64,000 nucleotides of DNA from contig LJNG01000002.1 of assembly GCA_001302985.1 (NCBI GenBank), positions 7,164 through 71,163 on the forward strand, in the 5' to 3' direction. Within the stretch, counting starts at the first letter, position 1; each line of letters begins with the position of its first letter. This DNA is from Parcubacteria bacterium DG_74_3. Lineage in GTDB: Bacteria > Patescibacteriota > Minisyncoccia > Minisyncoccales > DG-74-3. Under the pieces are notes generated by a model. The model saw only the letters and a program-made list of their open reading frames with translations, was not told where the DNA came from and searched no databases. Positions 1 to 64,000 of the stretch are shown in pieces. The translations under genes and the position numbers were made by a program.

Positions 1-167
1 GCCCAGACCATAGTTGCTGGCAAAACAAAGAAAATTGCAGCTAGTATTCCCTCTGTCCATTTTTTTTGGGATAGAACATAAGCAAAAATAACTGGCCAGG
101 TATGCTCATCTGGCGTTAAACCATGAATTAAACCCAATACAAAAATCGAAAGTAATGAATATTCCAT
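1..167 (-). CDS. Partial (C-terminus off-window) integral membrane protein starting MEYSLLSIFVLGLIHGLTPDEHTWPV; possible NicO-like metal-ion transporter
   Basis: Own reading of the minus strand from an ATG at 165-167. N-terminal TM helix followed by an H-x5-DEH motif. Context is a metal-handling operon. The family assignment is a guess. Confidence 0.3.
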   Translation of the reverse strand, partial: MEYSLLSIFVLGLIHGLTPDEHTWPVIFAYVLSQKKWTEGILAAIFFVLPATMVW

Positions 168-174
168 CTTAAAA

Positions 175-453
175 TTATTTTTTCTGTATCTTAATTGCCT
201 TTCCCTCAACCAGGGCTTCTGTTACTTTTTTCCGAGCCGAAGTTAGAATTCTCTGGAGAGTGCTCTGAGAAACTTTCATTTTCTTTGCAGCTTCAGTCTG
301 GTCTAAATTTTTAAAATCACAAAGTCGCAGAGATTCCAATTCGTCTACCCTCAATTCCACCTCCTCTAATTCAGAAAGAGGCATTGCTCTTGGTTTAAAA
401 TAAGTAACATTTGGGTCAAAGAAAATTCTTCGCGGCTTGATTGGTCTAACCAT
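175..453 (-). CDS. DUF134/UPF0251 (COG1342) family predicted DNA-binding protein with sigma-70 region-4-like HTH
   Basis: 92 aa. HTH segment QTEAAKKMKVSQSTLQRILTSARKKV. Sits at the distal end of the MinD-ferredoxin/NifX-like operon, where this family typically occurs. Confidence 0.65.
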   Translation of the reverse strand: MVRPIKPRRIFFDPNVTYFKPRAMPLSELEEVELRVDELESLRLCDFKNLDQTEAAKKMKVSQSTLQRILTSARKKVTEALVEGKAIKIQKK

Positions 454-1306
454 ATAACTTATTTAGATTATCAAAAATCTTCTTAATTTCTTTTTTGGCT
501 TTTAAACGAGTTTCCAAAATTGGAGTTAAATTAGAGACAGCTCTAAAAATTTCTTGATCATAAGAAATTTTTCCCAAGAGTTTTGATTTGGCCCATTTTT
601 CCATCTTATTACTTAATGGCAAATTTATGTCCCATTTATTAATTACCAGACCCCAGGGAATTTTAAAATGTTCCACAACCATTAAAACTCTTTTTAAGTC
701 AGAAAATCCAGAGGGAGTTGGTTCTGAAATTAAAACCACAAAATCAGCTCCCTGTAAAGAAGCGATAACCGGACAACCTGTTCCCGGCGCTGAATCTAAA
801 ACCATAACCTCATGGTTAAGCTTTTCTGCTTCTTTTTTTATTTCAGTTACCACCTTCCCAGAACCTGACTCTCCTGGATAAAGTTGACCTGAAACTAAAG
901 GAAAACCATATTTTGTTTTTTTAATTCTTATTTCTCCGTTTTGAACCGGTTTTAAGATTATGGCTTTTTGCGGGCAGATAATCTCACAGGCACCGCAACC
1001 TTCACAAAGAAACCTGTTTAATTTTGGTTTATTGTTAACCATTTCTAAAGCTTCAAAGCGACAATTTTTTACACACAAACCACAACCGTTACACTTTTTA
1101 TAATCAATCTCTGGTCTGGCTGAAGTTATAACTTTAATAATTTTTTCCCACTCCCCTATTTCGTTTAACCAAATGTTTAGATTGGGGGCATCGGCATCAC
1201 AATCTACAGCTACTATTTTCTTTTTTTTATTAAATAGCATAGCCAAAGCTGAAACCAACATTGATTTTCCTACTCCCCCCTTTCCTGAAGCAATTACAAT
1301 TTTCAT
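446..1306 (-). CDS. MinD/Mrp-superfamily P-loop ATPase with inserted double 4Fe-4S ferredoxin domain (COG1149-like)
   Basis: Deviant Walker A GKGGVGKS. Two Cys clusters, CNGCGLCVKNC and CEGCGACEIICP. Confidence 0.75.
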   Translation of the reverse strand: MKIVIASGKGGVGKSMLVSALAMLFNKKKKIVAVDCDADAPNLNIWLNEIGEWEKIIKVITSARPEIDYKKCNGCGLCVKNCRFEALEMVNNKPKLNRFLCEGCGACEIICPQKAIILKPVQNGEIRIKKTKYGFPLVSGQLYPGESGSGKVVTEIKKEAEKLNHEVMVLDSAPGTGCPVIASLQGADFVVLISEPTPSGFSDLKRVLMVVEHFKIPWGLVINKWDINLPLSNKMEKWAKSKLLGKISYDQEIFRAVSNLTPILETRLKAKKEIKKIFDNLNKLYG

Positions 1307-2070
1307 TTTTTTCTAAATACCAGGGAAATTAAAAATATGAAAGAGGCAATTAAAATAATTAGGGGGCCTGCTGGTAAGCCTAAGGATTTGAAAAGCAAAA
1401 TACCTATTGCACAAGAAAGAGCCCCAATTATTAAAGAGCCATAAGAATACTGAAATAAATTGCGAGCAATGTTGCGAGCTGCAGCTGCCGGAGTAATGAC
1501 CAGGGCTCCCATTAAAAGGGAACCTGTTACTTTAATACCAAAAGCCACGATAAGAGCAATACAAATAAGGTAAATGAGGTTATATTTTTTCACTTCAACG
1601 TGCTCAACATACGCTAATTCTTCAGAAAGATTAATTAAAATCATCTGAGAAAAAATGTTTCTCAAAATCAAAAAAACCATTAGCGACAGAATCACCGAAA
1701 TGAAAGTGTCAGATAGATTTATTTGAGAAATATCACCAACTAAAGCTGTTGAAACTTCGCTTTCTGGCAAAAACAAAAAGGCAATGGCTACAGAGGCCGT
1801 AAAAACAATTCCAGTTAAAGCTTCCATTGGTAATTTTGTCTTCATCTCAAGAAACCAGATCAAAACAATCCCCAAAGCTAAACAAGGAAGAGCGCCCCAA
1901 GAAACATTAAATCCATAAATTAAGGCCAAAGCTACTCCGGGCAGAGCCACGTGTCCTAAAGCATCACCAACCAAAGCCATTCTTTTTGTAATCATTAAAG
2001 AACCCAGAAAGCCTGCTGTTCCGCCCACAAAAATACCCACTATTAAACTATAAAATAATTGAAGATCCAT
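1303..2070 (-). CDS. ABC-3 family metal (Zn/Mn-type) ABC transporter permease
   Basis: 255 aa polytopic membrane protein with ZnuB/MntB-like sequence (LVGDALGHVALPGVALALIY). Start overlaps the upstream ATPase gene. Confidence 0.7.
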   Translation of the reverse strand: MDLQLFYSLIVGIFVGGTAGFLGSLMITKRMALVGDALGHVALPGVALALIYGFNVSWGALPCLALGIVLIWFLEMKTKLPMEALTGIVFTASVAIAFLFLPESEVSTALVGDISQINLSDTFISVILSLMVFLILRNIFSQMILINLSEELAYVEHVEVKKYNLIYLICIALIVAFGIKVTGSLLMGALVITPAAAARNIARNLFQYSYGSLIIGALSCAIGILLFKSLGLPAGPLIILIASFIFLISLVFRKK

Positions 2071-2725
2071 AAATTTTAGCTAAATTATGCGGGGTAATAA
2101 CTTTTTCTGGTGGGCCAAAAAATAATTTTCTTTTGTTTATAGCCAGAACCCTATCTGCCTTCTTAACAATCTCTCCTATCTCGTGGCTTACTAAAATAAT
2201 ACTCTGTCCTTGCTCTGCCCAGGTTTTTTCTAGAGAGTCATGGATTGTTTCTCTACCGTGAATATCAATACCAACCATCGGCTCGTCTAAAAGAATGACG
2301 TCTGGCAAGTCTGCCATCACCCAGGCAATAAGAATCCTTCTCAATTGGCCAGAAGAAAGGGTTCCCAATTTCTTTTTTAAAAATTTTTCTGAGGTCTCCA
2401 TACCCACATAATTTAGGGCTGTTAAAATTTGCTTTTGAGAAACCTTTTTAAAACGGAAAAATTCTTTCACGCTTAAGGGTAAAGTTGAAGAAACAAAAAA
2501 CTCTTCCGGGACATAACCAACATGAATGTCTTTCTTCCATTGAATTTCACCATTAAAAGGCATCAATCCCAATAAAGTTCTTAAGAGAACGCTTTTCCCG
2601 GCTCCATTTGGTCCTAAAATAATTAAAATTTCTTTTTCTTTTAAGTCAAAACTTAAATCTTCTAACACTTTTTCTCCGCCCAGTTCTACGTTTAGGTTTT
2701 TTGCGCTTAAAACTAAATTTGGCAT
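2048..2725 (-). CDS. ABC transporter ATP-binding protein (ZnuC-like)
   Basis: Walker A GPNGAGKS, ABC signature LSSGQLRR, Walker B ILLDEP. No substrate-binding protein gene is adjacent. Confidence 0.75.
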   Translation of the reverse strand: MPNLVLSAKNLNVELGGEKVLEDLSFDLKEKEILIILGPNGAGKSVLLRTLLGLMPFNGEIQWKKDIHVGYVPEEFFVSSTLPLSVKEFFRFKKVSQKQILTALNYVGMETSEKFLKKKLGTLSSGQLRRILIAWVMADLPDVILLDEPMVGIDIHGRETIHDSLEKTWAEQGQSIILVSHEIGEIVKKADRVLAINKRKLFFGPPEKVITPHNLAKIYGSSIIL

Positions 2726-3579
2726 AATTGAAAGTTGAGCAATTTGCCCTTTGAATAAGCCTCAACTAGTCTTTTAGAATAAGGAATTTCTTTTTCGATT
2801 TTTGTCTTAAATTTTTTAACTATTTTCTTAACTCCTTTTTTATCTCCCAAATCTGCCTGATTTAAAATCACTTTAGCTGAAACTTTTAATTTTTGGCACA
2901 AATCCAAAATCAAATTTAAATCATGAGTTCCCATTGGGGTGGGTTCGGTAACGCAAAAAGCTAAATCAGAACCCAAAAGAGCCGTAATTACCGGACAATG
3001 GGTACCAGGAGCTGTATCAAACAAAACGATTTCTGCTTTTATTTTTCTTGCAAATTTGAGAGCAAATTTTTTTGTCTGAGTTACTATAGGACCTGTTTCT
3101 TCAAGACCTGGATTAGCAGCCCCCGTAATTAACCAGAAATTATCTTTCATTTTATTGAAAAAAATCTGCCCTACTTCTTCTTTTTCGGGTTTAATAGCTC
3201 CAAAAGGACAAACTAACCAACAAGCTCCACAAGCTGAACATAATTCCTTAATAAAGACTGGATGTTCTCCAGGAGCCTGGAAAATAGCATTGCTTCGACA
3301 GGTTTTAGCACATAACCCACATTTCGTACATTTTTCTTTAATCAATTTTGGGAACTCAGCATAGACTCTCTCGCGAGGCTTTCCTAATTTTTGACCCAAA
3401 AGCAGATAATCGTTCGGACATTCAACATCACAATCTACAAGAACAATTCTTTTATTCTTTCTAATAAATTTATTTGCAAATAAAACAGCAACGGTGCTTT
3501 TCCCAGTACCCCCTTTTCCACCGGTGATGACGAATTTCTTTAATTTCTGAGTCCTATGTTTTAATTTTTGCTTTTTCAT
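2713..3579 (-). CDS. MinD/Mrp-superfamily P-loop ATPase with inserted double 4Fe-4S ferredoxin domain (second paralog)
   Basis: GGKGGTGKS Walker A. CTKCGLCAKTC and CSACGACWLVCP motifs. Confidence 0.75.
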   Translation of the reverse strand: MKKQKLKHRTQKLKKFVITGGKGGTGKSTVAVLFANKFIRKNKRIVLVDCDVECPNDYLLLGQKLGKPRERVYAEFPKLIKEKCTKCGLCAKTCRSNAIFQAPGEHPVFIKELCSACGACWLVCPFGAIKPEKEEVGQIFFNKMKDNFWLITGAANPGLEETGPIVTQTKKFALKFARKIKAEIVLFDTAPGTHCPVITALLGSDLAFCVTEPTPMGTHDLNLILDLCQKLKVSAKVILNQADLGDKKGVKKIVKKFKTKIEKEIPYSKRLVEAYSKGKLLNFQLCQI

Positions 3580-3917
3580 TAGTAAATATCTTGTTTTTCT
3601 AATTGACGAAGTTCTCCTCTTTCGAATGCCTTTATGTTTTCTAAAATATTTTTTTCAATAGCTTTATATAGTTTAATTCCATATTGTTTGAATTTATCAA
3701 AAGCCTTTGGGCCTAGACTAAAAGCTATGACAACATTTACACCAAATCGGTTCAAAAGGTCAGGTGGCAATTCTTCTTTACCAAAGAATTCTGGATTTTG
3801 ATGAACCTTAAATTTTTTTGTTTTAATATCGTAAATTAAGTAATTTTCAGCCCTGCCAAAATGGAAAGCTATTTTTGCTTCCAAGTTTTTTCCATTTGTA
3901 GCTGAAGCAATTTGCAT
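3579..3917 (-). CDS. NifX/NafY/NifB-C-terminal-like domain protein (dinitrogenase FeMo-cofactor-binding family PF02579, COG1433)
   Basis: 112 aa. FGRAENYLIYD motif. Order of conserved positions matches the paralogs at 5195..5614 and the C-terminus of 3933..5177. Confidence 0.6.
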   Translation of the reverse strand: MQIASATNGKNLEAKIAFHFGRAENYLIYDIKTKKFKVHQNPEFFGKEELPPDLLNRFGVNVVIAFSLGPKAFDKFKQYGIKLYKAIEKNILENIKAFERGELRQLEKQDIY

Positions 3918-3932
3918 CTTGATATCTTCTAA

Positions 3933-5177
3933 TTATTCTTTTTTTTGAGTGGGTACTTCTAATTTAATTAATCTATCTTCAAAAAAAGCTTTTATTATTT
4001 CATTGATATTACCACTTTCTGCTTTATATATCTCAACCAAATTATCCCTTAAAGTATGAAAAGATATAGGACCAATTTCTTTTGTAATTAAAATATCTGG
4101 GTTTTCTTCTAATAAAAACCTGACTACTGCCAGACCTGCTCTGACTTCTTTTTCTTTAAAAGGATTAGCTCGAAAATTTAAAGATTCGGTTTTCTTTCCT
4201 TTCACTTTCAATGTGGCAAAAAATTCAGCTCTACCAAAGCGGTTATCAATTTGAGAATCAAATTCTTTTTTTTCTTTAATTGGAATAACAACTTTTTGTT
4301 CCAATTTTTTGAAGGGCTCCACATGAACAATAAGAGATTCTAATTGAGGAACATTGCTTTTAACCTCTCGCTCTATTTTATCTGCAATTTCGTGAGCTCT
4401 TTCAACCTCTAAAAATTTTTTCACCCGAATTGTTACTTGACCAAAAATAAAAGGGCCCGATTTTCGCAATCTGATATCAGAAAACTCCTCCACCCTAGGG
4501 ATAGATTCCAAAATACCTTTGATTTTCTTTTCTACCGCTTTACTGGGACTTACATCCATCAAAGAAAAGCCCGCATCCCTTAAGGACTCAAGACCAACCC
4601 TAAAAACAAGTAGGGCAAGTAAAATACCCACGATTCCTTCTATTCTCGGAATTCCCCAATAAGAAGTTAAAATTCCCAGAACCACTAATGAAGAAGAAAT
4701 AATATGGGTTTTTGACTCTTTACCGTCTGCAATCAAGCTTTGAGAGTTTATCTCTCTGCCCACTTTTTCTTCATACCTACCTAAAAAATAAATAGAAATT
4801 GCATCCAAAACAGCTACTCCCAAAGCAATATATGGAATCTTTAAAGTATAAACAGTAAATATTCTCTGATAGCTTTCTTTTGCAATTTCAAAGCCAATAT
4901 ATAAAATTAAAACAGAAACAATCAGGGCAACAAGAGTTTCTGCTTTATAGAATCCATAAGGAAACTTTTTGGTTGGCTTTCTTTGAGAAATTTTAAAGCC
5001 CAACCAAACCAAAAGAATTTCAAAAACATCCCCAATGCTGTGAAGGGCGTCGGATAAAAGAGCTATACTGCCCGACGCTAAACCAGCCAGAGTCTTAGCT
5101 CCGGCAAATAAAAACACAACAAAGGCGACTTTTTTTGAGGTTGCTTCCCCCTTTTTTAGTATCTCTTTCGTAGTCAT
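3933..5177 (-). CDS. Cation diffusion facilitator (CDF) transporter fused to a C-terminal NifX/NafY-like domain
   Basis: Six-TM CDF core (SDALHSIGD...) and CDF cytoplasmic domain ending HVEPF. Then ~115 extra residues (FGRAEFF...NP...ITKEIGPISFHTLRDNLVEIYKAESGNINEIIKAF) that align motif-for-motif with the adjacent standalone NifX-like proteins. First ATG is at 5177; the ORF track begins at a TTG at 5180. Confidence 0.7.
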   Translation of the reverse strand: MTTKEILKKGEATSKKVAFVVFLFAGAKTLAGLASGSIALLSDALHSIGDVFEILLVWLGFKISQRKPTKKFPYGFYKAETLVALIVSVLILYIGFEIAKESYQRIFTVYTLKIPYIALGVAVLDAISIYFLGRYEEKVGREINSQSLIADGKESKTHIISSSLVVLGILTSYWGIPRIEGIVGILLALLVFRVGLESLRDAGFSLMDVSPSKAVEKKIKGILESIPRVEEFSDIRLRKSGPFIFGQVTIRVKKFLEVERAHEIADKIEREVKSNVPQLESLIVHVEPFKKLEQKVVIPIKEKKEFDSQIDNRFGRAEFFATLKVKGKKTESLNFRANPFKEKEVRAGLAVVRFLLEENPDILITKEIGPISFHTLRDNLVEIYKAESGNINEIIKAFFEDRLIKLEVPTQKKE

Positions 5178-5194
5178 CAATAAAAAGATTCAAT

Positions 5195-5614
5195 TTATGG
5201 CCCTCTTCGTCTCTTCCGATATTTTCGGCCCGGGCCGAAACCTCCTCCTTGAAAACCGAAGCCAGGGGGGGTAGTAGTAGGTTTTTTCATTTCTTTCAAT
5301 TCTCCCTTTTGATATTTTTCTACAGCCTCTTTAGCCGTTATTCCCACAATAGGATAAAGTTTTACTCCTGACATTTGTAAAAAGGCAGCAGCATTGGGGC
5401 CAAAATTGCCCGCAATTATAGCCTCAATCTTTTCTGAGACAATTATTTGACTGGTTGCTACTCCGGCTCCTCGAAAAGCTTGAATTCCGGGATTTGGAAT
5501 AGATTTAAGCTCTTTTTTTTCTAAATCGAAAATTAAAAGAAAGGGCGCCCTCCCAAAGACGAGTGAGATTTGGGAATCTAAATCCGAGCCCATTGCGCAA
5601 ATAGCAATTTTCAT
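5195..5614 (-). CDS. NifX/NafY-like domain protein with Gly/Arg-rich basic C-terminal tail
   Basis: FGRAPFLLIFD motif. Tail PPGFGFQGGGFGPGRKYRKRRRGP. Confidence 0.6.
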   Translation of the reverse strand: MKIAICAMGSDLDSQISLVFGRAPFLLIFDLEKKELKSIPNPGIQAFRGAGVATSQIIVSEKIEAIIAGNFGPNAAAFLQMSGVKLYPIVGITAKEAVEKYQKGELKEMKKPTTTPPGFGFQGGGFGPGRKYRKRRRGP

Positions 5615-5628
5615 AAAATTATAATACT

Positions 5629-5856
5629 TTAACGAACCCTACTCATAGAACCACCACATTGAGGGCATTTTTGGCTGTAGCAAGGTATTCCTCTTCTATG
5701 AGGAATTTTGGTGTTGCAATTAGGACAAACACATTCTCCTTCTGGGCCTAATCCAAAACCACCGGGTTGTCGACCACGGCCACCGCGACCAGGGGCTCGG
5801 AATTTCCCTCCGGTAGGTAAATCAGGAGGGGGTGGGCCTTTTCTGTTTGCCATCAT
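5629..5856 (-). CDS. Small Gly/Arg-rich protein with C-terminal CxxC...CxxC zinc ribbon
   Basis: 75 aa. RGG-like N-terminus, then CPNC...CPQC. In-operon position and tight spacing support expression. Confidence 0.4.
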   Translation of the reverse strand: MMANRKGPPPPDLPTGGKFRAPGRGGRGRQPGGFGLGPEGECVCPNCNTKIPHRRGIPCYSQKCPQCGGSMSRVR

Positions 5857-5861
5857 AGAAT

Positions 5862-6218
5862 TTACTTTTTCTTTTCTAATCCCCTAATCCTCTCTTCAAT
5901 TGCCTTCATTGTTTCTCTTAAAGCCTTCAGTTCCTCAGAAAGAATTTCTTTTTCTTCTTTTAACATCTCTTTTTCTTCTTTTGCTGTGGGGGGTTGAGCG
6001 GAATAAGGAAAATCAGGGTAACCCCAATAAGGATCCCAACCTCGTCTCCATCCTCTGCCCCAACCTCCACCCCATCCCCGACGCCAAGCCATTCCTCTTC
6101 CCCAACCCCTTCCAATTGGGTTCATATAGCCCGGGTGAGGGTAACCCGCACAATACCCAAATCCCCTTCCTGTCATTGGTCCTAAGCCCATAGGGCCTGT
6201 TCTATCTCCGCGTGGCAT
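5862..6218 (-). CDS. DUF5320-like protein (N-terminal MPRGDRTGPMGLGPMTGRGFGYCAGY motif, Gly/Arg/Trp repeats, C-terminal coiled coil)
   Basis: 118 aa. N-terminal motif as I recall it for DUF5320. GWGRGWRRGW repeats. KEEKEMLKEEKEILSEELKALRETMKAIEERIRGLEKK coiled coil. Confidence 0.5.
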   Translation of the reverse strand: MPRGDRTGPMGLGPMTGRGFGYCAGYPHPGYMNPIGRGWGRGMAWRRGWGGGWGRGWRRGWDPYWGYPDFPYSAQPPTAKEEKEMLKEEKEILSEELKALRETMKAIEERIRGLEKKK

Positions 6219-6307
6219 ATTGTTTAAATTTCTTAATTATTACTATCTAATACTTTCGACCTTTACCCCGTAGGTAAATTTGTCTATTCTACCGGGTTTA
6301 TATTATG

Positions 6308-6336
6308 AGTATATACCCATAACCATTTATTGTCAA
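6308..6336 (-). promoter_or_regulatory. Putative sigma-70 promoter (TTGACA-17-TATACT) for the 175..6218 operon
   Basis: On the minus strand, TTGACA (plus coords 6331-6336), a 17-nt spacer, then TATACT (6308-6313). The -35 overlaps the rhomboid stop codon. Confidence 0.4.
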
Positions 6337-6962
6337 GTCCACTCTGTTCTTTTTTTGTTAAATAAATAAATTAAGAGCAAACCAGTTAAAAAACCACCGA
6401 TGTGGCCCCAGTAAGCGATAAATGGGTCAGAGCCCAAATAGATAAATTGATACAAAAACCAGATACCAATATAAATTAGAGCTGGAATGCTTATAATGCG
6501 CCAAAACCAAAGCATTGGCACCAAAGCCCTTATATTATGATGAGGAAAAAGAATTAGGTAACCTGCTAAAACCCCAGAAATGGCTCCTGAGGCGCCAATC
6601 ACGGGAATAGATTTGTCTGGAGCGGTAAGAGAATAAAGCAAGCTACCCCCGATACCAGATAAAAAATAGAAAAATAAAAATTTTATTTTTCCCAGATAAT
6701 TCTCAAGATTGTCTCCAAATATCCATAAAAACCACATATTTCCAAAAAGGTGCAAAAAGTCTCCGTGAAGAAACATTGAAGAAAATAAAGAAAAAAGCGC
6801 TTGCCCCTGTAAAAATAGGACTGGAAAGAAACCAAAAGTTTCTATATATGCTTCGAGGTCAGATAAAGAAACAAAAAAGAAAACCACGTTCACGAAAATT
6901 AAAAATATCGTGACCCAGGGAATTTTGCCCAGGGCTCGAGACTCATCATAAAGTGGAAACAT
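6333..6962 (-). CDS. Rhomboid family intramembrane serine protease
   Basis: GASGAISG catalytic Ser motif and a downstream His in TM6 (HIGGFLTG). Six to seven TM helices. Confidence 0.75.
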   Translation of the reverse strand: MFPLYDESRALGKIPWVTIFLIFVNVVFFFVSLSDLEAYIETFGFFPVLFLQGQALFSLFSSMFLHGDFLHLFGNMWFLWIFGDNLENYLGKIKFLFFYFLSGIGGSLLYSLTAPDKSIPVIGASGAISGVLAGYLILFPHHNIRALVPMLWFWRIISIPALIYIGIWFLYQFIYLGSDPFIAYWGHIGGFLTGLLLIYLFNKKRTEWT

Positions 6963-7045
6963 TTAACAGGTTTATTATGTTTTAGGCGCTTTTATACCAA
7001 CGAAACCGTGTTTTGCGGCTCTTGGCGTTGGTTATTTTAACCTTT

Positions 7046-7327
7046 CTATTCTGTTAATTCTTCAATTTCTCTTTTCCCCTCTTCTAATTCTTTCACCTGC
7101 TCTGAATCTTTCTTTAACAAGAGGGCCTGAAATTCTCCCACATGGGTTTTTTCTTCCTTGGCTATGTCCAGAAGAATTTTCTTAATGTGTTCATTTTCGG
7201 TCATGGCTGCCATTTGTTCATAAAGATTGACGGCGTCCAATTCAGCTATTATTCCCACTCTTAGTATTTCTCTATCCAAATCTTCTTTCTTAATTTTCTC
7301 AAGATTAATAGGTATTTGAGATAACAT
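7046..7327 (-). CDS. Ferritin-like / rubrerythrin-type two-helix diiron half-domain protein
   Basis: 93 aa. ELDAVNLYEQMA ... EEKTHVGEF (E...ExxH) pattern of half-ferritin proteins. Confidence 0.45.
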   Translation of the reverse strand: MLSQIPINLEKIKKEDLDREILRVGIIAELDAVNLYEQMAAMTENEHIKKILLDIAKEEKTHVGEFQALLLKKDSEQVKELEEGKREIEELTE

Positions 7328-7360
7328 GTTTTTATTGATGTTTTAAAAAGAGTTGACCTT

Positions 7361-7921
7361 TTATTTTTGTTTAATTTGTTTTTCTTCTTTTTTTATAAAG
7401 GCTCTGCCTCCTTGCCATTGTCCCTTATAAAGATTGGTTTTGCCTTCAATGCGAAGAAAAATCATATTGGCTATTCGAGCTCCCATTTCTATCTCGAAAT
7501 TATTATTTGATAAATTAATTAAGTGAAATCGAAAATTTCCTTTGTATCCTGGATCTACCCTAAAACCCAAAACCAAAACCCCATTAGCAAAAAAGGTACC
7601 CCGGGGAATAAAAATCCCGAAAAGATTTTTAGGGGTATTTATTGTTTCAACCGTCTTTCCAATATAAAAGTTTCCTGGCTCCAATTTTATTTTTTTCTGC
7701 TGGCTGGCTGATTTTACCTTTTCAAATTTAGCCACTAATTTGTAATTCGGGGTTTTTCTGGTCTCTCGGTAAAGAAAACCCCCTCCCTCTTCCATCTCAT
7801 AGATTTCACCTATTCTTAAATCAACCCCGCATCCTTCAAGGTTAATTTCTTTTTTGTCCAAGCCTTCAATAAGTTTTTGCTTCTTTATTAATTCTAATAA
7901 TTTATCTATACCCAAAATCAT
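7361..7921 (-). CDS. dcd: dCTP deaminase / dUTPase-superfamily protein
   Basis: GCGVDLRIGE and a beta-rich dUTPase-fold sequence. The ORF track extends to 8035, but the internal start MILGIDK at 7921 gives a typical ~187-aa protein. Confidence 0.6.
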   Translation of the reverse strand: MILGIDKLLELIKKQKLIEGLDKKEINLEGCGVDLRIGEIYEMEEGGGFLYRETRKTPNYKLVAKFEKVKSASQQKKIKLEPGNFYIGKTVETINTPKNLFGIFIPRGTFFANGVLVLGFRVDPGYKGNFRFHLINLSNNNFEIEMGARIANMIFLRIEGKTNLYKGQWQGGRAFIKKEEKQIKQK

Positions 7922-8053
7922 AAAAAAATAATACGACGCTTGAATTTTTATATTATATATTTTAACACAAGAAGGGTTTAATATAAACTGAGTAGCCGCC
8001 GTTTTGTAAAAAAAACGAAAAATAAAAAAGCCCAAAATTGGGCTTTTGACAAA

Positions 8054-8323
8054 CTATGGAATGGCTTTAAAAGAACTACTTAATTCAGATTCGACGACCG
8101 GAAAGGTAAGGGTTGCTCGAACATTTGGTATTTGCCTAATCTGATTTTGAACAATATTATTTAATGCTTTTAGGTCCCTGGCAGTGACCTTAGCAATGAT
8201 ATCGTAGTTACCGTACACTACCCAAGCCCCCTCTACTTCTCTGATGGCTTTGGTTGCTTCTACTACTTCTTTCTCTTTTTCCAATTCAGACATTATGCAA
8301 ACATAGCCGATTTGGTTTCCCAT
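8054..8323 (-). CDS. Stand-alone Lrp/AsnC-type ligand-binding (RAM) domain protein
   Basis: ~80-aa beta-alpha-beta-beta-alpha-beta pattern (AWVVYGNYDIIAKVTARDLKALNNIV). No HTH. Alternative start MSELEKE at 8293. Confidence 0.5.
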   Translation of the reverse strand: MGNQIGYVCIMSELEKEKEVVEATKAIREVEGAWVVYGNYDIIAKVTARDLKALNNIVQNQIRQIPNVRATLTFPVVESELSSSFKAIP

Positions 8324-8403
8324 TGTTTCACCTGCCTTTTTTAAAGGACAGTAAGATAAAATAGCATAATTTTAAACATTTATCAATATTCTTTTTTGTT
8401 TAG

Positions 8404-8595
8404 CTATTGTTCGATGCCTGTTTCTTCTCCGGCCCATTTTTCGAGCTGTTCTATTCTCCGAAATTGGTACAAAGAGGCTACATCAACCATAACGTGATTT
8501 ATATAAATCAAAATTGCTGTTGCGGTCAGGGTAGCTACAAAAAAGGCAATTAGAAGATATTTCCAGTTGGTCTGAGCTTCTCTAAATGGCGTCAT
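8404..8595 (-). CDS. Hypothetical small membrane protein
   Basis: 63 aa with a single TM helix. ATG start. Confidence 0.3.
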   Translation of the reverse strand: MTPFREAQTNWKYLLIAFFVATLTATAILIYINHVMVDVASLYQFRRIEQLEKWAGEETGIEQ

Positions 8596-8780
8596 GTTGT
8601 TTTATTATTTACATTATATCAAATGGAGATGTCCGAGAAAACTGTACATAAACCTTTCGTTCAGGGTGAATTCTCAATCAATGACTCGCACTGAGTTTAC
8701 CGGAGTGCTCCGAGAATAAAACGCAATTTAACCTGTTTTGGATAAATTTTCTCCGTTTAGCCAATGTAGTACCAACCCTC

Positions 8781-8808
8781 TTGACTTATAAAAGATAACA
8801 GCTATAAT
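8781..8808 (+). promoter_or_regulatory. Putative sigma-70 promoter TTGACT-16-TATAAT
   Basis: TTGACT at 8781-8786 and TATAAT at 8803-8808, both read directly from the plus strand. Confidence 0.45.
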
Positions 8809-8879
8809 ATACTCAGACCGATAAGTCGAAGTATCTTAAGTAAGTCTTTAATTGTAAAATTAAAAGCCCAAACAAGTAG

Positions 8880-8916
8880 AGCGACTTAGAAGTCAGAAAG
8901 GTCGCTTTTTATTTTA
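8880..8916 (+). terminator. Rho-independent terminator-like hairpin (AGCGAC...GTCGCT) followed by TTTTTATTTT
   Basis: 6-bp GC-containing stem 8880-8885 / 8901-8906, then a T-run. Lies ~65 nt downstream of the promoter above and ~20 nt upstream of the ATG at 8935. Confidence 0.5.
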
Positions 8917-8934
8917 GTCACATAAAAATCTAAT

Positions 8935-9120
8935 ATGGCTTTTAAAAAATTTGAACGTAAACCGAGCGAAGGGTTTGAACGTAAAATGTATCAGGGAGAT
9001 TGGACCTGCGCTGATTGTGGAACGAAAATTACTGAACTTCCTTTTCAACCCTCGCCGGATCGACCCATTTACTGTAGAGAGTGCCACGCCAAAAGAAGAG
9101 GTCAAAGATTCCAAAGATAG
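8935..9120 (+). CDS. Small zinc-ribbon protein (CxxC-x17-CxxC)
   Basis: 61 aa: MAFKKFERKPSEGFERKMYQGDWTCADCGTKITELPFQPSPDRPIYCRECHAKRRGQRFQR. Followed by a strong terminator. Confidence 0.45.
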   Translation: MAFKKFERKPSEGFERKMYQGDWTCADCGTKITELPFQPSPDRPIYCRECHAKRRGQRFQR

Positions 9121-9130
9121 TCTAGAACGG

Positions 9131-9165
9131 AAAAGCCCCGCAATAATCTTGCGGGGCTTTTGATT
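9131..9165. terminator. Bidirectional rho-independent terminator
   Basis: AAAA-GCCCCGCAA-taatc-TTGCGGGGC-TTTT. Sits between convergent genes at 8935..9120 (+) and 9219..10253 (-). Confidence 0.65.
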
Positions 9166-9218
9166 TTATCAAAAACCCTAGGAATTTCCTGAAAAATTTC
9201 CCAGGTTCAGATAACAAT

Positions 9219-10253
9219 TCACCAATAAACATCTTCAAAGGTTCCCACGCCATTACCCACATCATCCAAGGTAATCAGTCTACCCTTACTTTTGAGATTA
9301 AGCTCTTTGGGTATCACGGCGTATTCATTATACACCAGTGAACCACCGCCTCTTGCAATGAATTGTTTTCTTGTATAAGTTTCTAATACAATTTTGAAAT
9401 CTTTATCGTTATCTCTACCTTCGACTATCCATAATAGCGTATCGCCTTTTCTTTTTGATATTTTCAATCTTGGATTATTAAACTTAATAATTTCACCATT
9501 CTTATAATCATAAAAATCTAAGGAACTATGGAAATATTTTCTTGAATTTTCACCAATTTTAATACAGAAAAATCTTACCATAGCACTATTTTGGAATAAT
9601 ACTCTTCCCCAGTGCCAAGGTCCGAGCATTGTCACGCCAACAACTTTTTGCAGATGTCCTGTCCCCCTGAACCTTTTTCCCAATACAACGCCATCAACCT
9701 CTGAGTAAATGTTCACACAACCCGCACCAAAAGGAGGCATGAAAGCGCCAAATGCTTCTTTATTATGGAAGTGCTTTGTTTTTCTGATATTCAAGTTAAT
9801 GGCATCGTCTATCTTTAGCCTGTAATTTGGAAAGCTACCACTAAATGTCATCTCTTGGCCCGAGATTTCAGAAAATATCGATTTGGCTTGAATTTCTGTA
9901 ATAGCATTTGTGTCTCCTAAATCGTGGAGTCTTTTTCCATCATATACCCAACCAGTAGTGACGGCTTGAAATTTGTTTTTTCCTAAATTTCTAAGTATTA
10001 TCTCTTTATCGTTAAACAGCATTTTCTTTCCATGTTTTCTAAATATCATTAACATCACTTGTGCAGGTTTTTCTTCACCTTGTCCGAAAAAAAGAAACCA
10101 CCAATATTCTTTTCCTAAAGGAGGTAATGTTTCGGAATTATATATTACCCGATCTAATAATGCCTCGTTAACATTCGGACCATTTATGGCAGAAAGTTTT
10201 CGTATGAGACCATATGTCTCACGGATTTTTTTAATTTTATTAACATCAATCAT
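9219..10253 (-). CDS. Hypothetical protein (344 aa), no family recognised
   Basis: Long ATG-initiated ORF with globular, non-repetitive composition. Preceded by a structured GC-rich leader region. Confidence 0.5.
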   Translation of the reverse strand: MIDVNKIKKIRETYGLIRKLSAINGPNVNEALLDRVIYNSETLPPLGKEYWWFLFFGQGEEKPAQVMLMIFRKHGKKMLFNDKEIILRNLGKNKFQAVTTGWVYDGKRLHDLGDTNAITEIQAKSIFSEISGQEMTFSGSFPNYRLKIDDAINLNIRKTKHFHNKEAFGAFMPPFGAGCVNIYSEVDGVVLGKRFRGTGHLQKVVGVTMLGPWHWGRVLFQNSAMVRFFCIKIGENSRKYFHSSLDFYDYKNGEIIKFNNPRLKISKRKGDTLLWIVEGRDNDKDFKIVLETYTRKQFIARGGGSLVYNEYAVIPKELNLKSKGRLITLDDVGNGVGTFEDVYW

Positions 10254-10438
10254 AATTATTAAGATTTACACCAGGTCGCCGCTAGACCTTCTTGGTCCGA
10301 CATGGTTTTATCATTATTAATATATCACAAAAACCTGAGAAAAATTCTCGGGCAAGCGAGCTCCGGTAGTCGGTCTCGAACCTGTGGTTTAGAGGAAAAA
10401 TTGGAGGTTTTTGAGGGTTTCCCATAACGCGTCTCGGT

Positions 10439-10505
10439 CCTCCTTCGCCCTTCCGTAGCCCCGCAATGGCGGGGCGGAGGAGGGCTTCGTCAAGACTACG
10501 GAAGG
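10439..10505. other. GC-rich nested-helix / pseudoknot-capable structured element
   Basis: Perfect 10-bp helix CCTTCCGTAG (10449-10458) / CTACGGAAGG (10496-10505). It encloses the hairpin CCCCGC-aatg-GCGGGG (10459-10474). An alternative 11-bp pairing CCTCCTTCGCC / GGCGGAGGAGG also exists. Strand of function unknown. Confidence 0.35.
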
Positions 10506-10544
10506 ATAAATCGGAGCTATTTTAAGCTAAACTTAGAAAGTATA

Positions 10545-10575
10545 AAAGGGAAATGAAAAAATCCCCTTAGAGGGA
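10545..10575. terminator. Weak bidirectional terminator-like hairpin flanked by A- and T-runs, downstream of the RRM gene
   Basis: AAAAAATCCC-cttaga-GGGATTTTT. Confidence 0.35.
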
Positions 10576-10588
10576 TTTTTCCAAAATT

Positions 10589-10915
10589 CTAATAGCGATT
10601 TCTTCGGTCTCCCCTAAATCCTCTTCGCTCTTCGCGGCCAAACCCACCTCTTCGAGGAGGACGAGACTCTAAAGGCCTAGCTTCGTTTACAGTAATGCTT
10701 CTTCCGTCAATCTCTTTGCCGTTAAGCATTTCAATCGCTTTTTTAGCTTCTTCTTCGGAAGACATCTCAACAAAACCAAATCCTTTTGATCGGCCGGACA
10801 TTTTATCGGTAATCACAGTCACCGATTCAACGGTCCCGGCTTGGGAAAAAGTCTTTTTTAAAGTCGTTTCGGTGGTTTCGTAAGATAACCCTCCGACAAA
10901 TAATTTTTTTGTCAT
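10589..10915 (-). CDS. RNA-binding protein with RRM domain and Arg/Gly-rich C-terminal tail
   Basis: RNP-2 LFVGGL and RNP-1 KGFGFVEM. Tail RRGGFGREERRGFRGDRRNRY. Confidence 0.8.
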   Translation of the reverse strand: MTKKLFVGGLSYETTETTLKKTFSQAGTVESVTVITDKMSGRSKGFGFVEMSSEEEAKKAIEMLNGKEIDGRSITVNEARPLESRPPRRGGFGREERRGFRGDRRNRY

Positions 10916-11032
10916 ATTTGTTCCTTAATAATTTATTAATGAGTAAGCCGACCGACTATTTTTTCTCCTTCAGGACTTACATAATTAATAAAATATGTAA
11001 GGAAGGGAAATTTAATAGAAACTTACCTCTAT

Positions 11033-11061
11033 ATAATAATCTATTGTTATAAAAACGTCAA
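11033..11061 (-). promoter_or_regulatory. Putative sigma-70 promoter TTGACG-17-TATTAT upstream of the RRM protein gene
   Basis: Read on the minus strand. Leaves a ~110-nt 5' leader. Confidence 0.35.
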
Positions 11062-11417
11062 GATTGAATAAATTTATTTATTTCTGTGTCTTTTTAAAAA
11101 TCGTCTGTGTCTTGTTTTATTTCTGTAATAATTTTTATTCTTTTTATTTTTCATAATCTATCTAGTCAAATTTATACTTTCTTTTTATCCCACGACACAG
11201 AAATAAGCCATAAAATAAACGGTCTCCTGAGTTTATCTATAGACCAATTATCATCCTTAAAAAGCGATGCTTTTTCTATTCTGAAACGAGAAAGCAAAGA
11301 AATAGTAGCTCTCAAGTTTACGGGAGACAACCTATTATGCTCCTCTAAAAACTCCTCTTTTTTTAAGTGTAGGTTTGTAAGTTTTTTAACCTTTTTGAAT
11401 CTTGGAATCATATTTTG

Positions 11418-11452
11418 CAAATAAAAAGCAACTCCTTATAACGGTGAGTTGC
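11418..11452 (-). terminator. Rho-independent terminator GCAACTC-loop-GAGTTGC followed by a U-run (minus strand), downstream of tRNA-Asn
   Basis: 7-bp perfect stem 11428-11434 / 11446-11452. The minus-strand T-run is TTTTTATTT. Confidence 0.5.
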
Positions 11453-11618
11453 AAATAGTATTATTGAGTATTTTCCTTAATGATAATCTGGTAACTATTT
11501 GTAGTCCAAAACTCTCAGAATCTCTATTTTCATCATACATCCTTTCTTTTTAGAAAGCAAGCCCGAGAGAAAAACTCGGGTTAGGACGTCTCGGTCGCTC
11601 GAACCGAGCACAAGCCTG

Positions 11619-11690
11619 CTCCGGGAGAGGGATTCGAACCCCCGACCCTCGCCTTAACAGGGCGCCGTTCTACCGCTGAACTATCCCGGA
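11619..11690 (-). tRNA. tRNA-Asn (anticodon GTT)
   Basis: Manual fold: acceptor TCCGGGA/TCCCGGA, D-arm GTTC-AGCGGTA-GAAC, anticodon loop CTGTTAA, T-arm GGGGG-TTCGAAT-CCCTC, discriminator G. CCA not encoded. Confidence 0.85.
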
Positions 11691-11725
11691 TTGATAATAA
11701 ATAATAACTAATTATTTATCAGGAA

Positions 11726-12925
11726 TCAATATCCTTTCAGTTTTTTCAATTTTTGATGTTCTCGAATTTTTTCAAGGGATTTGGCTTCAATCTGACGAAT
11801 TCTTTCTCGGGTTACTCCAAAAACCTGACCTACTTGCTCTAAGGTGTGGGTAACTCCATCTTTAAGACCAAATCTCATTGATAATATCTTTTGTTCTCTG
11901 GGAGTTAAATCAACCAGAATTTCTTGAAGTCTTCCCCGCAATAGAGTTCTGGCTGCTTTCAAAGAGGGAGGGATTTCTTTTTCATCTTTTATAAATTTGA
12001 GTAAAACACTATCTTCTTCTTCCCCTACTGGCGTTTCCAGAGAAATAGTTCTTTGGGCAATGCTCATTATGTGGTGAACTTTATCTATTTCAAGGCCCAT
12101 TTCGGCTGCAATCTCATCGGGCAAAGGTTCTCTGCCCAACTCTTTTAAAAGTCGACGTCTCACCTGGGTGTACTTGGAAATGGTTTCTATCATATGGACG
12201 GGAATTCTTATAGTTCGCGCCTGGTCAGCCAGGGACCTGGTAATAGCCTGTCTTATCCACCAGGTGGCATAAGTTGAAAATTTATATCCTCTTCTCCAGT
12301 CGAATTTTTCTACTGCCCGAAAAAGACCCAAGTTTCCCTCCTGAATTAAATCTAGAAGGGTCATGTTGGGAGACCTCCCAATATATCTTTTGGCAATGGA
12401 AACTACCAGCCTGAGGTTAGCTCGAGCCAGTTCTTTCTTTGCTTCTTCGTCTCCCTTTTCGATTCTTTTGGCTAATTCTTTTTCTTTATCCGGAGTAATT
12501 AAGGAATAGGAGCCAACCTCTTTTAGATACATTTGCACCGGATCAATTGTTCGGGCTTCTAAAAACCTTTTTTTCTTTGGTTTCTTGGTAATCTCCAAAA
12601 ATTCTCTGGCTTCTTTTACTTCTATACCCATTTTTTCTAATTCTTCGTAAAGCCCCTCTAGTCCCTCAACATCTTTCTCTACAGCAGGAAATAAATGCAA
12701 AATTTCAGAGAAGGTCACAAATCTGCGCTCTTTTCCTTTTTCAAAGAGTTCCTTAAGTTTTTCAGGAGAAAAAACAAAAACTTTCCTCGCTTTTGGTTTT
12801 TTCTCTCTGATTTTTTTCTTTTTAATCTTTCCTTTTTTCAGCGCCTTCTTTTTCACCCTTTCTTTACGAATCTTTCTGGTGTCTTTTCTTTTTCGAGAGA
12901 TTTTCTTTTTGCTTATTTTTCTCAT
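11726..12925 (-). CDS. rpoD: RNA polymerase primary sigma factor (sigma-70 family) with Lys-rich N-terminal extension
   Basis: Region 2 motifs [38 protein letters not shown]. Region 4 [27 protein letters not shown]. Immediately downstream of dnaG. Confidence 0.9.
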
Positions 12926-14691
12926 AAAATTTGCCTAGTCCAATAATTAAATTCTTCAATTAGTTTTTCGCATTTTTTCATATCTTTATTTCCTTCGGCC
13001 TCTTTTATGTTCTGGGAAATATTGTTTAATTTCTTTTTTATCTCTAGGGACTTAAGTTCTTTTAAGCAATTTGTGAATTCTTCTTCCATCTCTTCTATTT
13101 CTGGCTCAACTTCGGCCTTTAAAGAAAGGTAATTGAAGAAATCGGAAAGGGAGAGGGGAATTTTTTCTTTCTTCTTGAGACAGGAAATAATCTGCGAGAC
13201 GTTGGCAGAAAAGAATTCAAGGTTTTCTTTGGAGATAGAATTAATAAGGAGTTGAGATTTCATAATTAAGATAAGCAATCTTTCTTCGAGAAGTTCTTTT
13301 CTTGATTTCTGGGGAAGGGTTTCTAACTCCTGGACCTCTAAACCAAAAGCTTCTTCTTCTAATTTCACTTTTTTTAATTCTTCTCTAACCGCTCCCTCTC
13401 CCACTTCTAATTGTTTAGCCAGTTTTTGTATCCAAAAAGATTGCTCAATTTTATTTGGAATTCTTTTTATAACCGGTAAGAGAACTTTTGATATTTCTCT
13501 TTTTCCTTCAGGGGTTTTAGAATTTTTTTTAGAAAGAGTGGTTTCAAAATAAAAATCCAAAATTGAGCGAGCATTATCAATCAGTTTTGTAAAATCCTCC
13601 GGGTTTTCTGAGATTACATCGGCCGGGTCCTTACCTTCGGGAAGAAGAATAACTTTTAGATTAAACCCCTTAACTTGGGCTAAATCTATCCCTCTTTTGG
13701 TAGCCGTGTCTCCAGCAATGTCCATATCAAAGCCTAAAAAGAGATTATCAGAATATCTTTTTAGGAAAATTAATTGAAAGGGAGTAAGGGCAGTACCCGA
13801 GGTAGCTACGGTGTTTTCCATTTCTGCCTGATGGGCCAGAATTACATCGGTATATCCCTCAACCAACATACAAAAGTCTTTTTTTCTAATCTCTACTTTT
13901 GCCCTGTCTAAGCCGTAGAGAACTTTACCCTTGTCATACAAAAGAGTATTGGGAGTATTAATATATTTCGCCACGTCTTCTTTTTTAAATATCCTTCCCC
14001 CAAAACCAATAACCTGCGAGTTTAAATCAAAAATTGGAAAAATAATTCTTCCCCGAAAACGGTCGTAATACGAACCTTTTTCGCCTCTAATAGATAATCC
14101 TGCCTTTTCGATTTCTTCTCGTTTGTATCCTTTGGAAACTAAAAAATCAGATAAACCTCGCCAGACTTCCGGCGACCAACCAAGTCTCCATTTTGTTAAA
14201 GATTCTTCTTTTATCCCCCGTCCCAAAAGATACTCTTTTACCTCTTGACCCTTTGAGCTTCCGGTCAATTGCCTTTCAAAAAAACGGGTAGATAATTCAC
14301 AAATCTCGTAAAGTCTTTGTCTTTCTGTTTTCAGTCTGGGGTCAGGTTTTTTTAGCTCAACCCCTGCTCTTTGGGCTAAAATTCGCAAGGCATCACCAAA
14401 CTCTACGCCCTCAATTTCTTTAATAAAAGCAAAGATGTCTCCACCTTTTTGGCAACCAAAACAATGCCAGATTTGGCGAGTCGGACTTACAAAAAAAGAG
14501 GGGTTTTTTTCTGAATGAAAAGGACAGAGGGCCCGAAAATTAGCTCCGGCTTTTTTTAGTTTAATATAGCTTCCGATAACCTCAACTATATTCAATCTGT
14601 TTTTAATTTCATCGATGGGGGAATTTAACACACTGATGGCAAAATCTTCTAAATCTGATATAATATTATCAGAGATTGAACGCTTAATCAA
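12922..14691 (-). CDS. dnaG: DNA primase
   Basis: Zinc-binding [11 protein letters not shown]...CFGC. TOPRIM EGYTDVI. Apparent TTG start at 14691. 4-nt overlap with rpoD. Confidence 0.85.
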
Positions 14692-14736
14692 CTAATTAAA
14701 ATAAACTTTCGCTCAGCTGGTGAAAGCCTTTCTTAA

Positions 14737-15774
14737 ATGAAAATAGCTCAAGTTGCACCTCTTTGGATTCCGGTTCCTCCTTATACTTACGGGGGTACCG
14801 AGCTTGTTATTTCCTGGCTCTCTGACGAATTGGTAAAAAGAGGACACCAGGTCACTCTTTTTGCGACAGGAGATTCAAAAACCGAAGCAAATTTAGTTCC
14901 CATCTGGCCAAAATCTCTATGGAGATCCAACTTAAACGCCCCTCATGCTGTTTTTGCCTTACTTTATAAAACTCTTTCTGATCTAGAGGGTCAGTTTGAT
15001 ATTATCCATGACCATTGTGAATTCTATACCTCTCCTTTCAGTAAATTTTTTAAGACACCGATTGTATCCACCCTACACCATCCGATGTACGAGGAAATGA
15101 TAATTCTCTTCAAAAAATTCCCTAAAATTAACTATGTGGCAATTTCAAAATCTCAGAGAAGAAGCGCTCCAGGGGTAAATTTTGTCAAAACCATCTATCA
15201 TGGTTTACCAACCGAAAAGTATCCCTTTAATCCAGAGCCTAAAGATTATCTTTTTTGGCTTTCAAAAATATCACCAGAAAAAGGAATAGCCGAGGCCATT
15301 GAGATAGCTCAAAGAGCAGGAGAAAAACTGATTATTTCTGGGGTCATACTAAAAGAGCATCAAGATTTTTTTGAATATAGAATAAAACCAATGATTGATG
15401 GGAAACAAATTCAGTTTGTGGGCGCTGCTGATTTTGAAAAAAAGGTTGAACTTTTCAAAAACGCCAAAGCCTTTTTATATCCCATTAAGAGACCCGAGCC
15501 CTTTGGTCTTGTTGTTATTGAGTCAATGGCCTGTGGTACACCGGTTCTTGCCTACAAAGCCGGAGCAATGCCCGAGCTTATAAAACATGGAAAAACAGGC
15601 TTTTTGCTAAATTCTCAAGAAGAAATGGTGGGGGCCTTAAAAAAGATTAATGAAATTAAAAGAATAGACTGTCATAGGCATATTTTAAGAAAATTTAGTC
15701 TTCAGAAAACGGTTAATAAATATGAAGCCCTTTATCATAAAATATTAAAAAATGAAAAAAAGAAAAAAACTTAA
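14737..15774 (+). CDS. Glycosyltransferase family 4 (GT-B fold), paralog 1 of 3
   Basis: N-terminal IAQVAPLWIPVPPYTYGGTE. C-terminal EPFGLVVIESMACGTPVLAYKAGAMPELIKHGKTGF. Confidence 0.75.
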   Translation: MKIAQVAPLWIPVPPYTYGGTELVISWLSDELVKRGHQVTLFATGDSKTEANLVPIWPKSLWRSNLNAPHAVFALLYKTLSDLEGQFDIIHDHCEFYTSPFSKFFKTPIVSTLHHPMYEEMIILFKKFPKINYVAISKSQRRSAPGVNFVKTIYHGLPTEKYPFNPEPKDYLFWLSKISPEKGIAEAIEIAQRAGEKLIISGVILKEHQDFFEYRIKPMIDGKQIQFVGAADFEKKVELFKNAKAFLYPIKRPEPFGLVVIESMACGTPVLAYKAGAMPELIKHGKTGFLLNSQEEMVGALKKINEIKRIDCHRHILRKFSLQKTVNKYEALYHKILKNEKKKKT

Positions 15775-16855
15775 AATTGCTCAAATTGCTCCTTTATGGA
15801 TTCCTGTGCCTCCAAAAAAATATGGGGGAATCGAAAGAATTGTTCACTATTTAACCGAGGAGCTAGTGATGAGGGGGCACGAGGTAACTTTGTTTGCTTC
15901 TGGCAATTCAAAAACTAAAGCTAAACTGGTATCTGTTTATCACAAGGGGCTCTTGGAGGGCAAAATTCCCTGGACAGACCCTTTCTGGAATTTAGAAAAT
16001 TTATCTCGCGCTTTCAGGGAAGCAGACCACTTTGATGTCATTCATTCTCATCTAGACCTCTGGACCTTATTTTTCCAAGAATTAACTAAGACACCCGTCT
16101 TACACACCTTTCACAACCCCCTTTATACTGCCTCTATTACTGACCCCAAAAGAATCCCTACTCGCCTCAAAATGTTTAATCTTCACAGGAAAACCAGCTA
16201 CGGGTGTTTTATTTCAAAATCTCAAAGAAAGCTTTGTCCGGTGAAGTTTCCCAGAAATTGGGTTGTTTATAATGGGATTGATTTATCGCTGTATAAATTT
16301 AACCCCAAACCAAAAGATTATTTTGTCTGGATAGCCAGAGTCGATCCCTATAAAGGAATTGAAAATGCAATTTTGGCAGCTAAAAAAGCCCAGGTCAAAT
16401 TACTTCTAGCCGGTCGTCTTGATCCCGGAAGAAAAGAATATTTTAGAAAGAAAATTAAACCCCACCTGTCTAATAAAATTAAATTCTTGGGCGAACTCTC
16501 CCAAGAAAAGTTAGCTAACTTTTATGGAAATGCCAGGGCCTGCCTTTACCCAATTGAATGGCAAGAACCTTTTGGTTTAATTATGGCCGAAGCTATGGCC
16601 TGTGGAACACCGGTAATAGCTTTTGACCAGGGTTCGGTTTCTGAGGTTATTAAAAATGGGAAAACAGGATTTGTTGTGCCATTTTTGGACAAAAAAGGCA
16701 AAAGAAACATTAAGGGGCTTGTCGGAGCCATCAGAAAAATTGACCGGATTAAAAGAGAAGATTGTAGAAACTGGGTAGAGAAACAATTTAGTTATCAAAG
16801 AATGACCGATGATTACGAAAAAATTTATTACAAAATTCTAACTTCCAAATTATGA
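15752..16855 (+). CDS. Glycosyltransferase family 4, paralog 2 of 3
   Basis: IAQIAPLWIPVPPKKYGGIE ... EPFGLIMAEAMACGTPVIAFDQGSVSEVIKNGKTGF. Start overlaps the end of paralog 1. Confidence 0.75.
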   Translation: MKKRKKLKIAQIAPLWIPVPPKKYGGIERIVHYLTEELVMRGHEVTLFASGNSKTKAKLVSVYHKGLLEGKIPWTDPFWNLENLSRAFREADHFDVIHSHLDLWTLFFQELTKTPVLHTFHNPLYTASITDPKRIPTRLKMFNLHRKTSYGCFISKSQRKLCPVKFPRNWVVYNGIDLSLYKFNPKPKDYFVWIARVDPYKGIENAILAAKKAQVKLLLAGRLDPGRKEYFRKKIKPHLSNKIKFLGELSQEKLANFYGNARACLYPIEWQEPFGLIMAEAMACGTPVIAFDQGSVSEVIKNGKTGFVVPFLDKKGKRNIKGLVGAIRKIDRIKREDCRNWVEKQFSYQRMTDDYEKIYYKILTSKL

Positions 16856-17952
16856 GCAAAAAAATGAAAATTGGTATGATGGTGACGGGTCATTTTACCA
16901 TTCCTCCTCCTCAAGGGATAATTTACGCTCCCATGTTTATTGCCGGGGCTGTGGCTGAGGGTTTAACTAAAAAGGGACATGAAATTTACTTTTTTGCCCC
17001 TCAGGGATCAGAACTAAGGGTAACCAAAATGATTTCTGGCAATTTAGAACCTCTTCACGGTTTTTCTGGAAAAAAAGATTTAAAAATTATTTCTAGTCCT
17101 CAGGTCGGAGGAGGAGAAAAGTGTAAAATTTTTAATTTGTGGGACCAATACCTTATTTCTTTAATCTATCAAGAAGCAATAAAGCAAAAGTTGGATATTA
17201 TCCATATTCATCCTGCAGACAGAGCTCTACCTTTTGGTTTGGCTTTCAAAAAAATCCCGATTGTTTATACGCTTCACGATCCGGTATATCACTGGAGAAA
17301 AGAAATATTTCAACTCTTTCAGAGTAAAAACCAATATTTCGTTTCCATATCAAATGCCCAGCGAAAGCCAGCCCCCAATCTAAACTGGATAGCAACAATT
17401 TACAATGGCTTAGATTTAAAGCTTTTTCCTTTTTCGGCTCAACCTAAAAATCAGTGTCTTTTCCTTGGTCGGCTTTTACCAACTAAGGGGGTGGCAGAAG
17501 CCGTAGTAGCTGCTCGAAAAGCAAAACAACCACTAATCATTGCTGGCACTCCCAATACCGGGGATTATTGGGAAAGAAAAATAAAACCCTTCCTGAGCAA
17601 AAATATAAGATATATCGGAAATGTTCCCTATGAAAAAACTTACCAATATTATGGCCAAGCTAAGGTTTTACTCTGTCCCATTCAATGGGAAGAGCCCTTT
17701 GGCTTAACTTTTATTGAAGCTATGGCCTGTGGAACACCGGTAATAGCTTTTGATAGGGGGTCAGCCAGTGAGGTAATAAAAGACGGAAAAACTGGCTTTG
17801 TTATAAAAACAATTGAAGAAATGATTAAAGCCATTAAGAAAGTTGACCAGATTAAAAGAAAGGAGTGCAGGAGCTGGGTGGAGAAAAAATTTAGTTACCA
17901 GAGAATGATAGATGATTATGAGAGGATCTTTCTAAGGATTCTGAAGAAATGA
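16852..17952 (+). CDS. Glycosyltransferase family 4, paralog 3 of 3
   Basis: EPFGLTFIEAMACGTPVIAFDRGSASEVIKDGKTGF. Shared C-terminal block KxECRxWVEKxFSYQRMxDDYE. Confidence 0.75.
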   Translation: MSKKMKIGMMVTGHFTIPPPQGIIYAPMFIAGAVAEGLTKKGHEIYFFAPQGSELRVTKMISGNLEPLHGFSGKKDLKIISSPQVGGGEKCKIFNLWDQYLISLIYQEAIKQKLDIIHIHPADRALPFGLAFKKIPIVYTLHDPVYHWRKEIFQLFQSKNQYFVSISNAQRKPAPNLNWIATIYNGLDLKLFPFSAQPKNQCLFLGRLLPTKGVAEAVVAARKAKQPLIIAGTPNTGDYWERKIKPFLSKNIRYIGNVPYEKTYQYYGQAKVLLCPIQWEEPFGLTFIEAMACGTPVIAFDRGSASEVIKDGKTGFVIKTIEEMIKAIKKVDQIKRKECRSWVEKKFSYQRMIDDYERIFLRILKK

Positions 17953-17953
17953 T

Positions 17954-18916
17954 ATGAAAAATCTAATTCCCAATATTGAGCAAAAAATTAACAAAGTTTT
18001 AAAAGAGTTAAAAATAAAACCCAAAGTTTCACCAAAAGAGTTCATTAAAAAAACGAGGGGGAGAAAACACAGATATTTAGCAATTTGCAGAGATGAAAAA
18101 GGAAAAAAATTGATTTTCTATGCCAGGTTGCACAAAAATCCTGATGCCAGAAGAAAAATGATGGCTGAAATTTTATTTTTGAAAAAATTGAAAGAAAAAG
18201 AAATTGAAATTTCAAAATACATTCCCAAGCTTTATCAGAGCAAAATAGAAAAAGATTTTGAATGGTTTACCAGAGAACATATAACAGGTTTTCTTTTGGG
18301 AACCAACGAACAACTAAAAAGAGACATTAAAAAAGAGGGGTTTTTGCTTTTAGTGAAAGCAATATATCGAATAAAGCAAACTCCTTTTTCGTCATTTAAT
18401 TTAAAAAAATTTTCCGAAAAAAATTATTTCGATTCTCAAGACTCCCTTCCTTTTTTATTGGAAAGAAAAGTTTTGAATAAACAATTAGTTCAAAAAATTA
18501 AAAAAGCTTTTCAAGAAAATGAGAGGTTGCTGAAAAAAGAAAACAGATGCTTTTCTCACGGAGATTTTAATTTGGGAAATCTTATAGTTTCAAGGGGAAG
18601 TCTCAAAATTCTGGACTGGGAATCTATTCAAATCAATAATTTTACTTTTGATATTGCTTATTTTTTTACTCACCTCTGGCAAGCCAAAAAAGAAATTAGA
18701 AGAAAATTAATTCAAAACTATCTTAACCTTCTTTCTCTAAAAGAAAAAATTACCTTTCGTAAGATATTTCCACTGGTGATTTTTTATTTAGCTGTCGGGG
18801 GGATAGAAGCTAAACCAGCTGAAATTCCCCAATCCCTTTTGAAAAAAAGAAGGCAGTTTTTCGAGAAACTGCTTAAAAATGCACCTTTGGGTACTGATAA
18901 TTTAATGAATGTTTAA
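17954..18916 (+). CDS. Phosphotransferase (APH/choline-kinase-like, PF01636) family protein
   Basis: Catalytic HGDFNLGNLIV and a downstream DWE metal-binding motif. Confidence 0.6.
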   Translation: MKNLIPNIEQKINKVLKELKIKPKVSPKEFIKKTRGRKHRYLAICRDEKGKKLIFYARLHKNPDARRKMMAEILFLKKLKEKEIEISKYIPKLYQSKIEKDFEWFTREHITGFLLGTNEQLKRDIKKEGFLLLVKAIYRIKQTPFSSFNLKKFSEKNYFDSQDSLPFLLERKVLNKQLVQKIKKAFQENERLLKKENRCFSHGDFNLGNLIVSRGSLKILDWESIQINNFTFDIAYFFTHLWQAKKEIRRKLIQNYLNLLSLKEKITFRKIFPLVIFYLAVGGIEAKPAEIPQSLLKKRRQFFEKLLKNAPLGTDNLMNV

Positions 18917-20064
18917 GAAAGAAAATTAAGCAGAGCCCCTGATGCCCAAGCCTGAGGATAACAAATGGGCTTTTCCATTTCTAAGATAATATCATTATTC
19001 ACAATGCCGTAAAATTCAGGAAGAAAACCTAATTTTTTATAAACTCGTAAAAGAGCTTTTTTTATTTTTAAATATTCTGTTTTATATCCCAATTTTTTCA
19101 TTCCCTGGGCAATTATCCAGTTGTCGTGGGGCCAAACAGAACCTAAATGAGAAGAATAATGGTCAAAATCTGACTCTTTTGTAGAAAGGGTACGAATTCC
19201 ATATGGGGTCCAGAGGTCCTTTTGAAACAATCTTTTCGCTACTCCGGCCACTTTCCTAGTTTCTACAATACCTGTAAACAATAAATGGCCAGGATTTGAA
19301 GTGATTGTTTTTTTTTGCTTTTTATTTTTATCGAGAGCTAAGGCAAAATATTTTTCTTTTTTCATCCAAAATCTTTCATTAAATCTCTTTTTAAGATTTT
19401 CGGCTCTCAGGATCAAAGCTTTTTCCAATTTTCTATCGCTTAAAGTCCTTGAAAGTTTAGCTATCTTTTTTAAAGCTAAATACTGATAACCCTGAACTTC
19501 AACAATAGCTACTGGAGGAGAAATTTTCAAATGATTTTTCAGACTATCTTTCCAGCCCTGATGAAAGAGTCCTTTTGGATTTTCTCTTTTATATTCTAAA
19601 AATAAATCATTATCTTTATCCCCGTAATTTATGAGCCAGTTTAAAGAAGATAAAACATTTGGCCAATATTTTTTTAAAAATTTTCTATCTTTAGTTTTTC
19701 TAAAATAGAAAGAAAAAAGAATTAAAAACCAGAGGGTAGAATCTACAGAGCCATAATAAGGAAAGAGAAGATTGGGAATTTCTGGATTAAATTTCTTTTT
19801 CAAACCGGTTTCGTGTAAAATCTTCCCTGGCTCTTCTTCGTTGTCTTTATTGGTTTTCTTACCCTGAAGTTTGGCTAAAATTTCTAATGTTTTTTGGCAG
19901 ATTTTTGAGTCAATATTTAAAAGTTGCCAGGAAACAATTAAAGAATCGCGACCAAAAAGCCGGTTATATCTTGGCAAACCGGCTCTTATAAATCCCCTTT
20001 CATCCCTTAATTGGGCAATTTCTTTGAACAATCGTTTTTTAATGGCTACTGTTTTATTTTTCAC
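18913..20064 (-). CDS. (alpha/alpha)6-barrel glycoside hydrolase, glycogen-debranching-enzyme C-terminal-like (amylo-alpha-1,6-glucosidase family)
   Basis: FGRDSLI motif and GDE_C-like sequence. Apparent GTG start overlapping the next gene's stop. Confidence 0.5.
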   Translation of the reverse strand: MKNKTVAIKKRLFKEIAQLRDERGFIRAGLPRYNRLFGRDSLIVSWQLLNIDSKICQKTLEILAKLQGKKTNKDNEEEPGKILHETGLKKKFNPEIPNLLFPYYGSVDSTLWFLILFSFYFRKTKDRKFLKKYWPNVLSSLNWLINYGDKDNDLFLEYKRENPKGLFHQGWKDSLKNHLKISPPVAIVEVQGYQYLALKKIAKLSRTLSDRKLEKALILRAENLKKRFNERFWMKKEKYFALALDKNKKQKKTITSNPGHLLFTGIVETRKVAGVAKRLFQKDLWTPYGIRTLSTKESDFDHYSSHLGSVWPHDNWIIAQGMKKLGYKTEYLKIKKALLRVYKKLGFLPEFYGIVNNDIILEMEKPICYPQAWASGALLNFLS

Positions 20065-20627
20065 TTTTGAGATTTTTTACTCCTTGAGAAATTAGCAACC
20101 TTTGTGATTTGGCCGTTGGGGATATAATGAATTGCACCTGTGGAGTCTTCAAGGACTGTGCGTCTTAGGTTCAAATTTTTAACTTTTCCCTGAATACCCA
20201 CGAGATTCACCTTTTCACCCACACGGTATTGGTCTTCAAGCAAAATAAAAAGGCCTGATATATAATCTCGAATCAAACTGCTGGAAGCCATACCAACCGC
20301 CAAACCTACGATACCAGAACCTGCCAAAAGCGGGGTAGTATTGATTCCAAATTCGGGCAGAATCATAAAGAGAGCTGTTAGCCAAATTACGACACTGACA
20401 ATTGAAATGAAAACTCCTTCAAGGGTTTTTTCTCTTTGCTTTAAAATCTCTTCATCTACTATTCCTTTAATCCTAGAACCCTCCTTGGCTAAAGGTCTTA
20501 TTAGTTTGCGAATTAAAATGTTAGCAAGTTGAGAGGCTAAGCAAGCAACAATTAAGACAAGAGCAACTTTAATCCCTCGAGATAAAATCCAGAGAATAAA
20601 AATTTGAAAGAAGTTTTGATAATCCAT
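20061..20627 (-). CDS. Small MscS-like mechanosensitive channel family protein
   Basis: TM helices followed by the MscS beta-domain (GEKVNLVGIQGKVKNLNLRRTVLEDSTGAIHYIPNGQI). Confidence 0.6.
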   Translation of the reverse strand: MDYQNFFQIFILWILSRGIKVALVLIVACLASQLANILIRKLIRPLAKEGSRIKGIVDEEILKQREKTLEGVFISIVSVVIWLTALFMILPEFGINTTPLLAGSGIVGLAVGMASSSLIRDYISGLFILLEDQYRVGEKVNLVGIQGKVKNLNLRRTVLEDSTGAIHYIPNGQITKVANFSRSKKSQK

Positions 20628-20649
20628 ATTTTTAAATTAATTTTTCTAG

Positions 20650-20735
20650 CGGAGAGGGCGGGACTCGAACCCACAAGGGGATTACTCCCCACAGCTTCTC
20701 CAGAGCTGCGCCTTGCCAATTCGGCACACCTCTCC
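20650..20735 (-). tRNA. tRNA-Ser (anticodon GGA), long variable arm
   Basis: Manual fold: acceptor GGAGAGG/CCTCTCC, 3-bp D stem, anticodon stem CAGCT/AGCTG with loop CTGGAGA, variable arm GGGGAG-taa-TCCCC, T-arm GTGGG-TTCGAGT-CCCGC. Confidence 0.85.
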
Positions 20736-20786
20736 TAACTTCTTTTTAAATTCTACTAAAAATTGAGGTTTTTGCCAATAATAAAC

Positions 20787-20815
20787 GCTTGGTCGGGATA
20801 ATATCCCGACCAGCT
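20787..20815 (-). terminator. Hairpin GGTCGGGAT-aat-ATCCCGACC downstream of groEL; likely operon terminator
   Basis: 9-bp perfect stem at 20791-20811. A U-rich tract follows on the minus strand. Confidence 0.4.
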
Positions 20816-20860
20816 AATCTCTAATGAATCAGAGAAAAATTTTTAGATTTCACTATTTTA

Positions 20861-22796
<1,936 letters not shown>

Positions 22797-22812
22797 ATCT
22801 TTGATAGATTGT

Positions 22813-22839
22813 TTAGCAAACGCGACCTTTGATTGCTAA
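22813..22839. promoter_or_regulatory. CIRCE-like inverted repeat TTAGCAAAC-N9-GATTGCTAA (HrcA operator-like) upstream of groES
   Basis: 9-bp imperfect IR with an exact 9-nt spacer. Compare CIRCE consensus TTAGCACTC-N9-GAGTGCTAA. Lies between the candidate promoter and the groES start. Confidence 0.4.
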
Positions 22840-22851
22840 TTACTATAAGGC

Positions 22852-22880
22852 ATCTTACTAATGCCCTTACAAAATGTCAA
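22852..22880 (-). promoter_or_regulatory. Putative sigma-70 promoter TTGACA-17-TAAGAT for groES-groEL
   Basis: Read on the minus strand. Confidence 0.4.
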
Positions 22881-22932
22881 GATTTTTTTACCTTATTTTT
22901 AATGATTTCTTGTTATATACTCCAGAAATTCG

Positions 22933-25854
22933 TCAAGTTTCTCTGAGGACCCTTTTTAAATATTGGCCGGTGTAACTTTTTTTATTTTTAGAAATTTCAA
23001 AAGGATTCCCCGTAGCTACAATATACCCCCCCTCCTCTCCTCCTTCAGGTCCCAGGTCAATTATCCAATCGGTGTTTTTAATAACGTCTAAGTTATGTTC
23101 GATTATTAAAACCGTATTTCCCCTGTCTACCAATCTTCTTAAAACTAAAACGAGTCTTTTGATGTCGTCTGGGTGTAATCCGGTAGTGGGTTCATCTAAA
23201 ATATAGAGGGTGGCTCCGGTTGCTTTTTTTGAAAGTTCAGTGGCTAACTTCACTCTTTGAGCTTCTCCACCTGATAAAGAGGGGGCAGATTGCCCGAGTT
23301 GTAAATAACCCAAGCCCACATCGCTTAATGTTTTCAATTTTTGAAAAAGAGGAGGTATATTTTTGAAAAACTCAAGAGATTCTTCGATAGTCATATCTAG
23401 AACCTCAGAAATATTTTTGCCTTTATATTCAATAGTTAAAGTCTCTTTATTGTATCTTTTTCCTTTGCAGTCCTGACATTTTACATAAACATCTGGCAAA
23501 AAATACATCTCAATTTTAATTTCTCCCTGACCCTGACAGGTCTCGCATCTTCCTCCCTTAACATTAAAGGAAAATCGTCCGGGCTTATACCCTCGAATTC
23601 TAGCTTCTTTGGTTTTGGAAAAAAGACTTCTTATATGAGAAAAGGCTCCGGTGTAGGTAGCTGGGTTTGACCTCGGCGTTCGACCAATGGGAGATTGGTC
23701 TACTAAAACTACTTTATTGAGACGTTCTGTGCCTAAAATGGCATCGTGCTTGCCAGGTTCTTCTTTAGAGTGATAAAATTTTCTCATTAAAGCTTTGGCT
23801 AAAATATCATCCATTAAAGATGATTTACCGGAACCTGAAACTCCGGTAATACAGACAAAATTTCCCAGGGGAATTTTGACATCAATGTTTTTCAAATTAT
23901 GTTCTTTTGCTCCTTTTATGATTAGGTGCTTTTGATTTTTCTCTCTGGGGTTTTTCTTTTGATTGCTTTTTTCTTTTTCTGTTTCTACTTTTTTCTTGCC
24001 TGACAAATATTGGCCAGTAAGGTTTTTGGATTTCAGAAGTTTTTTTGGGGTTCCTTCAAAAGTAATTCGTCCTCCATTTTTTCCTGCCCCCGGGCCAATA
24101 TCAACTACCCAATCGGCATTTAAAATAGTCTGGGGATCATGTTCTACAACCACAATAGTATTGCCGAGGTCTCTTAATTTCTTTAAGGTTTTGATTAATT
24201 GGCCCTGGTCTCGAGAATGGAGACCTACTGAGGGCTCATCTAAAATATATAAGACTCCAGTTAATTTGGAGCCTATTTGGGTAGCCAACCTTATTCTTTG
24301 TTCTTCGCCGCCAGCTAAAGTATCTGCTCTTCTATCTAAAGTAAGATAGCTTAAGCCCACATCAATCAGAAATTGAAGACGATTAATGATTTCTTTGATA
24401 ATGGGTTGAGTAATTTTATAGGTGCTAGAATTGAAATTAGTAAATTTAGAATTAAGTAGCTTTTCAAAAAATTGCTGGGCTTTGTTGGCAGGAAGTGCCA
24501 CTATGTTATCAATTGATTGGTCGTTTATGATAACGGCCAAGGCTTCGGGTCTTAGTCTTTTTCCCTGACATTGCTCGCATTTTTTTACAACCATATATTT
24601 TTCAATTTCAGCCCTGGTATGTTCTGAATCTGTCTCGTGATAGCGTCTTTCTAAAGAAGGGATTACTCCTTCGAAATCTCCTTTTTTATCTCCATATAAA
24701 ATTAAATCGATGATTTTAGAAGAAAGTTCTTTAACCGAAACATCTAAAGAAAAATTGCGCTCTTGCGCCAATTCTAATAACTGCCACCAGAAATAGCCCT
24801 GGCGCCCAATTTTATGAGAAGCATGCGCCCAGGGGAAAATTGCCCCCTCGGCTATTGATAAATTGAGATTGGGAATAACTTGCTTGGGATCAACTTCTAA
24901 TCTTTCTCCCAGTCCCTGACAGACCGGGCAAGCTCCGTGGGGTGAATTAAAAGAGAAAAAACGAGGTTCTAACTCAGGGAGAGAAATGCCGCATTCTTCG
25001 CAGGCAAAATGCTCGCTGAAAATCAAATCCTCTCCCCTTTTTTTGAATTTTTTCATTGGAAATTTAGGGTTTACAATAACTATGCCTTTACCCAATTTCA
25101 ATCCGGTCTCTAAGGAATCAACCAGTCTGGATTTATCTAAATTTTTATCAATCACCAACCTATCAACCACTACCTCAATATTATGTTTTTTGTATCTATC
25201 TAAAGTAATCCCCCGACTCCAGACACCTCTGGTTTCTGATACTTGCCCAGCTCGCTCTTTTTCCACCACCGGGGATTCGATAATATCTTCTACCCGATGA
25301 ATTATGCTGTTAATTCTCACCCTTACAAAGCCTGCTCTTTGGATTTCTTCTAAAATTCCACGATGCTCTCCTTTTTTACCCCTGATAACCGGGCCTAAAA
25401 TTGTAATCTCGCTTCCTAGGGGTAGGTTTAAAACCTGTTCTGTAATTTGGTCAATTGTCTGACGAGAAATTTTCTTACCACATTTCGGACAGTGAGGGAT
25501 TCCTATTCTGGAAAACAAAAGTCTTAAATAATCATAAATTTCAGTAATTGTTCCAACTGTTGAGCGGGGGTTGTGGGCAGCCTTTCTTTGGTCAATAGCA
25601 ATGGCCGGAGATATGCCCTCAATTGAATCTACGTCTGGTTTATCCATCACCCCTAAAAATTGTCTGGCATAAGCAGATAGGCTTTCAACATATCTCCTTT
25701 GACCTTCGGCATAAAGAGTATCAAAGGCTAAAGAAGATTTTCCAGAACCTGAAATACCGGTAATTACTACGAATTTATTTTTGGGAATATCAACATCAAT
25801 ATTCTTGAGATTATGAACTCTGGCTTTTCGAATTTTGATAAAGTCTTGAGCCAT
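22933..25854 (-). CDS. uvrA: Excinuclease ABC subunit A
   Basis: Two ABC modules ([18 protein letters not shown]), zinc-finger Cys pairs, LSGGE signatures. Likely start MAQDF at 25854; the ORF track extends to 25890. Confidence 0.95.
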
Positions 25855-25960
25855 AACAATTATTATACTTTTTCTTTTGAAAAAATTCAACCCTTTATCT
25901 TTAACTTGAAAGAATAGTATTTCAAAAATTTTAAAGAATATAATATGATAATTTAGTAAG

Positions 25961-27268
25961 ATGGAATTTAAATTTGTATCAATCCCTCGACCGCGCTCGG
26001 GATTGAAGCTGAGCCTGTCGAGGGCGTCAAAAGATAAAATTTTGCAACTTCCCCAAGGGGCTGGTGTCTATGCTTTTGTAGCGGAAAAAGATTTTTTTTA
26101 TATTGGGAAAGCTTCTAACCTTAGAGAAAGAGTCCAAAGTCATTTTCAAAATAAAACCTTTCGGGACAATCTCTTTATCGATAAAGTTAAAAAAATAGGT
26201 TGGATTTCAACAAGTTCAGAGATTGAAGCTCTTGTTTTAGAAGCTCAGTTAATTAAAAATTATAAGCCAAAATATAATATTCTTTGGCGGGATGACAAAA
26301 ACTTCTTTTTTGTCGCCGTAACAAAAGAAAACTTCCCAAGAGTTTTTTTGACTCACCAAACCGGATTTAAAAATCAAAAGGTAAAGTTCAAAACTAATTT
26401 CATTGGGCCTTTTGTGGATGGTCGAGCATTAAAAGCTACCCTGAAAATTTTAAGAAAAGTTTTTCCTTATTATTCAAGCAAAAAACATCCTAAGAAACTT
26501 TGTTCTTGGTGTCATTTGGGGCTTTGTCCGGGGCCAAATCCTAATAAAAAAGAGTATCGCAAGAATATTAAAAATTTAATGGCTGTTTTGAGGGGAAAGA
26601 ATAAATCGGTTTTAAAAAGTTTAAAAAAAGAAATGAAAGAAACTGCCTTTTCTCAAAATTATGAGAGAGCAGCTAAGATCCGCGACCAAATTATAGCGCT
26701 GGAAAAAATTTTGGCTCATGCCAGAATTTTTGAGCCGCAACCTGAAATTTTGATTCCCTGGGATAACCTCCAAGCAATCCTTCAAAAAATATTAAAAACT
26801 CAAAAACAGATTAAGCGAATAGAAGCTTACGACGTCTCAAATATTCAGGGTCAAAAAGCAACCGGTTCGATGATTACTTTTATTGAGGGTATACCCGCTA
26901 AAAACTTTTATCGAAAATTCAAAATAAAGGCCGAGGGAAGGGCAAATGATGTGGGAATGATAAAAGAAGTTTTAACCAGAAGGCTTGGGCATAACGAATG
27001 GCCCTTTCCAGATTTAATCTTAATTGATGGAGGGAAATCACAGTTAAAAGCTGTTCAAGCAATTGTTCGCAAAGAAAAATTAACAATTCCGGTTATGGCT
27101 TTGGCTAAAAGAAAAAATGAATTATTTATTGAGAAAGGAAAAAATCCTATTTTGTTAAAAAGCCTTCCCAGAGAAATTTTTAATTTAGTTTTACAACTTC
27201 GAGACGAGGCCCACCGATTTGCTATAGAATATCACCGAAAATTAAGAAGAAGTATCTTGCTAAAATAA
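25961..27268 (+). CDS. uvrC: Excinuclease ABC subunit C, short form (435 aa)
   Basis: GIY-YIG (GVYAFV...[16 protein letters not shown]), UvrB-interaction region ([14 protein letters not shown]), RNase H-like [11 protein letters not shown]. No C-terminal HhH segment apparent. Confidence 0.85.
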
Positions 27269-27293
27269 TTTACTTTTGCTATCCTGAAATATC

Positions 27294-27680
27294 GTGCTCA
27301 ATCGATTAATTCTTCAAATCATTGCCGGTATTTTAGGCCTTTGGCTGGCGACCCAGTTCATTCCCGGAGTAACCTTAGAGGTTTTTCCGGGACAATCTGC
27401 TTTTTTAGGCATAGAATTTGCTGAAAAATGGCAAGTTTTCCTTTTGGTTGGTTCAACCTTGGGCCTGGTGAATTTTTTTATAAAGCCTGTTTTAAAAGTA
27501 ATTACCTTACCCTTAAGAATATTAACCTTTGGGATTTTTGGTTTGGTAATCAATATGATGGTGGTCTGGATAGTAGATGTTGTGTTTCCTGAATTGACCA
27601 TCCTTGGCCTTTTATCGCTTTTTTTGACAACCATTATTATTTGGGGAATAAGTTTTATTCTGGGGGTCTATAAAGCCTAA
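27294..27680 (+). CDS. Four-TM membrane protein of the DUF360 / phage-holin-4_2 family
   Basis: 128 aa with the characteristic LWLA..IPG...F ... LP..ILTFG.F.LVIN pattern. GTG start. Confidence 0.6.
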   Translation: MLNRLILQIIAGILGLWLATQFIPGVTLEVFPGQSAFLGIEFAEKWQVFLLVGSTLGLVNFFIKPVLKVITLPLRILTFGIFGLVINMMVVWIVDVVFPELTILGLLSLFLTTIIIWGISFILGVYKA

Positions 27681-27730
27681 AGGGAGCTCACAAATTCTTA
27701 GAACCTGAAAAAAAATTTAAAACTAAACTA

Positions 27731-27946
27731 ATGAAAGAATATTTACCAATAGCTCAAATTATTGCTTCGGCATTATTAATTGTCTTCATTCTATTACAAC
27801 AAAGAGGGACGACCTTAGGCTCTCCATTTGGAGGAGAGGGAGGTTTTTATTCTACCCTGCGGGGTTTTCAGAAAAAAATTTTCTGGCTAACTATAATTTT
27901 CGGAGCCTTATTTTTGGTTTTAGCCTTGCTCAATCTTGTTGTTTAA
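27731..27946 (+). CDS. secG: Preprotein translocase subunit SecG
   Basis: 71 aa; LLQQRG..LGSPFGGEGG...RG pattern between two TM helices. Confidence 0.7.
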   Translation: MKEYLPIAQIIASALLIVFILLQQRGTTLGSPFGGEGGFYSTLRGFQKKIFWLTIIFGALFLVLALLNLVV

Positions 27947-27950
27947 AATT

Positions 27951-29927
27951 ATGAGTTTTCCCCAAAAATGGCCTTCTAGGACGCAGTGGAACCAACTTTT
28001 CAAAGTTTTAAATCAAAAAGAAAAGAGAGTCTTTTCTGTTTTTTTATTTGGAGCAATTGTCTCTTTTGGTTTTCTCTTAATTAATTTTTATTTTAACCAC
28101 ACAGAAATTCGACCCGCCCTTGGCGGAGAATACACAGAGGCTCTGGTGGGTCAACCCAGATTTTTAAATCCAATTTACGGATTAACCAATGATGTTGATC
28201 GTGATTTGGTTGAGTTGCTTTTTACAGGTTTAATGAAATATGACCCCGATGGTAAAATTATTCCCGAGCTAGCCAAAGAGTACCGGATTCTGGAAGAGGG
28301 TAGGGTTTATGAGTTTGACCTGAAAGAAAATATTTTTTGGGAAGACGGAGAACCACTGAATATTAATGACATAATCTTTACCATCGAAACCATCCAAAAT
28401 CCCGATTTTAAAAGTCCTCAGAGAGTAAGTTGGTTAGGGGTTGAGGTAGAAAAAGTTTCTGATAGAAGTCTTCGTTTTAAACTCAAAAAGCCTTCGGCTA
28501 TTTTCCTCGAACAGTGCACCCTTAAAATTATACCCGAACACATCTGGAAAACAGTCTCGCCTCAGAATTTTCCCCTAACTCTTTATAATTTAAAACCTAT
28601 CGGTTCGGGCCCTTATAAATTAAAAAATTTGCTTCAAACAGACCAGGGGAAAATAAGCTCATTAACCTTAATAAGAAATCCGAGGTATTTTGGCCAGGGA
28701 CCGAATATACCCAAAATAACTTTCTTTTTCTATGATAGCGAAGAGGAATTACTAAAAGAATATTCAAAGGGAGAAATTAAGGGATTTACCCTTCTTTCAG
28801 TCGAAAATCTACCAAAAATTAATTTAGATTTAAGGCTTTATTCTCTTTCTCTACCAAGATATTTTGCTATTTTTTTTAACTTAGAAAAATCAAAAGTTTT
28901 AGTTGATGAGGAAGTAAGAAAGGCGTTAAATTATGGTACCAACAAAGAAGAGATGGTCGAAAAAATTCTTTTCGGCCATGGAAAGGTTATTCATTCCCCT
29001 ATCCTACCTCAGGTCTATGGATTTAAAGAGCCTAGTGAGATTTATCAATTCGATTTAGAAAAAGCAAAAGAAATTTTAGAAAAAGCAGGGTTTATTGAAA
29101 ACGAAGAGGGAAAAAGAATTAAAATGGTCAAAAAGAAAGCCTCCTTTCAGCTCCAGAGCAATCTTGGGTTTGGATCTAAGGGGAGTGAGGTCGAAGAACT
29201 CCAAAAATGTTTAGCTCGCTTTCCCGATGTTTATCCCGACGGAACGATATCGGGCTATTTTGGTCAGTTAACAAAAGAAGCTGTTATTAAATTTCAGGAA
29301 AAATATGCTCAAGAAATTTTAATTCCCTCGGGGCTAAAAGAAGGCACGGGAGAGGTTAGGGTAAAAACCCGCGAGAAGCTTAATGAGCTCTGTTATGTCC
29401 AAACAGAAGAAATTCCCCTTGAAATTTCTTTAATAACAGTAGAACAACCCCTAATGGTAAAGACAGCCGCCCTTTTAAAAGAACAGTGGGAAAAACTTGG
29501 CTTGACTCTTAATATTCAAGTTTTTGATATCTCTACCATCGAAAGAGACATTATCAAAAAAAGAGATTATGAAACCCTTTTGTTTGGCGAAATTTTAGGC
29601 TCCCTTCCAGATCCCTATCCTTTCTGGCATTCTTCCCAAAAAAGAGACCCTGGATTAAATCTGGCGTTTTATAGCAATGGTAAAATCGATAAACTATTGG
29701 AAGAAATTCGCCAAAATCTTGATGCAAAAATTAGAAAAGAAAAATTAGAAGAGTTTCAAGAAATTTTAATTAAAGACGGACCAGCGGTGTTTTTATATAG
29801 CCCAGATTATCTTTATTTGGTCTCTTCAGAAATAAAAGGCATAAAAGAGGGAATGATTGTTGACCCATCTAGGCGTCTCAGTGATATAGAAAATTGGTAT
29901 ATTAAAACCAAAAGAGCATGGAAATGA
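27951..29927 (+). CDS. Family-5 (peptide/nickel-type) extracellular solute-binding protein with an inserted peptidoglycan-binding (PG_binding_1-like) domain
   Basis: SBP_bac_5 N-terminal region (LVGQPRFLNPIYGLTNDVDRDLVELLFTGLMKYDPDG...). Internal GSKGSEVEELQKCLARFPDVYPDGTISGYFGQLTKEAVIKFQEKY. N-terminal TM anchor. First ATG at 27951; the ORF track starts at a TTG at 27936. Confidence 0.7.
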   Translation: MSFPQKWPSRTQWNQLFKVLNQKEKRVFSVFLFGAIVSFGFLLINFYFNHTEIRPALGGEYTEALVGQPRFLNPIYGLTNDVDRDLVELLFTGLMKYDPDGKIIPELAKEYRILEEGRVYEFDLKENIFWEDGEPLNINDIIFTIETIQNPDFKSPQRVSWLGVEVEKVSDRSLRFKLKKPSAIFLEQCTLKIIPEHIWKTVSPQNFPLTLYNLKPIGSGPYKLKNLLQTDQGKISSLTLIRNPRYFGQGPNIPKITFFFYDSEEELLKEYSKGEIKGFTLLSVENLPKINLDLRLYSLSLPRYFAIFFNLEKSKVLVDEEVRKALNYGTNKEEMVEKILFGHGKVIHSPILPQVYGFKEPSEIYQFDLEKAKEILEKAGFIENEEGKRIKMVKKKASFQLQSNLGFGSKGSEVEELQKCLARFPDVYPDGTISGYFGQLTKEAVIKFQEKYAQEILIPSGLKEGTGEVRVKTREKLNELCYVQTEEIPLEISLITVEQPLMVKTAALLKEQWEKLGLTLNIQVFDISTIERDIIKKRDYETLLFGEILGSLPDPYPFWHSSQKRDPGLNLAFYSNGKIDKLLEEIRQNLDAKIRKEKLEEFQEILIKDGPAVFLYSPDYLYLVSSEIKGIKEGMIVDPSRRLSDIENWYIKTKRAWK

Positions 29928-30520
29928 AACAGGGAAAGAAGAAACAAGAAATAAGAAGTAAAAAGCCCGATATTCGTTATTTGGATAATATGCGAAATGT
30001 TCTTTATGATGAGAATTGGGCTAAAACGGCTCCTAATTTAGAACTTTATTATATGTATCGTGGCCTTAAAGAAAAAAATGGCTTAAGATATGATATTACA
30101 GTTATGCCCCAAAAGATGTTGGGGAAAGAATTTTTGAAAACAAAGGGCCACGAGCACTCAGAGCCCTTTCCAGAGCTTTATATAGTGGTCGAGGGAGAAG
30201 CTGTTTTTCTAATGCAAAAATGCCGAGGGGAGATTATTCAAGATGTTTTTTGTATCAAGGCCAAAAAAAGAGAGGGACTTATTATTCCCAGAAATTATGG
30301 TCATGTAACAATTAATCCCTCAAAAAAAACCCTAAAAATGGCTAATTGGATTAATAAAAAATGTAAAGGATTGTATGATTTATTTGAAAAAAAGAAGGGA
30401 GCTTGTTATTATTATACGAAATCTGGTTGGGTAAAAAATAAAAACTACAAGTCGATTCCAAAGCTTCGTTTTGAAAAACCCCTAAAATCAATACCTAAAA
30501 ACTTAAATTTCTTAAAATAA
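29918..30520 (+). CDS. pgiA: Cupin-type (archaeal-type) glucose-6-phosphate isomerase
   Basis: GKEFLKTKGHEHSEPFPELYIVVEGEAVFLMQ...GLIIPRNYGHVTINPS parallels Pyrococcus cupin PGI (GKEFFFTKGHFH...EVYVALKG...VYVPPYWAHRTVNIG). Confidence 0.7.
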   Translation: MEMKQGKKKQEIRSKKPDIRYLDNMRNVLYDENWAKTAPNLELYYMYRGLKEKNGLRYDITVMPQKMLGKEFLKTKGHEHSEPFPELYIVVEGEAVFLMQKCRGEIIQDVFCIKAKKREGLIIPRNYGHVTINPSKKTLKMANWINKKCKGLYDLFEKKKGACYYYTKSGWVKNKNYKSIPKLRFEKPLKSIPKNLNFLK

Positions 30521-30579
30521 AACCAACAGAGGCCCTTCCTCTGTAAAGCCTACGGGGGCCGGGCCTTCTTAAATCTGAG

Positions 30580-31470
30580 ATGAAAAAAGTAAAAAAAGCT
30601 ATCATACCAGTAGCTGGATTGGGAACAAGATTTTTACCCCTGAGTAAGGTTTTACCAAAGGAACTTTTTCCTTTAGTTGATAAGCCGGTTTTACAATATA
30701 TTGTCGAAGAGGCTATCGCTTCGGGTATAAAAGAAATAATCTTTGTCAGTCGGTCGGAAAAAGGAATAATTTTAGATTATTTCAATCGAGACCATAAAAA
30801 GCTCAAAGAAATTCTTGAAAAAAGAAAGAAAAATCAAATCTTAAAAGAACTTAAAGAATTTGAAAGACTTTCTCGTGCAATTTCTTTTTCTCGGCGCGTC
30901 TCTCTTTCTCGCGTTTTTCAAAGAAAACCTTTTGGGGACGGTCACGCCATCTTACGAGCAAAAGGAGTTATTAAGGAGGAACCTGTGGCTGTTTTATTTG
31001 GCGATGATGTTGTTGAGTCTAAAACTCCTTGCCTTTTGCAATTGATTAGGGTATTTAAAAAATATCAAAAACCAGTAATTGCTCTTTATAGACTTCCTAA
31101 AGAAAAATTATCTTCTTACGGGGTTGTTAGGGTTGAAAAGGTGAAAAACAGGGTTTATAGAATTAAAGAAATAGTAGAAAAGCCGTCAATTGAGGAGGCG
31201 CCTTCCAACCTTGCCATTGTCGGAAAATACATCTTAAATCCCGAAGTTTTGGAATATCTTTCAAGAACCAAGCCAGGAGCAAAAGGGGAAATAATTTTAG
31301 CTGAAAGCTTAAAAGAAATGATAAAAGACGGGAAGGAAATTTATGGCTACGAATTTGAGGGAAAGTGGCTTGAGTGCGGTAATAAGGAAAGTTGGCTAAA
31401 GTCTCATCTTTATCTTAGTCTTAAGCATCCAAAATTTGGTCCTAATCTTAAAGCATTGTTAAAGAAATAA
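30580..31470 (+). CDS. galU: UTP--glucose-1-phosphate uridylyltransferase
   Basis: KAIIPVAGLGTRFLPLSKVLPKELFPLVDKPVLQYIVEEA. Confidence 0.8.
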   Translation: MKKVKKAIIPVAGLGTRFLPLSKVLPKELFPLVDKPVLQYIVEEAIASGIKEIIFVSRSEKGIILDYFNRDHKKLKEILEKRKKNQILKELKEFERLSRAISFSRRVSLSRVFQRKPFGDGHAILRAKGVIKEEPVAVLFGDDVVESKTPCLLQLIRVFKKYQKPVIALYRLPKEKLSSYGVVRVEKVKNRVYRIKEIVEKPSIEEAPSNLAIVGKYILNPEVLEYLSRTKPGAKGEIILAESLKEMIKDGKEIYGYEFEGKWLECGNKESWLKSHLYLSLKHPKFGPNLKALLKK

Positions 31471-31487
31471 TATAAACTAAAAAACCC

Positions 31488-32189
31488 ATGAAAGGTTTTA
31501 TTCTAGCGGCTGGAAAAGGAACCAGGCTTTATCCTCTTACTTTGGAAATTCCAAAGCCCTTATTGCCAGTAAATAAAATTCCAATAATCACTTACCTGGT
31601 CGAGCTTTATCTGAAAAACGGAATTACTGATATTAAAATCAATGTCCAGAAAAAGCATCTGAAAGACTTTGCTAAATGGCGAGTTATCTATTTTCCAAGA
31701 AAAAAAATTGAACTCATGGTGGAAAGAAAACCCTCGGGAACCTTTACTCCTATTGCCAAAAAGATTAGCCCTCAATGGTTTAGAGAACCAATTGTTGTTT
31801 CAAATGGCGACGAATTGAAAGAGCTTAATATTAAAAAAATGATGAGCTGGCACAGACAAAAAGGAGCTTTGGTAACCGTAGGTCTTGTGAGGGTAAAAAA
31901 CCCGAAGGATTACGGTGTGGCTAAAATTAAGGGGGATAAAATTATTAATTTTATTGAGAAACCCAGAAAGCCACCTTCTTATTATATCAATTCCGGCATT
32001 TACATAATGTCGCCAGAGATTAGAAAATATTTTCCTAAAAGAAAAAAGTTTTCCATGTTAGAAAGTGATCTTTTTCCTAAGTTAGCCAAAGAAGGTAAAC
32101 TTTTTGGATACAAATGGAGAGGAAGGTGGACAGATTGCGGTACATTTAAACGTTGGGAATTTGCCATTAAGAATTGGAAGAAAAAATAA
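31488..32189 (+). CDS. Sugar-phosphate nucleotidyltransferase (NTP_transferase family)
   Basis: GFILAAGKGTRLYPLTLEIPKPLLPV N-terminal signature. Confidence 0.7.
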   Translation: MKGFILAAGKGTRLYPLTLEIPKPLLPVNKIPIITYLVELYLKNGITDIKINVQKKHLKDFAKWRVIYFPRKKIELMVERKPSGTFTPIAKKISPQWFREPIVVSNGDELKELNIKKMMSWHRQKGALVTVGLVRVKNPKDYGVAKIKGDKIINFIEKPRKPPSYYINSGIYIMSPEIRKYFPKRKKFSMLESDLFPKLAKEGKLFGYKWRGRWTDCGTFKRWEFAIKNWKKK

Positions 32190-32192
32190 AAA

Positions 32193-32279
32193 GCCGAGGT
32201 GGTGAAATTTGGCTAGACACGCAAGCTTCAGGAGCTTGTGGACCAAAAGTCCATGTGGGTTCGAATCCCACCCTCGGCA
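32193..32279 (+). tRNA. tRNA-Leu (anticodon CAG), long variable arm
   Basis: Manual fold: acceptor GCCGAGG/CCTCGGC, D stem GTG/CAC, anticodon stem CAAGC/GCTTG with loop TTCAGGA, variable arm TGGACC-aaaa-GTCCAT, T-arm GTGGG-TTCGAAT-CCCAC, discriminator A. Confidence 0.85.
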
Positions 32280-32281
32280 TC

Positions 32282-33958
32282 ATGAAAAAACAAAAAAGGC
32301 TAAAGATTATACCACTTGGTGGTCTGGGAGAGGTTGGGCGTAATATGATGCTTCTGGAAACGCAGGAGGGAATTTTAATTGTTGAAATGGGGTTTAGATT
32401 ACCAGAAGAAAGTATGCCGGGCATTGATTATATTATTCCTAATATTTCTTATCTAAAAGGTAAAGAAAAAAAGATTTTGGGTGTAGTTTTTACTCACGGC
32501 CATTACGACCACATAGGGGCTGTCCCCTATTTAATTGATAAAATTTGGAGACCGGGTTTACGCCTTTTTGCCTCTCCCCTAACTCGAGGTATTATTTTAA
32601 AGAGACAGGAAGACTTCCCTTATCAGCCAAAATTAGAAATTGAAACGGTAAAAGATGGTTCAAAAATCAGATTAAATTCTCTTAAAATTGAATTTTTTCG
32701 CCAAAACCATAATATTCCCGGTAACTTAGGCTTGTTTATAAAGACACCCGTGGGAAATATTTTCCATACCTCTGATTTTAAATTTGACAAAAATCCAATA
32801 AATGATTTACCAACTGATTTTCAAAAATTAAAAAGGTTAGGAAACCAAAAAATCTTACTCTTAATGTCAGACTCAACAGGAGCCGAAGAAGAGGGTAAGT
32901 CGCTTTCAGAAAAAGAAATTTTTGAAAATTTGGGGTCAATTTTTGGACAGGTAAGGGGTAGAATTATCGCAGCTACTTTCGCTTCCTTAATAAATAGAAT
33001 CGGGCAAATCATCTCCCTGTCAGAAAAATATAAAAGACGGGTTTGTATTGAAGGTTTTTCCATGAAAACCAATGTCGAAATTGCCAAGAATTTGGGGTAC
33101 CTTAAAACTAAAAGTAGATTTTTGAAACCAAAAGAGGTTGCAAACTTCCCAGATTCGAAAATAACTATTTTGTGTACCGGAGCTCAAGGAGAAACCGCAG
33201 CTGCCTTAATGAGAATTGTTAACAAAGAACACTCCTCAATTCGTCTTAGAAGGGGAGATTCTGTGATTCTCTCTTCTTCAATTGTGCCTGGGAATGAAAG
33301 AACTGTTCAGGTTTTAAAGGATAATATTTTAAGACAGGGGGCTCAGGTTTTTCACTACAAAATGATGGATATACACGCCGGGGGCCATGCTCAAAAAGAA
33401 GAGCTGAAACAGATGATCAAAATTCTAAAACCAAGATTTTTTCTTCCAATTCATGGTCAATATTCAATGCTAGTCTCCCACGCCCAAATAGCCCAGGAGG
33501 CCGGTCTTTCAGAAAAAAACATTATTGTTGCCGAAAACGGTCAGGTTATTAATCTGGGCTCCAAAACAATTTTTATCGAAAAAAGAAGCGTTCCCTCAAA
33601 TTATGTTATGGTCGATGGCTTGGGCGTTGGAGACGTAGGAGAGATAGTTCTAAGAGATAGACAGCAATTGGCTCAAGATGGCATGTTCGTCATTGTGGCT
33701 ATAATTGATAGACAAACTGGAAGGGTTAGGGGTTCTCCTGATATAATATCAAGAGGGTTTGTTTATTTAAGAGAGTCAAAAGAACTATTAGCTCAAACCC
33801 GAAAAAGGGTAATTAAAATTGTTAACAGAGCCACTCTTTCTGGAGGGGCGGTTAATTGGAGTTATGTTAAGGGAGAAATTAGAGATGAAATTGGACAATT
33901 TTTATATAACAAAACCCAGAGAAGACCAATTATATTACCGGTGGTCATCGAGGTCTAA
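32282..33958 (+). CDS. rnj: Ribonuclease J (metallo-beta-lactamase / beta-CASP)
   Basis: LKIIPLGGLGEVGRNMMLLE and HGHYDHIGAVPYL. The ORF track begins at 32174 inside the tRNA; the first plausible ATG is 32282, 2 nt after the tRNA 3' end. Confidence 0.85.
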   Translation: MKKQKRLKIIPLGGLGEVGRNMMLLETQEGILIVEMGFRLPEESMPGIDYIIPNISYLKGKEKKILGVVFTHGHYDHIGAVPYLIDKIWRPGLRLFASPLTRGIILKRQEDFPYQPKLEIETVKDGSKIRLNSLKIEFFRQNHNIPGNLGLFIKTPVGNIFHTSDFKFDKNPINDLPTDFQKLKRLGNQKILLLMSDSTGAEEEGKSLSEKEIFENLGSIFGQVRGRIIAATFASLINRIGQIISLSEKYKRRVCIEGFSMKTNVEIAKNLGYLKTKSRFLKPKEVANFPDSKITILCTGAQGETAAALMRIVNKEHSSIRLRRGDSVILSSSIVPGNERTVQVLKDNILRQGAQVFHYKMMDIHAGGHAQKEELKQMIKILKPRFFLPIHGQYSMLVSHAQIAQEAGLSEKNIIVAENGQVINLGSKTIFIEKRSVPSNYVMVDGLGVGDVGEIVLRDRQQLAQDGMFVIVAIIDRQTGRVRGSPDIISRGFVYLRESKELLAQTRKRVIKIVNRATLSGGAVNWSYVKGEIRDEIGQFLYNKTQRRPIILPVVIEV

Positions 33959-34021
33959 TAGCTAAGGTGACATTCAACACGGGTTGCGACCAAGAGACCA
34001 CGATAATTTACATAAAATCAT

Positions 34022-34996
34022 ATGAGAATTTTTAGCGGCATCCAACCAACCGGGAAATTGCATATTGGGAACTATGTTGGTGCAATTAAGCAGTGGCTTG
34101 AACTTCAGCTAAAACATAAGTGTCTTTTTTGCATTGTTGATTTACACGCTATAACCATTCCCTATGACCCAAAAAATTTTCAAGAAGTTATTTTTCAGAA
34201 AGCGGTTGAATATTTAGCCTGTGGAATCAATCCAGAAAAATCGATTATTTTTGTTCAGTCTTACGTAAAAGAGCATACCGAATTAACCTGGTTACTCAAC
34301 ACAATTACCCCCATGGGCGATCTTAGCCGAATGACCCAATTTAAAGAAAAATCAAAACAATTCAAGAAAATTGTTGGGGCGGGATTATTTAATTACCCCA
34401 TCTTAATGGCAGCTGATATTTTACTCTACCAAACAGACATAGTTCCTGTTGGTAAAGACCAACAACAGCACGTTGAACTAGCCAGGACTCTTGCCAGAGC
34501 ATTCAATCGGAAATTTGGTAAAACCTTTAGGGTACCAGAATTAATGTTGCCCAAATTAGGAGCTAAGATTATGTCTTTACAAAATCCAAAACAAAAAATG
34601 TCAAAGTCTATTCCTCGGTCCTGTTTGTTTTTAGTAGACGAACCCAATGTTATTCGAGAGAAAATAATGACTGCTGTTACTGACCCGGGCAAAGAAATAG
34701 TTTATGACCTGAAAAGAAAACCAGGTATTTCCAATCTTTTAACTATTTATTCTTTATTTTCTGAAATGCCAATTAAAAAATTAGAGGAAGATTTTAAGGG
34801 AAGGGGTTACAAAGAATTAAAAAAATCCTTGGTCAAGGTTTTGGTACAATCTCTCGAGCCCATTCGTAGAAAAAGAAAAGAACTTCTCAAGAGAGAAGTC
34901 TATGTCCAGGAGGTTTTAAATCAAGGCGCTAAAAAAGCTCAGGTCATAGCCCAATCGACCATGACAGAAGTTAGAAAAAAAATGGGTTTGGTTTAA
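34022..34996 (+). CDS. trpS: Tryptophan--tRNA ligase
   Basis: IFSGIQPTGKLHIGNY (HIGH) and KMSKS. Confidence 0.9.
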   Translation: MRIFSGIQPTGKLHIGNYVGAIKQWLELQLKHKCLFCIVDLHAITIPYDPKNFQEVIFQKAVEYLACGINPEKSIIFVQSYVKEHTELTWLLNTITPMGDLSRMTQFKEKSKQFKKIVGAGLFNYPILMAADILLYQTDIVPVGKDQQQHVELARTLARAFNRKFGKTFRVPELMLPKLGAKIMSLQNPKQKMSKSIPRSCLFLVDEPNVIREKIMTAVTDPGKEIVYDLKRKPGISNLLTIYSLFSEMPIKKLEEDFKGRGYKELKKSLVKVLVQSLEPIRRKRKELLKREVYVQEVLNQGAKKAQVIAQSTMTEVRKKMGLV

Positions 34997-36411
34997 CCGC
35001 TAATCCATTTTTTTCCAACCTTAGGGTACTTAGCCAGTTTTTGACGAAAAATACTCTCAATCCTCTCCAGCCCCTTTTTTGTTTTAGATTCAAAAACTAA
35101 AACCAAAACCGGTAAATTAGAAGAAGCTCGAACTAGTCCCCAACCATCATCAAATTTTACCCGGGCACCATTAATATCAATTACTCTATCTTGACCGTAT
35201 TCTTTTTTGAATTCTTTAGTTAATTTTTCAACAAGCTTATATTTTACTTCGTCGGCGCAATCGGCGTGCCAGGCAGGAGAAATAAAATATTGAGGAGTGC
35301 TCTTCATTATTTCTGAAATGGTTTTATCTTGACCGGAAAGGTATTCGAGTAGTTTCAAAGCGGCAAAAACAGCATCGTCGTAACCATAATATCCGTGTCG
35401 ATAAAAAATATGACCGCTTCTCTCTCCCGCCAAAGAAGCATTAACTTCTTTGGCTTTTTCTTTTATATAAGAGTGGCCTGTCTTCCACATTACAGGTTTG
35501 CCTCCCTGTTTTTCAATCTCTTCAATCAAAGCCTGAGAGCATTTAACATCAAAGACAACAGAAGAACCTGGTTTTTCTTTAAGAACCCGGCGAGCCAATA
35601 AAATGAGATAACGGTCTGGCCAAACAACCCCACCCCTTTCATCAACCACTCCCAACCTATCTCCATCTCCATCAAAACCAAGACCAATATCTGCTTTTAT
35701 TTCCTTAACCTTAGAGCTCAAAGCCTCGATAGCCTCAAGGGCTGCCGGATTAGGTTCGTGGTGGGGAAAATTAAAATTAATATCACAGAATTGTTCGACA
35801 ACCTGAAGGCCTGCTTTTCTTAAAATCGGAGGAACAATGGGGCCTGCGGTACCATTGCCAGTATTAACCACTACCTTAAGGGATTTTTTAAGATTAACCT
35901 TACTAATTACGTAATCACCATAAACCTGGATAATTTCTGGTTCTTTTTTAAGAGAACCGTGGCCCCTGGGGAAATCTTCTTTTAAGATACTCTGATAAAG
36001 CTTTTTGATGTCTTCCGGCAAAAGGGTAGTGTCGAAATTGTAACCTAATTTAAAGCCGCTCCAACCGTTTGGGTTATGGGAGGCTGTAACCATCGCTACT
36101 CCCTTTATTTTTAAGAAATGCTGAGCAAAATAAGCAATGGGAACCAAAACTTGACCGATCTCTACCACATTTACTCCGGTAGATATTATCCCAGAAACAA
36201 AAGCATCTTTAAGTCTGGCCGAATACTCCCTGGCATCGAAACCAACTACGGCCTCTCGAACGTTTTTTCTTTTTAAAAAACTACCAAAGCCCTTGCCGAT
36301 AGTCCGACAGTTTTCTTCTTCGAGCTCTTTGGGTGAAACCCGACCGCGAATATCATACTCGCGAAACATTGTCTTTTCTAATTTGGGCATAGAATTGATT
36401 TTCTTACCCAT
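34993..36411 (-). CDS. Phosphomannomutase/phosphoglucomutase (alpha-D-phosphohexomutase family)
   Basis: Active-site TASHNPNGWSGFK and GFDGDGDR metal-binding loop. Confidence 0.8.
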   Translation of the reverse strand: MGKKINSMPKLEKTMFREYDIRGRVSPKELEEENCRTIGKGFGSFLKRKNVREAVVGFDAREYSARLKDAFVSGIISTGVNVVEIGQVLVPIAYFAQHFLKIKGVAMVTASHNPNGWSGFKLGYNFDTTLLPEDIKKLYQSILKEDFPRGHGSLKKEPEIIQVYGDYVISKVNLKKSLKVVVNTGNGTAGPIVPPILRKAGLQVVEQFCDINFNFPHHEPNPAALEAIEALSSKVKEIKADIGLGFDGDGDRLGVVDERGGVVWPDRYLILLARRVLKEKPGSSVVFDVKCSQALIEEIEKQGGKPVMWKTGHSYIKEKAKEVNASLAGERSGHIFYRHGYYGYDDAVFAALKLLEYLSGQDKTISEIMKSTPQYFISPAWHADCADEVKYKLVEKLTKEFKKEYGQDRVIDINGARVKFDDGWGLVRASSNLPVLVLVFESKTKKGLERIESIFRQKLAKYPKVGKKWISG

Positions 36412-36429
36412 TTATTATAGCATATTAAT

Positions 36430-37455
36430 ATGAGCTTTTCAGTGGGAATCGTGGGCTTGCCCAATGTTGGAAAGTCCACTTTATTTAAGGCCCTAACCAA
36501 AAAAGAGGTGAAAATCTCTCCCCGTCCCTTCACAACCATTTCACCCAATATCGGGCAGGTTTCTGTTCCCGATCAAAGATTGAATGAGATTGCCAATGTG
36601 ATCAAACCAGGGAAGATAACCCCAACAACTATCGAATTTGTAGATATCGCAGGTCTGGTCAAGGGAGCTCATAAGGGCGAGGGTTTGGGGAATCAATTCT
36701 TAGCCCATATTAGAAATTGTGATGCTATTTTAGAGATTATTAGAGCCTTTGAAGACCTTGAGGTAGAAAATGTTTTAGGTGAAATTAACCCAGAAAAAGA
36801 AATTGAAACTATCAAGGTTGAGCTTTTGATGAAAGACTTGGAAACTTTAACTGGTTTAATATCTAAATTAGAAAAGAAAAAAGATAGAAAAACTCTAAAG
36901 AAAATTAATTTTTTAACAAAAATCAAAGAGTCTGTTTCTCAGGGAAAACAGGTTTCAGAATTAGAAATGACAGAGGAAGAAAGGTTAAAAATTAGAGAAT
37001 ATCAACTTTTGACCGCCAAACCAGCTATTTACCTCCTAAATACTAACCGGGAAACCAGCTTCCCTCTTAAAATCCCCCACCTTAAAATTAATCTAAAAGA
37101 AGAAGAAGAAACTTCCGATCTATCAGAAAGAGAGCGAGAAGAACTTGAAATGAAATCCAGTCTTGATGAGTTAATTGCTGCTTGTTATAATATCCTCAAT
37201 CTGATAACATTTTTTACGGTAGCTCGTGGAAAAGAAACTAAGGCCTGGACAATAGAGCGAGGCTCAAAAGCATCAGAAACCGCTGGAAAGGTTCACTCAG
37301 ATTTTGAAAAAAAATTTATTAAAGCTGAGATTGTTCCTTGGAATCAGTTAGTGAGAGTAAGTTCTTGGTCAGAGGCTCGTCGAGAAGGCCTTTTAAAAAT
37401 AGTGGGGAAAGACTATATAGTCCAAGACGGAGATGTAATTGAGTTTAAAATTTAA
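36430..37455 (+). CDS. ychF: Ribosome-binding ATPase YchF (Obg-family, TGS domain)
   Basis: GIVGLPNVGKSTLF and DIAGLVKGAHKGEGLGNQFL. C-terminal TGS domain. Confidence 0.9.
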   Translation: MSFSVGIVGLPNVGKSTLFKALTKKEVKISPRPFTTISPNIGQVSVPDQRLNEIANVIKPGKITPTTIEFVDIAGLVKGAHKGEGLGNQFLAHIRNCDAILEIIRAFEDLEVENVLGEINPEKEIETIKVELLMKDLETLTGLISKLEKKKDRKTLKKINFLTKIKESVSQGKQVSELEMTEEERLKIREYQLLTAKPAIYLLNTNRETSFPLKIPHLKINLKEEEETSDLSEREREELEMKSSLDELIAACYNILNLITFFTVARGKETKAWTIERGSKASETAGKVHSDFEKKFIKAEIVPWNQLVRVSSWSEARREGLLKIVGKDYIVQDGDVIEFKI

Positions 37456-37460
37456 GTTAT

Positions 37461-37862
37461 ATGAGATTTTACGAATTAACTTATTTAATAAAACCCGATT
37501 TATCTGAGGAAAAGGCAAGAAATCTTTCTGAAAAAATAAACTCTTTCATTCAAGAAGAAGGGGGAATTTTAGATAAAAGTCAGAAGATGGCAACCAAAAA
37601 ATTGGGTTACCCAATTAAAAAAGAAACTACGATCCTTTTAAAAACTCTGGTTTTTTATTTAAATCCAGAGGGATTAGAAAATTTGGAGAAAAAATTAAAA
37701 GAAACAACGGATATTTTGCGTTTTCTGTTTTTGTCCAAGAAAACACCGAAAACCATGGCCAAAATTTCAGCTGAACCTAAAATTGTAAAAAAGGCTAAGC
37801 TAAAAACAAAAGTCGAACTTAAAGAAATAGAAAAAACATTAGAAGAAATCCTCGAGGAATAA
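37461..37862 (+). CDS. rpsF: 30S ribosomal protein S6 with C-terminal extension
   Basis: MRFYELTYLIKPDL... ; rpsF-ssb-rpsR order. Confidence 0.8.
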   Translation: MRFYELTYLIKPDLSEEKARNLSEKINSFIQEEGGILDKSQKMATKKLGYPIKKETTILLKTLVFYLNPEGLENLEKKLKETTDILRFLFLSKKTPKTMAKISAEPKIVKKAKLKTKVELKEIEKTLEEILEE

Positions 37863-37868
37863 TCCATT

Positions 37869-38294
37869 ATGTTTCTAAATAAAGTTTTTGTTTTAGGAAA
37901 TCTGACCGCTGATCCAGATGTTCGCTCTTTACCTAACGGTCGACCGGTAGCCAACTTCGGCTTGGCAACCAATCGAGTCTTTTATGATAAAGAGGGCAAA
38001 AAACAAGAAAGGGCAGAGTTTCATAATATTGTTGCTTTTGGTAGGAGTGCCGAAATCATCCAACAATATTTAAAGAAAGGTTCCTTGGTTTTAATTGAAG
38101 GACGACTTCAAACAAGGTCTTGGCAAGATTCAGGTGGTAATACCCGCTATCGAACAGAAATCATTACCGAACGTCTTCAAATGGGACCGAGAGCAGGAAA
38201 GATTACTCCCGCTACTCCCAAGGAAGAAACAAAAGAAGAAATCCCGATCATTGAAGAAGAGGAAGAAATAAAAGTAGAAGATATACCATTTTAA
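37869..38294 (+). CDS. ssb: Single-stranded DNA-binding protein
   Basis: OB-fold sequence and an acidic tail ending DIPF. Confidence 0.85.
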   Translation: MFLNKVFVLGNLTADPDVRSLPNGRPVANFGLATNRVFYDKEGKKQERAEFHNIVAFGRSAEIIQQYLKKGSLVLIEGRLQTRSWQDSGGNTRYRTEIITERLQMGPRAGKITPATPKEETKEEIPIIEEEEEIKVEDIPF

Positions 38295-38346
38295 TCAATA
38301 AACAATAAGTAGTAAACAAAGAACAACAAAAATTGTTCTCTGAAGC

Positions 38347-38544
38347 ATGTCTTGTTATTTCTGTGTCAAAAATATGGGAGAAATTGACTATAAAGATAGC
38401 GACCTTCTTAAAAGGTTTATTTCTGGCTTGGGGAAAATTAGAAGTAGAAAGCGAACCGGTCTCTGCTCAAAACATCAAAGAGAGCTCTCAAGAGCTATAA
38501 AAAGAGCAAGACACTTGGGCCTTTTACCTTATACTGTCAAATAA
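38347..38544 (+). CDS. rpsR: 30S ribosomal protein S18
   Basis: 65 aa; RKRTGLCSKHQRELSRAIKRARHLGLLPY. Confidence 0.85.
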   Translation: MSCYFCVKNMGEIDYKDSDLLKRFISGLGKIRSRKRTGLCSKHQRELSRAIKRARHLGLLPYTVK

Positions 38545-38588
38545 AAGATTTATTAAGAAAAATCAAAACCTGATTCTTTCTTGATTTT

Positions 38589-39590
38589 TTAAGCTTTTTC
38601 TAAAATAGCTTTTTTGATTCTTTCAGCCACTTCTGGGTTCTCTCTCAAGAAACCCATAGAAGCTTCCATGCCCTGACCAAGTTTTTTGGTTTCGAATTGT
38701 AACCAAGAGCCCAACCTTTTAACAAGACCGGCTTTCATTCCGGTATTTAAGAGGTCAGCCCATTTTGAAATTCCCTCATTATAATAAATGTCAAAATCAG
38801 CAATCTTAAAGGGAGGGGCAACTTTATTTTTAACTATTTTAGCCTTGTGTCTTCCACCAATTATCTCATCTCCTCTCTTAATTTGGGCAATTCTCCTTAA
38901 ATCAATTCTCACCGAGGCGTAAAATTTAAGAGCCAGCCCACCAGGGGTTGTTTCGGGATTTCCAAAACGCAGCCCGATTTTCATTCTGGTCTGGTTTAAA
39001 AAGATGACAGCTGTCTTCGTTTTCGAAACAATTCCTGACAATTTTCTTAGAGCCTGACTCATTAAGCGGGCCTGGAGACCAATTTGAAATTCTCCCATCT
39101 CTCCGTCAATTTCGGCTTTGGGCACTAAAGCTGCTACCGAATCAATCACAATAATATCAACCTGACCTGAGCTAATTAGGGTTTCAACAATCTGAAGAGC
39201 CTGCTCTCCTGAATCTGGTTGAGAAATTAGTAGGTCATCAATATTGACTCCGATTTTTTTTGCATAGTCCGGGTCCATGGCGTGTTCGGCATCAACAAAG
39301 GCTCCAACCCCACCTCTTTTTTGAGCTTCGGCTAAAATATGAAGAGCTAGAGTGGTTTTTCCTGAAGCCTCTGGACCATAAATCTCAATAACTCTTCCTC
39401 GAGGAATTCCCCCCACACCCAGGGCCAAATCAAGGGCCAGAGATCCCGTTGAAATAACATCCACATTAACCGCTCTCACCTCTTTCAGTTTCATAATAGC
39501 TCCTTCACCAAATCGCTGTTTAATTTCCCTCACCGCCTCTTCTAAATTCTCTTTTCCGGTTGAAGAGTTTTTCTTCTTTTTTGTAGCCAT
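38589..39590 (-). CDS. recA: Recombinase RecA
   Basis: GPEASGKTT Walker A and [21 protein letters not shown]. Confidence 0.95.
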
Positions 39591-39624
39591 TTTCTTTTAA
39601 AAATAATATTTTTCCGGGTCGCTG

Positions 39625-41757
39625 TCAAATAAATTCTTGCGGCTCATCTTCGCCTCCGTAAACTTCTCTCGGTTTCGCTCCCTGAGGCGGTCCAACTATG
39701 CCTCTTTTTTCTAAAATATCTAATAATCTGGCTGCTCGGGCATAACCAATTTTTAGTTTTCTTTGGAGAAAAGAGGCTGAAGCTCGTCTGGTTTCAATCA
39801 CCAATTTTTTAGTCTCTGGATAAAGGGGGTCTTCTGCGAGCTCGAAAGAGGAGAGCTGGTCGAGCCCCAAACCCTCTACTTCTGATTTTTCCAGAGAATC
39901 CCGGAGGTCTTGATATAAACCATTTTCTAAAACCATATCTTGGTTGTTTTCAACTATCCAGTTGGTTACTTTTTTTACCTCCTTGTCTGAAACATAGGGT
40001 CCTTGGATTCTTTTTGGCTTTACCGTCTGAGCAGAGAGAAAAAGAAGATCACCCAACCCTAAAAGTTTTTCTGCTCCGGCCATATCTAAAACCGTTCTTG
40101 AATCAATCTGGGAAGCTACCTGAAAGCTAACTCGAGAGGTAATATTGGCTTTAATAAGACCGGTAATTACTTCCACTGATGGCCTTTGAGTAGCCACCAC
40201 CAAATGGATTCCGACAGCTCGTGCCAGCTGGGCCAACCTAACAATACCTGTTTCTATCTCCCTTCCCTTGGCTACTATTAAATCAGCCAACTCATCAATA
40301 ATTAACACAATATAGGACATAAACTCTCCTCCTTCTTTTAAAACTTTTTCATTATAACCTGCAATATCTCTAACCTTTTCCATTGCCAGCACATTAAACC
40401 TTCTGCCCATTTCGGAAATTAACCAATTCAGACAGTGAACTGTTTTTGTGGCATCGTAAATAACGGGGGATAAAAGGTGAGGAAGTTTACCATAGGCCGT
40501 AAACTCTACCCTCTTTGGGTCAACCAAGATTAGTCTCAAAAATTCTGGGCTATTTTGATATAAAAAAGATAAAATTAGGTTATTGAGAAAAATAGTTTTT
40601 CCGGTTCCGGTAGCTCCGGCCACCAAAAGGTGAGGCATTTTGGCTAAATCAGCATAGTCTGGTTTACCAGAAACTCCTCTGCCCAGAGCAAAAATTAAAT
40701 TAGAAGAAGAGTTCTGAAGTTCGGGCTCAGAGAGCAAACTTTCCAGTCTAACTCTAGCTCTTATTTTATTAGGAACCTCAATTCCGACCAAAGAGCGACC
40801 TGGAATGGGAGCTTCGATTCTAATGGGATGAGAAGCTAAGGCTAGGGCAAGATTATTAGAAAGAGCGGTTATCTTGGATAGTTTTATTCCTTCGGCAGGC
40901 TTTAAGGCGTATTGGGTAACAGTAGGCCCAATATTTATTTCTGCCATCTCAACTGGAATACCAAAATTTTCCAGGGTTTTTTTAATAATTACCGCATTGG
41001 TTCTGGTATTACCTGCTGAAGGAGTCTCTTTTTCTTGAGCCAAAAGATCCAGAGGCGGAAGTTTATATTTAGAGGTTGAAGGTTTATAAGAAACTTTATT
41101 AATCTTAAGCTCTAAAGGAGGAGCTTTGGGTTTGAATTCTGGGACTTTTTCTGAGGGCAGGGGAGGAACCTCTTTAACCTCAAATTTGGGAACGCGTTTT
41201 GCTCTACCAAATACCCTAGTCAGCACCGATGTTTTCTCTTCTTTTTCTCTATCTAATGAAGGAGAGGGTACTAAAAGTTGCCAAAAAATTAAAATACCGA
41301 CAATAACCAGGGTGAAAAATATAATTTTAGTTACCAAAAGACCAAAAAGCCCAAGAAGGGGTAAAGAAAAAATATATCCAAGAAATCCTCCTTTTTGCGG
41401 GTCTTGATTTAATAAAGAAAAAATGCCTGAAATGCCCAGGGTTAAAATTAGAATCGCAAAAATCACAGGGCCCAAAAACTTTCTCTGTTGGGTATTTAAA
41501 AATACTGCTCCGGCCAGAGCTAAAAATAAAGGAAGCGCGTAAATGGTGCTTCCAATTAACAAAAGGGATAGTTTCATAAATTTTTCTCCTACCATCCCTG
41601 CTTTTCCAAAAAAAGAAAGAATAACGATAATGGCTATCAAAAAAGTCATTACTCCGCCAATTAATTTTTTTACTCTTTGGGGTAATATAAAAAGGTTGGA
41701 TTTTTTCGTTTTTTGGTTTGTTTTTTTTGATTTTCGATTCCGTTTTTTTCTGGCCAT
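39625..41757 (-). CDS. ftsK: DNA translocase FtsK/SpoIIIE
   Basis: N-terminal TM domain. Motor domain GATGTGKT. C-terminal gamma winged-helix (LQRKLKIGYARAARLLDILE). Confidence 0.9.
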   Translation of the reverse strand: MARKKRNRKSKKTNQKTKKSNLFILPQRVKKLIGGVMTFLIAIIVILSFFGKAGMVGEKFMKLSLLLIGSTIYALPLFLALAGAVFLNTQQRKFLGPVIFAILILTLGISGIFSLLNQDPQKGGFLGYIFSLPLLGLFGLLVTKIIFFTLVIVGILIFWQLLVPSPSLDREKEEKTSVLTRVFGRAKRVPKFEVKEVPPLPSEKVPEFKPKAPPLELKINKVSYKPSTSKYKLPPLDLLAQEKETPSAGNTRTNAVIIKKTLENFGIPVEMAEINIGPTVTQYALKPAEGIKLSKITALSNNLALALASHPIRIEAPIPGRSLVGIEVPNKIRARVRLESLLSEPELQNSSSNLIFALGRGVSGKPDYADLAKMPHLLVAGATGTGKTIFLNNLILSFLYQNSPEFLRLILVDPKRVEFTAYGKLPHLLSPVIYDATKTVHCLNWLISEMGRRFNVLAMEKVRDIAGYNEKVLKEGGEFMSYIVLIIDELADLIVAKGREIETGIVRLAQLARAVGIHLVVATQRPSVEVITGLIKANITSRVSFQVASQIDSRTVLDMAGAEKLLGLGDLLFLSAQTVKPKRIQGPYVSDKEVKKVTNWIVENNQDMVLENGLYQDLRDSLEKSEVEGLGLDQLSSFELAEDPLYPETKKLVIETRRASASFLQRKLKIGYARAARLLDILEKRGIVGPPQGAKPREVYGGEDEPQEFI

Positions 41758-41835
41758 ACCTTTTTATTTTAACATAAATTAGACTGAAAAATCAAAAGCG
41801 CAAAGCCAGATTTTAATCTTTTTACTTTACGCTAA

Positions 41836-41945
41836 TCCTTTGAAGCAATTTCCCGAGCAATATAACATCTTGTCTCTCTAAGACAATCTGTCTGAAGATT
41901 TATTACTTTTCAAAGCCGGTTCCGGCGGGTATAAGTTTACCGATT
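41836..41945. repeat. Direct repeat copy 1 (~110 bp, ~93% identical to 42124..42233); carries a duplicate of the last 13 rpoC codons plus the terminator hairpin
   Basis: Aligned by eye. Its reverse complement still encodes [13 protein letters not shown]-stop, with one synonymous change (GGT to GGC). Contains hairpin TTGTCTC-tct-GAGACAA. Confidence 0.7.
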
Positions 41946-42123
41946 TATAATAAATGGAGTAAATTTGGGAGTAGTTATCGGGAGAAAAGCTTTATAATAA
42001 AGCATTAAGTTAAAGCGAGGGAAGTGCCGAAAAGGACATCCGGAGCGAGCGGCCAAGGTTTCGCCCAGAGGGACGAAGAGCGAGCGAGGACTAAGTAAAA
42101 ATTCTCGGTGGGAATTTTTGCGG

Positions 42124-42233
42124 TCCTTTGAGGTAGCTTCCCAAGCAATATAACATCTTGTCTCTCTGAGACAATTTGTCTGAAGATTTATTACTTTTCA
42201 AAACCGGTTCCGGCGGGTATAAGTTTACCGATT
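42124..42233. repeat. Direct repeat copy 2, overlapping the authentic rpoC 3' end and its terminator-like hairpin
   Basis: Same ~110-bp unit, 288 bp from copy 1. The 42191..42233 part is the real end of rpoC. Confidence 0.7.
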
Positions 42234-45200
42234 ATGACGTTTTCTTTTAAACCAAGGAGTTTGTCTTCCTTTCCCTCAAGAGAGGCCTTAATTAACACTC
42301 GCGAGGTTTCCTGGAAAGAAGCAGCAGATAAAAAGCTATCTGTGGTAAGGGCTACCCGAGAAATACCCAGCAAAACCGAAGAGATTTTAATTGGTTGCTT
42401 TTTTCCTTTTTTAAGCTGGGCATTTTCTTTTAAAAATCTGGCTTTTTCAATAATCTGACCAGGGGTCAAAAGACTATCTCCCGGGTCTTTGATTCTTAAT
42501 CGAGAAAACATCTGACGAACAATAACCTCAATGTGTTTGTCGTGAATAATAGCTCCCTGGGAAACATAGATTTTTTGAATTTCGTTAATAACGTAACGCC
42601 AGACAGCTTCTTTACCGGCCAATTTAAATAGCTTCTTTAAATCTACACTTCCTTCAAAAAGTTGTTGACCCTTAATGACTTTTTGACCTTGTTGAACCCA
42701 AATTGCCCTTTGAAGGGGGGCTTTATATTCGAGTACCGGAAGAGATTTTTTGGTTCTCTTAGGATTTTCCTTGGACTGGGTCTGGGATTGAATTCTGATT
42801 ATTCTGTCGGGAGTAATTTCCAATATTTTTCCTTCTACCGTAGAAACTTCAGCCTTTCCTTTAGGAGTTCTGGCCTCAAAAATCTCTTGAACTCTTGGAA
42901 GACCAAAAGTAATATCGCCGCCTCCAGCTACTCCGCCCGTATGAAAAGTTCTCATCGTCAACTGGGTTCCTGGTTCTCCAATTGCCTGGGCAGCTACAAT
43001 TCCCACGGCCTCTCCTAATCTAACAAGTTCATTGTTTCCCAGGTCCCAACCATAACATTTTTGACAAACCCCTCTAACTGTTTTACAGCTCATGGGAGAA
43101 CGAATCTTCACTTCTTCAATGTTGGCTCCAACAATTTCCTCTCCTTTTTCCCAATCAATAATTTCATCTTTTTTAACAATAGTTTTTCCACCGGGAATCT
43201 TAATATCTTTAAGAACAGATTTTCCTACAATTTTAAAAAGGAAATTTTGGCCGATGCCGTTCGCGTCTTTTCTTAAAACCGTAATACCCTCCCTATCTTT
43301 ACAGTCTTTTTCTGTCACCACTACTTCGTGAGCGACATCAACAAGTCTTCGGGTTAAGTAGCCTGCTGTTGAAGTTCTCAGGGCAGTGTCTGCGGTTCCT
43401 TTCCGGGCTCCGTGGGTAGAAATAAAATACTCCAAAACATCAAAACCTTCTTTGTAAGAGCTTTTCACGGGCAACTCAATAATTTGGCCTGCAGGATTAA
43501 TAACTAACCCCTTCATTCCAGTCATTTGAACGGGCTGAGTCCAAGAACCACGGGCACCTGAATCAACAATTTGGAAAACAGACCCTGAGGGGGGTAGGGT
43601 TTTATGAACTTCTTTTTCAATCTCTGTTTTGGCTCGCTGCCAAATTTCAATAATCTTACTAGTTCTCTCTTCTTTAGAAAGCAAACCTTTCCTAAAGTGC
43701 TCTTTAATCTGTCCTACCTCTTTTTCAGCTTTGGCAATTATTCGCGGTTTTTCTTTTGGAACAATTAAATCGTCCATTCCCCAGGAAACACCGGAAAGAG
43801 TGGAATAATCAAATCCTAAGGTTTTCATTTTATCTAAAGTTGCTACGACTATTTCTCTCTCGTATTTTCTAACAATTTGACCCATAAGTTTTTCAATTTT
43901 TTTAGAATTGAAATGCTCGTTCTGAAAAGAAAAATCAGGTGGTAGGGCTTCATTAAACAAAATCCTTCCTAAAGAAGTTTCAAGATAATTTTTTTCTATT
44001 TTAACCCGAATTTTAGTCCTGAGATCTAAATAGCCCAACTCATATACCAGGATAGCCTCTTCTGGTGAGCTAAAAAACTTACCCTCGCCCCTCCCTCCTT
44101 CAATAATTTTAGTCAACCAATACAATCCCAAAACAATATCCTGACTTGGAATATCAAGGGGTATACCAGTAGCCGGTTTCAGAAGGTTTTGGGCGACTAA
44201 CATTATCTCTTCAGCTTCTTTTTGGGCTTCGCTGGTCAGGGGTAAGTGAACTGCCATCTGGTCTCCATCAAAATCAGCATTAAAAGCCTTACAAACCAAG
44301 GGATGAATTTTAATTGCCTCTCCTTCAATTAAAATCGGGTAGAAAGCCTGAATCCCCAATCTATGAAGGGTTGGGGCTCTATTTATTATAACCAATTTTT
44401 CTTTGACCACTTCTTCTAAATTGGCCCAAACCTCGTCGGTTTCTGTCTCAATTAAGCGGGATGCTCCTCTTACGTTATAGGCTAATTCTTTGTCTAAAAT
44501 TTTCTTAATAACAAAGGGTTTAAAAAGCTCGAGAGCCATTTTTTTAGGTATACCCACCTGGTTCAATTTGAGTTCAGGCCCTACGACAATTACTGATCGA
44601 CCAGAATAATCAACTCTCTTTCCTAAAAGATTTTGACGGAACCTACCCCTTTTCCCCTTTAGCATATCTGCTAACGACCTCAAAAGACGACGGCCGCCGG
44701 TGGTGGCTCGAGTTGTTGTACCGGTTCGCATTTCATTATCAATTAAAGCATCTACTGCTTCTTGCAACATTCTTTTTTCATTTCGAATAATAACCTCGGG
44801 AGCTGCAATTTCTAATAAGTATTTTAAGCGATTATTTCTGTTAATAACTCGACGGTAAAGATCATTAAGGTCAGAAGAGGCATACCTCCCTCCGTCTAAG
44901 CGAACGATCGGCCTAAGGTCGGGAGGTAAAATAGGAATAACAGTTAAAAACATCCATTCTGGCCTTACTCCAGCTGCCTCCATTCCCTGAAAAAGTCTGA
45001 GCCTTCTAAGAATTTTCTTTCGTCTTTGGCGGGAGGTGGTTTTTAATATCTGTCTCTTTGATTTGGAAATTTCTTTACTAAGCTCAATTTTCTCAAAAAT
45101 TTTTCTCATGGTCTCAGCGCCGGTACCAGCCGTAAACACTTCTCCATATTTTAGAGAAAAGTCTTGATAATCAATTTCAGACAGAATCTTTAGGGGCTCT

Positions 45201-45778
45201 AGACTCAAAAGTTCTTCTCGAGCTCTATCTCGCGCCATCTTTAATTCTCCCAAAGCTTTTTTTAATTTCTTTTTTTGGTCCTTCAATTTGGCTTTTTGGG
45301 CTTTAACTTTCTGTCGATATTCTTTCTCAATCTCTTCAAGAGTATTCTTCTTAGCCTCCTGATTAACATCGGTCACGATATAGGCAATAAAATAAACCAC
45401 CCTCTCTAACTGAAAGCCGGGCACGTCCAAAACCATTCCCATTCTGGAGGGTACTCCTCGTAAGAACCAAATATGAGAAACCGGAGTGGCTAATTTAATA
45501 TGCCCCATTCTTTCCCTTCTTACCGAAGCCTTGGTTATTTCTACTCCACACCTATCGCAAACTATCCCTTTGTAGCGAATTCCTTTATATTTACCACAAT
45601 AACATTTATAGTCTGACTCTGGTCCAAAAATTTTTTGACAAAAGAGACCGTCTTTTTCTGCCCTATGGGTTCGGTAATTAATGGTTTCGGGCTTAATAAC
45701 CTCGCCATGAGACCAGTTCAAAATATCCTCAGGCGAGGCCAAACGAATCCGTATTGATTCTAATTCTTGAACTCTCAT
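42191..45778 (-). CDS. rpoC: DNA-directed RNA polymerase subunit beta-prime
   Basis: [15 protein letters not shown] and full-length conserved blocks; 1195 aa. Confidence 0.97.
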
Positions 45779-45779
45779 T

Positions 45780-48700
45780 TTATTTAGTTTCTTCTTCTTT
45801 AGGTTTTTCTCTTATTTCTACGTCAATACCAAGAGACTTTAATTCTTTCACCAACAAATTAAAGGAGGCGGGTAAATTAGGTGGTTTTATTTTCTCGCCT
45901 TTTAAAATAGACTCATAAGTAGCTGCTCGGCCAGCAATATCATCTGATTTTATAGTTAACATTTCCTGAAGGGTATGAGCTGCTCCATAACCCTCAAGAG
46001 CCCAGACCTCCATTTCTCCGAATCTCTGACCTCCAAATTGAGATTTTCCTCCCAAGGGTTGTTGGGTAATTAAAGAATAAGGTCCGATAGCTCTCATATG
46101 AATTTTATCTTCCACCATATGAATTAGTTTCATCATATAAATAAAACCCACCGTAATTTTTTCTTTAAAAGACGAACCTGTTCTGCCGTCGTATAAAATT
46201 ACTTTTCCTTCCTCTGGCAGCCCGGCTGCTCGCAGTTCAGCCTTAATGTCTTCTTCGGTGGCTCCGGAAAGAGCCGGTGATACAGCATAATATCCCTGTT
46301 CCTTAGCTGCCCAACCAAGATGGGTCTCTAAAATTTGACCAAGGTTCATCCTAGAAGCCACGCTTAGGGGATTTAAAATTATATCGACAGGGGTACCATC
46401 TGCCATAAAAGGCATTTCCTCCTGGGGTAAAATCATAGAAATTACTCCTTTATTTCCATGGCGGCCAGATAATTTGTCGCCAACTTGAATTTTTCTAAGT
46501 TCAGCAACCTCTACTTCAATCCTTTTTATAACGCCGGGGTCTAATTTATGACCCATTTCCCGAGAAAAAATCTTTACTCCCACCACCCTACCTCGTTTAC
46601 CATGCTCCATTAAAAGAGAGGTGTCTTTTACCTCCTTAGCTTTCTCGCCAAAAATTGCCCTCAGCAATCTTTCTTCCGCGGTGAGTTCCTCTTTTCCTTT
46701 GGGAGAAATTTTACCAACCAGAATATCGTTTGGCCCAACCTCAGCTCCTATTCTAATAATGCCTTCTTCATCTAAATTTTTTAGTTTTTCTTCAGAAACA
46801 TTGGGTATATCGGGGGTGGTTACTTCAGGCCCCAATTTTGTTTCTCTAACATCGCAACCAAAGCTTTCAATATAAATTGAGGTGTAAATATCATCTTTTA
46901 CCAATCTCTCAGAAATAATAATTGCATCTTCAAAATTCCCTCCCCTCCAGGACATAAAAGCTACCAAAATATTTTTTCCTAAGGCTAAGTGACCTCGGTC
47001 GATTGCTCCTCCATCGGCTAAAACATCTCCTTTTTTCACTTTCTGACCTTTTTGTACTAAGGGTCGTTGATGAAAACAGGTATACTGATTGGTTCTAATA
47101 AAATTGCCGAGGCTATAAATTTTCTCTTTCTTTGAGTGTTTAACCTTAATCTGATTTGCATCTACCTCTACCACTTTTCCATCTTCCTCCGCTACCACCA
47201 CTTGTCCTGAATCTTTTGCCACTCTTTCTTCTATCCCGGTCATGACCAAGGGGGCTTCGGGATTAATTAAGGGAACGGCTTGTCTTTGCATATTAGAGCC
47301 CATCAGAGCTCTGTTGGCATCATCGTTTTGTAAAAAAGGAATGCAGGAGGTAGCAATGGAAATTGGTTGCTCTGGAGAAACATCAATAAAATCAATTTTA
47401 TTTCTATCAACCAGCCCGGGTTCGCCTTTTAATCGGGCTTCCACCTGGCGAGATACAATCTTGCCTCTCTCACCAAGAGGAATAGAGCCTGAAGCAATGT
47501 TATATTTTTCTTCTTCGTAAGCATTAAGGTATTGAAGTTCTGGGGTCAATTTTCCTTCTTTGACCTTAAAGTAGGGAGTTTCCAAAAAACCATAAGGATT
47601 AATTTTGGCATAGCTCGCTAAATGACCAACCAAACCAATGTTGGGCCCCTCGGGAGTTTGAATGGGGCAAATTCTTCCATAGTGAGAGGGCTGAACATCT
47701 CTTACTTCAAAACCTGCTCTTTCTCTAGTTAACCCTCCTGGTCCAGTGGCTGATATTCTCCTTTTGTGTTCTAATTCGGCTAAAGGATTTTCATTATCCA
47801 TAAACTGGGAAAGCTGGGAAGAGGTGAAAAACTGTTTAACTATAGCCATAAAGGGTCGGGGATTAATGATTTGGATGGGAGTAGCGGTATAAATATCTAA
47901 AGTAGACATCCTGTCTTTAATTATCCTCTCCATTCTCATCAAACCCACCCTTAATCTATTTTTTAAAAGTTCAGATAGGGTTCTTAATCTTCGATTACCT
48001 AAATGGTCAATTTGATCGGGTTTTCCTTCGGGATCGTTGTTAAGTCTAATTATCTCTCTTATAACCTCAATTACATCATTGGGCTTCAATACTCTATCTT
48101 CCGGGGTAATTTCTTTCTTTTGAGAAAGACCCGGTAGACGCTGCCACATTCTCCATCTGCCTACCTCTGAAAGATCATATCTCCGAAAGTTAAAAAACAT
48201 ACTTTCGATTAATTCTCGAGCTGTATCTGTGGTAGCCCGATCCCCTGGTCTTAATCTCTGGTAAATCTCAATAAGAGCTTCCGTCTGATTGTGACTGGGG
48301 TCTCGTTTAAGGGTTTCTTCGATATATTTTATTTCGCCTTTATCAGCGTCTTTAAAAAAATTTTTAATTTGCCCATCGCCATCAACCCCGAGAGCGCGCA
48401 AAAGAGTAGTAGCTGAAACCTTTCTTCTTCTATTGATTTTCACTCCGATAACTCCCGATGGGTCGGTTTCAAACTCTAACCAAGCACCTCGATTGGGAAC
48501 AATTTTAGAGCCAAAATATTGTTTGCCTCTTATTTGCTGAGCAGTAAAGAAAGCTCCAGGCGAACGAATTATCTGAGAAATCACCACCCTTTCTACCCCA
48601 TTAACAATAAAAGTTCCCCTTTCGGTCATTAGGGGAAAACTAGTTAAAAAAACCTCCTGTTCTTTAATTTCTTTGGTTTTAAGATTAACCAGCTTTACTC

Positions 48701-48968
48701 GCACCCTAAGGGGAACTTCATAGGAATCATTATTTAATTTTGCCTCAAGGTCTGACTTGTAATTTGGTTCACCCAGTTGGTAATCCAAAAACCAGAGCTC
48801 TAATTTCTTCCCGGTATAATCTCTAATGGGAGAAACTTCTTGGAAAAGCTCTTTTAAATCCTTTTTCCAAAACCCCTTCCAGCTTTCTGTCTGCAAGGTT
48901 AATAAATAGGGTAAGGAGAGGAGTGGTTTGGTTTTACCAAAATGTTTAACCTTTATTTTCTGCATCAT
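45780..48968 (-). CDS. rpoB: DNA-directed RNA polymerase subunit beta
   Basis: Full-length RpoB homolog. First ATG at 48968 (MMQKIKV); the ORF track begins at a TTG at 48977. Confidence 0.97.
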
Positions 48969-49087
48969 TAAAGCCAAAAAAGACCCTAAATTATGGTTAG
49001 GGTAAAATTCTTTTATTTAGTTTTCCGATGGAAAAATTTCCAGAGAGTTCTCAAGAAAAGAGACAGTATAGATTTATATATTTTTCC

Positions 49088-49115
49088 ATTTTAATCTTTT
49101 TGAAAAAATTGTCAA
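49088..49115 (-). promoter_or_regulatory. Putative sigma-70 promoter TTGACA-16-TAAAAT upstream of rpoB
   Basis: Read on the minus strand. Sits in the 163-nt gap between the FtsW-family gene and rpoB. Confidence 0.35.
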
Positions 49116-49140
49116 GTCTTTAGGGTTTACGTATTTTTAC

Positions 49141-50232
49141 CTAATTTGTTGCCATGCTCTGGAGTATACCCAAACCAATAAGGGTAGCAAGAAGGCTAGA
49201 ACCACCGTAACTTATTAGTGGTAATGGGATACCGACAATTGGCAACATTCCTAGGTTCATGCCAATATGAATAAAAATTTGAGAAATCAAAACAAGAGAG
49301 AAGCCGGTAGCGAAAAGCCGGGGGAAATTTGTTTGGGCTTTTAGGGCAATTTTTATTATTCGCCAAAGTAATATCGAAAATAAAAAAAGAAGGAGGGTTA
49401 TCCCCATTAACCCAAGCTCTTCGGCAATAGCAGCGAAAATAAAATCAGTTTGAGATTCGGGAAGAAATCCCAATTGGGTTTGGGAACCCTGTCCAAATCC
49501 TTGTCCCCAAAGGCCGCCCGAACCAATAGCAATCTGGGCTTGAGCCTGACTCCAGCCCGCTCCAAGGGGTTCAATCTGGGGTAAAATAAAGCTTAGGATT
49601 CTTTCTTTCTGATAATCTTTTAAAAGAGTTGACCAGCCCAGAATGAAAATTAGCAAAAACAAGAAAACCAAAATTAGAAAATGACGAAGCCTTATACCAG
49701 ATATAATTAAAATTCCCACCCAGAGAGCAAGTAAAATTAGAACCGAACCCATGTCGGGTTGAAGAAAAATTAAAAATACGGGAATCAGAATATAAAAACC
49801 AGAAAACAGAACATGCTGAATTTGATACATTTCAACATGGCGCATGGAAAAAAATTTAGCTAATAGAATAATCAGAGTAATCTTGGTAAATTCTATTGGA
49901 TCGACGGAAAGAGAACCTATCTTATACCAAGACCTTATTCCTCTAATTTCGGGAGCAAACCAAAACAAGCCCGCTAGGGAAAGGCAACAGAGAAAATAGA
50001 GAAATAGAATTAAGTAGGGGTCTTCTCTCAAAACTCGCCAATCAAAAAAACTAAAAAACAACATAAGAAATAAACCCACCACAAAAAATAAAATTTGTTT
50101 TTTAAAATTAAAAAAATCCCCCCCCGAAAGAGAAGAGCTGTAAATTGACAAAAGTCCGATACTAACCAAAAGTAGAACTGAAACAATTAAAATCCAATCT
50201 AAATTTTGGAAATGGAGTATTAATGATTTCAT
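49141..50232 (-). CDS. SEDS-family peptidoglycan glycosyltransferase (FtsW/RodA)
   Basis: Ten-TM profile and the C-terminal GGSSLLATLIGLGIL motif. Confidence 0.8.
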   Translation of the reverse strand: MKSLILHFQNLDWILIVSVLLLVSIGLLSIYSSSLSGGDFFNFKKQILFFVVGLFLMLFFSFFDWRVLREDPYLILFLYFLCCLSLAGLFWFAPEIRGIRSWYKIGSLSVDPIEFTKITLIILLAKFFSMRHVEMYQIQHVLFSGFYILIPVFLIFLQPDMGSVLILLALWVGILIISGIRLRHFLILVFLFLLIFILGWSTLLKDYQKERILSFILPQIEPLGAGWSQAQAQIAIGSGGLWGQGFGQGSQTQLGFLPESQTDFIFAAIAEELGLMGITLLLFLFSILLWRIIKIALKAQTNFPRLFATGFSLVLISQIFIHIGMNLGMLPIVGIPLPLISYGGSSLLATLIGLGILQSMATN

Positions 50233-52271
50233 TGTTTTTTCTTCAATATTGCAAGAAATTCTCTCTCATCAATTGTTTCTATACCTAGTTTTTTAGCTTC
50301 CTCTAATTTGGAACCTGGATTTTGACCAAACACAACATAATTTGTTTTTTTGGAGACTGATTCAGAAACCTCACCTCCTAAAAAGCGAATGTTTTCTTTT
50401 GCCTCTTTTCTGGTCATTAGTTCTAAAGTTCCGGTTAAAACAAAAATTTTTCCTTTAAGAGGTTGATGTTTGAATTTTGTTTCTGTAATTATTTGAACCC
50501 CAACTTTTTTGAGTTTTCCTATAAAGGCCAGATGGCCTTTATCTTGAAAAAAATCATAAATTGATTGAGCTACGATGGGTCCGATATTTCTTATTTTTTC
50601 TAAATTTTGGAGGGTAGCTTTTTTTAGGCCTTCAAGAGAACCAAAATAATCAGCTAAATCCTGAGCAGTTTCTGCGCCAACATTTCTAATACCTAAGGCA
50701 AAAATAAAACGAGGTAAAGCAATTTTCTTTTTTGACTGAATAGCTTCGATTAAATTTTTAGCTGATTTTTCGGCAAATCTTTCTAAGGGAGCAATGTCTT
50801 TCTCTTTTAACTCAAATAGGTCAGCTGGATCTGAAATTAAGCCCCCCTCAATTAATCGGTCAATTATTTTGGGACCTATTCCTTCAATATCAAAGGTGCC
50901 TTTTGAGATAAAGTGGTAAAAATATTTTCTCTGACGAGCTAAACACTTAGGATTCGTACATCGCCAGACAACCTCTTCCTTTCGCTTGATAAGTTTTGTA
51001 CCACAAACCGGACATTTCTTTGGCATCTCAAAACCCTTTTCCTTGCCGGTTCTTAATTCTGTCAGAACTTTAATAATGTCGGGAATAACATCTCCTGCTC
51101 TGCCAATAATGACCGTGTCTCCAATTTTTACTCCCAACCTTCTTATTTCATCTTCATTATGGAGGGTAGCTCGGGAAATGGTTACTCCCCCCACTTCCAC
51201 TGGTTCCAAAACAGCAACCGGAGTAATTGCTCCTGTTCTCCCTACTTGTAATTTTACGTCTTTAATTCTGGTAGTTACTTGCTTTGGTGAAAATTTAAAA
51301 GCTCTAACTCCACGGGGGCTTTTTCCAACCACTCCCAATCTTGCGAAGGCTTTATTTTGATTAACATTTACTACAATGCCATCAATCTGAAAGGGGAAAG
51401 AGTTTCTTTTTTTATTAATTTCTTTCCAAAATTCTATAATTTCTTCCAAGGATTTACACTCTTTACCCTTATTTGTTTTAAATCCTAAGGCCGGTAAAAT
51501 TTGGTGTTCTTCAAAATGGTTTTTTTGACCCACATTAGTAACGATATCATAAGCTAAAAAATCTAAGGGTCTGGCAGCTGCTAATTTGGGGTCCAGTTGC
51601 CTAATGGAACCCGCAGCTAAATTTCTCGGATTTGAATAAGTCTTTTCACCTCTTTTTTTTAATTCTTTGTTTAATTTTTCAAATTTATTTTTTTCCATAA
51701 AAACCTCGCCTCTAATCTCGATTTTTCCTTTCTTAATCGATCTTTTTAGTTTTTTTTCTATTTCTCTGTTTGGAATCTTGCGATGTTGGGCTAAATTCAA
51801 AGGAATTGATTCTATTGTCTTGAGGTTTTGAGTAACATTCTCACCTGCTTCTCCATTGCCTCGAGTAGAACCCACTGTGAGAATTCCATCTTTGTAAACT
51901 AAAGAGATAGCAAAGCCATCAACTTTTAACTCGGCAAAAAAATTAAAACGAACCTGAGGTTCTAATTTCTTAAGGTAAGTTATCCATTCTTTGAGTTCCT
52001 CTTCCGAAAAAATATCTTCAATAGAAAGCATGGGGGTTTCGTGCCTGACCTTTTCAAATCCCTCGAGGGGCTTTCCAGCTACTCTCTGGGTTGGGGAATC
52101 AGGCGTTATAAATTCTGGAAATTGTTTTTCTAATTTATAAAGTTCGTGTTTCAAAGAGTCTAAAGCATCTTCGGAAATTTCTTGTTTATTCAAAACATGA
52201 TACAAATAGCGGTGATAATTTATCACCTTTTTTAATTTTTCTATTCTTTTTCTGGTTTCTTCTTTGTTCAT
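50229..52271 (-). CDS. ligA: NAD-dependent DNA ligase
   Basis: Adenylation KxDG (ELKVDGFAISL), OB domain, Zn finger, HhH, C-terminal BRCT. Start MNKEETRKR at 52271, 1 nt after the upstream gene's stop; the ORF track extends to 52361. Confidence 0.9.
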   Translation of the reverse strand: MNKEETRKRIEKLKKVINYHRYLYHVLNKQEISEDALDSLKHELYKLEKQFPEFITPDSPTQRVAGKPLEGFEKVRHETPMLSIEDIFSEEELKEWITYLKKLEPQVRFNFFAELKVDGFAISLVYKDGILTVGSTRGNGEAGENVTQNLKTIESIPLNLAQHRKIPNREIEKKLKRSIKKGKIEIRGEVFMEKNKFEKLNKELKKRGEKTYSNPRNLAAGSIRQLDPKLAAARPLDFLAYDIVTNVGQKNHFEEHQILPALGFKTNKGKECKSLEEIIEFWKEINKKRNSFPFQIDGIVVNVNQNKAFARLGVVGKSPRGVRAFKFSPKQVTTRIKDVKLQVGRTGAITPVAVLEPVEVGGVTISRATLHNEDEIRRLGVKIGDTVIIGRAGDVIPDIIKVLTELRTGKEKGFEMPKKCPVCGTKLIKRKEEVVWRCTNPKCLARQRKYFYHFISKGTFDIEGIGPKIIDRLIEGGLISDPADLFELKEKDIAPLERFAEKSAKNLIEAIQSKKKIALPRFIFALGIRNVGAETAQDLADYFGSLEGLKKATLQNLEKIRNIGPIVAQSIYDFFQDKGHLAFIGKLKKVGVQIITETKFKHQPLKGKIFVLTGTLELMTRKEAKENIRFLGGEVSESVSKKTNYVVFGQNPGSKLEEAKKLGIETIDEREFLAILKKKQ

Positions 52272-52272
52272 T

Positions 52273-52641
52273 TTATCTATTAACCTGAACCGCTCTTCTG
52301 GTTTCTTTATAAATTCCGACTGACTTAATACAATAGTTAACATTGGAAGAACAGCCCTCACTTCCCGGAGAAATCACCGATGCAATATAGGAAGCGCCGT
52401 CCAAAGAACCAGGAAAAGTTTGAGGGGGGGTAGCGTCTTCATATAACGCTCTTTCTATGCCAGTATCAGCAGCGTAAAAAGCAATGACCGAATCTCCCAT
52501 CCCTTTTATCATTTTCATTTGACTCAATAAAATTGTACTCATGCCAAAAGCAATAACCAGCAAAACAGACATTATCATGAAGGCGATATAAAGAGAAACT
52601 CCCTGGGTCTCTTTTTGAGAATTTAAATTTTTATTTTTCAT
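52273..52641 (-). CDS. PilX-N-like minor pilin / pseudopilin (no canonical G-FTLxE)
   Basis: N-terminal KETQGVSLYIAFMIMSVLLVIAFGMS hydrophobic segment. Last gene of the pseudopilin operon. Confidence 0.4.
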   Translation of the reverse strand: MKNKNLNSQKETQGVSLYIAFMIMSVLLVIAFGMSTILLSQMKMIKGMGDSVIAFYAADTGIERALYEDATPPQTFPGSLDGASYIASVISPGSEGCSSNVNYCIKSVGIYKETRRAVQVNR

Positions 52642-53222
52642 TGTTCAATATCTAAATTTCTCTGAGAAATTGTTGTTTGAAGCTTAATTTCGGGTTGTTG
52701 TTCTGGTTTCTCCCCAAGACTTTTCATTTTTAAAAAGAGGGTTACTTTGGGTTGAAGGTTATCGGTTTGAGATTGACCTAAAAGATAAAACATTACCGAT
52801 TCTACTTTCAGGCCTGTCCCAGTTAAAGATATGGGTTCACCGAGTGAAAGAGCGCTTTCATCGGTTGACCTCCTCTCTTTTAAAACATCTCCATCTTTTA
52901 AGAACTCGTGACATCTAACTGAGTAGTCAAGAAATCTAATTCTTGAAGAATCTCCACTGGGGTTTTCATAGTTTGTTTTCTGGGAAATACAATCTCCTGA
53001 GAGATCTTTTTTTGCCATTCTTAAAGCTCTGCTTATATATTCGGTCAGATAGCTTGTTTGGTCTAAAAGCTCTTGGTAAGCCATTGATTTTCTTTGTCCT
53101 CTAATGGCAGAAACAAAGACTCCAGAAGCTGCTCCAATAACCAAAGAGAAAATAGCTAAACCTGTCAGCAATTCAGGAAGGGTAAAACCCTTATTTTTTA
53201 TTCTATTAATCTCTCTTTTCAT
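52638..53222 (-). CDS. Prepilin-type N-terminal cleavage/methylation domain protein (pseudopilin)
   Basis: Leader MKREINRIKNK then G-FTLPELL. First ATG at 53222; the ORF track starts at a TTG at 53261. Confidence 0.6.
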   Translation of the reverse strand: MKREINRIKNKGFTLPELLTGLAIFSLVIGAASGVFVSAIRGQRKSMAYQELLDQTSYLTEYISRALRMAKKDLSGDCISQKTNYENPSGDSSRIRFLDYSVRCHEFLKDGDVLKERRSTDESALSLGEPISLTGTGLKVESVMFYLLGQSQTDNLQPKVTLFLKMKSLGEKPEQQPEIKLQTTISQRNLDIEQ

Positions 53223-53251
53223 TTTTTTATAATTTATATTGTGTGAGTGAG

Positions 53252-53791
53252 TTAGTGCCAATTATAAAGTTCTCCCGTGGTAGTAACTTTATGGGTCCTT
53301 CCTCTTTCTTCCCAACTAACCTCAACAGAAATATTTAATATCTCAATGCGAGATCCTCGGGCAATGGTAATTTTCCTTTTATATTTTGTATTAATACCAG
53401 AAGAATAATTATAAAATCCTCCATTAATTTTAAGGAAATCGCCATCGTATGTATCGCAATTATGGCCAAAATCACTACAATTTTCAAAATAGAAGGTGTT
53501 AGAAAAAGTCACTGTTGTGTAATCTGCTTCCCAGTCTCCGAGAGGTAGTCCATCCTCCCAGGTGGTGGTAGCGCTTCTGGCCTGAAGCCAATTAGTATCT
53601 CTTATATTTCTAACAATTTCCAGGCCTTCTTGGGTAAGATAGGTTGCCACCAATCGAGAAGAAGAAATAGTAGTAAGGGAAATAACTTGTTGAACCAAAG
53701 AAAAAACTCCCAATATGCCGGTAGTGATAACAAAAATAGCGGCTAAAACCTCCATCATTGTAAAGCCTGTATGGCTGTTGTTTTTTCTCAT
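53252..53791 (-). CDS. Prepilin-type N-terminal cleavage/methylation domain protein (pseudopilin)
   Basis: MRKNNSHT then G-FTMMEVL. Confidence 0.6.
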   Translation of the reverse strand: MRKNNSHTGFTMMEVLAAIFVITTGILGVFSLVQQVISLTTISSSRLVATYLTQEGLEIVRNIRDTNWLQARSATTTWEDGLPLGDWEADYTTVTFSNTFYFENCSDFGHNCDTYDGDFLKINGGFYNYSSGINTKYKRKITIARGSRIEILNISVEVSWEERGRTHKVTTTGELYNWH

Positions 53792-53795
53792 ATTT

Positions 53796-54308
53796 TTATT
53801 CCAGGGAAATTAAGCCAGATTTATTGACCGAAATGGTTTTGGTGATTTGGATATCTTCTTCTAAACAAAGGGTGATAGTAATCTGGTTTCCTCCTTCAAG
53901 GTCTGTTTGGGGATCGGGAGGATAAAAAAAGACATCAAGAGCGCTAACTTGAACAGCATCTCTCTTTATCTCTTTAATTAGAACCCCTGGTTCCAAAAGA
54001 ACTTCTTCGAGAGAAGAATCCTGAAAAACTCCATCGATGTCGCATCTCGCATTTAAATGGTAAGATTCGTTACCCTGTTGAAATCTTATTCCATATCCTT
54101 TAAGTTTTCCTGCTGGACAGTTGAATTGACGCATGGACATGGTCTTTTCTTGACTTCTTCTCAAGTCCTGGGCTAATTTGTGAGAGGAGGAAACAAGGGA
54201 AAATTGTCTCTCTCCGGCCCGGTAATTAGCTAAAACCAAAATGGACATTAAAGAGATTATAGTAGTAATTACCAGGAGTTCGGTTAATGTAAAACCATCT
54301 TTTTTCAC
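53796..54308 (-). CDS. Prepilin-type N-terminal cleavage/methylation domain protein (pseudopilin)
   Basis: MKKD then G-FTLTELLV. GTG start. Confidence 0.6.
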   Translation of the reverse strand: MKKDGFTLTELLVITTIISLMSILVLANYRAGERQFSLVSSSHKLAQDLRRSQEKTMSMRQFNCPAGKLKGYGIRFQQGNESYHLNARCDIDGVFQDSSLEEVLLEPGVLIKEIKRDAVQVSALDVFFYPPDPQTDLEGGNQITITLCLEEDIQITKTISVNKSGLISLE

Positions 54309-54312
54309 AATT

Positions 54313-55116
54313 TTAATAAAATAGAAATAGACTTAAATACCAACTAATTAGGCTTTCTCCCCAGAGGGTGGCAATAAAAGTGCCCGCAACCAGAAAAGGA
54401 GCAAAGGGCACTTCTGATTCAAGGGTCTTTTTTTTGGTTGCCACCAACCCTAATCCTATTATAGCTCCTATTAAAAAACCTCCAAATAAAGCAACTAAAA
54501 TTTCGGGAAATCCCAAAAAAAGACCCATTAAAAAAGCTAATTTAATATCGCCAAGACCCATCCATTTCCCTTTCGAAACAAGAACAATAGCCCAGAAAAA
54601 TAGCGCTGCCCCCAGGGCAGAGGATATAGAATTTAGGAGATAGGATTTAGGATGGGAGTTAAAGAAGATACTATTTAATCCCAACCACACAATTGCCATC
54701 ACGATGGCAGGGTAAATTACTTTATCGGGAATAATGTAATGTTTAAGATCATAAATAAAAATAATTATCAGGAAACAAGAAATCAGCAAACGGTAAACAG
54801 TAAACAATAAACTTTGAAAATTTAAAATGGGATATTGATTATTAATTACCAGTACGAACAAAATTCCAGTAGCTAATTCAACCAGGGGGTATTGCCAACT
54901 GATTTTTTTATCACAATAGCTGCATTTACCTTTTAAAATTAGAAAGCTAAAAACGGGAATTAAATCTTGCCAACTTAAAATGTGTTTGCAGTGAGGACAA
55001 AAAGAACGCCCTCTCAAAAAACTTGATTTGATCTCTAAACGATAGATAATACAATTTAAAAAAGAACCGGCAGCCAAGCCAAAGAAAAAAAATATTAAAT
55101 AAAAAGCGCTTAACAT
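54313..55116 (-). CDS. pilD: Prepilin peptidase (A24 family)
   Basis: Tetracysteine CPHC...CSYC zinc-binding region and polytopic membrane body. First ATG at 55116; the ORF track starts at a TTG at 55152. Confidence 0.85.
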   Translation of the reverse strand: MLSAFYLIFFFFGLAAGSFLNCIIYRLEIKSSFLRGRSFCPHCKHILSWQDLIPVFSFLILKGKCSYCDKKISWQYPLVELATGILFVLVINNQYPILNFQSLLFTVYRLLISCFLIIIFIYDLKHYIIPDKVIYPAIVMAIVWLGLNSIFFNSHPKSYLLNSISSALGAALFFWAIVLVSKGKWMGLGDIKLAFLMGLFLGFPEILVALFGGFLIGAIIGLGLVATKKKTLESEVPFAPFLVAGTFIATLWGESLISWYLSLFLFY

Positions 55117-55184
55117 TATTCTTATTTTACCTTCTTTGAGACCGAAACTCAATTTTGAATTGTTTTAGTTTAAGAAAAATTATA

Positions 55185-55215
55185 TAAACAAAAATTGGCG
55201 GGAAAAACCCGCCAA
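55185..55215 (-). terminator. Rho-independent terminator (TTGGCGGG-aaaaa-CCCGCCAA) downstream of the major pilin gene
   Basis: Perfect 8-bp GC-rich stem at 55195-55215, followed by a U-run on the minus strand. Confidence 0.5.
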
Positions 55216-55300
55216 TTAATGATTGGTCAATTCTAAAATACTAAACATTCTCCTTGCTCAACATTGAGCAAGCTTGAGAAGCTTTTCGAGTCTACTCTTT

Positions 55301-55777
55301 TTAGAAGCAAACGCAATCTGCAGCACCGTAGGCGGGTAACGCAGTTACTTCTCTGGTCCCTGCTTCTGAAGCAGCAAAGTAGTCTCCATTTTCAAGGTCA
55401 GCATAGACACAGAAAAAAGTACCATCAGTACAACCCGTGCCATGTCCGGCACCATTATTTAACCACTTATAAGGGTTATCGGAACCCTGCGGGTCATTAG
55501 TAGCTGGGAAATATACTACAGGAGGAGTAGCTTTGTTTGTAATCGCTGGTATCCCATCTTGAGCAGCAGCTGTAAAATATACCTCGTCATCGCTCATTAC
55601 CATTTCCTGAGCAGTAATTGCCTGTCTTAAATCAGCCTGACGCCGAGCATCTCGAGCTCTCGATCTGGCGCCCCCCAAAGAAACCAAAACAATTGAAGCC
55701 AACATTCCAATAATGGCAATTACCACCAGCAACTCAATCAAGGTAAAACCTCTTTTCCCCTTAATTAAAAATTCCAT
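55301..55777 (-). CDS. pilA: Type IV pilin (major pilin candidate)
   Basis: Leader MEFLIKGKR then [21 protein letters not shown]-terminal Cys pair. Confidence 0.8.
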
Positions 55778-55909
55778 AAGTATAAATTGTCCTTTATTGA
55801 TTTACTAAAATCGACCTTTTATTATTGTAAATTTGCTTATTCAGAACTCAGGTTAATTATATACCTCTAAATTATTCTTTTCAATCTCTTTTTCCACATC
55901 TTAAACTTT

Positions 55910-56437
55910 CTACCAACAACACTTACCTCCGCTTCCTGGCTCTATATCTAATTTTATAGCACCTTTTTCTGAACCTGCAAACCACCAATTTTTTCCTCCG
56001 GTTTTAGACTCAAGAATGGCATAAATGCAGTAGTGTCCTTCGTTACAATAAGTAGTAAAATAAGCACCTGGACTATTGTCTCTCCAATGATACTTTCCTT
56101 CCTTGGGGTCTCTGGGAACCGGATCTAAATATCTTCCATCTCCTGGAATCTCACAATTCGGCGGATTTTGACAGGGAATCCTGTGGGGTGTTTCTGCGCC
56201 CTGAAAATATCTTTCTATGTCTGAAAACTCCATTTCCATGGCTAAAACAATTTGACGGATATCAGCTTCCCTTCTGGCATCCCGAGCCTTTGCTCTTGCT
56301 TCTCCTAAAGAAACCAAAACCATTGTTGAGAGGGTCCCGATAATGGTAATTACAACCAAAAGCTCAATTAAAGTAAAGGCTGTTTTCTTTCTGCTTTTCT
56401 GCCAATCGTTCTGAAAAAGATTTTTAAAATTTCTCAT
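55910..56437 (-). CDS. Type IV pilin paralog with long leader and Ala at the -1 position
   Basis: [34 protein letters not shown]. Several Cys in the C-terminal domain. Confidence 0.7.
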   Translation of the reverse strand: MRNFKNLFQNDWQKSRKKTAFTLIELLVVITIIGTLSTMVLVSLGEARAKARDARREADIRQIVLAMEMEFSDIERYFQGAETPHRIPCQNPPNCEIPGDGRYLDPVPRDPKEGKYHWRDNSPGAYFTTYCNEGHYCIYAILESKTGGKNWWFAGSEKGAIKLDIEPGSGGKCCW

Positions 56438-56499
56438 TAGAATACTAATTGTGCTGTTAATAAAAGGGGGCCAAAGAACAAATTCTCAATCAGGGGGTT

Positions 56500-57705
56500 T
56501 TAGAAAGTAGTAAGTCGGTAGAGGGGCATTAGGACCGAAATCATCAAACCCCCAACAATAAGACCCAAAAACATAATCAAGACAGGCTCCACAATGCTTA
56601 ATAAGCCGTCAATTGCCCTGTCGGTTTCTTGATTATAGAAGTCCACTACGCTAATTAGGGTTTTATCCAGGGTTCCGGTTTTTTCACCCACCAGGGTCAT
56701 TTGATAAAATAAAGGGGGGAAAACTTCTGGTGATTGACTAAGACGATAAGAAATCGGTTCCCCTCTTCTTACCCCGTCTCTGGCATCAAGAATAATTTCT
56801 TCATAAACAGCGTTTCCAACAATATCGGAAGCAATCTCAAGAGCCTGAGCAATTGGTAAGCCTCCTGAAATTAAAGTAGAAAGGTTCTCGGCAAACCGAG
56901 AAAGATAGAGCATTTTTAAAAAATTATTAATGACCGGTATCTTAAGGAAAGCGCCATCGAAAAACTTCTTTCCCCCTGGTGTTTGGTAGTATCTAACAAT
57001 AAAAATTATCAGCCCAACAGTAATTACAATTAAAAAGACCCCCCATTTCTTTAATGAATCAGCCAGACCCAATATCATTAAGGTTACAACGGGTAGTTCT
57101 GCTCCGGTTTCTTCCAGAACTTCCACAAAACGAGGAAAAACAAAGAAAATCATTAAAATAAGAACCATTAACACGAAAAAGAAAATCAAGGCAGGATAAA
57201 CCATTGCTCCTCTTAATTTATTTTTTAAATGGTAATCTCTTTCCAGGTGTTCTGCTAGATATCCGAGGGCTTCGGAAAGTTTACCCGAAGCTTCGCCTGC
57301 CCTGACCATTGCGATATAAAAAGAGGAGAAAATTTTAGGATAACGACTTAGGGCTACTGAAAAGGAGGTTCCTCCCTCTATTTCTTCGGATATTTCTATA
57401 ATTTTTTCTTTAAACACATAGGTTTGAGTCTGGGCAGCGAGTATTCTTAGAGTTTCTACAAGAGGAATTTTAGATTTAAACATTATTGAGAGTTGCCGAG
57501 AAAATAAAACCACATCTTTTCGCGATATTTTTCCACCAAATGTTATTCGTCTGGCATAAACCGGAGCATAAGCTTCTTCTTCCAAAAGAGTAACAAACAA
57601 TCCTTGATTTTGTAAAAGAGCAATGGCTACTTCTCTGGTGGAAGCCTCAACCACTCCAGTTTGAATTTGTCCTTCTTGAGTTCTTGCTTGATAATTAAAT
57701 TTCAT
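56500..57705 (-). CDS. pilC: Type IV pilus platform protein PilC (GspF family)
   Basis: Two T2SSF repeats with three TM segments; 401 aa. Confidence 0.85.
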   Translation of the reverse strand: MKFNYQARTQEGQIQTGVVEASTREVAIALLQNQGLFVTLLEEEAYAPVYARRITFGGKISRKDVVLFSRQLSIMFKSKIPLVETLRILAAQTQTYVFKEKIIEISEEIEGGTSFSVALSRYPKIFSSFYIAMVRAGEASGKLSEALGYLAEHLERDYHLKNKLRGAMVYPALIFFFVLMVLILMIFFVFPRFVEVLEETGAELPVVTLMILGLADSLKKWGVFLIVITVGLIIFIVRYYQTPGGKKFFDGAFLKIPVINNFLKMLYLSRFAENLSTLISGGLPIAQALEIASDIVGNAVYEEIILDARDGVRRGEPISYRLSQSPEVFPPLFYQMTLVGEKTGTLDKTLISVVDFYNQETDRAIDGLLSIVEPVLIMFLGLIVGGLMISVLMPLYRLTTF

Positions 57706-57719
57706 AAATCTAACATTTA

Positions 57720-58787
57720 CTAACGAATAAGCATCTTTAGTTCGGCCGGGGAAAGTGAGTAATTCAGAGCGTTCTCTAAAGAAATCTCTTTTCTTTTGAC
57801 CAGCTCTGCCAAAGACCTATTTAAAGATATCATTCCTATTTCGGCTGAAGTTTCAATAACTAAGGGTATTTCGTGAATTTTGTTTTCTCTAATTAAGTTA
57901 GCCACCGCCGGAGTGGCAATCATGACCTCGGTAGCCGGGATTAATCCACCTTTAATTCGAGGAATTAATCTTTGGGAAATCACTCCCAAGAGAGAACCAG
58001 ATACCTGAGCTCTAATCTGTTGTTGTTGTTCTGGGGGAAAACTATCAACAACTCGATGAATGGTTTGGGCGGCTGAATTAGTATGTAAAGTGGCGAAAAC
58101 CAGATGGCCAGTTTCAGCTGCCGAAATGGCAGTAGCCATGGTTTCGGGATCTCTCATTTCTCCCACCATAATAACATCCGGGTCTTGACGAAAAGTAGAA
58201 CGGAGGGCTCGGGCGAAAGAAAGGGTATCTTGGTAAACCTCTCTTTGGTCAATAATAGCTCTATCGTCCTTAAAAACATATTCAATCGGGTCTTCGATTG
58301 TTATTATGTGAACTGCTCGGGTACGATTTATCTCATCAATTAAAGCAGCTAAAGTAGTAGATTTTCCATGAGAGGAGGGACCGGTAACCAAAATAAATCC
58401 CTGAGAGGCTTTGGCGAATTCATGTAAAACCGGGGGGAGGTTTAGCTCTTCAATGTTTGGAATTTCAGCTGGGATTCGGCGAAGGGCACAAGAGATATCT
58501 CCTCTCTGAAAAAATATATTTACCCTAAATCGAGCTCTACCTTTAAGATTATAGGAAAAATCAATTTCTTTTTGTTCCAGAAATCTCTGAAACTGGTCTT
58601 TGGTCATAAGGGCTTCCGCCAAAGCCAGGGTTTCTTCCGGAGACATTTTTGCTCTTTTCAGAAGAGGAACCAAACGCCCGGCTATTCTGAGGATGGGAGA
58701 GTGTCCCGTAGAAAGATGAAGGTCAGAGGCCTGTTCTTTAACGGTTAACTCCAGAAGTTCTTCTAATTGATTACTATAGTTTGTCAT
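57720..58787 (-). CDS. pilT: Type IV pilus retraction ATPase PilT
   Basis: ILVTGPSSHGKSTT Walker A. ~350 aa and lacks the N-terminal GSPII domain. Confidence 0.85.
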   Translation of the reverse strand: MTNYSNQLEELLELTVKEQASDLHLSTGHSPILRIAGRLVPLLKRAKMSPEETLALAEALMTKDQFQRFLEQKEIDFSYNLKGRARFRVNIFFQRGDISCALRRIPAEIPNIEELNLPPVLHEFAKASQGFILVTGPSSHGKSTTLAALIDEINRTRAVHIITIEDPIEYVFKDDRAIIDQREVYQDTLSFARALRSTFRQDPDVIMVGEMRDPETMATAISAAETGHLVFATLHTNSAAQTIHRVVDSFPPEQQQQIRAQVSGSLLGVISQRLIPRIKGGLIPATEVMIATPAVANLIRENKIHEIPLVIETSAEIGMISLNRSLAELVKRKEISLENALNYSLSPAELKMLIR

Positions 58788-58793
58788 AAAGGT

Positions 58794-59159
58794 CTATTTT
58801 AAGATTTCTTTTATCTCCTTAACCACTTCCGAGGGAGTAAAATGGGCTTTAATTAAATATTTTGTTGCTCCGAGACGAAGCCCTTCTTCAACTTCAGCTC
58901 TTTGGCCCAAATTAGAAAGAATAACTACCGGAATGTTTTGAAGGGCTGGAGATAGTTTAATTTTTCCAAGAAGCTCAAGACCCGACCCCTCCGGTAAAAC
59001 AATATCTAGGATTAAAAGGTCTGGCTTGAGATTCTGTATTTTCTGAAATCCTTCTTTACCGCTTGAAGCTACTTCAACTAAAAAACCAGCTTCTTTGAGT
59101 TTGGTCATATAGATATCAACCATAAGAGGGTCATCTTCCACAAGTAAAATTAATTTCAT
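58794..59159 (-). CDS. Stand-alone response-regulator receiver (CheY-like) domain protein
   Basis: LLVEDD...DLLILDIVLP phosphoacceptor region. Sits between pilB and pilT. Confidence 0.8.
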   Translation of the reverse strand: MKLILLVEDDPLMVDIYMTKLKEAGFLVEVASSGKEGFQKIQNLKPDLLILDIVLPEGSGLELLGKIKLSPALQNIPVVILSNLGQRAEVEEGLRLGATKYLIKAHFTPSEVVKEIKEILK

Positions 59160-59177
59160 TGCTTTGGTAACTAAAAT

Positions 59178-60905
59178 TTATTTTTCTTCAGCAACCCTCA
59201 ACACCTCTTCTATGGTAGTAACCCCACTTAATACCTTTAAAATTCCATCTTGTTTCATGGTAATCATACCTTGACGCTTTGCTTCTTGAAAAATTTTTGT
59301 CTCCGAGGGTTCTTTTAAAATTATTTCAGAGAGCTGTTCGGTCATAGACAAAACCTCAAATAAGCCAATACGGCCAGTAAAACCAGAGTTACCACACTCT
59401 TTACAACCCTGGGCTTCCCAGATTTTTAATGTTTTGGGAATTTTAAAATCTCTTTGAATATCTGGGGGAAGCTCTGCTATTTCTTTTAGAATTAAATCTT
59501 TAATCTTCTCCGGAGGTTTTTTTTCTTTTTTACAAGAATCACAGAGTCTTCTAACCAATCTTTGAGCAATGGCAACGCTTAAGGACGAAGGAATCAAATA
59601 GGGCTGAACTCCCAAATCAATCAATCTAGGAATTACCCCCAAGGAATTGGAGGTGTGGATGGTAGACAAAACAACGTGACCAGTTAGGGCAGCATGGGTA
59701 GCTAAAGCAGCGGTATCTGAATCTCGAATCTCACCGACCATGATAATATCAGGGTCCTGTCTTAAAATATGGCGAAGACCGATAGAAAAGTTATAACCGA
59801 TTTCTGGTTTTACCTGAGACTGATTGATACCTTCAATAAAATACTCTACCGGATCCTCAAGGGTAACAATATTGACTCCTTCATTGTTTAAAAGTCGTAA
59901 AATTGCATAAAGAGTAGTTGTTTTTCCACAACCAGTAGGGCCGGTAGCCAAAAGCATACCGTAGGGCTTCTGAATTGCTTCTTGCATTATCTTAAAATTT
60001 CTTCCCTCAAGCCCTAATTCTTCGAAATTCTTAAGACCAACAGCGGGATCAAGAACCCTAATTGCCACTTTTTCTCCTAAGGTAGTGGGAAGGGTAGAAA
60101 CTCGAAAATCAACGTCTTTACCGTTAATTTTTGTTGAAAATCTGCCGTCTTGAGGAATTCGGGTTTCGTCAATTTTTAAATTAGAAAGAATTTTAACCCG
60201 GGCTACTACTGCCGGGTGAATTCTTAATGGTAAAAATATAGAAGAATGAAGAAAACCCAATAATCTAAACCTAATTTTTAACTTTTCTCGGGTGGGTTCA
60301 ATGTGAACGTCAGAAGCATCTCCTTCTACGGCGTGCCTTAAGATAACTGCCACAATTTTAGTAATCGGGGCTTCTTCAGCCAATCTCTCAAATTCGGCAA
60401 CGGTTCTAGGTCGAACTTCAACTCTTGCTGCTTCCAGTTCGGTCTCTAATTCCTCAAGAGCTCTTCCCACCTCTCTTTTTAAGGTTCGGTATTGTTTTAA
60501 AAATTTATTGAGGGTGTTGGGTGTAATCAGAAAAACTTTATAGGTAAACCCTCCTTGCCTTGCTAAAAAATTAAGAGCTTCCTGGGCTTTCAAGTCTTCT
60601 GGATAAACCATTCCTATCTCTAAGACCTTGTCTTTTTTTGTTAGGGGTATCATATTGTAATGTCTGGCTGTTTCTTCGGGAATGAGCTCTAATGTTTCCA
60701 GGGGGGCTTCGCTTGCCTCTATCTCTTTTAGAGGTATCTTTAAATTCTCTGCCTTTAGATTAAATAACAGGGATTCGCTAACTAAGCGTTTTTCTAAAAG
60801 TAATTCTTCTTCTTTTTTACCAGTTGCTTTAACTTCAAATTCTAAGGAGGTAGCTATTTCCTTTTTTAATAATCCTTTTTTAACTAGTTCTTTAATCAAG
60901 GACAT
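59178..60905 (-). CDS. pilB: Type IV pilus assembly ATPase PilB (GspE family)
   Basis: N-terminal GSPII domain. LLATGPTGCGKTTT Walker A. C-terminal CDSC...CKEC zinc motif. Confidence 0.9.
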   Translation of the reverse strand: MSLIKELVKKGLLKKEIATSLEFEVKATGKKEEELLLEKRLVSESLLFNLKAENLKIPLKEIEASEAPLETLELIPEETARHYNMIPLTKKDKVLEIGMVYPEDLKAQEALNFLARQGGFTYKVFLITPNTLNKFLKQYRTLKREVGRALEELETELEAARVEVRPRTVAEFERLAEEAPITKIVAVILRHAVEGDASDVHIEPTREKLKIRFRLLGFLHSSIFLPLRIHPAVVARVKILSNLKIDETRIPQDGRFSTKINGKDVDFRVSTLPTTLGEKVAIRVLDPAVGLKNFEELGLEGRNFKIMQEAIQKPYGMLLATGPTGCGKTTTLYAILRLLNNEGVNIVTLEDPVEYFIEGINQSQVKPEIGYNFSIGLRHILRQDPDIIMVGEIRDSDTAALATHAALTGHVVLSTIHTSNSLGVIPRLIDLGVQPYLIPSSLSVAIAQRLVRRLCDSCKKEKKPPEKIKDLILKEIAELPPDIQRDFKIPKTLKIWEAQGCKECGNSGFTGRIGLFEVLSMTEQLSEIILKEPSETKIFQEAKRQGMITMKQDGILKVLSGVTTIEEVLRVAEEK

Positions 60906-60955
60906 GGCTTTAAATTAAATATAGAGAGTAAAAAAGCCCTAAGAAACATAATCTC

Positions 60956-61231
60956 TTAATAGGGTATAAAAGGATTTTTCCTACCTACCTCTCCTGTAAA
61001 AGCAGGTATCTCTTCAAATGGCTGAAGCTCTTTAAGAAAGGGGTGCTCTAGGACTGCAAAGTTTATTTCAACCTGCTTAATTGGTCTTTCTGGCAGTTCT
61101 GAAAGGGGTAGGGGTCTTTCCTTGGTAAAAAAACCTCGCCAAAGCAGAAAGCCCGTCAACAAAAGCACGGCAACTAAAAATGGAACTAAATATTTTTGTC
61201 TCTTTCTTTGTTCTAAAAAGGTAATTGCCAT
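60956..61231 (-). CDS. Hypothetical small membrane protein in the pilus operon (PilP-position)
   Basis: 91 aa with a single N-terminal TM. ATG start, 15 nt after the pilO stop. Confidence 0.35.
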   Translation of the reverse strand: MAITFLEQRKRQKYLVPFLVAVLLLTGFLLWRGFFTKERPLPLSELPERPIKQVEINFAVLEHPFLKELQPFEEIPAFTGEVGRKNPFIPY

Positions 61232-61245
61232 ATAATAAATCTCTT

Positions 61246-61755
61246 TTAATAAGAATGGGTTTTTATCCTTAAGTTAAAGGTAAAAATACTGCCCTCTTCT
61301 GGAGTGGAAAAGGAAATAGATTCGGTTTCGATGATTCTTGCTGATTTCTCAAGGGTAAAAAGAAAAGACTTAAGAGAAGAATAAGAACCTGTCATCTCGA
61401 AAATCACTCTAGTCTCTTTAATATCTTTGGCAGAAACAGTACTAATTGGGGTCATTCCCGTTATCACTAAACCATTTTGAGAGGCAGCTGTCTGTAAATA
61501 ATTAAAAAGGATGGTTAAAGAAGGTTTTGGAGGTAAAGCGGTATCAATTATTGCTAGTTGGGGTTCATATTGTTTAAGTTTCTCAGAGGTCTCTTTAAGT
61601 CTGGCAAAATATTCTTCTTGAGATTCGAGCTCTACTTTCTTTTCCTCTACTTTACCTTGAACTAATTTAAAATCGCTATATTTGGGAGAAATGAAAGATA
61701 CTCCTAAAATTAGGGATAGAAAAAGACAAAAGGCGCTGATAAGTAAACGGTTCAT
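61246..61755 (-). CDS. pilO: Type IV pilus assembly protein PilO-like
   Basis: N-terminal TM, a coiled-coil segment, then an alpha/beta domain. Position after pilN. Confidence 0.55.
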   Translation of the reverse strand: MNRLLISAFCLFLSLILGVSFISPKYSDFKLVQGKVEEKKVELESQEEYFARLKETSEKLKQYEPQLAIIDTALPPKPSLTILFNYLQTAASQNGLVITGMTPISTVSAKDIKETRVIFEMTGSYSSLKSFLFTLEKSARIIETESISFSTPEEGSIFTFNLRIKTHSY

Positions 61756-62279
61756 TGAAATATTCTTGGATCTAAAGAAAGGTTAATGATAAACTCCACA
61801 CCCCCCTCTTTCCCTATCGAAAGTTGGGATAGGTTGACTTCTTTAATCGAGCTATTGTTTTCAAAAATTAAAAGTTGTTGACCGAGAGCAGAAAAACTAT
61901 CGGCCTGACCAGAAATTACCAGTTGATAGCTTGGGAGCTCTAAACCAAACTGAGAAAGCCAAACTCTGGGATGGCAAAGGTTTTCAATAAAAAGAAATCC
62001 TTTTGAGGGAAAAAGGTGTTGCTTAATTAGTTGAGAAAAATCGTCTATTTTTTTCTGACAGGCAAACACCCTATTTTCCAATGCTATTTCTTGACCAGTT
62101 CTTTCGCGCGTTAAAGTATCTTGGAGTTCTAACAGGGTAGCTTCCCCTTGGGTTATAAAACGACCTAAGGCAAAATAACTGACAATAGAAGCAATTAGTA
62201 ATAGGAAAGAAAAATAAAAAAGAAAGTTTTGCCAAAAAGGTATTTTGACTGGGGGTTTGGGTATTATTTCTATGGCCAT
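61752..62279 (-). CDS. pilN: Type IV pilus assembly protein PilN-like
   Basis: Start MAIEIIPKPP resembles the PilN INLLP PilM-binding motif; a TM follows. First ATG at 62279; the ORF track extends to 62324. Confidence 0.55.
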   Translation of the reverse strand: MAIEIIPKPPVKIPFWQNFLFYFSFLLLIASIVSYFALGRFITQGEATLLELQDTLTRERTGQEIALENRVFACQKKIDDFSQLIKQHLFPSKGFLFIENLCHPRVWLSQFGLELPSYQLVISGQADSFSALGQQLLIFENNSSIKEVNLSQLSIGKEGGVEFIINLSLDPRIFQ

Positions 62280-62283
62280 AAAC

Positions 62284-63372
62284 TTATTCGAGTCCTCGCA
62301 ATGCCATGCCCACGGCGATAGCAAAAGATGGACCCATTTGTTTTAAAGTATTTTCTAAAATCGGGGGGTAAAACATGCTGGAAAAGGGGTCAGCGATTTG
62401 AATTTCCTTTTTGAAAAAATCTTGAAAATGTTCTTTTAAACCAGGCAGCAGGGCCGTTCCGCCAGCTAATATAATTTTCTCAACCTCTTTTCCTTCGATT
62501 TGAGAAAAACTCTGACAAACCCTTTCAATTTCTCTCAAGATTACATCAATTAGGGGTGTTAAAATTTCCCTGATTTCTTTTCCCTTTCCATTTTCTCCTC
62601 TTTGCTCCCTCAAAAGACCATATTCCTTTTTCAGGACCCCTGCTTCTTCATAGTCAATACCTAATCCTTTTGAAACAACCTCGGTTAACTCGTTTCCCGA
62701 AAGATCAAAACTGTGGGATGTTTTTAAAATTTTTTTCTCAACAATGCTGCAGGTGGTAGTCTGGGCTCCGATATCAACCAGAGCTAGGGGTTGGGTAATT
62801 TCTTCTCCCACCAAAGAACGTAAAAGACCAAACGCCTCGGCCTCTAAGGCTCGGAGTTCAAGATTGGAAATTTCAGCTATGGTTTGATATTGATGAATGA
62901 CTTCGTTGGGGACAGCTACCAAAAGAATTTTTGATTTTTTTTGTTTCTGATTGGTGGGACCTTCAATAACCTGCCAGTCAAGAGCAACCTCTCCGAAGGG
63001 AACGGGAACATGCCTTTTAGCCTCGTAAAGAACTGCCTGCGATAATTCTTCTTGACTCATTGGTGGTAATTCAAAATTGGTAAAGAAGCTAGAGAAGTCA
63101 GGAATGGAAAAAATCACTTGGCGAGTTTTAATTTTAGCTTCTTCAAGAATGGCTTTTATCGCCCGGGAAATATTTTGATTGGAGAGAGAAAGGGTGCTCT
63201 TTTCAAATGTTCTAAAGGGTTCTTTATAAAGCGCAGAGGCCTTTATTTCACCATAATTTTCCAGTTTTTTTCTTTCACCCCAGCGTGACAGCTCTATAAG
63301 CTTAATCGAAGATGTCCCGATATCTATCCCCAAGAATCTTTTAGGAATTATTTTAAAGGGTTCCAAAACCAT
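62284..63372 (-). CDS. pilM: Type IV pilus assembly protein PilM (actin-like ATPase fold)
   Basis: FLGIDIGTSSIKLIEL N-terminal actin/FtsA-like motif; 362 aa. Confidence 0.8.
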   Translation of the reverse strand: MVLEPFKIIPKRFLGIDIGTSSIKLIELSRWGERKKLENYGEIKASALYKEPFRTFEKSTLSLSNQNISRAIKAILEEAKIKTRQVIFSIPDFSSFFTNFELPPMSQEELSQAVLYEAKRHVPVPFGEVALDWQVIEGPTNQKQKKSKILLVAVPNEVIHQYQTIAEISNLELRALEAEAFGLLRSLVGEEITQPLALVDIGAQTTTCSIVEKKILKTSHSFDLSGNELTEVVSKGLGIDYEEAGVLKKEYGLLREQRGENGKGKEIREILTPLIDVILREIERVCQSFSQIEGKEVEKIILAGGTALLPGLKEHFQDFFKKEIQIADPFSSMFYPPILENTLKQMGPSFAIAVGMALRGLE

Positions 63373-63468
63373 AATTTTACTTTCGCTTTCTCCTATTATA
63401 TCATTTTAAAAGAAAATGGCTAAGTATTACAATCTTTCTTTTTCTGGTACTTAATATAATATGATAAC

Positions 63469-64000
63469 ATGAACAAAAAATTTTTTCTTGACCTTTTATT
63501 TCCTCGGTTTTGTTTCGGTTGTCAAAAAGAAGGAAGCTATCTTTGTGAAGATTGTCAGAATATTCTGGGAATCTTAGAATCCCACCAAACTTATTCAGGA
63601 AAGAATCTTAAGGATTTATATTGGGCAACACCATATCAGAATCCCTTGATGAAAAAATTAATCCATTGTTTCAAATATGAACCCTTTTTGAAAGAACTAT
63701 CAAAGTCTCTCTCTTTGCTCATCATAAATCATTTTCAGTTAATTGAAAAGCAACCCGATTTTTCTGAGTTTATTTTAATTCCGGTGCCCCTCTATAAAAA
63801 AAGATTAAAGTGGCGGGGTTTCAATCAGGCAGAAGAAATAGGAAAAGAAGTTTCTGAATTTTTAAAAATTCCTCTAATTTCAAATTGCTTATTAAAAATA
63901 AAAGAGACCCCGCCTCAAATTGAACTCTTAGAGACCGAAAGAAAAGAAAGTGTTTTGGGGGTCTTTTGGGTAAAAAAAGAGGAGATAGAGGAAGAAAAAA
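63469..64000 (+). CDS. comFC: ComF family protein (ComFC-like phosphoribosyltransferase), partial at the window end
   Basis: Own translation from the ATG at 63469. N-terminal 4-Cys zinc finger FPRFCFGCQKEGSYLCEDCQ. RGFNQAEEI motif. Not in the ORF track because it runs off the window. Confidence 0.7.
   Translation, partial: MNKKFFLDLLFPRFCFGCQKEGSYLCEDCQNILGILESHQTYSGKNLKDLYWATPYQNPLMKKLIHCFKYEPFLKELSKSLSLLIINHFQLIEKQPDFSEFILIPVPLYKKRLKWRGFNQAEEIGKEVSEFLKIPLISNCLLKIKETPPQIELLETERKESVLGVFWVKKEEIEEEK

Follow-up and report, generated by a model that had tools for sequence, protein, structure and literature searches.

The spacer between rpoC and ftsK in Parcubacteria bacterium DG_74_3 carries a 288-bp insertion, lineage-specific and fixed, that is composed of a segment of orphan DNA (insert B) and a second copy of a 110-nt sequence (repeat A) that includes the 3' end of rpoC. 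We tentatively favor, at somewhat less than even confidence, the reading that recombination once integrated DNA at the 3' end of rpoC and that the structure is its decaying scar, nearly all of the incoming DNA having been deleted. The insertion is most likely a functionless relic, neither a recognizable RNA gene nor a live mobile element, and its sole likely effect is a longer rpoC 3' untranslated region or ftsK leader that contains a duplicate hairpin and a duplicate promoter-like site. The importance of the structure beyond annotation and natural history is small, as it is an ordinary rearrangement in an unusual place: the end of a core gene in a reduced CPR genome took an insertion undamaged. 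It is also a clean case of a displaced pseudo-3' end, which gene callers should neither extend nor annotate.

Throughout the text we use "the window" for the whole 64-kb stretch of DNA that was analyzed, and all positions are those of the window unless a locus is named. The copy of the repeat that holds the end of rpoC is called copy 2 (proximal), and the copy on the ftsK side of B is called copy 1 (distal). The coordinates of the genes, repeats and smaller features are collected in Table 1.

The rpoC-ftsK locus and its direct repeat

The repeats lie among the genes rpoB, rpoC, ftsK, recA and ssb, and the spacer between rpoC and ftsK measures 433 nt in the window. The FtsK protein encoded there has 100% identity with its counterpart in "Parcubacteria bacterium DG_74_3"; a match to FtsK_4TM in the same gene falls under Pfam's curated cut-off (20.3 versus 23.1 bits). 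A repeat search and a MAFFT alignment define two copies of 110 nt that are identical at 102 positions (93%), with a start-to-start spacing of 288 nt. All eight mismatches are transitions, both C/T and G/A; one of them is a synonymous difference in the coding part and the other seven lie past the stop codon. Position, length, number of mismatches and spacing are as a preliminary description of this DNA had given them. In the 64-kb window this is the sole long, high-identity non-coding repeat: the two other repeat families of at least 110 nt are gene paralogues that are 62-74% identical, and a 29-nt core of the repeat is present solely in copies 1 and 2, where shuffled sequence leads one to expect none at all.

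As the preliminary description had it, copy 2 holds the authentic last 13 codons of rpoC, which is borne out by the Pfam match and the translation, and copy 1 codes for the same 13 residues with one synonymous change (GGC/GGT). An in-frame TAA stands directly upstream of these codons in copy 1, which hence cannot be translated and is a pseudo-end. The hairpin that had been ascribed to both copies is perfect in copy 2, whereas one base of the stem is changed in copy 1; with this change the stem still has a G-U pair in minus-strand RNA, and on the plus strand it has a C-A mismatch. The TTGTC arm in each copy can pair either with an upstream GACAA or with the downstream GAGACAA, and the resulting alternative hairpins (42154-42182 and 41866-41894) overlap the -35-like hexamer of the promoter-like site. 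These alternative hairpins lie in a 41-nt piece that the nearest relatives lack.

Table 1. Features of the rpoC-ftsK region, in positions of the window
Feature	Positions	Strand	Description and basis
recA	38589-39590	minus	Pfam
ftsK	39625-41757	minus	DNA translocase, 710 aa; Pfam FtsK_alpha, FtsK_SpoIIIE, FtsK_gamma
Remnant of the ancestral rpoC-ftsK spacer	41758-41835	minus	Contiguous with copy 1; aligns to the L087 and L093 spacers
Conserved ftsK promoter-like site	41795-41766	minus	TTGATT-18-(TG)TAAAAT; promoter scan
Copy 1 (distal)	41836-41945	minus	Untranslated pseudo-3' end of rpoC
Promoter-like site in copy 1	41886-41859	minus	Identical to that of copy 2; promoter scan
Hairpin in copy 1	41870-41886	minus	One changed stem base (TTGTCTT)
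Codons in copy 1	41944-41906	minus	13 codons; stop 41905-41903; upstream in-frame TAA 41947-41945
Insert B	41946-42123	none	178 nt of orphan DNA; unique in ~83 kb of genome; relatives lack it
AT-rich palindrome in B	41986-42006		AAAGCTTTAT-A-ATAAAGCATT; plus strand includes TATAAT
GC- and purine-rich core of B	~42012-42128		GC about 0.57 versus 0.37 in the window
9-mer in the B core, two occurrences	42043-42051, 42078-42086		GAGCGAGCG; 35-nt spacing; unique to B in the window
Long imperfect hairpin in the B core	42086-42128		GGAC..AAAAATTC-N7-GAATTTTT..GTCC
Copy 2 (proximal)	42124-42233	minus	Last 13 codons of the genuine rpoC, its stop codon and 67 nt of 3' flank
Promoter-like site in copy 2	42174-42147	minus	TTGTCT-16-TG-TATATT; overlaps the hairpin; promoter scan
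Hairpin in copy 2	42158-42174	minus	TTGTCTC-AGA-GAGACAA; 7-bp stem, perfect
rpoC stop codon	42193-42191	minus	TAA, second TAA directly after; C-terminal translation
rpoC	42191-45778	minus	RNA polymerase beta' subunit, 1195 aa; Pfam Rpb1 domains 1-5
rpoB	45780-48977	minus	Pfam

Other samples and relatives

Exact-protein look-up yielded five full-length contigs, from four samples other than that of the window, that have the 433-nt spacer with both copies and B (ENA ERZ27275891 and ERZ27275859; JGI 3300027888 and 3300028823). These five spanning contigs are 99.7-99.8% identical to the window, both copies and B included. A sixth contig, L082 (JGI 3300027893), covers the spacer in part and ends 14 nt short of copy 1; the site is filled in all six contigs seen. 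The organism is present as well in JGI sample 3300028917, and the source of DG_74_3 is the White Oak River. Because the same structure stands in five contigs from other samples, it is not the assembly artifact that had been considered as a possibility when the repeat was first described.

Relatives were sought by a scan of species-representative genomes and by two protein searches, and the databases searched contain none that is closer than 82% (RpoC) or 75% (FtsK) identity. The adjacency of rpoC and ftsK is kept in seven relatives, with recA downstream in four of the seven. The spacer measures 106 nt both in L087 (RpoC 82% identical) and in L093 (81%), 11 nt in L094 (78%), 132 nt in L095 (76%), 19 nt in L088 and L089, and roughly 70-80 nt, as estimated from alignment coordinates, in the GTDB loci L001-L003. 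Each of these loci has just one rpoC end and lacks the insert, hence the duplicated arrangement is derived. A second segment coding for GKLIPAGTG occurs in none of the 92 loci outside this species. The single end without an insert, which had been raised as a possible ancestral state, was thus seen in all of the relatives recovered, and the contrary pattern, a conserved insert shared by relatives, was seen in none.

In alignments, the L093 and L087 spacers first match the 3' part of the repeat (CTCGGGAAGCTGCCTCAAAGGATTAG) and next the DNA beyond copy 1, as far as TGTGTTAAAAT, the promoter-like sequence of ftsK, and the ATG. Copy 1 and the DNA downstream of it are colinear with these two spacers at a score that is reached by 0-2 of 300-500 shuffles; B gives no alignment with them, its score being reached by 90-125 of 300-500 shuffles. 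Judged from these alignments, the two junctions from rpoC to copy 2 and from copy 1 to ftsK are ancestral, and the new DNA is B together with one copy of the repeat.

The differences between the copies can in part be given a direction. Both copies contain a 41-nt hairpin-bearing piece that L087 and L093 lack, and this piece hence predates the duplication. In the 3' part of the repeat, the outgroups L093 and L087 polarize four to five differences, and at each of these one copy carries a derived change from G:C to A:T and the other the ancestral base. Such derived changes occur in both copies, and the synonymous site is ambiguous. The complementary arm of the hairpin polarizes one further difference, again from G:C to A:T. 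This pattern indicates that the copies were at first identical, that they consist of resident sequence and that they have decayed since. As every difference is a transition and most go from G:C to A:T, we also considered a repeat-targeted hypermutation of the RIP kind and rejected it: there are eight sites in an AT-biased genome, and the pattern is within ordinary neutral decay.

Properties of insert B

The whole of 41946-42123 had been described as GC-richer than its surroundings. This holds for its core at ~42012-42128, where GC reaches 0.52-0.59 and ranks in the top 0.6% of 90-nt windows, and does not hold for 41946-42011, the part nearest copy 1, which is AT-rich, as is the genome elsewhere. 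The palindrome in B reads on the minus strand as a hairpin (GCUUUAU-U-AUAAAGC) followed by UUUUCU, which is weakly terminator-like and was not called by the terminator scan. B had also been described as non-coding, and we agree: its ORFs (50, 46, 29 and 26 aa) have no significant Pfam match, no PHROG match and no phage match by tblastn, the sole Pfam match being KGG at E 0.09, below the cut-off.

Rfam 15 gives no match in 41946-42123 at E ≤ 10, a scan of the whole window at the gathering score shows none at or near the insert, an Rfam scan of the loci of 13 relatives finds nothing at or near the position of the insert, and a scan for tRNA and tmRNA finds none near B. Folded with its flanks, B has z-scores of -1.2 and -1.8 relative to shuffles; the core has +0.5 and 0.0, or -1.6 and -0.8 when the terminal hairpin is included. 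The fold of B is no more stable than that of shuffled sequence, compared with z = -4.3 for a GC-rich island of the window (10330-10540) that served as a control. B shows no sign of a protein or of a stable RNA product. A resemblance to SRP RNA that was noticed by eye (CCGGAGCGAGCGGCCAAGG) was rejected, there being neither an Rfam match nor the helix-8 pairing.

A proposed integration and deletion at the end of rpoC

In the course of events that we tentatively prefer, an ancestral layout rpoC-A-spacer-ftsK would have given rise to the present rpoC-A2-B-A1-spacer-ftsK, where A comprises the last 40 nt of rpoC and 70 nt of its 3' flank and the 178 nt of B would have come from elsewhere. A Campbell-type single crossover (site-specific or homologous) of the chromosome with a circular DNA bearing a copy of A would put A on both sides of the incoming DNA while rpoC stays intact. 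A later loss of nearly all of the incoming DNA would leave B, and the two copies would afterwards have drifted apart by transitions, mostly from G:C to A:T where they can be polarized. Direct repeats that flank foreign DNA, together with a restored gene and a pseudo-end, are the geometry of a single crossover with a circle, and it is from this geometry that we infer a scar.

The integration reading is weakened by the missing recombinase and parent element. A circle of 288 bp cannot be autonomous, so that the model needs a second event, a deletion that spared both repeats. Moreover, a purine-skewed, GC-rich core with a 9-mer repeat, kept in every strain sampled, is unusual for junk DNA. The preliminary description had likened the arrangement to the attL/attR scars of an integrated element: the likeness stands for the derived insertion, the target duplication and the geometry, and falls short for the recombinase and the element.

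The search for a parent element or a source of B covered the locus, the genome around it and several collections. No recombinase or other mobile-element gene lies between or beside the repeats, and a second copy of B is absent from the window and 19 kb of flanks on the same contig (~83 kb in total). Phage and plasmid collections have no match to B by DNA (blastn) or by protein, and pattern scans of IMG/VR for B and for the repeat returned no match. The 99 fetched loci contain no insert-like or attP-like sequence elsewhere, and in none of the relatives was an rpoC-targeting element seen. The metagenome collection evidently does not hold this organism, since it did not return the JGI contigs that bear the pattern, and its empty scans are not counted as negatives. 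As ~83 kb contain no source of B, a simple tandem duplication followed by internal deletion is excluded within ~51 kb on one side and ~31 kb on the other. Tandem duplication was rejected on two further grounds: Tandem Repeats Finder gave an empty result, and B is unlike the spacer that follows copy 1.

In E. coli, prophage e14 and phage 21 integrate at the 3' end of icd; they are elements of many kilobases that carry an integrase and are found in many strains. The rpoC site is like theirs in its direct repeat (~100-165 bp), in having one functional gene end and one displaced pseudo-3' end, and in that the copies differ by few, mostly synonymous substitutions which leave the protein unchanged. 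Unlike these systems, it has 178 bp between the repeats, no recombinase and no free or other copy known, and its copies at the polarized sites look like resident sequence and not like an imported variant. CIMEs are cis-mobilizable, degraded islands flanked by att sites that derive from integrative conjugative elements, for example at fda in Streptococcus thermophilus. Like the rpoC site, they lie at the 3' end of a housekeeping gene and have attL/attR-type repeats around DNA without integration genes. CIMEs, however, are kilobases long, are related to identifiable integrative conjugative elements in sister strains and have identical att cores, whereas the rpoC site has no known parent element and its repeats have decayed to 93% identity. 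Should a parent element be found, rpoC would be an integration target in Patescibacteria, whose integrative elements are poorly known.

The template and variable repeat (TR/VR) pairs of diversity-generating retroelements, which are common in CPR bacteria, were considered as well. The likeness consists in a direct repeat of ~100 nt, of which one copy lies at a gene's 3' end and its partner a short way downstream. Unlike such pairs, the rpoC repeat has eight transitions of both kinds, extends 67 nt past the stop codon and leaves the peptide unchanged, and rpoC is not plausible as a target of diversification. We rejected this candidate, since the mismatches are not adenine-specific and lie mostly outside the coding region.

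A possible accident of repair or transformation

The reading that we rank second, and judge somewhat unlikely, is that the structure arose by an accident of repair or transformation in which no integrating element took part and which never had any function. The accident may have taken either of two routes. In the first, a linear fragment anchored in the rpoC end would have been joined illegitimately at its other end; such homology-facilitated illegitimate recombination is an established route for the insertion of foreign DNA beside a homologous anchor (PMC3240628). In the second, template switching or break repair would have doubled a 110-nt stretch and picked up 178 nt of filler.

Genes of an element are absent, and an accident explains the missing element as well as integration does. 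Both copies look resident and ancestral at the polarized sites, and not like a diverged attP, and B is an orphan in all of the searches described above. By eye and in the MAFFT alignment, the first ~25 nt of B look like part of the ancestral terminator hairpin seen in L093 and L087, namely its 3' half, so that the duplicated unit may once have exceeded 110 nt; the resemblance is not significant, however, as 90-125 of 300-500 shuffles are as good, and we rejected the homology. A filler of 178 nt with GC about 0.57 and no source in ~83 kb would be hard to obtain by local template switching, and the clean geometry of flanking direct repeats and a restored gene is the exact product of a single crossover with a circle. 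The same geometry bears on the first route: homology-facilitated illegitimate recombination likewise sets foreign DNA beside a homologous anchor and may duplicate resident sequence (PMC3240628), but its products are usually irregular, whereas the rpoC site has symmetric direct repeats and nothing in it points to a donor.

A possible functional RNA or mobilizable element

We consider it unlikely that B is a species-specific functional RNA for which the duplication supplied the expression signals. In one version a minus-strand small RNA would extend from the copy 2 promoter-like site to the AT-rich hairpin and UUUUCU at ~41990-42004; in another, a plus-strand transcript would be antisense to the end of rpoC. 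In GC content the core of B falls among the tRNA-bearing islands of the window (0.54-0.67) and, as noted, in the top 0.6% of windows, each copy has a promoter-like site on the minus strand and B contains hairpins, and the changed hairpin of copy 1 keeps its pairing solely as minus-strand RNA. B is also retained with one SNP across all of the strains sampled, but since these strains are 99.97-99.99% identical overall its retention is uninformative on selection. No Rfam family matches at E ≤ 10, the core folds no better than shuffles, and B is present in no relative, hence it shows neither covariation nor conservation. The idea of tandem terminators flanking a small RNA gene, which the preliminary description had offered as its second choice, is not supported: the Rfam search at E ≤ 10 is empty, the z-scores run from 0 to -1.8, and B is not conserved outside the species.

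It is very improbable that B is a still-mobilizable miniature element (attL-B-attR), comparable to a CIME, that is moved by an integrase acting in trans, with the GAGCGAGCG repeats as arm-type recombinase sites. The geometry fits this proposal, as does the internal 9-mer repeat at 35-nt spacing that is unique to B in the window. The variation among strains would also fit an ongoing exchange. The sampled strains (loci L081-L086) are 99.97-99.99% identical over 8-11 kb, and four of their seven SNP sites fall inside the 400-nt rpoC-ftsK spacer (41834, 42086, 42143 and 42203); at three of these (42203, 42143 and 41834) the variant base is the base of the other copy. In L082 copy 2 is a mosaic: at two of the eight positions where the copies differ, it has the base of copy 1. 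This mosaic could be due to gene conversion or to the assembler hopping between the copies, and gene conversion, relaxed constraint and assembly cross-talk are all possible causes of the concentration of SNPs in the spacer.

To our knowledge, B has no cognate integrase or parent element, and neither a second site nor a second copy was found in ~83 kb. The copies differ at 8 of 110 positions and have no long identical core near the junctions with B, and the apparent conversions in L082 are patchy and lie in a contig that breaks 14 nt before copy 1, so that graph-hopping in the assembly explains them equally well. Taken jointly, a miniature non-autonomous element that still recombines at the rpoC 3' end through GAGCGAGCG arm sites and a newborn small RNA are quite improbable. 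If the reading as a miniature element were true, B would be the first such element that targets the rpoC 3' end in a CPR bacterium. Whatever its origin, the spacer varies among near-clonal strains and is usable as a strain marker.

A collapsed or mis-joined repeat is scarcely credible, for although L082 ends just before copy 1 and has a mosaic copy 2, the window and the five full-length contigs, from four other samples and two repositories, agree on the same 433-nt structure, and a collapse cannot yield copies that differ at eight positions.

Other observations

In the JGI contig L085, from the same species, ~50 nt are missing inside rpoC at about 2715 (window 43044-43094), with two ORFs of 898 and 271 aa in place of one; the gap probably reflects either a fault of assembly or a defective variant. 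Among more distant CPR relatives, long rpoC-ftsK spacers of about 500 nt also occur in L010 (5280-5470, Doudnabacteria), where there are GC-rich, repeated hairpins of the CCCCGTTAGA type, and in L005 (3180-3700, Staskawiczbacteria), where an apparent small ORF lies between terminator-like hairpins; both spacers are unlike B and have no Rfam match at the gathering score.

The two other repeat families of the window are gene duplications unrelated to the rpoC repeat. At 15453-17802 long direct repeats lie within three adjacent ORFs (345, 367 and 366 aa; 62-74% identity), and at 55631-56387 two adjacent pilin-like genes with an N_methyl domain are 71% identical. On the same contig, ~2 kb past the left edge of the window, there is a very large ORF of 2445 aa (L096 13320-20654). 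The island at 10330-10540 that served as a folding control is a GC-rich (up to 0.64) intergenic segment between two minus-strand ORFs. Its plus strand has a very stable predicted fold, with an MFE of -86 kcal/mol and z = -4.28; none of 200 shuffles did as well, and the closing stem is GAGCUCCGG...CCGGAGCU. The island is unrelated to B and has no Rfam match at E ≤ 0.1, and its predicted fold makes it a candidate for an unannotated structured RNA.
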